Shown here piece by piece: positions 1 to 64,000 of a DNA stretch of 64,000 nucleotides. The notes beneath the pieces are model-generated. The model did no database searches. It worked only from the letters and a program-made list of their open reading frames with translations, and was not told where the DNA came from. Numbering within the stretch: the stretch's first letter is position 1; every line of letters begins with the position of its first letter. The stretch comes from Escherichia coli (GTDB lineage: Bacteria; Pseudomonadota; Gammaproteobacteria; Enterobacterales; Enterobacteriaceae). The translations under genes and the position numbers were made by a program. The stretch lies in assembly GCF_013122565.1 (NCBI RefSeq), contig NZ_CP053258.1; one strand, written 5' to 3'.

Positions 1-558
1 TAATATATCCGGATTAATCGCTAACGCGCGGGCTAATCCCACACGTTGACGCATCCCGCCAGAGAGTTCATCCGGGTAGCTGTGGGCATAATTTTCCAGC
101 CCGACCTGACGCAGTGCATCAATGGCTTTTTCCCGGCGTTCTTCGGCATTAATTCCGGCCAATTCCATACCGAACGCAGTATTGTCCAGCACGGTCATAT
201 GCGGCATTAAGGCAAAGGACTGGAAGACCATCGCAATCTTTTTTCTGCGCACCTCACGGAGTTCGGCGTCGGATATTTTGGCAATATCCACACCATCAAT
301 CAGTACTTGCCCGCGGGTGGGTTCAATCAGGCGATTGAGAAGGCGTACCATTGTGGATTTACCCGAGCCGGATAATCCCATGATGACAAATATCTCGCCT
401 TCTTCAATGGCCAGACTGGCGTCTTTTACGCCAAGCGATAGCCCAGTTTTTTCCAGAATTTGTTCTTTTGAAAGTCCTTGTTCGATATATTTGAACGCTC
501 GCTGTGGATGCTCACCAAATATTTTATAAAGATTTTTAATTTCTAATTTAATTGCCAT
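1..558 (-). CDS. proV: Glycine betaine/proline ABC transporter ATP-binding subunit ProV, N-terminal ~186 codons; gene continues beyond window start
   Basis: Reverse translation from ATG at 556-558 gives [69 protein letters not shown] (Walker A) ... [12 protein letters not shown]; runs off the 5' edge. The 122..529 + ORF in the track is the antisense frame. Confidence 0.9.
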
Positions 559-913
559 GCAATAGAAAGATTCCTGTTATTTGTTTATGTCGATATATTA
601 CCCAATGGAAATAGTCACTTTTTTCTACCCTAACATACTGAGAATCTGAGGCAACCCCTGATGGCAAATGTGGCATGAATATTGATGCGAGCAAATCGCC
701 GGAATTTCCCGTGATATAAGGGCTGAGAGCAAATCGAGAAAAGTTGATATTTTTTGTCAAAGATAGCGAAAAAACGCCTGAATATTGTGGTTTCAGGCGA
801 ATAATGCAACAGAGTATCAGTGTAGATCACCACAAAATATTTGCGTGATAAAAAGCTATTTGGCGTGAATTATTTCCCTGTCGCGGGTAGTGATATTTTT
901 GAAAATAACACCC

Positions 914-1882
<969 letters not shown>

Positions 1883-4027
1883 TTAAAGTGCGCAGGAGAC
1901 GCAGCCTTCAATTTCAGTGCCTTCCAGCGCCATCTGACGCAGGCGGATGTAGTAGAGCGTTTTGATACCCTTGCGCCAGGCGTAAATCTGCGCTTTGTTG
2001 ATATCGCGAGTGGTGGCGGTATCGGGGAAAAACAGCGTCAGCGACAGCCCCTGATCGACATGGCGAGTCGCTTCCGCGTAGGTGTCGATGATCTTTTCTG
2101 CGCCGATTTCGTAAGCATCCTGATATAGCGCCAGATTCTCGTTAGTCATAAACGGGGCAGGGTAGTAAACGCGTCCTGTTTTGCCCTCTTTGCGTATCTC
2201 TACTTTCGCCACAATCGGATGAATACTCGACGTAGCATGGTTGATATAAGAGATAGAACCGGTTGGCGGCACCGCCTGAAGATTCTGGTTGTAAATGCCG
2301 TAGCGCATCACGTCGTCGCGCAGCTGCGCCCACATCTCACGGGTAGGTAACGTAATACCGCTACGGGTAAACAGTTCGCCAACTTTCGCCGTTTTCGGCT
2401 GCCAGTTCCCTTGCAGATATTGGCTAAAATATTCACCACTGGCATAGCGTGACTGTTTGTACCCGGCGAAGGTTTCACCGCGTTCGCGTGCCAGCAACAT
2501 CGAGGTACGCAGTGCGTGCCAGGTGATGGCATAGAAATAGAGATTGGTGAAATCCAGTGCTTCCGGCGAACCATAAGCGATGCCTTCTCGCGCCAGATAG
2601 CCGTGTAAATTCATCTGCCCCAGTCCGATGGCGTGCGAGGCGGCATTTCCGGCTTCGATGGACGGCACGCTGCGAATATGACTCATATCTGATACTGCCG
2701 TTAAACCGCGCACGGCAGTCTCTACCGTGCGGGCAAAGTCGGGGGAATCCATGGTGTGGGCAATATTCAACGAACCTAAATTGCAGGAAATATCATGGCC
2801 TGTACGGGCATAGTCGAGATTCTCGTCATACTCTGAGGCACAGTTGACCTGCAAAATCTCTGAGCAAAGATTGCTCATATTTATGCGCCCGGCGATAGGG
2901 TTAGCACGGTTTACCGTGTCTTCATACATGATGTACGGATAGCCGGACTCAAACTGGATTTCTGCCAGCCGCTGGAAGAAATCACGGGCGTTGAGGTATT
3001 TTTTGCGGATGCGTTCATCGGCAACCAGTTCGTCATAGTGTTCGCTAATGGCGATATCGGCAAACGGCTTGCCATAAACTCGCTCAACGTCATAGGGCGA
3101 AAACAGCGCCATCTGCGCATTCTCTTTTGCCAGATGGAAAGTGATATCCGGGATCACCACCCCCAGCGACAGTGTTTTAATGCGGATTTTTTCGTCGGCA
3201 TTTTCCCGCTTTGTATCGAGAAAACGCAGAATATCGGGATGATGAGCATGTAAATAGACTGCCCCAGCCCCCTGACGCGCGCCGAGCTGGTTGGCATAGG
3301 AAAATGCGTCTTCCAGCATTTTCATCACCGGAATCACGCCAGAAGATTGATTTTCAATACGTTTAATTGGCGCGCCCGCTTCTCGCAGATTCGACAGCAA
3401 AAATGCTACGCCGCCGCCGCGTTTCGACAGTTGCAGTGCGGAATTTACCGCCCGGCCAATCGACTCCATATTGTCTTCAATACGCAGCAGAAAACAGGAA
3501 ACCAGTTCGCCGCGCTGCTGCTTACCGCAGTTGAGGAATGTCGGCGTGGCTGGCTGAAAGCGTCCAGACAGCATCTCATCAGTTAGCTGGGTCGCCAGTG
3601 TTTCATCGCCTTGTGCCAGCGTCAGCGCCACCATCGTGACTCGATCGGCAAAATCTTCCAGATAACGCTTACCGTCGAATGTTTTCAGCGTATAGCTGGT
3701 GTAAAACTTCCATGCCCCGAGGAATGTCTGGAAACGAAAACCGCTGGCGTGCGCGTGGGCAAACAGCGTAATGACAAAATCGCGAGAGTAGCGGTTGAGG
3801 ACGTTTTCATCATAGTAACCTTCGTTGACCAGCCAGTTCAGGCGCTGCTGCTGGCTACTGAAGGTCACACTGTTCGGACGCACATGTGTCGTCATAAAGG
3901 CGTCTACTGCCTGGCGGTCTTTATCGAACTGAATGCGACCTGCGCTATCGTAAAGATTAAGCATCGCATTCAGAGCGTGATAATCCATCGTTTCCTGCGT
4001 CAGGCGTTCTGCGGTTGTCGTTGCCAA
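1883..4027 (-). CDS. nrdE: Class Ib ribonucleotide reductase alpha subunit
   Basis: 714-aa ORF; ends with C-terminal redox cysteine pair (…EGCVSCAL); operon context nrdHIEF. Confidence 0.95.
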
Positions 4028-4410
4028 AATTCGGTTACTCCTTTACGAACGTTTTCGATATCGCTTTGCGTACCCATGAGTTCAAAGCGGTACAGCCACG
4101 GCACGCCGCATTTCCGGGCAATCACATCTCCGGCGCGGCCATACGCCTCACCAAAGTTGCGATTACCCGAAGCAATAACGCCGCGCAGCAACGCCCGGTT
4201 ATGCTCGTCGTTTAAAAAGCGAATTACCTGTCGTGGCACCGCGCCAGCTGTACCGCCGCCGCCGTAAGAGGGCACGATCAGGATGTAAGGCTCGTCTACC
4301 TGAATCCGTTCCCGCTCATTGAGCGGGATGCGCACCGCGGGCAGCCCTAAACGTTCGATAAAACGCTGCGTATTTTCGGAGCTGCTGGAGAAGTAGACGA
4401 GCTGGCTCAT
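4000..4410 (-). CDS. nrdI: Flavodoxin-like NrdI
   Basis: 136-aa ORF between nrdH and nrdE; overlaps nrdE start by 28 nt. Confidence 0.92.
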
Positions 4411-4652
4411 GCACTGGCCGCGTGTGGCGCTGGATGCAGACGGTTAATCATGTCCGGACGGAAACCAGACCAGCTAAGATCGCCAGCAATCACTACCGGC
4501 AACTGACGAAAGCCCTGAGCACGCAGCGCTTCTGCCGCTTCAGGTACGCGATCGACATTAATCATTTCAAAATCAAAGCCCCGGTTTTCCATCGCCCGTT
4601 TGGTGGCGTGGCACTGAACGCAATCGTTACGAGTGTAAATAGTAATGCGCAT
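4407..4652 (-). CDS. nrdH: Glutaredoxin-like protein NrdH
   Basis: 81-aa ORF with CVQC redox motif ([21 protein letters not shown]…); 4-nt overlap with nrdI start. Confidence 0.93.
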
Positions 4653-4756
4653 GATTCGTATTTCCGTTTAAAATGAAGATACGGCGCGATGATACGCGTC
4701 GGGTTGTCTCTCTGTTGATACAGAGATACTAGATGTAGTTGAAAAAAGATTCAACC

Positions 4757-4772
4757 ACACAATATATAGCAA
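4757..4772. promoter_or_regulatory. Candidate NrdR box in nrdHIEF promoter region
   Basis: Sequence acacaatatatagcaa matches 13 of 16 positions of the NrdR-box consensus as I recall it (acaCwAtATaTwGtgt); lies upstream of nrdH. Confidence 0.35.
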
Positions 4773-4899
4773 ATAGTGGTCGAAATTACCCTGAGTATGA
4801 GCGTGACGGGGTAGGGGGATTTTTGTGATTCAGCAGACAAAAAGAAACCCCGAAGCCAGGCTTCGGGGTCAAAGACGCGTATTTATTATCATTGTTGCA

Positions 4900-5229
4900 C
4901 TACGATTTGCGCATGCTTAACAGTGCGCCGATAAAAATACCTACCGCAGCTGCTGTACCCACGCTACACCAGGGTCTTTCACGAACAAAAGAATCCGCGC
5001 AGCCAACGGCATCGCGCGCGGCTTGCTGGACGCGAGTACGACCATGCATTCGCGCCCTGGTTTCTTTCAGTAGAGCCTGCGCTTTACTACGAGCGGCTTC
5101 AGCTTCCCCTTTGGCGTCGCTGCCCCAGGACTTCAACACAGACTCGAGGCTGTCAGCTAATTGATTGACATCATTCTGGATATCCTGCACGCCATCATCA
5201 ACGTCGTTGCGGTTCGGTCGGTTAAACAT
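4900..5229 (-). CDS. ygaM: ElaB/YqjD/YgaM family membrane-anchored stress protein
   Basis: ORF track gives 113 aa from 5241; K-12-like start is the internal Met (MFNRPNRNDVDD…), giving 109 aa. C-terminal hydrophobic anchor (AAAVGIFIGALL). Confidence 0.8.
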   Translation of the reverse strand: MFNRPNRNDVDDGVQDIQNDVNQLADSLESVLKSWGSDAKGEAEAARSKAQALLKETRARMHGRTRVQQAARDAVGCADSFVRERPWCSVGTAAAVGIFIGALLSMRKS

Positions 5230-5380
5230 ATGATCCCCCATTAGAATTCGATGTAATTTTCAGTGTAGACCATAATTTTCTTAACTGACGTTCATCGCGG
5301 CTTTATGGACTTTTCTGAAAGCGTTGTGAATGCGCAATCAGGTAAGGTAGGCCCGCGGTTGATAATAACGAGGATCAAAT

Positions 5381-5725
5381 ATGTATTTACGACCAGACGA
5401 GGTGGCGCGCGTACTTGAAAAAGTCGGTTTTACTGTCGATGTGGTAACCCAGAAAGCTTATGGTTACCGCCGTGGGGAAAATTATGTCTATGTTAATCGC
5501 GAAGCGCGAATGGGACGTACCGCCCTGGTGATTCATCCAACATTAAAAGAACGTAGTTCAACACTGGCTGAACCCGCTTCCGATATTAAAACTTGCGATC
5601 ATTATCAACAATTTCCGCTCTATTTAGCGGGTGAACGTCATGAGCATTACGGTATCCCGCATGGCTTTAGTTCGCGTGTTGCGCTTGAACGTTATTTGAA
5701 TGGTTTATTTGGCGAAGCCAGTTAA
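5381..5725 (+). CDS. ygaC: Uncharacterized protein YgaC (DUF2002)
   Basis: 114-aa ORF, synteny between ygaM and alaE. Confidence 0.8.
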
Positions 5726-5761
5726 AGACGCGACTGGCGATGCCAGTCGCGAAAAGAAGAG

Positions 5762-6211
5762 TCAGGCTTTTACCTGCTGGTAACGGCTGACTTTAAACAG
5801 TCGGCGGCAATAATCGAGGAAGTAGCCATAAACCGCCCCCATCAACATCGAAACAACGATGTTTGAACTGACCGCCGCCATAATCTGATGCCAGTCTGCG
5901 CCCACCACTAACAAGATCGCCACATACACCGGTGACTGGAACGTCACATAAGCCATGATATCCGCCAGATTTTTTATCCAGCCCGACGGGCTAACTTTGC
6001 GTGCTGCGCGCATAAACAGATCGCGGTACATACCGTATGGCCATGCAATTAAGATGTTCACCGGAATCGCTACCAATCTGGAATAAAAAGACTGTTCGAA
6101 GCTCATTCCGGAGAGGAAAACTTCAATACACATGTTCACGACAGAACAGTAAACAACCATCGCGAACGTATCTGCAACTGCATGACGCAAGCGTGACTGC
6201 GGTGAGAACAT
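5762..6211 (-). CDS. alaE: L-alanine exporter AlaE (YgaW)
   Basis: 149-aa hydrophobic ORF, synteny next to stpA. Confidence 0.82.
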
Positions 6212-6878
6212 GCTAATGCTCCTTAATAAAAGCGTAATGGAATGTTAATGGAGATGAAAGCAGTGGATCTCATTGCCATCTGCATTTTCGCATAGCGTAT
6301 ATCGCTGGCTATGACTAATCAATTAGTGAAAAATTTTTATTTAAACTGTTTTTGTAGATAAAATATTCCGTAACGGCGCGTTTTTTGTACATTGTGGATT
6401 TTTACATGCCGATATGGTTTATTTTCAATTGAATCAATTAGATATGACCTTGCCTTTAATTACACTAATGAAAGTTTGGGGGTGAGGTAACGCTATAAGC
6501 GTAGAGAATTCGGTGTATGTCGTGACCGGGTCATTTTCAGCATTTTTTATGCCAGAAAATGTACATTGACAGCAGAAAGCACCAGTGAGGGGTGTTTCCA
6601 TTTATTCGGTTAAATTGCATTTTTATTCATTTTTGTTTTGTCAGGCTTGCGGAATTAGCGAGCAGAGAGCGCCGCTCTGCTCACAAATAACCTAAATTAC
6701 TCATCAAAATGGCTAATATATAATCTTGAAATTATTCTGAGAGTTTAAGAAAATAACAGCTGAAATAATCTCGCGCAGGACTGTAAATAGATTAAATTTT
6801 GTGGAAATATAATAAGTGATCGCTTACACTACGCGACGAAATACTTTTTTGTTTTGGCGTTAAAAGGTTTTCTTTATT

Positions 6879-7283
6879 ATGTCCGTAATGTTACAAAGTT
6901 TAAATAACATTCGCACCCTCCGTGCGATGGCTCGCGAATTCTCCATTGACGTTCTTGAAGAAATGCTCGAAAAATTCAGGGTTGTCACTAAAGAAAGACG
7001 TGAAGAAGAAGAACAGCAGCAGCGTGAACTGGCAGAGCGCCAGGAAAAAATTAGCACCTGGCTGGAGCTGATGAAAGCTGACGGAATTAACCCGGAAGAG
7101 TTATTGGGTAATAGCTCTGCGGCTGCCCCACGCGCTGGTAAAAAACGCCAGCCGCGTCCGGCGAAATATAAATTCACCGATGTTAATGGTGAAACTAAAA
7201 CCTGGACCGGTCAGGGCCGTACACCGAAGCCAATCGCTCAGGCGCTGGCAGAAGGTAAATCTCTCGACGATTTCCTGATCTAA
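6879..7283 (+). CDS. stpA: H-NS paralogue / RNA chaperone StpA
   Basis: 134-aa [36 protein letters not shown]…[16 protein letters not shown]; H-NS family DNA-binding motif TWTGQGRTP. Confidence 0.95.
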
Positions 7284-7329
7284 TTACTGAGGCCGGATGT
7301 CGCTGCTATGGCGCGTCCGGCATCGCTTC

Positions 7330-7854
7330 TCAAGCTCGTTGGTTCCACGGCATCTTATCTAACAACCTTGCCATCCCACAAAAACCGCTAATTCCTGCAA
7401 ACAGTAACCCGGCACCAACAAAGCCGCTTAATAAGAAGAAACCGCTATTTACGGTATAACCCAGTATAACGCCGATTAATATTAAACCACCCGCAGCGAT
7501 CTGCACCTGGCGCATTAACGGCAAGGGTTGAGATTTATTTACCGCTACTGGCAATCCTGCTTTTTTCCAGCCATCAATCCCATCTTCGAGTAAAAAGATT
7601 TCTGCGGGGGCGGCAATCACTGCTAATTTATCGGCGTTATTACTGGTGCGTTTACCTGCCTGGCAGTGGAATATAATTTGCTCGCGACGTAATTTAGCCG
7701 GGAGACCTGACTGTTCCAGCACGGATAATGGAGCCAGATCTGCTTCAGGAATATGTTCACGAAGATATTCATCAGCGTCACGAATATCGATTAACTTTGC
7801 ACCGCGTGCGATTAATTTTTGTGCATCATGCGGCGAAATGGTTGTCAAAGCCAT
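7330..7854 (-). CDS. ygaP: Membrane-anchored rhodanese (thiosulfate sulfurtransferase) YgaP
   Basis: 174-aa ORF; rhodanese active-site region (…[11 protein letters not shown]…) plus C-terminal transmembrane segments. Confidence 0.85.
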
Positions 7855-7863
7855 AGTGACTCC

Positions 7864-8163
7864 TTACGGACAATAGACATTTTTCAGGGTGGCGATAATG
7901 GCATTTACCGCCTCATTTTTAATGGAATATAGAATGCGTTGGGCATCCCGTTGGCTGTCGATAAGCCCTTCGTCCCGCATACGAGCGAGATGCTGTGATG
8001 TCGCAGAGGCACTCAGTCCGGTAATGCGCGTCAGCTCTCCCGCGCTGGTGCCGGGGGAACCGCTGAGCATGCACAGAATCAGCAACCGTTTAGGGTGGCT
8101 CATTGCTTTCAATAAGGCCGCTGCCTGTTCGGCACTGGCCTGTAATTGCGCGAGTTCAGTCAT
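7864..8163 (-). CDS. ygaV: ArsR/SmtB-family transcriptional regulator YgaV
   Basis: 99-aa ORF with winged-HTH region (…SAGELTRITGLSASATSQHLARMRDEGLI…), immediately upstream of ygaP (operon ygaVP). Confidence 0.85.
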   Translation of the reverse strand: MTELAQLQASAEQAAALLKAMSHPKRLLILCMLSGSPGTSAGELTRITGLSASATSQHLARMRDEGLIDSQRDAQRILYSIKNEAVNAIIATLKNVYCP

Positions 8164-8345
8164 ATTTATTTAAGTATTTTCTAAATTAAGTAAACTCTAA
8201 ACTAAAAATGCAACGTTTACCAGCCTCAGCAGCGTAAATGAGAGTAAAAGCGTAAGCTGAAACTGGCAGGCTCCGCTAAAATTACTACGCTTAAGAGATA
8301 AAATCTCTTTTTAAACAATGAGTAATTTTCTTATAGGGAGTACAT

Positions 8346-8504
8346 ATGGGTTTCTGGAGAATCGTCATCACCATCATTCTGCCGCCGCTCGGCGTGCTGC
8401 TCGGTAAAGGGTTCGGTTGGGCGTTCATTATTAATATTCTGCTGACACTGCTTGGGTATATCCCCGGTTTGATTCACGCGTTCTGGGTGCAAACCCGCGA
8501 TTAA
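8346..8504 (+). CDS. yqaE: Pmp3/UPF0057 family small membrane protein YqaE (52 aa)
   Basis: Hand translation atg ggt ttc tgg aga … gat taa gives MGFWRIVITIILPPLGVLLGKGFGWAFIINILLTLLGYIPGLIHAFWVQTRD. Below the 60-aa ORF-track cut-off; the overlapping minus-strand ORF 8331..8516 in the track is spurious. Confidence 0.8.
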   Translation: MGFWRIVITIILPPLGVLLGKGFGWAFIINILLTLLGYIPGLIHAFWVQTRD

Positions 8505-8587
8505 ACCTGTGTTCACCCCCGCGGCGTTAACGCGCCGCGTTCCTCTGCTACACTTTCTGAGTGTTTCCGTTAACGAATGAGGTAGCT

Positions 8588-9037
8588 ATGGGTCTGTTCA
8601 ATTTTGTGAAAGATGCCGGAGAAAAACTCTGGGACGCGGTTACAGGTCAGCACGATAAAGACGATCAGGCGAAGAAGGTGCAGGAGCATCTGAACAAAAC
8701 CGGTATACCTGATGCCGATAAAGTGAATATTCAAATTGCCGACGGCAAAGCGACGGTCACTGGTGATGGCCTGAGTCAGGAGGCGAAGGAGAAAATCCTT
8801 GTTGCGGTGGGGAATATTTCCGGTATTGCCAGTGTCGATGATCAGGTGAAAACGGCGACACCAGCCACTGCCAGCCAGTTTTATACCGTTAAGTCTGGCG
8901 ACACTCTGAGTGCCATTTCCAAACAGGTCTACGGTAACGCCAATCTGTACAATAAAATCTTCGAAGCGAATAAACCGATGTTAAAAAGCCCGGATAAAAT
9001 TTACCCGGGGCAAGTGTTGCGTATTCCTGAAGAGTAG
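8588..9037 (+). CDS. ygaU: BON/LysM domain potassium-binding protein YgaU (Kbp)
   Basis: 149-aa ORF starting [15 protein letters not shown]; C-terminal LysM-like region ([49 protein letters not shown]). Confidence 0.85.
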
Positions 9038-9700
9038 TTAAGTGCCAGCCATCGCCTGCTGGATAATGGGAATTGGCGTCAGTAAATGCTGGCGCATTAA
9101 CTCACTGGCGCGCGCGGTATCTCGCGCCAGTACCGCCGCAGTCAGGGTTTGGTGCTGATCGTGTTTATCCTCCAGCATTTCCACCGAAAGCACTGTTCGC
9201 CGCAGCCAGATAAATCGATAGCGCGCCGCCAGATCAAACAACCGTTCACGCATTTGCAGCAAATAGTGAGAACCACAGCCCGCCACAATTGCCGTATGAA
9301 ACGCCTGATGACGCAGATCCCACTCATCAAGCATTTTCTCACTGGCGTCACAGGCCTCAAGCTTACTGAGCAGATGCGCTTTTGCGAGAACGTCTGCCTC
9401 CCATTCATCGCCACCGCGGGCAATCGCCAGACTCACTAACATCGCTTCCATATTGGCGCGGGCGTCGAAAATATCGAGCAGCTCCTGCTCTGACATAGAC
9501 GCCACCCGATACCCTTTTTGATTCACCACCGTGACCAGCCGTTCCGCCACCAGTTGCGAAAGAGCTTCCCGTAACGGCCCAACGCCAAGTGCATAACGCG
9601 ATGTCAGCAAACTCATCCGTAATTTTTCATCCGGTTGAAAATTACCGCGAATAATATCGTTCTTCAGCCAGCGATAGCCATCCAGAGACGTAATGGTCAT
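9038..9700 (-). CDS. csiR: GntR-family repressor CsiR (GabC)
   Basis: GntR-type N-terminal HTH plus FCD domain; track ORF is 226 aa, probable start at the internal Met (MTITSLDGYRW…) giving 220 aa. Confidence 0.82.
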   Translation of the reverse strand: MTITSLDGYRWLKNDIIRGNFQPDEKLRMSLLTSRYALGVGPLREALSQLVAERLVTVVNQKGYRVASMSEQELLDIFDARANMEAMLVSLAIARGGDEWEADVLAKAHLLSKLEACDASEKMLDEWDLRHQAFHTAIVAGCGSHYLLQMRERLFDLAARYRFIWLRRTVLSVEMLEDKHDQHQTLTAAVLARDTARASELMRQHLLTPIPIIQQAMAGT

Positions 9701-9720
9701 GGTGTGACTCCTGATCATTA

Positions 9721-11121
9721 TCAGCGCGTATTATGAACGGGTGTTTTTTGCCACAATACCAGCTTTTTCCAGCGCGCCATAATCGGCACGGTACAGATGA
9801 TCCCTATCGCTAATAAGCCGGTAGAAATGACCTCGAGTTGCTGCGCCGGGCGGAATAACATCACCACCAACACAAAGGTAATAAAGCCAATCACCAGCCA
9901 GGTGAGCCACGGATATAGCCACATGCGCAGGCGAATTTCTCCGCCCTCCGCCAGCAGGATTTTACGCATCCGCAACTGTGAAACGGCGATGACTAAATAA
10001 ACCAGCAGGGCGATAGCGCCGGAGCTGTCGATCAGGAATTTAAACACTTTCGCAGGCGCGTAATAATTCACCACCACCGTTAAAAATGCCGCTCCGGTGG
10101 AGAGTAACACCGCCACGTACGGGGTTTTACTGCGGTTGATTTTACCCATTACTGCGGGCGCATCACCGCGACGGCTTAAGGAGTAGAGCATCCTGGAAGC
10201 GGTATACAGCGCCGAGTTCAGGCAACTGGTTACGGAAAGTAATATCACGCAGTCCATGATTAATTTCGCATGGGGAATATTGAGCAATTCCAGAACCGAG
10301 CGATAAGAACCAACGGCTTTCAGCCCCGGCATATTCCACGGTATTAATGCCACGACGACAAAAATAGAGCACAAATAGAAGATAGAAATACGCCAGATAA
10401 CCGAGTTGGTGGCGCGGACAATATGTTTTTCCGGCGTGTCGGATTCCGCGGCGGCAATGGTGACAATTTCTGCGCCCATAAACGAGAACATGGTGATCAA
10501 CATCGCGCTTAATACCGCACCGAAACCGTTGGGCATAAAGCCGCCGCTATCCCACAATCTTGAGATCCCGCTCACTTCGGCATAAGGGTAAAAACCGCTA
10601 ATTGCGACTGCACCAAGGAAAATAAAGGCCAGGATAGCGATGACTTTGCACAGCGCCAGCCAGAACTCAAATTCGCCGTAGTTTTTAACGCTTAATAAAT
10701 TACTGCCAGTTAAGGCGAGGGTAATGACGAGGGAAAATAACCAGATGGGAATGCCTGGAACCCACGAGTGCAGGATCATAGCGGCGATGTTGGCTTCCAG
10801 GGGGATAACCAGTACCCAAAACCACCAGTACAGCCAGCCGATGGTATAGCCCGCCCAGCGGCCAATGGCTTTATCGGCATAGGTGGAAAACGAACCGGTA
10901 TCGGGCGTGGCAACCGCCATTTCCGCCAACATCCGCATAATCATAACCACCAGTAATCCGGCGAACAGATAGGCCAGTAATACCGCCGGGCCCGCTTCGG
11001 CGATGGCGACGCTGGAACCGACAAACAGACTTGCGCCGATAACACCGGCAATAGACAACATGGTGACGTGGCGTGACTTCAGCCCGCCGCCTAACTCATG
11101 TGGTTGCGATGATTGCCCCAT
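9721..11121 (-). CDS. gabP: GABA permease (APC family)
   Basis: Polytopic amino-acid permease; start set at internal Met (MGQSSQPHELGGGLKSRHVTMLS…) giving 466 aa; downstream of gabDT. Confidence 0.88.
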   Translation of the reverse strand: MGQSSQPHELGGGLKSRHVTMLSIAGVIGASLFVGSSVAIAEAGPAVLLAYLFAGLLVVMIMRMLAEMAVATPDTGSFSTYADKAIGRWAGYTIGWLYWWFWVLVIPLEANIAAMILHSWVPGIPIWLFSLVITLALTGSNLLSVKNYGEFEFWLALCKVIAILAFIFLGAVAISGFYPYAEVSGISRLWDSGGFMPNGFGAVLSAMLITMFSFMGAEIVTIAAAESDTPEKHIVRATNSVIWRISIFYLCSIFVVVALIPWNMPGLKAVGSYRSVLELLNIPHAKLIMDCVILLSVTSCLNSALYTASRMLYSLSRRGDAPAVMGKINRSKTPYVAVLLSTGAAFLTVVVNYYAPAKVFKFLIDSSGAIALLVYLVIAVSQLRMRKILLAEGGEIRLRMWLYPWLTWLVIGFITFVLVVMLFRPAQQLEVISTGLLAIGIICTVPIMARWKKLVLWQKTPVHNTR

Positions 11122-11214
11122 CCTGAATCCTCTCGAAAGTGTGTCACTTGGGAGAGCGCCCCGACATTTCCCGCGTCGGGTCACGCGTTTAATTGTTATT
11201 GATTCTTTTTGCCG

Positions 11215-11345
11215 GAGAGCGGCTCCGCCTTATCCGGCCGACATAGATTTATTCCTGTTCACGTACAGATTGTCGGATGCGGCGTAAACGCCTTATCCGA
11301 CCTGGATCACCGTAGGCCGGACAAGACGCGCAGCGTCGCCTCCGT
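11215..11345. repeat. REP/BIME cluster in gabT-gabP intergenic region
   Basis: Several imperfect palindromic units of the gccggatgcggcgtaaacgccttatccg type (e.g. tgtcggatgcggcgtaaacgccttatccgacc and gtaggccggacaagacgcgcagcgtcgcc). Confidence 0.6.
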
Positions 11346-11358
11346 CATGGGAGCGGTG

Positions 11359-21989: not shown

Positions 21990-22300
21990 AGCAATAACAG
22001 CGTTACGGTGCACCACGCCTGACTGAAGAACTGCGTGCTCAGGGTTACCACTTCAACGTAAAACCGTGGCAGGAGGTCCGGACTGAAAAAACTGCTCAGG
22101 ACATTATCGGCAGGGTACGCACTGGTAGTCTGTAAACTGAACCGACTGGGGCGCAGTATGTGGCATCTTGTCGTGCTGTTGGAGGAGCTGTGCGGACGTG
22201 GTATTAACTTTCGTGCTCTGGCCCAATCTATATTTGCCCAACAATGGGGGGACGGAAGCTGTAAAAGTAAAATAATCTGCGATCTCAGATTTATTGAGTG
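21990..22300 (+). pseudogene. pinH: Frameshifted remnant of a Pin/Hin/Gin-family serine DNA invertase (pinH-like)
   Basis: One frame translates to [52 protein letters not shown], which aligns well with Pin/Gin …PGLKRALKRLQKGDTLVVWKLDRLGRSMKHLISLVGELRERGINFRSLTDSI…; upstream similarity continues only after a frameshift, and no N-terminal catalytic Ser region or C-terminal HTH is present. Confidence 0.55.
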
Positions 22301-22639
22301 ATTTTTATGTGAGCAGAAGATATTCATCAGAAACGATTATGTAAATCATTTTATTTTGCCGACTGCCTGATTGTCGAAAGAAAAGAATACGCCCGTGTTT
22401 CCTGAATAGATTGACTTTTTTATCCAACCACACTTCAGCGCACTGCGTTTAAAAAATGCCTCATTCTTATGCGGAATATCATCATTTCATCATGATGTCT
22501 TTGATGAGCGGTGAACACAATACACTTGCGCTGTCTCTTCAGGATGAATCCCCTGGTCTGGTGCCTGTGGGCTGATGTTGCAGCAAAGCTAAGGTCGCTT
22601 AAACGCTACTCAGTATTCACTTTTCAGAGGATGAAATTT

Positions 22640-25600
22640 ATGAACAGGACCAGTCCCTATTATTGTCGTCGCTCAGTACTTTCCTTATTGATATCTGCCT
22701 TGATATATGCCCCGCCCGGGATGGCTGCCTTCACTCCTGATGTTATTGGTGTGGTAAACGATGAGACTGTAGATGGCAGCCAACGAGTAGATGAACGAGG
22801 TACAACAAATAACACTCATATTATCAACCATGGCCAGCAGAATGTTTATGGCGGGGTATCTAATGGAAGTCTTATTGAATCTGGTGGATATCAAGATGTA
22901 GGAAGGCATAACAATTATGTGGGGCAGTCTAATAATACAACCATTAACGGGGGCAGACAGACAATTCATGACGGGGGTATTTCCACAGGTACGATAATCG
23001 AGAGTGGCAATCAGGACGTTTATACAGGTGGTATCAGCAATAGAACGACAATTAAGGGTGGTAATTCACACATAAGTGGGGGGACTGCGAATGGCACAAT
23101 CATTGATGGTGGCAGCCAACGAGTAACAACTCAGGGGCATGTCGACAGTACAACGATAAATAAGTCTGGCTCTCAGGACATCACGCAAGGAAGTCTGGCA
23201 ACGAACACCATCATAAATGGTGGTCGACAGTATGTTGAACAGAGCACAGTAGAAACAACCACCATTAAAAATGGCGGTGAGCAAAGAGTATATGAGAGCC
23301 GTGCGCTGGACACGACGATTGAAGGCGGAACTCAGTCTCTGAATAGTAAGTCAACGGCAAAAAATACGCAGATCTATTCTGGTGGCACGCAAATTGTTGA
23401 TAACACCAGCACCTCGGATGTTATTGAAGTTTATTCCGGTGGCGTGCTTGATGTTAGTGGTGGTACGGCAACAAATGTTACCCAGCACGATGGTGCAATT
23501 TTAAAAACTAACACTAACGGTACGACGGTGAGCGGTACGAATAGTGAAGGTGCATTCTCCATCCACAATCACGTGGCAGACAATGTGTTGCTGGAAAACG
23601 GTGGTCATTTAGACATAAACGCATATGGTTCGGCAAACAAGACGATTATTAAAGATAAAGGAACAATGTCAGTTTTAACCAATGCTAAAGCTGATGCGAC
23701 CCGAATAGATAATGGCGGGGTTATGGATGTTGCAGGAAACGCGACAAATACCATAATTAATGGTGGCACACAGAATATTAATAATTATGGCATAGCCACA
23801 GGCACCAATATCAACAGCGGAACGCAAAATATCAAAAGCGGCGGGAAAGCTGACACAACAATTATATCCTCCGGGAGCCGGCAGGTTGTTGAGAAAGATG
23901 GTACGGCAATTGGCAGCAATATTAGCGCCGGAGGCTCGCTGATTGTCTATACCGGCGGTATTGCACATGGGGTTAACCAGGAGACGGGCAGTGCTTTAGT
24001 TGCCAACACGGGTGCAGGGACTGATATCGAAGGATACAACAAGCTCTCTCACTTCACTATTACCGGAGGGGAGGCTAATTATGTTGTGCTGGAAAATACC
24101 GGCGAACTGACGGTAGTGGCTAAAACCTCGGCGAAAAATACTACCATTGATGCTGGCGGTAAGCTGATTGTCCAGAAGGAGGCTAAAACAGATAGCACCA
24201 GACTTAATAATGGCGGCGTTCTGGAGGTTCAGGATGGTGGTGAGGCTAAGCATGTTGAGCAACAATCCGGCGGCGCATTAATTGCTTCCACGACTTCCGG
24301 AACACTTATCGAAGGAATCAACAGTTATGGTGATGCTTTCTACATCAGGAATTCAGAAGCTAAAAATGTAGTGCTGGAAAACGCTGGCTCATTAACAGTC
24401 GTCACTGGTTCCCGGGCAGTTGATACGATTATTAATGCCAACGGCAAAATGGATGTTTATGGAAAAGATGTTGGCACTGTACTCAATAGTGCTGGCACCC
24501 AAACAATATATGCCAGTGCCACTTCTGATAAAGCAAATATCAAAGGTGGCAAGCAAACGGTATATGGTTTAGCCACTGAAGCAAATATCGAAAGTGGTGA
24601 ACAAATTGTTGATGGTGGGTCAACAGACAAAACGCACATCAATGGCGGTACGCAAACCGTTCAGAATTATGGTAAGGCAATCAATACCGATATCGTCTCT
24701 GGCCTACAACAAATTATGGCAAACGGGACAGCGGAAGGTTCCATTATTAATGGCGGTTCACAGGTAGTTAATGAGGGCGGTCTGGCTGAAAATTCGGTGC
24801 TTAATGACGGCGGCATACTCGATGTGCGGGAGAAAGGCAGCGCAACGGGGATACAGCAGAGTAGCCAGGGCGCTTTGGTTGCAACCACCAGGGCGACGCG
24901 GGTCAAAGGAACACGCGCGGATGGCGTCGCGTTCAGCATCGAGCAGGGTGCGGCGAACAATATCCTGCTGGCAAATGGCGGCGTGTTAACCGTGGAGTCA
25001 GACACCTCTTCTGACAAAACACAGGTCAAGACGGGCGGACGGGAGATCGTCAAAACAAAAGCCACTGCGACAGGCACGACGCTCACCGGCGGTGAACAAA
25101 TTGTCGAGGGTGTGGCGAATGAGACAACAATTAACGACGGCGGAATACAAACAGTTTCAGCTAACGGAGAGGCAATAAAAACAAAGATCAATGAAGGCGG
25201 TACGCTGACAGTCAACGATAATGGCAAAGCGACAGATATCGTCCAGAACAGCGGTGCCGCTCTCCAGACGAGCACGGCTAACGGTATTGAAATCAGCGGT
25301 ACTCACCAGTACGGCACTTTTTCCATTGTCGGCAATTTAGCGACCAATATGTTGCTGGAAAATGGCGGTAATTTATTGGTATTAGCAGGTACCGAAGCTC
25401 GCGACTCCACGGTTGGCAAGGGTGGGGCAATGCAAAACCTGGGTCAGGACTCCGCTACAAAGGTTAACTCTGGCGGGCAATATACCCTTGGGCGGTCAAA
25501 AGATGAGTTTCAGCCTCTGGCCCGGGCAGAAGATCTCCAGGTCGCTGGCGGTACGGCAATCGTCTACGCAGGTACGCTGGCGGATGCATCGGTCAGTGGC

Positions 25601-27220
25601 GCGACAGGAAGCCTGTCGTTAATGACGCCACGGGATAATGTTACGCCAGTTAAACTCGAAGGGGCGGTCCGGATTACCGATAGCGCGACATTAACTCTGG
25701 GAAATGGCGTCGATACAACGCTTGCCGACCTGACGGCTGCCAGCCGGGGCAGTGTCTGGCTTAACAGCAATAATTCCTGTGCAGGTACCAGCAACTGCGA
25801 ATATAGAGTAAACAGTTTGCTACTCAACGACGGTGATGTTTATTTATCAGCACAAACAGCTGCGCCTGCCACAACTAACGGTATCTACAATACGCTGACA
25901 ACCAATGAACTTTCCGGTAGCGGTAATTTCTACCTGCATACCAACGTTGCTGGCTCCCGCGGTGATCAACTGGTCGTCAGCAACAACGCCACTGGTAATT
26001 TTAAAATCTTTGTTCAGGATACCGGCGTCAGCCCTCAGTCTGACGATGCGATGACGCTGGTGAAAACAGGGGGAGGGGATGCGTCGTTTACGCTGGGCAA
26101 TACCGGCGGTTTCGTTGATCTTGGGACCTATGAGTATGTCCTGAAAAGCGACGGCAACAGCAACTGGAACCTGACCAATGATGTCAAACCCAACCCGGAC
26201 CCCAACCCAAATCCAAAGCCAGACCCAAAACCCGATCCAACGCCAGACCCAAATCCAAAACCAGACCCGACTCCCGAGCCAACGCCGACACCCGTTCCGG
26301 AGAAACGCATTACGCCTTCTACGGCAGCCGTACTCAATATGGCAGCAACATTACCGTTGGTATTTGATGCTGAGCTAAACAGTATTCGCGAGCGGTTGAA
26401 CATAATGAAAGCGAGTCCACACAACAATAATGTCTGGGGGGCGACGTATAACACCCGTAATAATGTCACCACCGATGCGGGGGCTGGGTTTGAGCAGACG
26501 CTGACCGGAATGACAGTGGGGATCGACAGTCGTAATGATATTCCTGAAGGGATTGCCACGCTGGGCGCTTTTATGGGCTATTCACATTCACATATCGGTT
26601 TTGATCGCGGAGGACATGGCAGTGTGGGCAGTTATTCTCTGGGCGGCTATGCCAGTTGGGAACATGAAAGTGGTTTTTATCTGGACGGTGTCGTGAAGCT
26701 GAACCGTTTTGAAAGTAACGTAGCCGGTAAAATGAGCAGCGGTGGAGCCGCCAACGGCAGTTATCGCAGCAACGGGCTGGGCGGTCACATTGAAACCGGG
26801 ATGCGATTTACCGATGGTAACTGGAACCTGACGCCGTATGCATCGTTAACGGGGTTCACCGCTGATAACCCCGAATATCATTTATCCAATGGCATGGAAT
26901 CGAAATCAGTCGATACTCGCAGTATATATCGCGAACTGGGCGCAACGCTGAGTTACAACATGCGTCTGGGGAACGGTATGGAAATTGAGCCGTGGCTGAA
27001 GGCGGCTGTACGCAAAGAATTTGTCGATGATAACCGGGTGAAGGTGAATAATGACGGTAATTTCGTCAATGATTTGTCGGGCAGACGTGGAATATACCAG
27101 GCAGGTATTAAAGCCTCATTCAGCAGTACGTTAAGCGGGCATCTCGGGGTGGGGTATAGCCATGGTGCCGGTGTGGAATCACCGTGGAACGCGGTAGCTG
27201 GTGTGAACTGGTCGTTCTGA
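22640..27220 (+). CDS. ypjA: AIDA-I/YpjA-type autotransporter adhesin (type Va secretion)
   Basis: Track ORF 22511..27220; start placed at MNRTSPYYCRRSVLSLLISALIYAPPGMAA (extended signal peptide, SD agagga upstream) giving 1526 aa. Long passenger with ~19-residue degenerate repeats (…T.INGG.Q.V…GG…), Pro-rich linker KPNPDPNPNPKPDPKPDPTPDPNPKPDPTPEPTPTPVP, C-terminal beta-barrel ending …GVNWSF. Confidence 0.9.
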   Translation: MNRTSPYYCRRSVLSLLISALIYAPPGMAAFTPDVIGVVNDETVDGSQRVDERGTTNNTHIINHGQQNVYGGVSNGSLIESGGYQDVGRHNNYVGQSNNTTINGGRQTIHDGGISTGTIIESGNQDVYTGGISNRTTIKGGNSHISGGTANGTIIDGGSQRVTTQGHVDSTTINKSGSQDITQGSLATNTIINGGRQYVEQSTVETTTIKNGGEQRVYESRALDTTIEGGTQSLNSKSTAKNTQIYSGGTQIVDNTSTSDVIEVYSGGVLDVSGGTATNVTQHDGAILKTNTNGTTVSGTNSEGAFSIHNHVADNVLLENGGHLDINAYGSANKTIIKDKGTMSVLTNAKADATRIDNGGVMDVAGNATNTIINGGTQNINNYGIATGTNINSGTQNIKSGGKADTTIISSGSRQVVEKDGTAIGSNISAGGSLIVYTGGIAHGVNQETGSALVANTGAGTDIEGYNKLSHFTITGGEANYVVLENTGELTVVAKTSAKNTTIDAGGKLIVQKEAKTDSTRLNNGGVLEVQDGGEAKHVEQQSGGALIASTTSGTLIEGINSYGDAFYIRNSEAKNVVLENAGSLTVVTGSRAVDTIINANGKMDVYGKDVGTVLNSAGTQTIYASATSDKANIKGGKQTVYGLATEANIESGEQIVDGGSTDKTHINGGTQTVQNYGKAINTDIVSGLQQIMANGTAEGSIINGGSQVVNEGGLAENSVLNDGGILDVREKGSATGIQQSSQGALVATTRATRVKGTRADGVAFSIEQGAANNILLANGGVLTVESDTSSDKTQVKTGGREIVKTKATATGTTLTGGEQIVEGVANETTINDGGIQTVSANGEAIKTKINEGGTLTVNDNGKATDIVQNSGAALQTSTANGIEISGTHQYGTFSIVGNLATNMLLENGGNLLVLAGTEARDSTVGKGGAMQNLGQDSATKVNSGGQYTLGRSKDEFQPLARAEDLQVAGGTAIVYAGTLADASVSGATGSLSLMTPRDNVTPVKLEGAVRITDSATLTLGNGVDTTLADLTAASRGSVWLNSNNSCAGTSNCEYRVNSLLLNDGDVYLSAQTAAPATTNGIYNTLTTNELSGSGNFYLHTNVAGSRGDQLVVSNNATGNFKIFVQDTGVSPQSDDAMTLVKTGGGDASFTLGNTGGFVDLGTYEYVLKSDGNSNWNLTNDVKPNPDPNPNPKPDPKPDPTPDPNPKPDPTPEPTPTPVPEKRITPSTAAVLNMAATLPLVFDAELNSIRERLNIMKASPHNNNVWGATYNTRNNVTTDAGAGFEQTLTGMTVGIDSRNDIPEGIATLGAFMGYSHSHIGFDRGGHGSVGSYSLGGYASWEHESGFYLDGVVKLNRFESNVAGKMSSGGAANGSYRSNGLGGHIETGMRFTDGNWNLTPYASLTGFTADNPEYHLSNGMESKSVDTRSIYRELGATLSYNMRLGNGMEIEPWLKAAVRKEFVDDNRVKVNNDGNFVNDLSGRRGIYQAGIKASFSSTLSGHLGVGYSHGAGVESPWNAVAGVNWSF

Positions 27221-27232
27221 CCATCAACGAAA

Positions 27233-27255
27233 AAGCCCACATCTGTGGGCTTTCA
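27233..27255 (+). terminator. Putative intrinsic terminator after ypjA
   Basis: aaaaagcccacatctgtgggctttc: GC stem gcccac/gtgggc followed by a short T tract. Confidence 0.45.
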
Positions 27256-27380
27256 TGTTACCAGGAGCCGCGGCTCCTTTGCGTATCCTTTTTTGTCTCC
27301 TCACCGTCTGGTCGGTGTCCTGCTGAGACTGCTAACTTCCTGTTTTTGTTGGTGTTGTCCTTACACCGTCCAATCATGAT

Positions 27381-27743
27381 TGGTGGAGCTGGCGGGAGTT
27401 GAACCCGCGTCCGAAATTCCTACATCCTCGGTACTACATGCTTAGTCAGTCTTTACATTCGCTTGCCAGCTGCGGACGGACACGCCACTAACAAACTAGC
27501 CTGATTAAGTTTTAACGCTTCAACCCCAGGCAGGGCTTCCACGCGATCTCTTTTGGGTTTGACCTCTCTTGATCCCCGTCCTAAGAGCGGAGGCTAGGGA
27601 GAGAGGGCTCTAAGCAGGTTATTAAGCTGCTAAAGCGTAGTTTTCGTCGTTTGCGACTATTTTTTGCGGCTTTTTACGAGGCCAACCGCCCCTCGGCATG
27701 CACCTTGGGTTTCGCAAATCCCGTCGAATCCAGAATCAGCCCC
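27381..27743 (-). ncRNA. ssrA: tmRNA (SsrA), 363 nt
   Basis: Reverse complement reads GGGGCTGATTCTGGATTCGACGGGATTTGCGAAACCCAAGGTGCATGCCGAGG … and contains the tag reading frame GCAAACGACGAAAACTACGCTTTAGCAGCTTAA (ANDENYALAA*) and the tRNA-like 3' end …GGGTTCAACTCCCGCCAGCTCCACCA. Confidence 0.96.
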
Positions 27744-27957
27744 AATGTGTAACGGCAAGTATACCAGATTTATGAGCGCCATGACCAGCCTCAATGGCGT
27801 TATCGTTAAAGATTTAGCACCCATGTAGCCTGATTTTTATTCGATTAAGCAATGGAATGGCAACATTTGTGTCGGATGTGATAACCAATAAGATGTTCAT
27901 TCGCGCCGCCGGAGAGGGAGGCGCGGTGAGGAACTGGTCAATAATTGGAGTGCAGGT

Positions 27958-28440
27958 TTAACGGTGGGCGTTTTTCATGATACGCGCTTTATCCACCTGC
28001 CATTCGCGCTCTTTGATATCTGAACGTTTATCATGCTGTTTCTTACCTTTGGCGACGCCGATTTTCACTTTGCACCAGGCATTTTTCCAGTACAGGGAAA
28101 GCGCCACTACGGTATAGCCTTCTCGATTGACGCGACCGTACAATGAGTCCAGTTCGCGCTGGTTGAGAAGTAACTTGCGGGTACGGGTAGGATCGCACAC
28201 CACATGCGTGGAGGCCACGGCCATTGGCGTGATGTTAGCGCCAAACAGAAATGCCTCTCCGTCACGCAGAAGGACGTAGCTGTCGCTGATATTGGCTTTT
28301 CCTGCGCGCAGGGATTTAACCTCCCAGCCTTGCAGGGCAAGTCCCGCTTCGAACTCTTCTTCGATAAAGTATTCGTGACGGGCGCGCTTGTTAAGCGCGA
28401 TGGTCGCTGAACCAGGTTTATGTGCTTTTTTCTTCGTCAT
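27958..28440 (-). CDS. smpB: SsrA-binding protein SmpB
   Basis: 160-aa [31 protein letters not shown]…; adjacent to ssrA. Confidence 0.95.
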
Positions 28441-28571
28441 AAGCGTCGTGAATCATCGGTAATCTGAAATCGAAAACACCCCATATCAATCCTGCGGGGG
28501 ACAAGGCTCTATCTTAGCATGAACCCGATGTTACCCAGCGCAGGGATAGCGTTTTTTTTACAGCAGGATAA

Positions 28572-29048
28572 ATGATATTATTTGTTGGATTTTTGTTGAT
28601 GGAAATTGTTATGCCTCAGATTAGCCGGACCGCACTGGTACCCTACAGCGCGGAGCAAATGTATCAGTTAGTGAATGACGTTCAGTCTTATCCTCAGTTT
28701 TTGCCGGGTTGTACCGGAAGTCGGATTCTGGAGTCCACTCCTGGGCAGATGACTGCGGCGGTAGATGTCTCTAAGGCTGGGATCAGCAAAACGTTTACTA
28801 CCCGCAACCAGTTGACCAGTAACCAAAGTATTCTTATGAATCTGGTGGATGGGCCGTTCAAGAAATTGATTGGTGGATGGAAGTTTACGCCGCTGAGCCA
28901 GGAGGCGTGTCGTATCGAGTTTCATCTCGACTTTGAGTTTACCAATAAGTTGATTGAACTCGCCTTTGGTCGCGTGTTTAAAGAGCTGGCGGCTAATATG
29001 GTCCAGGCTTTTACGGTTCGTGCGAAAGAGGTTTATAGTGCCAGGTAA
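28572..29048 (+). CDS. ratA: Ribosome-association toxin RatA (YfjG), SRPBCC family
   Basis: 158-aa ORF, synteny smpB / ratA / ratB / bamE. Confidence 0.82.
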
Positions 29049-29328
29049 AATTGCCGTTGAGGTGGCTTATGCGCTACCTGAGAAGCAGTACATGCAGCGT
29101 GTGACGCTGCAGGAGGGTGCGACGGTTGAAGAAGCTATTCGCGCCAGTGGCTTGCTGGAATTGCGTACCGATATCGATTTAACTAAAAACAAAGTCGGCA
29201 TTTACAGCCGTCCGGCAAAACTAAGCGATAGTGTGCATGATGGCGATCGGGTGGAGATTTATCGCCCTCTCATTGCCGATCCGAAAGAGCTTCGCAGGCA
29301 ACGAGCAGAAAAATCAGCGAATAAATAA
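29038..29328 (+). CDS. ratB: RnfH-family protein RatB (YfjF)
   Basis: Frame read from GTG at 29038 gives [39 protein letters not shown]… (96 aa); overlaps ratA 3' end by 11 nt. Confidence 0.8.
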
Positions 29329-29389
29329 CGGACAGAAAAAAGGTGCTCATTGAGCACCTTTTTTAACGTCTTTGAGAGCAACTTTATTA

Positions 29390-29731
29390 TTAGTTACCAC
29401 TCAGCGCAGGTTTGTTATCAATATTGGTCAACACACCGCTACTGTTAAAGGTCAGCGTCAGCGTTTGCTGCGTTACACCTTCATGACCTGGTTGCTGGCG
29501 GAAGACATAGAACCAGGTATTCGTACCAAATGGATCGGACATCAGCGGTGTACCCAATGCGTACGCAACTTGTTGTTGCGTCATGCCAACACGTATTTTG
29601 GATACGTCGTTAGCGGTCAGATAGTTCCCCTGGTTGATGTCAGGACGGTAAACCACTCGCTCCAGAGTGGAACAGCCTGCGGTCAACATCAATAGTACTG
29701 CTGCTGCAGCAGTCAGCGTTTTACAGCGCAT
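29390..29731 (-). CDS. bamE: Outer-membrane protein assembly factor BamE (SmpA) lipoprotein
   Basis: 113-aa ORF with lipobox LTAGC and BamE-type sequence. Confidence 0.9.
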
Positions 29732-29879
29732 AGTGATTTGATTCCTTTTCGGGCCCGAGCAGTACGTGGCTCATCTGTAATATGCCGATGATAATAGACC
29801 TTTCATCACTTTAAAACCTTTTGCTTTCCGGTCCTACGGCGTTTTGCTGTTTACTCTGACCGTGAAGCAGGAAAAAAGT

Positions 29880-31541
29880 TTACGCCGCAAGCAGTTCTTT
29901 CGCATTCGCCAGTGTGTTACGTGTGACTTCGCTGCCACCAAGCAGGCGCGCCAGCTCTTGTAACCGCGCTTTTTTATCCAGGGATTGCATATGCGTTTCT
30001 GTCATCGCACCATCGGTTTCTTTGCTGACAAAATAGTGTTGATGACCACATCCCGCGACTTGTGGCAGGTGGGTAACACACATCACCTGAGTTGATTCGC
30101 CGAGTTGACGCAGCAGTTTGCCGACAACTGCCGCTGTTGGACCGCTAATCCCTACATCCACTTCATCAAAAATCAGTGCCGGGGTTTCCATTTTACGCGC
30201 CGTGATGACCTGAATTGCCAGTGCGATGCGTGACAATTCACCACCGGATGCGACTTTGGCAATAGGCTGCATTGGCTGACCTGGGTTGGTGGTTACCCGA
30301 AACTCAATACGATCGGCACCGTCAGCGCCCAGGTGATGCTCGTCAAATTTAACATCGATCGTAAACTGCCCATGCGGCATTGAGAGTGCATGCATACTGT
30401 CGGTGATCAGCAGTGCAAGTTCTTCTGCATACTGCTGGCGTTGCTGGTGTAATGCGCGCGCGGTTTCCAGTGCCTGCTGATGATGTTTCGTTACCGCCAG
30501 CGCGAGCGTTTCTTGTGAGTCGGCCTGATCGTCCAGTTGCTGCTGTTCTTCCAGTAGCGACTGGTAATACTGTGGCAATGCCTCAGGGCTGACGTGATGT
30601 TTACGTGCCAGCGAAATCTGTTTTGAGATGCGCTGTTCAAGTTCAAACAGTCGGTTGGGATCGAGATCCAGACGATCGCAGTAGTGGCGCAGTTCATCGC
30701 TGGCTTCAGCAATCTGGATGGTAGCTTCTTCCAGCATATCAAGTACGCCGGACAGTTTGCTGTCCATGCCAATCAATTCGCTCACCAGTTGTTTAGCCGT
30801 GTAAAGCTGACTTTGCAGGTTTGCGTCTTCACCGTCGGCCATTAATGCCAATGCATTCTGGCTGGTGGTCAGCAATTGACCGCTGTTCGCCAGACGTTTG
30901 TACTCTTCGTCGATTTGCTCAAACTCTCCGGGCTGCGGATTAAATTCGTTAAGTTCTTTTAATTGGTATTGCAGCAGTTCTGCACGGGCGGCGCGTTCCT
31001 GACTTAACTGTTGATGATGCGCGAGGTCGCGGCAGCTTTGATGCCACAATTGATAACGTGCGGTCATTTCCTGAAGCAGAGAGGTTTCATTGGCATAGCC
31101 ATCAAGCAGGAATTTTTGGTGCTCGGGTTTGGTGAGTAATTGATGAGCGTGCTGACCATGGATCTGAATCAGCAACTGACCCAGTTCGCGCAGTTGTGAC
31201 AGAGGAACAGCTGTACCGTTGATGAAACCACGGGAGCGACCATCACTGCTGATCACGCGACGAAGCAAACATTCATGCCCGTCTTCAAGCTGGTTTTCTT
31301 CCAGCCAGCGCAGGGCCGCTGGCGTATCTTTCAGAGAAAAACGGGCGCACAGGTCAGCGCGAGCAGCGCCGGTACGCACCATGTCGGCTTCAGCGCGACC
31401 ACCGAGACACAGACCGAGGGCATCTATTGCAATAGATTTACCCGCGCCGGTCTCGCCAGTTATTACGGTCATGCCGCTATGAAAATCAATCTCAAGCTCA
31501 CGAACGATAGCAAAGTTGCTGATGGTCAGTTGTGCCAACAT
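29880..31541 (-). CDS. recN: DNA repair protein RecN (SMC-like ATPase)
   Basis: 553-aa ORF; Walker A GETGAGKS near N-terminus; coiled-coil middle; LexA boxes upstream. Confidence 0.95.
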
Positions 31542-31567
31542 AGTTGTTTTCCTGTATGAAAAACCAT

Positions 31568-31609
31568 TACTGTTATTGTGTACAGTATAAACTGGTTTTA
31601 TATACAGTA
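31568..31609. promoter_or_regulatory. Two LexA (SOS) boxes in recN promoter
   Basis: tactgttattgtgtacagta (31568-31587; CTGT-N8-ACAG) and aactggttttatatacagta (31590-31609; CTGG-N8-ACAG), 27-60 bp upstream of the recN start. Confidence 0.75.
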
Positions 31610-31626
31610 AAGAGGCTGGCGTAAAA

Positions 31627-32505
31627 TTAGAATAATTTTTTTGACCAGCCGAGCTTGGTGCTTAATGTGTTGAAATAACTGTAATCTTTCGGATGAATCA
31701 GATTCAGATGGTAATCACAGCGACGAATCAGGACATCTTCACCTTCCTGAATCGGCAGTGCTATCTGGCTGTCGCAACTGATTTCCAGGTCGTTACGGCG
31801 ATGCGAAAAACGCAGACGGATCGTGCTGCTGCTGTTTATGACCAGTGGTCGTGCTGACAACGTATGCGGGAACATGGGCACCAGGGTAATCGCATCCAGA
31901 GAGGGTGTCAGAATAGGACCGCCCGCAGAGAGGGAATAGGCGGTGGAGCCTGTTGGTGTCGAAATAATCAGGCCATCGGAACGCTGAGAAAACGCAAAGA
32001 TCTCGTCGATATACACTTCGAACTCAATCATATGCGCCACTTTGCCTGGATGAAGTACCACTTCATTTATCGCGGTGCTGATGCGCTTTTGGCAATCTTG
32101 CTGACAGACTTGCGCTTCCAGCAAAAAACGTTTTTCGCTGATGTAGTGACCTTCCAGCACATCGGCTAATTGTTGCTGGGCGTTATCGGGGTCAAGGTCA
32201 GTCAGGAAACCCAGGTTGCCACGGTTGATTCCAATAACTTTAATATCGTAGCGTGCGAGCGTGCGCGCCGCGCCCAGCATATTACCGTCGCCGCCAACGA
32301 CTACCGCGAGATCAGCCAGTTGCCCAATCTCCGCGAGCGTGCCAGTTTTCACATTCTTCAGTTGCAGTTCGTGAGCGATTTGTTGCTCAACGATGACCTC
32401 GTAACCTTTTGTGCACAGCCAGCGGTAGAGCATTTCATGTGTTGTCAGTGCAGTAGGGTGCCGTGGGTGTCCCACAATGCCAATACACTTGAAATGATTA
32501 TTCAT
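31627..32505 (-). CDS. nadK: NAD kinase
   Basis: 292-aa ORF with GGDG motif (…[14 protein letters not shown]…). Confidence 0.92.
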
Positions 32506-32552
32506 TTTTCCGAGGTCCTTGTTGCGAAGATTGATGACAATGTGAGTGCTTC

Positions 32553-32578
32553 CCTTGAAACCCTGAAACTGATCCCCA
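32553..32578 (+). promoter_or_regulatory. Sigma-32 heat-shock promoter of grpE
   Basis: -35 cccttgaaa (CTTGAAA at 32553-32559) and -10 ccccataat (32573-32580) separated by 13 nt; fits the sigma-32 consensus CTTGAAA-N13-15-CCCCATNT. Confidence 0.7.
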
Positions 32579-32594
32579 TAATAAGCGAAGTTAG

Positions 32595-33221
<627 letters not shown>

Positions 33222-33243
33222 TTTCTGTTTTCGTAATAATTCA

Positions 33244-33277
33244 CGGCCCAGCATGCGAATGCCGGGCCGTTTTTTTA
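33244..33277. terminator. Bidirectional intrinsic terminator between convergent grpE and yfjD
   Basis: cggccc…gggccg stem followed by a T7 run on the + strand; lies exactly between the two stop codons. Confidence 0.6.
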
Positions 33278-34537
33278 CTCCGCCACACTCTCGCGCAGCG
33301 GTTTCACAGGAAAAACTTTTACCTGCTTAATCATATTGTCCTGTACGTCGAGAATATCGATATCGTACTCGCCAATACGCACGCGGGTGCCAGCGACAGG
33401 GATCTCTTCCAGAGCTTCAAGAATGACGCCATTAACCGTGCGGGCATCGTCTTCAGGTAGATGCCAGTTAAAGGCTTTGTTGATTTCCCGCACGTTGGCG
33501 GTGCCATCGATAATCACCGAACCGTCGTTTTGCGGCGTGACCTCTTCGGCAAGTGTTGGCGACATCGACGTAGTAAAATCGCCGACAATCTCTTCCAGAA
33601 TATCTTCAACCGTCACCAGCCCCTGAATGTCTCCATACTCGTTGACGACCAGACCGACTTTCTTTTTGTTGCGCTGAAACTTCACCAACTGCGTGCTGAG
33701 CGGCGTACCTTCGGGCACAAAATAGATCTCGTCCGCGGCGCGCAGCATGGTTTCTTTGGTGAACTCTTTTTTCTCCGACATCAACCGCCAGGCTTCACGT
33801 ACTCGCAGCATACTGATGGCGTCGTCCAGCGAATCACGGTAGAGCACGATGCGCCCGTGAGGTGAGTGGGAGAGTTGGCGCAGAATCGATTTCCAGTCAT
33901 CGTTGATATCAATACCGATAATTTCACTGCGCGGAACCATGATGTCATCAACGGTCATTTTTTCCAGATCGAGCACCGACAGCAGCATATCCTGATTGCG
34001 ACGGGAAATTTGTGAGCGCGATTCGTGCACGATAGTGCGCAACTCTTCTTTGCTCAAAGAGCCGCTAACCACGATATCGGTTTTGATACCCATCATGCGC
34101 ATCAGCATACGGGTGATAGCATTCAGCAACCAGACCAGCGGCATCATCAAAATTTGCAGCGGAGCCAGCAGAAAACTACTCGGATAAGCGACTTTTTCCG
34201 GGTACAGCGCGGCAATGGTTTTCGGCAATACCTCAGCAAAAACCAGTACGACAAAAGTCAGCACACCAGTCGCAATTGCCACGCCCGCATCGCCGTACAA
34301 ACGCATCCCAACAATAGTGCCGAGCGCGGAGGCAAGAATATTGACCAGGTTATTGCCGATTAACACCAGGCTTATCAGGCGGTCTGGCTTACGCAGCAAT
34401 TTTTCGACGCGTTTGGCCGAGCGATTACCCTGTTTCGCCATATGTCGCAGACGATAGCGGTTGAGGGTCATCATTCCGGTTTCGGACCCGGAAAAATAGG
34501 CTGAAATGACCACCATGATGATCAGAATAATGATCAA
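33275..34537 (-). CDS. yfjD: CNNM/CorC-family (DUF21-CBS-CorC) membrane protein YfjD
   Basis: 420-aa ORF with N-terminal TM segments and CBS-pair region; synteny between grpE and ypjD. Confidence 0.82.
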   Translation of the reverse strand: MIIILIIMVVISAYFSGSETGMMTLNRYRLRHMAKQGNRSAKRVEKLLRKPDRLISLVLIGNNLVNILASALGTIVGMRLYGDAGVAIATGVLTFVVLVFAEVLPKTIAALYPEKVAYPSSFLLAPLQILMMPLVWLLNAITRMLMRMMGIKTDIVVSGSLSKEELRTIVHESRSQISRRNQDMLLSVLDLEKMTVDDIMVPRSEIIGIDINDDWKSILRQLSHSPHGRIVLYRDSLDDAISMLRVREAWRLMSEKKEFTKETMLRAADEIYFVPEGTPLSTQLVKFQRNKKKVGLVVNEYGDIQGLVTVEDILEEIVGDFTTSMSPTLAEEVTPQNDGSVIIDGTANVREINKAFNWHLPEDDARTVNGVILEALEEIPVAGTRVRIGEYDIDILDVQDNMIKQVKVFPVKPLRESVAE

Positions 34538-34581
34538 CGTAGTAGTAGAAATGTGTTCCAGGGGAAACTCCTTTTCTGGGT

Positions 34582-35373
34582 TTAGCTGATTAACTGCTGG
34601 ACAATTCGGCTGCCGAAGTAGGCCAGTGTCAGAATTACCGCGCCCGCAACGTTAAACCAGACGACGCGGCGTCCACGCCATCCTTCATGGTAATGTCCCC
34701 ACAGCAGCACAATATAGACAAACCACGCCACGATAGAGAGCACAGCCTTGTCGATATTTTCCATGCTAAATAGGTTGTGCATGTAGAACAGGCCAGTGCA
34801 AAGCGTGAGCGTTAGCAGCACCACGCCAATCTGCGTGATGTGGAACATTTTACGCTCGATACTCATCAATGGCGGCATTTCCTGGTTAAATGCCAGCTTC
34901 TTGTTCTTCAGTTGGTAATCAATCCACGCCAGTTGCAGCGCGTACAGGGCGGCGATAATTAGCGTGGCATAGGAAAAGAGCGATAAGCCAATGTGCACCA
35001 GCATCCCAGGCGTTGCTTCCAGATGGGTGATGTATTCATTGGGCATGAAGGTCGCCAGCGCCAGGTTGATAAGCGCAAAGGCATAGACAATGGGTAGCAG
35101 CAACCAGCCACGATTGCGAGAAGCCACAATGGTCATTACCGTACAGATCATCAAACTGACCAATGAACCAACGTTCAGCAGGCTGAGGTTTTGTCCGCTA
35201 TCACCGTCGGGCAGGATGCGGGCTTCCAGAGCGATTGCGTGGCAGACCAGCGCAATGACCGCAGAAATAATAGCCATGCGTCGCCAGCCGCCGTTTTTTT
35301 GCAGCAGACCGGGAACAATCAGCGCAAGACTGACGGAGTAGGCGACAAGCGCGAGCAGAGCAAAAACGGGCAT
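34582..35373 (-). CDS. ypjD: Cytochrome c assembly (CcmC/CcsA-like) family inner-membrane protein YpjD
   Basis: Polytopic membrane ORF; start placed at internal Met (MPVFALLALVAYSV…) giving 263 aa; the track's 288-aa version may be over-extended. Confidence 0.78.
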   Translation of the reverse strand: MPVFALLALVAYSVSLALIVPGLLQKNGGWRRMAIISAVIALVCHAIALEARILPDGDSGQNLSLLNVGSLVSLMICTVMTIVASRNRGWLLLPIVYAFALINLALATFMPNEYITHLEATPGMLVHIGLSLFSYATLIIAALYALQLAWIDYQLKNKKLAFNQEMPPLMSIERKMFHITQIGVVLLTLTLCTGLFYMHNLFSMENIDKAVLSIVAWFVYIVLLWGHYHEGWRGRRVVWFNVAGAVILTLAYFGSRIVQQLIS

Positions 35374-35539
35374 AGTAATGTCGACAGTTTGAGCAATAAG
35401 AAAGAGAAGCAGTATAGCGTCAGGTGAACGCTGCTCCAACCGTTGCATAACAACAAAGACGCCTTCATGTTATACTGCGGCAAAATACTGATGATGTGTC
35501 GCGATTGCGGCCAACCGTTTCCACCCCAGGCGAGAGACA

Positions 35540-36901
35540 ATGTTTGATAATTTAACCGATCGTTTGTCGCGCACGCTGCGCAATATCAGTGGCCGTGGAC
35601 GCCTCACTGAAGACAACGTAAAAGATACGCTGCGCGAAGTGCGCATGGCGCTGCTGGAGGCGGACGTCGCTCTGCCGGTAGTGCGTGAGTTTATCAATCG
35701 CGTAAAAGAGAAAGCGGTTGGTCATGAAGTTAATAAGAGCCTGACGCCGGGGCAGGAGTTCGTCAAAATCGTCCGTAACGAACTGGTTGCGGCGATGGGC
35801 GAAGAGAACCAGACCCTGAACCTGGCGGCGCAACCGCCTGCGGTCGTGCTGATGGCGGGCCTGCAAGGTGCCGGTAAAACAACCAGCGTTGGTAAACTCG
35901 GTAAGTTCCTGCGCGAGAAGCACAAGAAGAAAGTGCTGGTGGTTTCTGCCGACGTTTATCGCCCGGCGGCAATCAAACAGCTTGAGACGCTGGCAGAGCA
36001 GGTGGGCGTTGATTTCTTCCCTTCTGATGTTGGTCAGAAGCCGGTAGATATCGTTAACGCGGCGCTGAAAGAAGCCAAACTGAAATTCTACGACGTGCTG
36101 CTGGTGGATACCGCCGGTCGTCTGCACGTTGACGAAGCGATGATGGACGAGATCAAACAAGTCCATGCGTCGATTAACCCGGTTGAAACCCTGTTTGTGG
36201 TTGACGCCATGACCGGTCAGGATGCGGCCAATACGGCAAAAGCATTCAATGAAGCGTTACCGCTTACCGGCGTAGTGTTGACCAAAGTGGACGGCGATGC
36301 CCGCGGCGGTGCGGCGCTCTCTATTCGTCACATCACTGGCAAACCGATCAAGTTCCTCGGTGTTGGCGAGAAAACTGAGGCGCTGGAGCCGTTCCATCCG
36401 GACCGCATCGCGTCGCGTATTCTCGGCATGGGCGACGTACTGTCGCTGATCGAAGATATCGAAAGCAAAGTTGACCGCGCGCAGGCAGAGAAATTAGCCA
36501 GCAAGCTGAAAAAAGGCGACGGCTTCGATCTCAACGATTTTCTTGAGCAACTGCGCCAGATGAAAAATATGGGCGGCATGGCTAGCCTGATGGGCAAGCT
36601 GCCGGGCATGGGGCAGATCCCGGATAACGTCAAGTCGCAGATGGACGATAAAGTGCTGGTGCGTATGGAGGCCATCATCAACTCGATGACGATGAAAGAG
36701 CGCGCTAAGCCAGAAATCATCAAAGGTTCGCGTAAGCGTCGTATCGCCGCTGGTTGCGGGATGCAGGTACAGGACGTTAACCGCCTTCTGAAGCAGTTCG
36801 ACGACATGCAGCGCATGATGAAGAAAATGAAGAAGGGCGGAATGGCGAAGATGATGAGAAGCATGAAAGGGATGATGCCGCCGGGATTTCCTGGTCGCTA
36901 A
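35540..36901 (+). CDS. ffh: Signal recognition particle protein Ffh
   Basis: 453-aa ORF; GTPase motifs (GLQGAGKTTS, DTAGR) and Met-rich C-terminal M domain. Confidence 0.96.
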   Translation: MFDNLTDRLSRTLRNISGRGRLTEDNVKDTLREVRMALLEADVALPVVREFINRVKEKAVGHEVNKSLTPGQEFVKIVRNELVAAMGEENQTLNLAAQPPAVVLMAGLQGAGKTTSVGKLGKFLREKHKKKVLVVSADVYRPAAIKQLETLAEQVGVDFFPSDVGQKPVDIVNAALKEAKLKFYDVLLVDTAGRLHVDEAMMDEIKQVHASINPVETLFVVDAMTGQDAANTAKAFNEALPLTGVVLTKVDGDARGGAALSIRHITGKPIKFLGVGEKTEALEPFHPDRIASRILGMGDVLSLIEDIESKVDRAQAEKLASKLKKGDGFDLNDFLEQLRQMKNMGGMASLMGKLPGMGQIPDNVKSQMDDKVLVRMEAIINSMTMKERAKPEIIKGSRKRRIAAGCGMQVQDVNRLLKQFDDMQRMMKKMKKGGMAKMMRSMKGMMPPGFPGR

Positions 36902-37071
36902 TCGGCCTGGCTTGTTTGCCATTTTGGCACCGGGGTGTGCTCGTCATCCTCACGTACTGCGTGTACGCTCCGGTGACTGCGCGCACTCCGGCACCAAACT
37001 GGCTGCACCGCCGACGGCCTTTTACAGCAGAGTTAGCAACTGTTGATTGCAATTTCCGCAAAAATGAGTAA

Positions 37072-37398
<327 letters not shown>

Positions 37399-37416
37399 TC
37401 TGTCACGGTGGTCATG

Positions 37417-37965
37417 ATGAGCAAACAACTCACCGCGCAAGCACCTGTTGATCCCATCGTTTTGGGAAAAATGGGTTCGTCTTACGGTATTCGTGGGTGG
37501 CTCAGAGTGTTTTCTTCCACCGAAGACGCCGAAAGCATTTTTGACTATCAGCCCTGGTTTATCCAGAAGGCGGGTCAGTGGCAGCAAGTCCAGCTGGAAA
37601 GCTGGAAGCACCACAATCAGGACATGATCATCAAGCTGAAAGGCATTGACGATCGTGATGCGGCGAACCTGCTGACGAATTGTGAAATTGTCGTGGATTC
37701 ATCGCAGCTGCCTCAGCTTGAAGAGGGGGACTACTACTGGAAAGACCTGATGGGCTGCCAGGTAGTAACCACTGAAGGCTACGATCTCGGTAAAGTCGTC
37801 GATATGATGGAAACCGGATCCAATGACGTTCTCGTCATTAAGGCAAACCTGAAAGATGCGTTTGGTATCAAGGAACGTCTCGTACCGTTCCTCGATGGGC
37901 AGGTTATCAAGAAAGTCGATCTCACTACTCGTTCAATCGAAGTAGATTGGGATCCTGGTTTTTAA
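37417..37965 (+). CDS. rimM: 16S rRNA processing protein RimM
   Basis: Start taken at [28 protein letters not shown] (182 aa); operon rpsP-rimM-trmD-rplS. Confidence 0.92.
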
Positions 37966-37995
37966 ACCACCGGATAAACGGTAAAAGACGGCGCT

Positions 37996-38763
37996 ATGTG
38001 GATTGGCATAATTAGCCTGTTTCCTGAAATGTTCCGCGCAATTACCGATTACGGGGTAACTGGCCGGGCAGTTAAAAATGGCCTGCTGAGCATCCAGAGC
38101 TGGAGTCCTCGCGACTTCACGCATGACCGGCACCGTACCGTGGACGATCGTCCTTACGGCGGCGGACCGGGGATGTTAATGATGGTGCAACCCTTGCGGG
38201 ACGCCATTCATGCAGCAAAAGCCGCGGCGGGTGAAGGCGCAAAGGTGATTTATCTGTCACCACAGGGACGCAAGCTTGATCAAGCGGGCGTCAGCGAACT
38301 GGCAACGAATCAAAAATTGATTCTGGTGTGCGGTCGCTACGAAGGTATAGATGAGCGCGTGATCCAAACCGAAATTGACGAAGAATGGTCAATCGGCGAT
38401 TACGTTCTCAGTGGTGGTGAGTTACCAGCAATGACGCTGATTGACTCCGTTTCCCGGTTTATTCCGGGAGTACTGGGACATGAAGCCTCAGCAACAGAAG
38501 ATTCCTTTGCTGAAGGATTGCTGGATTGCCCGCACTATACGCGGCCTGAGGTGTTAGAAGGGATGGAAGTTCCGCCAGTGTTACTGTCGGGCAACCATGC
38601 CGAGATACGTCGCTGGCGTTTGAAACAGTCGCTGGGCCGTACCTGGCTTAGAAGACCTGAACTTCTGGAAAACCTGGCTCTGACTGAAGAGCAAGCAAGG
38701 TTGCTGGCGGAGTTCAAAACGGAACACGCACAACAGCAACATAAACATGATGGGATGGCGTAA
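37996..38763 (+). CDS. trmD: tRNA (guanine37-N1)-methyltransferase TrmD
   Basis: 255-aa [34 protein letters not shown]… (SPOUT fold). Confidence 0.95.
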
Positions 38764-38801
38764 GCCCCCGAGATATCAGTTTACCCAGGATAAGAGATTA
38801 A

Positions 38802-39152
<351 letters not shown>

Positions 39153-39182
39153 GATTTCGCTTAAGCGACATCCTGTTAAGAA

Positions 39183-39211
39183 GGGCTGGCCAATTGGCTG
39201 GCCCTTTTTTT
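39183..39211. terminator. Intrinsic terminator after rplS (possibly bidirectional with yfiB)
   Basis: gggctggcc-aatt-ggctggccc hairpin followed by T7 run; 30 nt after the rplS stop and 18 nt before the yfiB stop. Confidence 0.65.
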
Positions 39212-39228
39212 ATCTGTTTGCTCGTGTT

Positions 39229-39711
39229 TTAAGGGGTAGTAATCACCACTGCGACGCGGCGGTTCTCGGCGCGGCCCTGGGCGGTCTTGTTACTGGCTAT
39301 GGGATATTTTTTTCCTAAACCCTGTGTGGTGAGATTGCTGCGCGGAATTTGTCCACCCTTAGCCCATGCATCGGCCACGACATTCGCCCGTTTCAATGAT
39401 AAGCCTTCGTTGTAACTGTCTTCACCATAGTTATCGGTGTGTCCATCCATACGGGCATGTGTTAGCCCTGTCGAGGCCAATTTGGCTGCCATGGTTTGGA
39501 TCTGTTGCTGGCTTTCCGGGAGCAATTTGTAGTCATTTTTGGCGAACAGAATGGCATCTGATAAGCCCAGCGACCAGTCGCCGGCGGATTCAGTAAATCC
39601 ATAAGATTGCATAGCGGCGACTTGCTCAGGAGTAAACTTTCCCTGAGGGGACTGGCAGCCAGTCAGTATTAGTGAGGTGAAAATCAGGGGTGCTACCAGG
39701 TGCTTTATCAT
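39229..39711 (-). CDS. yfiB: OmpA-family outer-membrane lipoprotein YfiB
   Basis: 160-aa ORF with lipobox LTGC and OmpA-like peptidoglycan-binding C-terminus (…NRRVAVVITTP). Confidence 0.85.
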   Translation of the reverse strand: MIKHLVAPLIFTSLILTGCQSPQGKFTPEQVAAMQSYGFTESAGDWSLGLSDAILFAKNDYKLLPESQQQIQTMAAKLASTGLTHARMDGHTDNYGEDSYNEGLSLKRANVVADAWAKGGQIPRSNLTTQGLGKKYPIASNKTAQGRAENRRVAVVITTP

Positions 39712-39726
39712 ATCGATATATCCTTG

Positions 39727-40953
39727 TTATCTCACCAGCTTTTCGGCACGCTGGTGTTTGGCCTGATACATATTGTGATCGGCAAGCTCTTGTAATTTTT
39801 CCGCAGAGGCGTGCTCAATGGTCATCGCGTAACCAATGCTTAATGTCATGGTGGTCTGATAGCCATTATGAAGATCAAACGGGAGATTAAAGATTTGTGT
39901 CAGTGCTGAACATATCTGCTGCACTTCAGATTCCGACTGTACATCATAGAGCACCATAGCGAATTCATCGCCGCCTATGCGGTATGCTTTATGTCGCAGC
40001 CCGCCAAATTCAGCTAACCGTTTTGCGATTTCAATCAAGACTCGATCGCCCGTCGCATGACCCCAGGTATCATTGATATATTTGAAATTATCGCCATCAA
40101 GAAATAGTAACGCCGACGTTTTTCGGGCATCGGAACTGTTCATCAACGTGTTGATACCGCTACGAAACGCTGCGCGGTTAGCCAGCCCGGTTAATGGGTC
40201 ATGTAGTGCGGTACGTAGAAGCTGCGCATTTTTGGCCTGTAAACGAAGCTGCCACTCTTCCATTTCATCCAGCAGACTGTTGAAGTCGAGAGCGAATCGG
40301 TGAAACTCAGCGATACGTTCTTCCGAAACTCGTCGGGAAAAATTGCGGTTGGAACGCACATCATGTACGACATCGGTGATATTTTTCAGCGCTTCCACCA
40401 GGCCATTGTGCAAATGGCGGGTGAGGGTAATTGCGATGCCTGATGCCAGCAGAATACAACCGGTCAGTACGGCGAGCGAAAACCAGATAAAATGGCTGAT
40501 TGAACTGTCGCGAGCGGTTAAGCGTACTTCGCCAATGGTTTCACCATTGTGACGAATCGGCTGAATAATGGGGGCAGGGAAGAGCCAGTGGCTTATGAAA
40601 TTGCTGAAAGTATCGCCTGGATCCTTACGGGTGTAATGCCAGGATGCCAGAATATTTTGCTGCTTATCACGTACTTCTGCAGTTGAAAATTGCCCTTGCT
40701 GGCCCAGCGCTGCCAGTGTTTCAGTTGCTGCAGGGCCATCGGCAAAAACGACAGCTGCTTCCAGACTGTAAGTCATTGTTGCTGCTGTCAGTGCCAGGTT
40801 TTTTTGCGCGTACTGTTTCAGGGTCAGCACCGAGGTCACGGAAAGCAGCAACCAGATCAGCATCATAGTGATAAATATGCTGGTCATACTGATGTTGCGT
40901 AATGCTCTTTTAAACGTGGGGCGCTTATTAAGAGAATTATCGTTATCCATCAT
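39727..40953 (-). CDS. dgcN: Membrane diguanylate cyclase DgcN (YfiN), GGDEF domain
   Basis: 408-aa ORF with TM/HAMP region and GGDEF motif (…[11 protein letters not shown]…). Confidence 0.88.
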
Positions 40954-41461
40954 TTTTCTTCCGTGCGAGCATTAAGACATCCGGGTTGACCTTTACACCG
41001 CTACGCGATAAGGCATCCAGGTTTACGGCAAATCTGACGTCATTATTGTGGATGATCAGACAAAAGGCGCTACCAATAATGCACTCGGTATTTTGTTCGG
41101 CAATTAATAATAACGCCTTTGACGGATATTGTTCGGTTAATTCCATCTGGAATGTCGGTGACTCGTTGCCAAAATAAAAACCATTGCAGCCTGAAATCAT
41201 CGCCTCTTGTTGAGTGTGAATGATGACAGGCAGATAAGGCAAAGATGTCGCGGCATTCTCTTGTAGGGCGGTACTAAAACGTGAAGATGAAAAGATACAT
41301 AACTTTGGTGGCCCTGATAGCGCAGGCCAGCGGGTGTAACTGACAATACCGGAAACCATCATACGCACGTTTTTCGCAACGTCAGAAGGCTCCTGAGCGA
41401 GTATTGGTGCTCCCGTCAGCAGGAGAATCAGAAGTAAGAACAGTCGGTGAGAAAAACGCAT
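40943..41461 (-). CDS. yfiR: Periplasmic DgcN inhibitor YfiR
   Basis: 172-aa ORF with signal peptide; overlaps dgcN start by 11 nt (operon yfiRNB). Confidence 0.85.
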
Positions 41462-41610
41462 TCAGGGATCCCCACCATCTTCGCTCGAAATGCATCGATA
41501 TTTTTTCAGAATGCTCATTAAAATATCATTTTTTCATGCGATCGTCATCAATGTGAGAAATAAAACACAATGAGTAAAATCTTATGTTTAATTTATTTGT
41601 GGGGTTTTAA

Positions 41611-41976
41611 TTAATTTAATCGTATTGTGCTGGCATTTTCATCAGTCCCTTTTTGCCAAACTTCATGCAGTTGGCTGGCATTTTCAACATTGTTACAGCT
41701 GGCAGGAAAGCTTTTACCGGAAAGTCCCCGGGCATAAGTAAAATCGGTCTGGCAAGTTTTCTTTTGTCCTTCGGCATATCCTTTAAGGTATAGACCGCGA
41801 TCCGCCTGTGAATCGCTAAATGCATCGTCATCTTTTATGGCGCTGCCCGATATCGCATCTTCCATACCGACATCATACCAGTCGGTGCTGGTCAAGGTTG
41901 GCGCGTGAGTATAAGGATCAATCTGACATCCGCTAACCAGTAAAGCCAACAAGGGGGCGATAAACTTTTTCATCAT
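41611..41976 (-). CDS. yfiL: Lipoprotein YfiL (DUF2799)
   Basis: Start chosen at MKKFIAPLLALLVSGC (lipobox), 121 aa; the track ORF is 13 codons longer. Confidence 0.75.
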   Translation of the reverse strand: MMKKFIAPLLALLVSGCQIDPYTHAPTLTSTDWYDVGMEDAISGSAIKDDDAFSDSQADRGLYLKGYAEGQKKTCQTDFTYARGLSGKSFPASCNNVENASQLHEVWQKGTDENASTIRLN

Positions 41977-42021
41977 TTCTTTCTCCTTTTTCAAAGCATA
42001 GCGGATTGTTTTCAAAGGGAG

Positions 42022-42091
42022 TGTAAATTTATCTATACAGAGGTAAGGGTTGAAAGCGCGACTAAATTGCCTGTGTAAATAAAAATGTACG
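42022..42091. promoter_or_regulatory. TyrR boxes of the aroF-tyrA promoter
   Basis: tgtaaatttatctataca (42022-42039) and tgtaaataaaaatgtacg (42074-42091) resemble TGTAAA-N6-TTTACA; located 95-165 bp upstream of the aroF start. Confidence 0.6.
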
Positions 42092-42185
42092 AAATATGGA
42101 TTGAAAACTTTACTTTATGTGTTATCGTTACGTCATCCTCGCTGAGGATCAACTATCGCAAACGAGCATAAACAGGATCGCCATC

Positions 42186-43256
42186 ATGCAAAAAGACGCG
42201 CTGAATAACGTACATATTACCGACGAACAGGTTTTAATGACTCCGGAACAACTGAAGGCCGCTTTTCCATTGAGCCTGCAACAAGAAGCCCAGATTGCTG
42301 ACTCGCGTAAAAGCATTTCAGATATTATCGCCGGGCGCGATCCTCGTCTGCTGGTAGTATGTGGTCCTTGTTCCATTCATGATCCTGAAACTGCTCTGGA
42401 ATATGCTCGTCGATTTAAAGCCCTTGCCGCAGAGGTCAGCGATAGCCTCTATCTGGTAATGCGCGTCTATTTTGAAAAACCCCGTACCACTGTCGGCTGG
42501 AAAGGGTTAATTAACGATCCCCATATGGATGGCTCTTTTGATGTAGAAGCCGGGCTGCAGATCGCGCGTAAATTGCTGCTTGAGCTGGTGAATATGGGAC
42601 TGCCACTGGCGACGGAAGCGTTAGATCCGAATAGCCCGCAATACCTGGGCGATCTGTTTAGCTGGTCAGCAATTGGTGCTCGTACAACGGAATCGCAAAC
42701 TCACCGTGAAATGGCCTCCGGGCTTTCCATGCCGGTTGGTTTTAAAAACGGCACCGATGGCAGTCTGGCAACGGCAATTAACGCTATGCGCGCCGCCGCC
42801 CAGCCGCACCGTTTTGTTGGCATTAACCAGGCAGGGCAGGTTGCGTTGCTACAAACTCAGGGAAATCCGGACGGGCATGTGATCCTGCGTGGTGGTAAAG
42901 CGCCGAACTATAGCCCTGCGGATGTTGCGCAATGTGAAAAAGAGATGGAACAGGCGGGACTGCGCCCGTCTCTGATGGTAGATTGCAGCCACGGTAATTC
43001 CAATAAAGATTATCGCCGTCAGCCTGCGGTGGCAGAATCCGTGGTTGCTCAAATCAAAGATGGCAATCGCTCAATTATTGGTCTGATGATCGAAAGTAAT
43101 ATCCACGAGGGCAATCAGTCTTCCGAGCAACCGCGCAGTGAAATGAAATACGGTGTATCCGTAACCGATGCCTGCATTAGCTGGGAAATGACCGATGCCT
43201 TGCTGCGTGAAATTCACCAGGATCTGAACGGGCAGCTGACGGCTCGCGTGGCTTAA
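42186..43256 (+). CDS. aroF: Tyr-sensitive DAHP synthase
   Basis: Start at [27 protein letters not shown]… (356 aa); the track ORF is N-terminally over-extended. Confidence 0.95.
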
Positions 43257-43266
43257 GAGGTTTATT

Positions 43267-44388
43267 ATGGTTGCTGAATTGACCGCATTACGCGATCAAA
43301 TTGATGAAGTCGATAAAGCGCTGCTGAATTTATTAGCGAAGCGTCTGGAACTGGTTGCTGAAGTGGGCGAGGTGAAAAGCCGCTTTGGACTGCCTATTTA
43401 TGTTCCGGAGCGCGAGGCATCTATGCTGGCCTCACGTCGTGCAGAGGCGGAAGCTCTGGGTGTACCGCCAGATCTGATTGAGGATGTTTTGCGTCGGGTG
43501 ATGCGTGAATCTTACTCCAGTGAAAACGACAAAGGATTTAAAACACTTTGTCCGTCACTGCGTCCGGTGGTTATCGTCGGTGGTGGCGGTCAGATGGGAC
43601 GTCTGTTCGAGAAGATGCTGATACTCTCGGGTTATCAGGTGCGGATTCTGGAGCAACATGACTGGGATCGAGCGGCTGATATTGTTGCCGATGCTGGAAT
43701 GGTGATTGTTAGTGTGCCCATTCATGTTACTGAGCAAGTTATCGGCAAATTACCGCCTTTACCGAAAGATTGTATTCTGGTTGATCTGGCATCAGTGAAA
43801 AATGGACCGTTACAGGCCATGCTGGCGGCGCACGATGGCCCGGTACTGGGGTTACACCCAATGTTCGGTCCGGACAGCGGTAGCCTGGCAAAGCAAGTTG
43901 TGGTCTGGTGTGATGGACGTAAGCCGGAAGCATACCAATGGTTTCTGGAGCAAATTCAGGTCTGGGGCGCTCGGCTGCATCGTATTAGCGCTGTCGAGCA
44001 CGATCAGAATATGGCGTTTATTCAGGCTCTGCGCCACTTTGCTACTTTTGCTTATGGGCTGCACCTGGCAGAAGAAAATGTTCAGCTTGAGCAACTTCTG
44101 GCGCTCTCTTCGCCGATTTACCGCCTTGAACTGGCGATGGTTGGGCGACTGTTTGCTCAGGATCCGCAGCTTTATGCCGACATTATTATGTCGTCAGAGC
44201 GTAATCTGGCGTTAATCAAACGTTACTATAAGCGTTTCGGCGAGGCGATTGAGTTGCTGGAGCAGGGCGATAAGCAGGCGTTTATTGACAGTTTCCGCAA
44301 GGTGGAGCACTGGTTCGGCGATTACGCACAGCGTTTTCAGAGTGAAAGCCGCGTGTTATTGCGTCAGGCGAATGACAACCGCCAGTAA
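43267..44388 (+). CDS. tyrA: Bifunctional chorismate mutase / prephenate dehydrogenase (T-protein)
   Basis: 373-aa [36 protein letters not shown]…. Confidence 0.95.
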
Positions 44389-44397
44389 TAATCCAGT

Positions 44398-44430
44398 GCC
44401 GGGTGATTCACATCATCCGGCACCTTTTCA
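44398..44430. terminator. Bidirectional terminator between convergent tyrA and pheA
   Basis: gtgccgg…ccggcac stem followed by ctttt; sits in the 42-bp gap between the two stop codons. Confidence 0.6.
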
Positions 44431-45591
44431 TCAGGTTGGATCAACAGGCACTACGTTCTCACTTGGGTAACAGCCCAATACCTTCATCGAACGGGTGATG
44501 TCCCCTAACTCTTTCAATGCTTTTTGCATTTCCGCTGATTCAAGATTGGCCTGAATATCCAGATAAAACATCTCTTCCCATGGATTACCGTGAATCGGGC
44601 GTGACTCCAGACGGGTCATAATCAGATTGTGGTTGCGCAATACCAGCAATGCTTCAACCAGCGCACCAGCTTGTTGTCCGGTCGCCATTAACAACGTCGT
44701 TTTCGCCGGAACCTGGTCAGACACATTAATGGCTTTACGTGCCAACACCACAAATCGGGTGAAGTTTTGTCGCTGATTCGCTTCAATACGCTCCAGTACC
44801 TGCAAACCGTACAAAGTGCCGCCAGCTTCGCTTCCCAACGCAGCAACATGCGGTGATTTTGCCTGTGCAACCTTTTCCATTGCCGCAGACGTACTTTCGG
44901 TATATTCAATCTTCCAGTGCGGATAACGATTAAGGAATTTGCTGCATTGCTGGAATGGCTGCGGATGGCTGTAGACCGTATTAATGGTGGATAAATCAGT
45001 CGTGCCGGAGACCAACAAACAATGGTCGATAGTTAACGTCATCTCGCCAATAATCGACAAGCTGGTATGTTGCAGCAGATCGTAAACGTCGTTTATGGCA
45101 CCGGAGCTGGTATTTTCAATCGGTACGACGGCATAGTCGGCCTGGCCGGTTTCCACCTGATTAAAAATATCGGCAAATTTGGCGCAGCCACTTTCAATGA
45201 ATTGCTCAAAGTGACGGGCAGCATACTGGCGCGCCGCAAGATGGGAATAAGAACCTTTGGGGCCGAGAAAAGCGATGCGTGCTGAGTGCGGATTAATTTT
45301 ATTGAGATGTTGCTGGAGCAAAGCCTGCTGAGTTAATACGGAATCTTCAATGATGAGCTGGAACAGGCGAGTAATGTAATGGGCGTCCAGATGGTGCGCT
45401 TTACCGAGCGTAATTAATCTTTCCAGTAAATCGCGTTCACGATCAATATCACGTACCGGGCGATGCGAGAGCAGTTTGGCTTTTCCCACCTCGACGGCCA
45501 GTTCGCGCCGCTCTGCGAGTAATGCTAATAATTTTTCATCCAGCGCGCTGATTTTCTCTCGCAGCGCCAGTAACGGGTTTTCCGATGTCAT
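44431..45591 (-). CDS. pheA: Bifunctional chorismate mutase / prephenate dehydratase (P-protein)
   Basis: 386-aa [38 protein letters not shown]…. Confidence 0.95.
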
Positions 45592-45612
45592 AGTGTTGCC
45601 TTTTTGTTATCA

Positions 45613-45642
45613 ATAAAAAAGGCCCCCCGATTTGGGAGGCCT
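45613..45642 (-). terminator. pheA attenuator terminator
   Basis: Minus strand reads ggcctcccaaatcggggggccttttttatt: GC-rich hairpin plus U-run between pheL and pheA. Confidence 0.8.
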
Positions 45643-45689
45643 TATTGTTCGTCTTCGCATTCTGTTTCACACGACGAAACGCCTCCCAT

Positions 45690-45737
45690 TCAGGGGAAGG
45701 TAAAAAAGAATGCGAAGAAAAACGGTGTGTGTTTCAT
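45690..45737 (-). CDS. pheL: pheA leader peptide PheL (15 aa, Phe-rich)
   Basis: Minus-strand atgaaacacacaccgtttttcttcgcattcttttttaccttcccctga gives MKHTPFFFAFFFTFP*; 7 of 15 codons are Phe. Confidence 0.85.
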   Translation of the reverse strand: MKHTPFFFAFFFTFP

Positions 45738-45840
45738 GTTTGTTTCCTTAAGTGACTTTAGTACAGTACCCGTACTGTTTTCACGCTGTCAACAAAAAAC
45801 GCGCCCGAAGGCGCGTTGGCGATACACTCAATATAAAGGA

Positions 45841-46236
<396 letters not shown>

Positions 46237-46404
46237 TCAAAATGTGTGATGGAAATCTCATAATTTTGTCACTTTTTGTCAACGAATCTTTTTTGTGAGA
46301 AATCGCAGGAAGAGGTGTTTTTTTACTTGAGGAATATCTCAAAGCGAGCCATATTTGATGAGATCGATAGTGACTAAATCGCTTCAGTTTCACAACTAAC
46401 AGAA

Positions 46405-46437
46405 TAAAAAAACGGCAGCTCAAGGGCTGCCGTTTTG
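46405..46437. terminator. Terminator downstream of bamD
   Basis: aaaaaaacggcagc-tcaagg-gctgccgttttg: hairpin flanked by A-run and T-run, 16 nt after the bamD stop. Confidence 0.6.
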
Positions 46438-46452
46438 TGTTTCAGGTTTTTG

Positions 46453-47190
46453 TTATGTATTGCTGCGGTTTGCAGCGATGATTTTCGCTACTTTTTCAGC
46501 TTGCGCATTCATCTGCATCTGGCGGTATGCATTTTCCATCAGCGGCAGCGCATCACGCGTAGCTTGGGTATCCGGGTAGTCGCGCAACATGCCTTCTACG
46601 CGGTTAACGACGGCAACCCATGCGCCACGTTCTGTATAGTACTCGGCAACGGAGTATTCATATTTCGCCAGACGATCTTTCAGGAATACCAGACGTTTGG
46701 TGGCATCGGTGGTGTACTGACTGTTCGGATAGCCGCGCACCAGTTTGGAAAAGTCACTAAACGCAGCTCGTGCATGTTGAGGATCGCGATCGCTACGATC
46801 GACGCCAAAGAACCCTTGCAGCGCACTGTCATCCAGCGCCATATTGGTCAGGCCACGCATGTACATAACATAATCGATATTCGGATGGGTCGGGTTAAGG
46901 CGAATAAAACGATCGATGGCAGCCTGTGCTAACGGCAAATCGGCGTTTTTATAGTAGGCGTAGATGAGATCCAGCTGCACCTGCTGCGAATACGGACCAA
47001 ACGGATAGCGATTATCTAACGCTTCCAGTTGCGTTATTGCCTGTCTCCAGTTACCGTCCTGCAGCTTTTGTTGTGCAGTCGCGTAAATTTCATTTGGCGG
47101 ATTATCAGGTACTTCTTCCTTTGACCCCGAGCAACCCGCCAAAAACAGGCTTAGTGTGGCGGCTGCCACCAGATATTTCATGCGCGTCAT
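46453..47190 (-). CDS. bamD: Outer-membrane protein assembly factor BamD (YfiO), TPR lipoprotein
   Basis: 245-aa ORF with lipobox LAGC. Confidence 0.9.
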
Positions 47191-47324
47191 GACGTTTTGA
47201 CTTTCCTCAAAATGTAATACGGGAGATTCTCTGTTCCTGCTCCCGGTTAAGACCAGCTACAATAGCACACTATATTAAACGGCAAAGCCGTAAAACCCCA
47301 ACGATAAACGAAGAAGCAGTATAT

Positions 47325-48305
47325 ATGGCACAACGAGTACAGCTCACTGCAACGGTGTCCGAAAACCAACTCGGTCAACGCTTAGATCAGGCTTTGGCCG
47401 AAATGTTCCCGGATTATTCACGTTCGCGGATAAAAGAATGGATCCTCGACCAGCGCGTGCTGGTTAACGGCAAAGTTTGTGATAAGCCGAAAGAAAAAGT
47501 ATTGGGTGGCGAGCAGGTTGCCATCAACGCTGAGATTGAAGAAGAAGCGCGTTTTGAACCGCAGGATATCCCGCTGGATATCGTCTATGAAGATGAAGAC
47601 ATTATTATCATTAATAAACCGCGCGACCTGGTGGTACATCCTGGCGCGGGTAACCCGGATGGCACGGTACTGAATGCGTTGCTTCATTACTATCCACCCA
47701 TTGCCGATGTACCGCGTGCGGGCATCGTCCATCGTCTGGATAAAGACACCACTGGCCTGATGGTTGTGGCAAAAACCGTTCCGGCTCAGACGCGTTTAGT
47801 CGAATCTTTGCAACGGCGTGAAATTACTCGTGAGTATGAAGCGGTGGCGATTGGTCATATGACCGCAGGTGGCACGGTGGATGAGCCAATCAGTCGCCAC
47901 CCGACCAAACGTACTCACATGGCGGTGCATCCGATGGGCAAACCAGCGGTGACTCACTATCGCATCATGGAACACTTCCGTGTGCACACGCGTCTGCGGT
48001 TGCGTCTGGAAACTGGACGTACGCACCAGATCCGCGTGCATATGGCCCATATCACTCATCCGCTGGTGGGCGATCCGGTTTATGGTGGCCGTCCGCGTCC
48101 GCCAAAAGGTGCTTCGGAAGCGTTTATCTCCACGCTGCGTAAGTTTGACCGCCAGGCGCTTCATGCAACCATGCTGCGTCTTTATCACCCGATCTCCGGC
48201 ATCGAAATGGAATGGCATGCGCCTATTCCACAAGATATGGTGGAGCTGATTGAGGTGATGCGCGCCGATTTCGAAGAGCATAAGGATGAAGTGGACTGGT
48301 TATGA
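47325..48305 (+). CDS. rluD: 23S rRNA pseudouridine(1911/1915/1917) synthase RluD
   Basis: 326-aa ORF with S4 domain and RluA-family catalytic motif (…HRLDKDTTGLMVVAK…). Confidence 0.93.
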   Translation: MAQRVQLTATVSENQLGQRLDQALAEMFPDYSRSRIKEWILDQRVLVNGKVCDKPKEKVLGGEQVAINAEIEEEARFEPQDIPLDIVYEDEDIIIINKPRDLVVHPGAGNPDGTVLNALLHYYPPIADVPRAGIVHRLDKDTTGLMVVAKTVPAQTRLVESLQRREITREYEAVAIGHMTAGGTVDEPISRHPTKRTHMAVHPMGKPAVTHYRIMEHFRVHTRLRLRLETGRTHQIRVHMAHITHPLVGDPVYGGRPRPPKGASEAFISTLRKFDRQALHATMLRLYHPISGIEMEWHAPIPQDMVELIEVMRADFEEHKDEVDWL

Positions 48306-49033
48306 GTAAGCTGATTGTCCCGCAGTGGCCGCTGCCAAAAGGTGTTGCGGCCTGTAGCTCTACTCGTATCGGCGGCGTGAGCTTGCCCCCGTATGACTCG
48401 CTCAACCTCGGTGCTCATTGTGGCGATAATCCGGATCACGTTGAGGAGAATCGCAAGCGACTTTTTGCTGCGGGCAATTTGCCTTCTAAACCGGTCTGGC
48501 TTGAGCAGGTACACGGCAAAGATGTGCTTAAGCTTACTGGCGAACCTTATGCCTCAAAACGAGCAGATGCCTCTTATAGCAATACGCCCGGCACGGTTTG
48601 CGCAGTGATGACTGCCGACTGCCTCCCTGTGCTGTTTTGCAATCGAGCGGGAACGGAAGTCGCCGCCGCTCATGCTGGTTGGCGTGGACTGTGCGCAGGC
48701 GTGCTGGAAGAGACGGTTTCCTGTTTTGCTGATAATCCGGAAAATATTCTCGCCTGGTTAGGGCCGGCAATTGGTCCACGCGCGTTCGAAGTGGGGGCGG
48801 AGGTTCGCGAGGCGTTTATGGCAGCAGACGCCAAAGCGAGTACAGCTTTCATTCAGCATGGTGATAAGTATCTGGCAGATATTTATCAGCTTGCCCGGCA
48901 GCGTCTGGCGAGCGTTGGTGTTGAACAAATTTTCGGCGGCGACCGTTGTACATATACGGAAAATGAGACTTTCTTCTCTTATCGTCGCGACAAGACCACC
49001 GGTCGTATGGCAAGTTTCATTTGGCTGATATAA
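48302..49033 (+). CDS. pgeF: Laccase-domain / purine nucleoside phosphorylase-like protein YfiH (PgeF)
   Basis: 243-aa ORF; ATGA overlap with rluD stop. Confidence 0.88.
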   Translation: MSKLIVPQWPLPKGVAACSSTRIGGVSLPPYDSLNLGAHCGDNPDHVEENRKRLFAAGNLPSKPVWLEQVHGKDVLKLTGEPYASKRADASYSNTPGTVCAVMTADCLPVLFCNRAGTEVAAAHAGWRGLCAGVLEETVSCFADNPENILAWLGPAIGPRAFEVGAEVREAFMAADAKASTAFIQHGDKYLADIYQLARQRLASVGVEQIFGGDRCTYTENETFFSYRRDKTTGRMASFIWLI

Positions 49034-49095
49034 CCTAAAGAATCAAGACGATCCGGTACGCGTGATTTTCTTTTCACATTAATCTGGTCAATAAC

Positions 49096-49124
49096 CTTGA
49101 ATAATTGAGGGATGACCTCATTTA
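49096..49124 (+). promoter_or_regulatory. Sigma-32 heat-shock promoter of clpB
   Basis: cttgaa (49096-49101) -N14- cctcattta (49116-49124); matches sigma-32 consensus CTTGAA…CCCCATNT. Confidence 0.7.
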
Positions 49125-49162
49125 ATCTCCAGTAGCAACTTTGATCCGTTATGGGAGGAGTT

Positions 49163-51736
49163 ATGCGTCTGGATCGTCTTACTAATAAATTCCAGCTTGC
49201 TCTTGCCGATGCCCAATCACTTGCACTCGGGCACGACAACCAATTCATCGAACCACTTCATTTAATGAGCGCCCTGCTGAATCAGGAAGGGGGTTCGGTT
49301 AGTCCTTTGTTAACATCCGCTGGCATTAATGCTGGCCAGTTGCGCACAGATATCAATCAGGCATTAAATCGTTTACCGCAGGTTGAAGGTACTGGTGGTG
49401 ATGTCCAGCCATCACAAGATCTGGTGCGCGTTCTTAATCTTTGCGACAAGCTGGCGCAAAAACGTGGTGATAACTTTATCTCGTCAGAACTGTTCGTTCT
49501 GGCGGCACTTGAGTCTCGCGGCACGCTGGCCGACATCCTGAAAGCAGCAGGGGCGACCACCGCCAACATTACTCAAGCGATTGAACAAATGCGTGGAGGT
49601 GAAAGCGTGAACGATCAAGGTGCTGAAGACCAACGTCAGGCTTTGAAAAAATATACCATCGACCTTACCGAACGAGCCGAACAAGGCAAACTCGATCCGG
49701 TGATTGGTCGTGATGAAGAAATTCGCCGTACCATTCAGGTGCTGCAACGTCGTACTAAAAATAACCCGGTACTGATTGGTGAACCCGGCGTCGGTAAAAC
49801 TGCCATCGTTGAAGGTCTGGCGCAGCGTATTATCAACGGCGAAGTGCCGGAAGGGTTGAAAGGCCGCCGGGTACTGGCGCTGGATATGGGCGCGCTGGTG
49901 GCTGGGGCGAAATATCGCGGTGAGTTTGAAGAACGTTTAAAAGGCGTGCTTAACGATCTTGCCAAACAGGAAGGCAACGTCATCCTGTTTATCGACGAAT
50001 TACATACCATGGTCGGCGCGGGTAAAGCCGATGGCGCAATGGACGCCGGAAACATGCTGAAACCGGCGCTGGCGCGTGGTGAATTGCACTGCGTAGGTGC
50101 CACGACGCTTGACGAATATCGCCAGTACATCGAAAAAGATGCTGCGCTGGAACGTCGTTTCCAGAAAGTGTTTGTTGCCGAGCCTTCTGTTGAAGATACC
50201 ATTGCGATTCTGCGTGGCCTGAAAGAACGTTACGAATTGCACCACCATGTGCAAATTACTGACCCGGCAATTGTTGCAGCGGCGACGTTGTCTCATCGCT
50301 ACATTGCTGACCGTCAGCTGCCGGATAAAGCCATCGACCTGATCGATGAAGCAGCATCCAGCATTCGTATGCAGATTGACTCAAAACCAGAAGAACTCGA
50401 CCGACTCGATCGTCGTATCATCCAGCTCAAACTGGAACAACAGGCGTTAATGAAAGAGTCTGATGAAGCCAGTAAAAAACGCCTGGATATGCTCAACGAA
50501 GAACTGAGCGACAAAGAACGTCAGTACTCCGAGTTAGAAGAAGAGTGGAAAGCAGAGAAGGCATCGCTTTCTGGTACGCAGACCATTAAAGCGGAACTGG
50601 AACAGGCGAAAATCGCTATTGAACAGGCTCGCCGTGTGGGTGACCTGGCGCGGATGTCTGAACTGCAATACGGCAAAATCCCGGAACTGGAAAAGCAACT
50701 GGAAGCCGCAACGCAGCTCGAAGGCAAAACTATGCGTCTGTTGCGTAATAAAGTGACCGACGCCGAAATTGCTGAAGTGCTGGCGCGTTGGACGGGGATT
50801 CCGGTTTCTCGCATGATGGAAAGCGAGCGCGAAAAACTGCTGCGTATGGAGCAAGAACTGCACCATCGCGTAATTGGTCAGAACGAAGCGGTTGATGCGG
50901 TATCTAACGCTATTCGTCGTAGCCGTGCGGGGCTGGCGGATCCAAATCGCCCGATTGGTTCATTCCTGTTCCTCGGCCCAACTGGTGTGGGGAAAACAGA
51001 GCTTTGTAAGGCGCTGGCGAACTTTATGTTTGATAGCGACGAGGCGATGGTCCGTATCGATATGTCCGAGTTTATGGAGAAACACTCGGTGTCTCGTCTG
51101 GTTGGTGCGCCTCCGGGATATGTCGGTTATGAAGAAGGTGGCTACCTGACCGAAGCTGTGCGTCGTCGTCCGTATTCCGTCATCCTGCTGGATGAAGTGG
51201 AAAAAGCGCATCCGGATGTCTTCAATATTCTGTTGCAGGTACTGGATGATGGGCGTCTGACTGACGGGCAGGGGAGAACGGTCGACTTCCGTAATACGGT
51301 TGTCATTATGACCTCTAACCTCGGTTCCGATCTGATTCAGGAACGCTTCGGTGAACTGGATTATGCGCACATGAAAGAGCTGGTGCTCGGTGTGGTTAGC
51401 CATAACTTCCGTCCGGAATTCATTAACCGTATCGATGAAGTGGTGGTCTTCCATCCGCTGGGTGAACAGCACATTGCGTCGATTGCGCAGATTCAATTGA
51501 AACGTCTGTATAAACGTCTGGAAGAACGTGGTTATGAAATCCACATTTCTGACGAGGCGCTGAAACTGCTGAGCGAGAACGGTTACGATCCGGTCTATGG
51601 TGCACGTCCTCTGAAACGTGCAATTCAGCAGCAGATCGAAAACCCGCTGGCACAGCAAATACTGTCTGGTGAATTGGTTCCGGGTAAAGTGATTCGCCTG
51701 GAAGTTAATGAAGACCGGATTGTCGCCGTCCAGTAA
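49163..51736 (+). CDS. clpB: Disaggregase chaperone ClpB (AAA+)
   Basis: Start at [34 protein letters not shown]… (857 aa); two Walker A motifs ([16 protein letters not shown]). Confidence 0.96.
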
Positions 51737-51741
51737 ATGAT

Positions 51742-51769
51742 AAAACGAGCCCTTCGGGGCTCGTTTTTG
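51742..51769 (+). terminator. Intrinsic terminator of clpB
   Basis: aaaacgagccc-ttcg-gggctcgttttt perfect hairpin with T-run, 6 nt after the stop. Confidence 0.8.
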
Positions 51770-51851
51770 TCTATAAGTTAGACGGAAAAGACTATATTTA
51801 AGATGTTTTGCCTGAAAAGTAAGCGAACGATAAAGTTTTTATATTTTTCGC

Positions 51852-51998
51852 TTGTCAGGCCGGAATAACTCCCTATAATGCGCCACCACTGACACGGAAC
51901 AACGGCAAACACGCCGCCGGGTCAGCGGGGTTCTCCTGAGAATTCCGGCAGAGAAAGCAAAAATAAATGCTTGACTCTGTAGCGGGAAAGCGTATTAT
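51852..51998 (+). promoter_or_regulatory. rRNA operon tandem promoters P1 and P2
   Basis: P1: ttgtca (51852-51857) -N26- tataat (51884-51889) with GC-rich discriminator gcgccacc; P2: ttgact (51971-51976) -N16- tattat (51993-51998). AT-rich UP/Fis region upstream (51780-51850). Confidence 0.8.
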
Positions 51999-52179
51999 GC
52001 ACACCCCGCGCCGCTGAGAAAAAGCGAAGCGGCACTGCTCTTTAACAATTTATCAGACAATCTGTGTGGGCACTCGAAGATACGGATTCTTAACGTCGCA
52101 AGACGAAAAATGAATACCAAGTCTCAAGAGTGAACACGTAATTCATTACGAAGTTTAATTCTTTGAGCATCAAACTTTT

Positions 52180-53721
<1,542 letters not shown>

Positions 53722-53806
53722 CCTTAAAGAAGCGTTCTTTGAAGTGCTCACACAGATTGTCTGATAGAAAGTGAAAAGCAAGGCGTCTTGCGAAGCAGAC
53801 TGATAC

Positions 53807-53882
53807 GTCCCCTTCGTCTAGAGGCCCAGGACACCGCCCTTTCACGGCGGTAACAGGGGTTCGAATCCCCTAGGGGACGCCA
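53807..53882 (+). tRNA. gltW: tRNA-Glu (anticodon UUC) in 16S-23S spacer
   Basis: GTCCCCTTCGTCTAGAGGCCCAGGACACCGCCCTTTCACGGCGGTAACAGGGGTTCGAATCCCCTAGGGGACGCCA; anticodon loop CT-TTC-AC. Confidence 0.95.
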
Positions 53883-54066
53883 CTTGCTGGTTTGTGAGTG
53901 AAAGTCACCTGCCTTAATATCTCAAAACTCATCTTCGGGTGATGTTTGAGATATTTGCTCTTTAAAAATCTGGATCAAGCTGAAAATTGAAACACTGAAC
54001 AACGAATGTTGTTCGTGAGTCTCTCAAATTTTCGCAACTCTGAAGTGAAACATCTTCGGGTTGTGA

Positions 54067-56970
<2,904 letters not shown>

Positions 56971-57063
56971 ACAACGCCGAAGCTGTTTTGGCGGATTGAG
57001 AGAAGATTTTCAGCCTGATACAGATTAAATCAGAACGCAGAAGCGGTCTGATAAAACAGAATT

Positions 57064-57183
57064 TGCCTGGCGGCCTTAGCGCGGTGGTCCCACCTGACCC
57101 CATGCCGAACTCAGAAGTGAAACGCCGTAGCGCCGATGGTAGTGTGGGGTCTCCCCATGCGAGAGTAGGGAACTGCCAGGCAT
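57064..57183 (+). rRNA. rrfG: 5S ribosomal RNA (120 nt)
   Basis: TGCCTGGCGGCCTTAGCGCGGTGGTCCCACCTGACCCCATGCCGAACTCAGAAGTGAAACGCCGTAGCGCCGATGGTAGTGTGGGGTCTCCCCATGCGAGAGTAGGGAACTGCCAGGCAT. Confidence 0.96.
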
Positions 57184-57197
57184 CAAATTAAGCGAAA

Positions 57198-57222
57198 GGC
57201 CATCCTGACGGATGGCCTTTTT
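57198..57222 (+). terminator. rRNA operon intrinsic terminator
   Basis: ggccatcc-tgac-ggatggcc hairpin followed by ttttt, 15 nt after the 5S 3' end. Confidence 0.8.
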
Positions 57223-57242
57223 GCATTGGCGCAGAAAAAAAT

Positions 57243-57270
57243 GCCTGATGCGACGCTGCGCGTCTTATAC
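57243..57270. repeat. REP element
   Basis: gcctgatgcgacgctgcgcgtcttatac, classic REP-type sequence. Confidence 0.5.
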
Positions 57271-57506
57271 TCCCACATATGCCAGATTCAGCAGCGAATA
57301 CGGCTTCCCCAACTTGCTCACTTCCATACGTGTCCTCCTTACCAGAAATCTATCGTTAAGCTCCTCAATAACCATTTTCCTGCTAACTAAATTCATGGTT
57401 AAGGTTGCATAATGATACGCAACAAATGTATAACATTTTCTTCACCAAAAGAAATAAACAAAAGCGACCGACAAAAGCATCGGATTACGGCAGGAGACAT
57501 AATGGC

Positions 57507-58805
57507 ATGGCTGAAAGTACTGTAACGGCAGACAGCAAACTGACAAGTAGTGATACTCGTCGCCGCATTTGGGCAATTGTGGGGGCCTCTTCAGGTAATC
57601 TGGTCGAGTGGTTCGATTTCTATGTCTACTCGTTCTGTTCACTCTACTTCGCCCACATCTTCTTCCCTTCCGGGAACACGACGACTCAACTACTACAAAC
57701 AGCAGGTGTTTTTGCTGCGGGATTCCTGATGCGCCCAATAGGCGGTTGGCTATTTGGCCGCATAGCCGATAAACATGGTCGCAAAAAATCGATGCTGCTA
57801 TCGGTGTGTATGATGTGTTTCGGCTCACTGGTAATCGCCTGTTTGCCTGGTTATGAAACAATCGGTACGTGGGCTCCGGCATTATTGCTTCTCGCGCGTT
57901 TATTTCAGGGATTATCCGTTGGCGGAGAATATGGCACCAGCGCCACCTATATGAGTGAAGTTGCCGTTGAAGGGCGCAAAGGTTTTTACGCATCATTTCA
58001 GTATGTGACGTTGATCGGCGGACAACTGCTAGCCCTACTGGTTGTCGTGGTTTTACAACACACCATGGAAGACGCTGCACTCAGAGAGTGGGGATGGCGT
58101 ATTCCTTTCGCGTTAGGAGCTGTGTTAGCTGTTGTGGCGTTGTGGTTACGTCGTCAGTTAGATGAAACTTCGCAACAAGAAACGCGCGCTTTAAAAGAAG
58201 CTGGATCTCTGAAAGGATTATGGCGCAATCGCCGTGCATTCATCATGGTTCTCGGTTTTACCGCTGCGGGCTCCCTTTGTTTCTATACCTTCACCACTTA
58301 TATGCAGAAGTATCTGGTAAACACTGCGGGAATGCATGCCAACGTGGCGAGTGGCATTATGACTGCCGCATTGTTTGTATTTATGCTTATTCAACCACTC
58401 ATTGGCGCGCTGTCGGATAAGATTGGTCGCCGTACCTCAATGTTATGTTTCGGTTCGCTGGCAGCCATTTTTACCGTTCCTATTCTCTCAGCATTGCAAA
58501 ACGTTTCCTCGCCTTATGCCGCTTTTGGTCTGGTGATGTGTGCCCTGCTGATCGTGAGTTTTTATACTTCAATCAGTGGAATACTGAAGGCTGAGATGTT
58601 TCCCGCACAGGTTCGTGCATTAGGTGTTGGTCTGTCATATGCGGTCGCCAATGCTATATTTGGTGGTTCGGCGGAGTACGTAGCGTTGTCGCTGAAATCA
58701 ATAGGAATGGAAACAGCCTTCTTCTGGTATGTGACCTTGATGGCCGTGGTGGCGTTTCTGGTTTCTTTGATGCTACATCGCAAAGGGAAGGGGATGCGTC
58801 TTTAG
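57507..58805 (+). CDS. kgtP: Alpha-ketoglutarate:H+ symporter (MFS)
   Basis: Start at [41 protein letters not shown]… (432 aa); the 466-aa track ORF is N-terminally over-extended. Confidence 0.9.
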
Positions 58806-59146
58806 TGACGGGTCAGTTGCCAGACGGTATAGCCGGTGCTTGCACCGGCGACATCCCAGGCCAAATCTTTCCAGCTCCAGCCGCTCCCTTCGGGGCGGCT
58901 ATCCCAAAGCTCTTTTGACGCCCCCAGACTGACAGAGAACATCAATCCAAACATGGCACTGCGATCCCGGCTCATCCCCTGATGCTGTGAATATTCATTT
59001 CCGGCGGCGGAAAGCATCGCCGAGGCGATAAAGTGTTGAGCTTTATCCTGCCCGCTCCAGCTATCGTTAGCCATATGGCTGCATCCAGAAAGTAACAATA
59101 GCGAACAGACAAAAAGAATACGCAAAACGTGGCCTCCAAAAAACAA
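58802..59146 (-). CDS. yfiM: Lipoprotein YfiM
   Basis: ORF with lipobox LLSGC (…[20 protein letters not shown]…); the true start may be a few codons inside the 114-aa track ORF. Confidence 0.7.
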
Positions 59147-59147
59147 A

Positions 59148-59164
59148 CCCCGTACAGGACGGGG
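59148..59164 (-). terminator. Hairpin between pssA and yfiM
   Basis: ccccgt-acagg-acgggg stem; on the minus strand it is followed by a T-rich tract (tttgttttttgg), 7 nt after the pssA stop. Confidence 0.45.
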
Positions 59165-59170
59165 TTGTGA

Positions 59171-60526
59171 TTACAGGATGCGGCTAATTAATCGGTCGAT
59201 GCGGATACGGCGCAAACGGCGGATGAGTTTACGAACCTTCACCGGATAATCGGCAATACTTTGCAGATCGCGATAGTGCTTAACGATGGTGGTATGCTCG
59301 CGGATCAGCTCCAGTTCTTTCTCTCGCTGTGGCGCAAGCTCCAGTTGCGGATCGTGGATCAAAATGGCGTTTTCCAGATCCAGACGCCAGGCGCGCGGGT
59401 TCAGGTTATTACCGGTGATCAACATCCACTTATCATCAACCCACATCCCTTTCAGGTGATAGGTGTTGTCGTCATCTTTCCATAACCGAACCACTAGCTG
59501 GTCAGTATTGACGTAATACTGCAAACGGCTCAGGAAACGACGCAGATTGATCTCATATAGATAAGGCAATGCGCCAATTATCTTGAAAGGTTCATCTTCC
59601 GGAATGTAGAAGTCATTCGCGGTTTTATCACCAACAATAATTTCGACCTTTTTCCCTTCGCGCAGCAACTGGATAATATTGCGCACAAGGATTGCTGGCA
59701 GGTTGAAGTATGGCGTACAGATGGTTAGTTTCTGCTCGGCACAAGGCATAAGATGGAAAATGGTCTTGTTCAACAGACTCGATTTCCCCAGCCCCACTAG
59801 CGGCGTTACGGAAAGCTGATCGTTGTCGGCATCGCCCTGGAAATGATAAGCGGCATCACGCAGCTCCTGGCGGAACAGACGAATATCGTTCTTGATTTCC
59901 GGGCTTTTTGGCCGATTAACATCATCCAGACGATTAACGCCGCGGCCATTCATAATATTCTGTGTAACCCATTCAAACATAATGTCTGACATCTTACGGT
60001 TACGGATCAGATGATAACGGTCGTAGCGATATTTATCGTGCTGATGCAGGTAAACATCGTTCAGGCTGGCACCGCTATAAAGTACGCTATCGTCGATGAT
60101 AAAGCCTTTAAAGTGCAGAACACCAAGGGCTTCACGGGTATTGATTGGAACGCCATAAACTGGAACATCTACGCCCGGATTTTCCTGCGCCATGCGGCAG
60201 TACCAGTCAGCGTTAGTGTTAGATGCCGCAGCGCCAATACGTCCACGTTGTGCACGATGCCAGTCGACCAGCACCCGTACATCCAGTTCCGGACGCTGCC
60301 TTTTAGCCTCATACAACGCGTTCAGAATGCCTTTGCCACCGTCATCCTGTTCGAGATACAGGGCGACAATGCAAATGCGCTGCTTCGCGCTGGCTATTTT
60401 TTCCAGCAGCGTCTCCCGGAAGTCGGCGGGAGCGTAAAAGAAATCGACATCATCAACTGATTGAGAAATCTTGGGTAGTTGGGCAAGGTGTTGTTGATGT
60501 TTATTACGCTTAAATTTTGACAACAT
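59171..60526 (-). CDS. pssA: Phosphatidylserine synthase (PLD superfamily)
   Basis: Begins MLSKFKRNKHQQHLAQLPKISQSVDDVDFFYAPADFRETLLEKIASAKQRICIVALY…; 451 aa from the second Met of the track ORF. Confidence 0.93.
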   Translation of the reverse strand: MLSKFKRNKHQQHLAQLPKISQSVDDVDFFYAPADFRETLLEKIASAKQRICIVALYLEQDDGGKGILNALYEAKRQRPELDVRVLVDWHRAQRGRIGAAASNTNADWYCRMAQENPGVDVPVYGVPINTREALGVLHFKGFIIDDSVLYSGASLNDVYLHQHDKYRYDRYHLIRNRKMSDIMFEWVTQNIMNGRGVNRLDDVNRPKSPEIKNDIRLFRQELRDAAYHFQGDADNDQLSVTPLVGLGKSSLLNKTIFHLMPCAEQKLTICTPYFNLPAILVRNIIQLLREGKKVEIIVGDKTANDFYIPEDEPFKIIGALPYLYEINLRRFLSRLQYYVNTDQLVVRLWKDDDNTYHLKGMWVDDKWMLITGNNLNPRAWRLDLENAILIHDPQLELAPQREKELELIREHTTIVKHYRDLQSIADYPVKVRKLIRRLRRIRIDRLISRIL

Positions 60527-60639
60527 CACAGTGCATTTCTTCTCTGTTCATTGAAGGGTCCTCTGTGCAATGCAGACGACATAAGCGGGCAATAATAACA
60601 CCAGTCCCGATTAAGTGGTCAACATTTCCAGTACCTTAC

Positions 60640-64000: not shown

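Follow-up and report, generated by a model that had tools for sequence, protein, structure and literature searches.

The gap between yfiH and clpB in the stretch of Escherichia coli DNA analysed here (64,000 nt, referred to below as the window) probably holds two transcription units, one nested in the other and both read in one direction: the small RNA RyfD, produced as a primary transcript from a promoter of its own and independent of the clpB leader, and the clpB unit, whose sigma-32 promoter lies inside the loop of RyfD. RyfD and the clpB sigma-32 promoter are both already known objects, the former since 2005 and the latter since 1991, and clpB itself is a member of the RpoH regulon. The nesting, the constraints on codons and promoter spacer, and the co-conservation with lpp described below are useful but modest additions and do not make up a new kind of system. 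More tentatively, and with slightly less than an even chance that all of its parts hold jointly, we propose that the shared DNA encodes a promoter-selective switch, the RNA gene dictating synonymous codon choice in clpB codons 2–6, the last yfiH codon and the sigma-32 spacer, and that RyfD and the 5' end of lpp mRNA form a co-evolving pair that was lost jointly in the Providencia/Moellerella/Proteus clade. The positions of the features discussed are listed in Table 1.

Table 1. Features of the yfiH-clpB region, in window coordinates.
Feature	Position	Strand	Remarks
Proposed RyfD promoter, extended -10 TGaTATAAC	49026..49034	+	Overlaps the last yfiH codons and stop (CTG ATA TAA)
RyfD small RNA, 143 nt	49041..49183	+	143/143 identical to K-12 ryfD b4609
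5' arm of closing helix P1, AAGACGAUCCGG-U-ACGCGUGAUUU	49045..49068	+	MFE pairing
sigma-32 -35 of clpB, CTTGAA	49096..49101	+	Also 5' half of a small RyfD hairpin
sigma-32 -10 of clpB, CCTCATTTA	49116..49124	+	N14 spacer to the -35
RyfD segment UUAAUCUCCAGUAGC	49122..49136	+	Complementary to lpp mRNA nt 1-16; contains anti-SD CUCC 49127-49130
Expected start of sigma-32 clpB mRNA	49130..49132	+	Inferred from promoter geometry (-10 ends at 49124)
3' arm of P1	49158..49180	+	3' part of clpB SD, spacer, AUG 49163-49165, codons 2-6
clpB CDS	49163..51736	+	857 aa from ATG at 49163

The assignment of the window to E. coli was confirmed with a 401-nt query around the site, which was 100% identical to many complete genomes and was found in 5425 of 5426. 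In the window, yfiH ends with its TAA at 49031-49033 and the clpB start codon begins at 49163, leaving a gap of exactly 49034-49162. A first-pass annotation had described a good sigma-32 promoter in this gap, and the description was borne out. The sequence CTTGAA-N14-CCTCATTTA fits the sigma-32 consensus CTTGAAA / CCCCATnT, having a -35 of the CTTGAA(A) type and a CCCCATnT-like -10 separated by a distance within the 13-15 bp range, directly upstream of a heat-shock gene, and it is the sole match in the 64 kb when both strands are searched with up to one mismatch (0.11 expected by chance). The -35 was invariant in all 106 aligned Enterobacterales sequences, and the -10 was 98% conserved in the same set. 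The clpB leader had been put at ~40 nt; the promoter geometry instead predicts an expected leader of ~31-33 nt. On the opposite strand, an 89-aa open reading frame (48979..49248) was rejected, as it is absent from the K-12 annotation and has no support.

The same annotation had pointed, as something to check, to a small RNA, RyfD, reported next to clpB in K-12, and this location too proved to be right. The ryfD gene of K-12 MG1655 (b4609; 2734153..2734295, on the clpB strand) maps to this gap and not elsewhere, and an Rfam scan matched RF02768 (Ysr155_RyfD) to 49044-49182 (+) over model positions 1-140 of 140, with 125.3 bits against a gathering score of 42. Since its sequence is identical to that of K-12, and its flanking genes, strand, length and ends also agree, the RNA of the window is the same RNA as RyfD/Ysr155. 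PGAP-annotated E. coli genomes omit ryfD. The RNA starts 7 nt past the yfiH stop, at a point that precedes the sigma-32 -35 by 55 nt and the expected sigma-32 start by ~90 nt, and its last 21 nt belong to clpB, so that it covers the whole sigma-32 promoter together with the clpB leader; the stretch that is common to RyfD and the sigma-32 clpB mRNA is limited to 49131-49183. The other Rfam matches in the window were StyR-44 (53960-54059, +), which lies in the rRNA operon that follows clpB, with the 16S/tRNA genes on one side and the 23S gene on the other, and the rRNA genes (52180-57181, +), tmRNA (27381-27743, -) and the pheL leader (45613-45738, -), all of which are expected in a K-12-like region.

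Published data agree with both ends. Table S2 of Kim 2012 gives a transcription start at the annotated ryfD 5' end that was seen by three genome-wide methods, including enrichment for 5'-triphosphates, and that carries neither an 'inside' nor an 'upstream' flag; the K. pneumoniae orthologue listed there is also 143 nt long. The Cappable-seq supplement has no entry at this position. In the Term-seq entries extracted from Adams 2021, a 3' end lies exactly at K-12 2734153, which corresponds to window position 49183, with average reads of 2.65e7 and 7.4e7, compared with 1e3-1e5 for other entries in that extract and up to 3.5e6 for a tRNA end. The Yersinia pestis orthologue, Ysr155, is a 138-nt RNA in the same context that has been validated by northern blotting, is constitutive with respect to temperature and is independent of hfq. 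In Salmonella, RyfD is among the most abundant RNAs that co-immunoprecipitate with ProQ, and in the ProQ RIL-seq literature it is termed an 'abundant ProQ-associated sRNA'. SEC-seq detected neither an ORF in RyfD nor an association with ribosomes.

The proposed promoter is an extended -10 element, TGaTATAAC, the last base of which lies 7 nt before A49041. It has no recognisable -35, and a sigma-70 promoter scan of the gap, which demands a -35, called no promoter. The element was spotted by reading the sequence and was then tested by conservation; as 8-base motifs of this kind occur a few times per 64 kb by chance, the evidence for it consists of its position and its conservation. It is present in 87 of the 95 species that have the 5' arm of RyfD and in none of the ten that lack the arm. 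It can also be seen in the codons of the overlapping gene: the terminal Ile of YfiH is encoded by ATA, a rare codon, in 69/69 species, another Ile three codons before it is ATC or ATT in 101/105, and the terminal Arg, where present, is AGA or CGA in 18/20. Codon choice at the end of YfiH (49028-49030), like that in clpB codons 2-6 (49166-49180; see below), thus appears to be dictated by the overlapping RNA gene, and these constraints vanish where RyfD is missing.

The 143-nt RNA has a predicted minimum free energy of -52 kcal/mol (z = -5.6). In the MFE structure it is closed by a helix of 23 bp, P1, in which 49045-49056 pairs with 49169-49180 and 49058-49068 with 49158-49168, and inside which the anti-SD CUCC pairs with the clpB SD GGAG at 49154-49157. 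Both ends of RyfD lie 3-4 nt outside P1, the 3' end being 3 nt past the base of the helix. A small hairpin (TGAGG-GATGA-CCTCA, followed by TTTAATCTCC) at 49106-49120 (+), which was flagged by a terminator scan, overlaps the sigma-32 spacer and -10 and is in competition with the CCUUGA/UUGAGG hairpin predicted for RyfD. It probably belongs to the internal structure of RyfD and is not a terminator.

To follow this structure across species, we scanned one genome per species with a pattern for the ClpB N-terminus only, a search that is unbiased with respect to the spacer, and obtained 120 loci. The yfiH-clpB synteny holds among them, and the spacer measures 119-135 nt in almost all Enterobacterales. 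In an alignment of 106 Enterobacterales sequences (A1), with pairing counted over the 105 distinct ones, 88.5% of cells were paired for P1 and 93.8% for the anti-SD helix, compared with 37-46% for slid controls; the small hairpin of 49095-49100 with 49105-49110 was paired in 94.9%. In the 5' arm, A->G opposite U accounts for most changes; the resulting G.U wobbles are compatible with an RNA from the + strand and not with DNA or the - strand. Third positions in clpB codons 2-6 are near-fixed (103, 105, 100, 104 and 99 of 106) as CGT CTG GAT CGT CTT, a series that includes the non-preferred Leu codon CTT, whereas those in codons 7 and 8 are free to vary (61/42/3 and 72/34). Few changes are strictly compensatory, one being found in Erwinia (L040 and L074), where GAT->GAC is accompanied by A->G in the 5' arm; most changes of P1 pairs affect one side only, since the SD, the AUG and the coding sequence hold the 3' arm fixed. 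An RNAalifold solution in which GACCUCAU pairs with AUGCGUC and replaces the inner half of P1 was set aside as uninformative, all of its columns being invariant for other reasons.

The arm is absent at the aligned position in ten species, namely Providencia and Moellerella, Rosenbergiella, L013/L086 and L078, a set that represents only about four independent lineages. Synonymous sites in clpB codons 2-6 were changed in 8 of these 10 species and in 6 of the 96 that bear the arm, and the duplex between the arm and the clpB start region fell from -30.4 +/- 2.8 kcal/mol where the arm is kept to -10.6 where it is lost. In the heat-shock promoter, the identity of the sigma-32 spacer drops from 0.89 in RyfD-bearing lineages to 0.51 in those without the arm, that of the -10 is 0.98 in RyfD-bearing compared with 0.82 in RyfD-less lineages, and the -35 stays at 1.00. 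Compared with an ordinary sigma-32 promoter, therefore, the spacer and the adjoining downstream segment of the clpB promoter are conserved far beyond what sigma-32 needs, and since this is confined to RyfD-bearing lineages, we attribute it to an additional constraint from the overlapping RNA gene.

Scanning with RF02768 at the Rfam threshold gave a split similar to that between species with and without the arm. The family was present in Serratia, Photorhabdus, Xenorhabdus, Acerihabitans and Pantoea, and it stayed below threshold in Providencia, Moellerella, Morganella, Rosenbergiella, Edwardsiella, Ferrimonas and Orbaceae. Two weak passes, L013 3002-3170 and L078 8105-8239 (54 and 60 bits), have neither the 5' arm nor the promoter. 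Roughly half the RF02768 model consists of the conserved clpB promoter and leader, so weak matches are no proof of the sRNA, and the scores of L013 and L078 must come from this part of the model. As these two pass Rfam, we also tried the idea that the arm had moved into yfiH (the TGRMAS codons) in the lineages that have lost it, with duplexes of -19 to -26 kcal/mol; this was rejected, as the pairing is just as strong when the intergenic arm is present (-21.0 versus -19.8) and is near chance (-16.5 +/- 3.3). The pairing of yfiH 48985-49015 (...TGRMAS) with 49157-49183 is a built-in duplex of ~-20 kcal/mol in all species, independent of the presence of RyfD, because CGN-ATG (Arg-Met) is nearly the reverse complement of ATG-CGN (Met-Arg). 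At the edges of the family's distribution are Edwardsiella (L037, L083), with a longer yfiH-clpB spacer of ~170-176 nt and no RF02768 match, and Ferrimonas (L070, L111) and L082, with short spacers of 54-77 nt.

We then considered what RyfD might do in trans. A 2025 TRIC-seq preprint describes a strong and specific contact of RyfD that is focused on the lpp 5'UTR, and RaiZ, according to a review of ProQ RIL-seq data, is connected with lpp as well as with RyfD. RyfD 49122-49136 can form 15 bp with nt 1-16 of lpp mRNA (GCUACAUGGAGAUUAA), with one bulge, at a predicted -21.6 kcal/mol or ~-13 after opening costs. Duplexes were scored in local windows against a natural-sequence background of 128 kb; an unrestricted RyfD-lpp duplex was discarded as meaningless, as the whole molecules were zipped together. 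In the background only the antisense strand of the locus itself beats -21.6, but a few windows reach ~-21, so the lpp duplex is meaningful as a test of a named target and not as a genome-wide prediction.

That duplexes of ~-21 kcal/mol arise by chance in 128 kb is also what might be expected if RyfD had no trans target at all, being a by-product of an insulating structure whose contacts with lpp are chance meetings of hyper-abundant RNAs. The lpp mRNA is extremely abundant, as is RyfD judging from Term-seq, a situation that favours proximity ligation; the seed overlaps elements that are conserved for other reasons (the sigma-32 -10 and the anti-SD); and a ryfD deletion was among those with the fewest interactions in a genetic-interaction screen. 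We nevertheless consider this explanation unlikely, as the comparison of lpp 5'UTRs argues against it. The lpp site is kept in Klebsiella, Serratia, Erwinia, Photorhabdus, Xenorhabdus and Arsenophonus; outside Xenorhabdus only the bulged position varies, and in Xenorhabdus there is one change on each partner, with wobble pairs kept both times. Within the Morganellaceae, to which Photorhabdus and Xenorhabdus belong, the lpp 5' end has diverged in Providencia, Moellerella and Proteus, and in Providencia and Moellerella the lpp site, the RyfD arm and the RyfD promoter are all absent. Matched-species duplexes reach ~-24 kcal/mol in the six genera, compared with -10.7 in Providencia and -8.3 in Moellerella, and segment 49122-49136 has an identity of 0.99 in RyfD-bearing and 0.79 in RyfD-less lineages. 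The focus of the TRIC-seq contacts on the lpp 5'UTR likewise speaks against chance encounters.

RyfD therefore shows the conserved complementarity to a target mRNA, here lpp nt 1-16, that characterises base-pairing sRNAs, and it may act in trans by pairing through 49122-49136 with the very first nucleotides of lpp mRNA, a reading that the preprint contacts support. The joint loss of the RyfD and lpp sites amounts to one clear event, and on these comparisons the case for trans pairing is suggestive but not conclusive. Like RaiZ-type ProQ sRNAs, RyfD is highly structured, Hfq-independent and an abundant ProQ ligand with proposed pairing near the 5' end of its target mRNA. It differs from RaiZ in being a primary transcript and not a 3'UTR fragment, and in having a long-range panhandle and not a compact terminator hairpin, and its outcome on lpp is only putative. 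We note that raiA (113 aa; 45841-46182, -), the 3'UTR sRNA of which is RaiZ, lies 3 kb from RyfD, so that two ProQ sRNAs tied to lpp share one neighbourhood, RaiZ being placed here via raiA only.

The predicted accessibility of the clpB start differs according to where the RNA begins. The probability that the AUG is unpaired is 0.01-0.02 in RNAs starting at 49041 or in yfiH and ~0.6 in those from the sigma-32 start, and the SD is predicted to be unpaired at ~15% in the former and at ~40% in RNAs from 49129-49131. We propose that RyfD would be transcribed constitutively from the extended -10 that overlaps the yfiH stop codon and would fold into a panhandle, the 23-bp helix of which hides the clpB SD, AUG and codons 2-6, while the inner CUCC takes up what remains of the SD. 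Transcripts that begin at the RyfD promoter or farther upstream would be ended or trimmed at 49183, and any read-through would be untranslatable; sigma-32 transcripts from ~49131, being without the 5' arm and the anti-SD, would present an open ribosome-binding site. If the helix acts as a promoter-selective lock of this kind, as the folding predictions lead us to infer, neither RyfD nor yfiH read-through RNA could make ClpB, and ClpB synthesis would depend on initiation by sigma-32.

The end at 49183 has a terminator-like geometry only (AAGA, a G+C-rich stem and UCUUACU), lying 7 nt past the G+C-rich CUGGAUCG. Only 4 of 8 positions are T in the 3' tail TCTTACTA, the RNA reading UCUUACU(A) past the helix, and P1 closes an 89-nt multibranch loop; a canonical intrinsic terminator would have a compact hairpin and at least 5 U in 8. 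A terminator scan did not call this site and found no canonical terminator between yfiH and clpB. Coverage downstream relative to upstream of 49183 is 0.35 without BCM and 0.45 with it, with a Rho score of 1.28, which indicates substantial read-through and at most a minor role for Rho. The end could arise either by weak factor-assisted termination or by trimming to a helix protected by ProQ.

Read-through of this order, with ~35% of coverage remaining downstream, and the sense overlap with the 5' end of clpB would also suit a RyfD that is the terminated product of a regulated leader (an attenuator, riboswitch or thermosensor) belonging to a second, sigma-70 promoter of clpB. Heat-shock genes often have RNA thermometers, and RyfD resembles the ROSE and fourU types in placing the SD and AUG in a helix upstream of a heat-shock gene. 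Here, however, the heat-shock mRNA itself lacks the helix, which moreover stays closed over the physiological range: predicted AUG accessibility is unchanged from 30 to 50 C, the arm-bearing RNAs keep their unpaired probability of 0.01-0.02 throughout, and the AUG is still 98% paired at 50 C, so a thermometer was rejected. A regulated leader in general, a possibility that the Y. pestis authors had raised, is improbable, as neither arm turned up a conserved alternative partner (the one candidate, in yfiH, being at chance level), the coverage downstream of 49183 also includes sigma-32 transcripts, and the level of the Yersinia RNA is constitutive with temperature. RyfD does resemble sRNAs derived from 5'UTRs or attenuation, such as the riboswitch leaders SroA/thiB and SroG/ribB and the 5'UTR RNAs of Adams 2021: they too overlap the 5' part of a gene in the sense direction, and their 3' ends are sharply defined and fall shortly before the ORF or shortly within it. 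SroA- and SroG-type RNAs, however, share the promoter of the mRNA, with a signal picking the short or the long form, whereas RyfD and the clpB mRNA each have a promoter of their own, served by a different sigma factor, and that of the mRNA is nested within RyfD.

That RyfD is a stable, nuclease-trimmed remnant of rluD-yfiH read-through is an explanation that we regard as very improbable, even though ends 3-4 nt outside a 23-bp helix are what exonuclease-resistant remnants would have and the gap has no canonical terminator. A 23-bp duplex is long enough to be a substrate of RNase III, but that enzyme would leave ends inside the helix, and those of RyfD are outside. Furthermore, the start site was seen with enrichment for 5'-triphosphates, the extended -10 has an exact position, is retained despite codon preference and disappears along with the arm, and 1e7 Term-seq reads would be hard to obtain from a modestly expressed upstream operon.

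Finally, the first-pass annotation had suggested a small RNA derived from the clpB leader, that is, a 5' fragment of the heat-shock mRNA from the sigma-32 start. The original screen for RyfD reportedly cloned short RNA fragments. The two RNAs do share 49131-49183 on the same strand, and a ~53-nt RNA from the sigma-32 start to 49183 could exist as a minor species, but as an account of RyfD this can hardly be right, since the annotated 143-nt RNA has its own transcription start at 49041 by three methods and its own conserved -10 and thus does not share the start of the mRNA as a leader-derived sRNA would, the 138-nt RNA of Y. pestis is not temperature-dependent, and an RNA from 49131 would be without the arm that defines the 49183 end.

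For annotation, RyfD is best shown as a gene in its own right, with the clpB heat-shock promoter inside it, and not as a fragment of the clpB leader. For genetics, any ryfD deletion or seed mutation also affects the clpB promoter and start region, and Keio-type clpB deletions take the 3' arm of RyfD with them. In E. coli, RyfD ranks among the most abundant small RNAs and is a leading ProQ ligand. Its co-conservation with the lpp 5' end provides independent comparative support for the one RyfD target proposed so far, and the nesting of the two units suggests a simple way in which a constitutive promoter could be stopped from leaking into a heat-shock gene.

Follow-up and report, generated by a model that had tools for sequence, protein, structure and literature searches.

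Is the clpB gene of this Escherichia coli strain read from a single translation start, or does a second start lie inside the coding sequence? The question is raised by a GTG codon that is preceded, within clpB, by a Shine–Dalgarno (SD) sequence of its own. Dual translational initiation of E. coli clpB, with an internal GUG at Val149, was reportedly described by Squires et al. in 1991 and Park et al. in 1993. The whole stretch of DNA that was analyzed, 64 kb (64,000 nucleotides) in length, is referred to below as the window, and all coordinates are positions within it.

The clpB gene, its internal GTG and the preceding Shine–Dalgarno sequence

The only long open reading frame over the site was found on the + strand, with a stop codon ending at 51736. 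The gene was identified as the clpB orthologue: 5425 of 5426 complete E. coli genomes matched the 2.7-kb stretch at 95–99.7% identity, and the matched gene was always annotated as clpB, ATP-dependent chaperone ClpB. Pfam analysis of the encoded protein gave two copies of Clp_N followed by AAA, AAA_lid_9, AAA_2 and ClpB_D2-small, which is the ClpB architecture. The elements on which the argument depends are the following.

49163..51736, + strand: clpB coding sequence (CDS) for full-length ClpB (ClpB95), 857 amino acids plus stop; the ATG at 49163 is equivalent to the annotated K-12 start
49607..51736, + strand: nested in-frame CDS for the short isoform ClpB80, 709 amino acids plus stop (residues 149–857), placed by alignment of the K-12 ClpB80 CDS
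49154..49165, + strand: primary SD and start, with GGAGG at 49154–49158, a 4-nt gap and ATG at 49163–49165
49589..49591, + strand: in-frame ATG of Met143, a decoy six codons 5' of the GTG, with no SD core preceding it
49595..49602, + strand: internal SD GGAGGTGA, within codons Gly145 (GGA), Gly146 (GGT) and Glu147 (GAa)
49607..49609, + strand: internal GTG initiation codon (in-frame codon 149), read as Val149 in ClpB95 and as fMet in ClpB80
53708..53721, + strand: 3' tail of the window's 16S rRNA (GGATCACCTCCTTA; 16S at 52180–53721), the anti-SD partner in trans

The mechanical open reading frame call begins at ATG 49151 (MGGV-MRLD...), four codons 5' of the accepted clpB ATG at 49163. These four codons (49151–49162, + strand) contain the primary SD (GGGAGGAG), and use of ATG 49151 as a start is therefore very unlikely.

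Counting from ATG 49163, codon 149 begins at 49163 + 148 × 3 = 49607, so that the GTG at 49607–49609 is in frame with clpB, as the first-pass annotation of the site had claimed. Positions 49589–49612 read atg cgt GGA GGT GAa agc GTG aac. The SD-like GGAGG core described in that annotation is indeed present, at 49595–49599; the start assigned to it, 49593, takes in two extra bases (GT). Its distance from the GTG had been given as 9–10 nt, a value that applies only to the middle of the SD; the gap between GGAGG and the GTG is 7 nt (49600–49606), and the first G lies 12 nt upstream.

The octamer GGAGGTGA was found to be perfectly complementary, over all 8 nt, to the 3' tail of the 16S rRNA encoded in the window, the reverse complement of 53711–53718 being equal to 49595–49602. 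Within the 64 kb, the + strand contains the octamer at this site only, and the single copy on the - strand lies opposite the 16S 3' end itself (53711–53718). For an anti-SD scan, a 10-nt frame was slid along 49100–51736, and the duplex energy with the 16S tail GGATCACCTCCTTA was calculated at each position. The strongest predicted anti-SD duplex over this range of the clpB mRNA was located at 49593–49602 (-13.6 kcal/mol), whereas the primary SD (49150–49159) gave -10.2 kcal/mol. Internal in-frame ATG, GTG or TTG codons are present at 52 positions in clpB, and a full GGAGG core lies upstream of codon 149 only. Gly145 is encoded by GGA, a codon used for only 3 of the 63 glycines of the window clpB; the SD thus depends on an uncommon synonymous codon.

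A chance test was carried out in which synonymous codons were permuted within clpB, with the protein and the codon usage kept. In 26% of the permutations, GGAGG fell 4–10 nt before an in-frame ATG, GTG or TTG at some point in the gene; for an in-frame start at codon 149 itself the figure was only 1.8%. Because 26% of permutations carry one somewhere in clpB, an SD-plus-start motif is by itself weak evidence; its exact position at codon 149 is what counts.

The same position marks a domain boundary in the protein. Both Clp_N repeats were assigned by Pfam to the N-terminal part, and the AAA, lid, AAA_2 and D2-small domains are all C-terminal to residue 149. A solved structure entitled "ClpB protein" (1KHY) consists of a 148-residue chain matching residues 1–148 of the query, and the isolated N-terminal domain that was crystallized is thus exactly the piece missing from ClpB80. 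As judged from the sequence, ClpB80 is ClpB without its N-terminal domain and with the rest of the protein kept; the literature likewise describes the short form as being without the substrate-interacting N-domain.

Identity with the K-12 site and published initiation data

The window ClpB protein is 100% identical to that of K-12, with 0 amino-acid differences, and the 18 nucleotide differences between the window clpB and that of K-12 MG1655 are all synonymous. No difference falls between nt 255 and 522 of the CDS. The 226 nt 5' of clpB are identical in the two genomes, and the 121 nt centred on the internal site are likewise 100% identical. In the K-12 RefSeq record, two CDS features are listed for b2592, namely "chaperone protein ClpB" (2574 nt) and "ClpB80" (YP_010051194.1, 2130 nt). 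They have a common stop codon, and ClpB80 is 444 nt (148 codons) shorter at its 5' end, which places its start at codon 149. On alignment, the first base of K-12 ClpB80 falls on window position 49607; the reference genome thus already carries the annotated feature at precisely that base, and the correspondence with K-12 codon 149 drawn in the first-pass annotation is correct. Compared with the dual initiation site of E. coli K-12 clpB (ClpB95/ClpB80, internal GUG Val149), the gene, codon, SD and spacing are the same and nothing differs at the site, the 18 synonymous substitutions lying elsewhere in the window clpB.

Across the E. coli population, 5377 of 5425 complete genomes matched the 61-mer 49577–49637 with an identity of at least 99% in the aligned portion. 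Routine PGAP annotation of the other strains names full-length clpB alone under this match.

Initiation at the site has been followed by Ribo-RET (retapamulin profiling) in E. coli, where well-defined peaks were reported at the previously verified internal starts of infB, clpB and mrcB (Meydan et al., bioRxiv 10.1101/520783). The clpB peak was present in both K and B strains (BW25113 and BL21), and Park et al. 1993 is cited for the clpB internal start in the same work (bioRxiv 10.1101/520783). A retapamulin initiation peak at this position, named as a check when the site was first noticed, is thus in print, and the statement that E. coli ClpB is known in two forms, the shorter starting at an internal GUG (Val149), agrees with both the K-12 RefSeq ClpB80 CDS and the literature. 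As in clpB, one mRNA with two in-frame starts and an internal SD is found in infB (IF2 alpha/beta) and mrcB (PBP1b alpha/gamma); the proteins are unrelated to ClpB, however, and the internal start of clpB, lying in a linker, eliminates an entire folded domain.

The clpB proteoform pair of Salmonella Typhimurium has its GTG at CDS nt 445–447, which is codon 149, as here. Salmonella with tagged chromosomal clpB gave two bands, the lower being ~ninefold weaker, and conversion of GTG-445 to CTT (codon 149, Val to Leu) left the long form alone (Fijalkowski et al., mBio 2024, PMC11005335). This is a different species, and the ~ninefold weaker, condition-dependent short form is Salmonella's figure.

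We put the probability that the site is the characterized internal translation initiation site of E. coli clpB at about 95%. Observed directly in this analysis were the sequence, the reading frame, the identity to the annotated K-12 site, the SD complementarity and the domain boundary; initiation at codon 149 and the role of the short form are taken from the literature. For the strain from which the window comes, we infer initiation at GTG 49607 from a site sequence that is the same as that of K-12. The view that the dual-isoform arrangement is preserved here appears to be well founded, with the site identical to that of K-12 and both SD and GTG in place. The feature is already known and annotated in K-12 and is ordinary.

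According to this reading, a single heat-shock-induced clpB mRNA would be read from two starts. Ribosomes starting at ATG 49163 would produce full-length ClpB (857 amino acids, "ClpB95"). Binding of 30S subunits to the strong internal SD GGAGGUGA (49595–49602) would lead to initiation at GUG 49607 in the same frame and to ClpB80 (residues 149–857), in which the N-terminal substrate-binding domain (residues 1–148) would be absent and the linker, both AAA+ modules and the middle domain would be kept. The two isoforms may then co-assemble as mixed hexamers that, according to the literature, reactivate aggregated proteins better than either alone; increased aggregate reactivation by hetero-oligomers of ClpB95 and ClpB80 is credited to Nagy et al. 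2010 in a paper that cites it. As the mixed long/short hexamers are reported to be the more active disaggregase, survival after heat stress would be tuned in this way. The site is a textbook internal start, and its value is that of a positive control: a genuine nested start was pinpointed, down to the codon, by reading raw sequence alone.

Codon-level comparison of the site across species

In one scan of one-genome-per-species contigs, 80 proteobacterial clpB loci with 60–98% protein identity were collected and aligned at the codon level; the Enterobacterales were represented among the 80 species by two members only, Citrobacter and Photorhabdus. R144-G145-G146 and V149 were found to be widely conserved as amino acids; the nucleotides on which initiation depends were conserved far less, and not beyond what the peptide motif itself requires. 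Val149 was present in 69 sequences (the window and 68 species), encoded by GTG in 30 of them and by GTC, GTT or GTA in 39. Since the species are phylogenetically related, the P values of the comparison are rough: GTG at codon 149 was not enriched over the valine usage of the respective genes (30 observed versus 34.9 expected, P = 0.92), GGA at Gly145 was ~2-fold enriched across species (11 observed versus 5.6 expected, P = 0.017), and the anti-SD duplex was slightly stronger where a start-type codon was present at 149 (Mann–Whitney P = 0.03).

A start codon at 149 combined with an SD of -8 kcal/mol or better was seen in 12 of the 81 sequences including the window, i.e. in 11 of the 80 other species, and two more of the 81 have ATG at position 150. 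In Photorhabdus caribbeanensis (L003), codons 145–149 read GGT GGT GAA AAA GTT, which offers neither an SD core nor a start codon. Many of the loci L005–L075 also keep the RGGxxV peptide with start codon and SD core absent.

In the literature on the two-isoform ClpB of Mycobacterium tuberculosis and other bacteria, the GTG is called "highly conserved", a description resting on protein alignments, whereas here 39 of the 68 species with Val149 are without GTG. Judged by these codons, "highly conserved" overstates the case, and conservation of Val149 as an amino acid should not be taken for conservation of a start site. The comparison counsels caution only and does not demonstrate loss of the site, given the kinship of the species and the possibility of weaker or SD-independent initiation, to which it does not extend.

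These data also bear on whether the SD-like sequence and the GTG could be by-products of conserved G-rich linker codons (Arg-Gly-Gly-x-x-Val), with no meaningful initiation. In keeping with such an origin, most of the 80 species retain RGG and Val149 at the protein level, GTG shows no enrichment at codon 149, and an SD followed by an in-frame start arises by chance somewhere in the gene with a probability of 0.26. The sequence is nonetheless identical to that of K-12, where the start is annotated and gives a Ribo-RET peak, and mutation of the GTG removes the short isoform in Salmonella; the GGA codon of Gly145, moreover, is rare in the gene and enriched across species. A by-product origin is accordingly considered highly improbable.

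Origin of the short product, mRNA structure and genomic surroundings

Two other sources of a short form would not require internal initiation on the full-length mRNA: a transcript that begins inside the gene, and proteolytic cleavage within the linker. The literature reports internal transcription start sites 5' of the putative internal start for Leptospira clpB in E. coli, and the flexible linker in which the site lies is a plausible protease target. A promoter search between 49163 and 49607 with a tool whose scope is sigma-70, not sigma-32 or sigma-E, found no sigma-70-like promoter between the two starts, and thus gave no support to an internal transcript. The change of GTG to CTT (Val to Leu) that abolishes the short form in Salmonella argues against both routes; Val-to-Leu replacement is no obvious block to linker cleavage, whereas loss of a start codon would be expected to act in just this way. 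Ribo-RET, furthermore, captures initiating ribosomes at the site. Neither an internal transcript nor clipping has, in our view, any appreciable likelihood as the source of the short form. Initiation at the in-frame ATG of Met143 instead of the GTG is barely credible, for although ATG is the better start codon and a TIS-calling tool assigned the start to Met143 in the Salmonella Ribo-RET data (PMC11005335), no SD core lies at a usable distance 5' of 49589 (the GGAGG being downstream of that ATG), the K-12 short form is annotated from codon 149, and in Salmonella Typhimurium, where, as in the window, an in-frame Met143 ATG lies unused just 5' of the GTG, both isoforms remain when Met143 is mutated but not when the GTG is (PMC11005335).

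With internal initiation at codon 149 as the preferred reading, mRNA folding around the site was considered. An unusually open mRNA was not found at the internal start: the unpaired probability of 49593–49622 corresponded to the 71st percentile for clpB, and in predicted accessibility codon 149 came 15th among the 52 in-frame start-type codons. When 121 nt were folded in isolation, the internal SD was predicted to be largely sequestered (pairing P about 0.85) by an ACCACC segment lying upstream within the open reading frame; this local fold was no more stable than shuffled sequence (z = -0.85).

An RNA thermometer at the site was also considered and was rejected, as SD pairing was unchanged from 30 to 46 °C in silico and the fold had the z value given above.

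ClpB isoform ratios are condition-dependent in Salmonella (PMC11005335). The predicted fold raises the idea that the isoform ratio might be set by mRNA structure masking the internal SD GGAGGUGA, which receives no support from the folding results and which we regard as unlikely. Elongating ribosomes arriving from the primary start, or stress, would then unmask the SD, and translation of ClpB80 would be coupled to that of ClpB95.

At the primary start, the mRNA was predicted to be strongly structured (10th percentile of accessibility). An Rfam match to the Ysr155/RyfD sRNA (49044–49182, + strand, 125 bits) spans the leader of clpB together with its primary SD and reaches 20 nt into the CDS, and ryfD is annotated at the same place in K-12. 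By eye, a sequence 5' of clpB at 49095–49124 (+ strand), consisting of CCTTGAA, a 14-nt spacer and CCTCATTTA, was noted, which we take to be a putative sigma-32-type heat-shock promoter. A small hairpin from the terminator scan (49106–49120) lies inside this candidate promoter.

Directly 3' of clpB, the window contains a complete rRNA operon (51852–57181, + strand), made up as follows.

51852–51879 and 51971–51998, + strand: sigma-70-like promoters of the operon, from the promoter scan
52180–53721, + strand: 16S rRNA
53807–53879, + strand: tRNA
53960–54059, + strand: StyR-44 match
54067–56970, + strand: 23S rRNA
57066–57181, + strand: 5S rRNA

This layout matches that of K-12 rrnG, where rrsG comes after clpB. 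Rfam matches elsewhere in the window were to tmRNA (ssrA, 27381–27743, - strand), the phenylalanine leader (pheL, 45613–45738, - strand) and a further tRNA (19538–19610, + strand), all of which are usual in this region of the E. coli chromosome.
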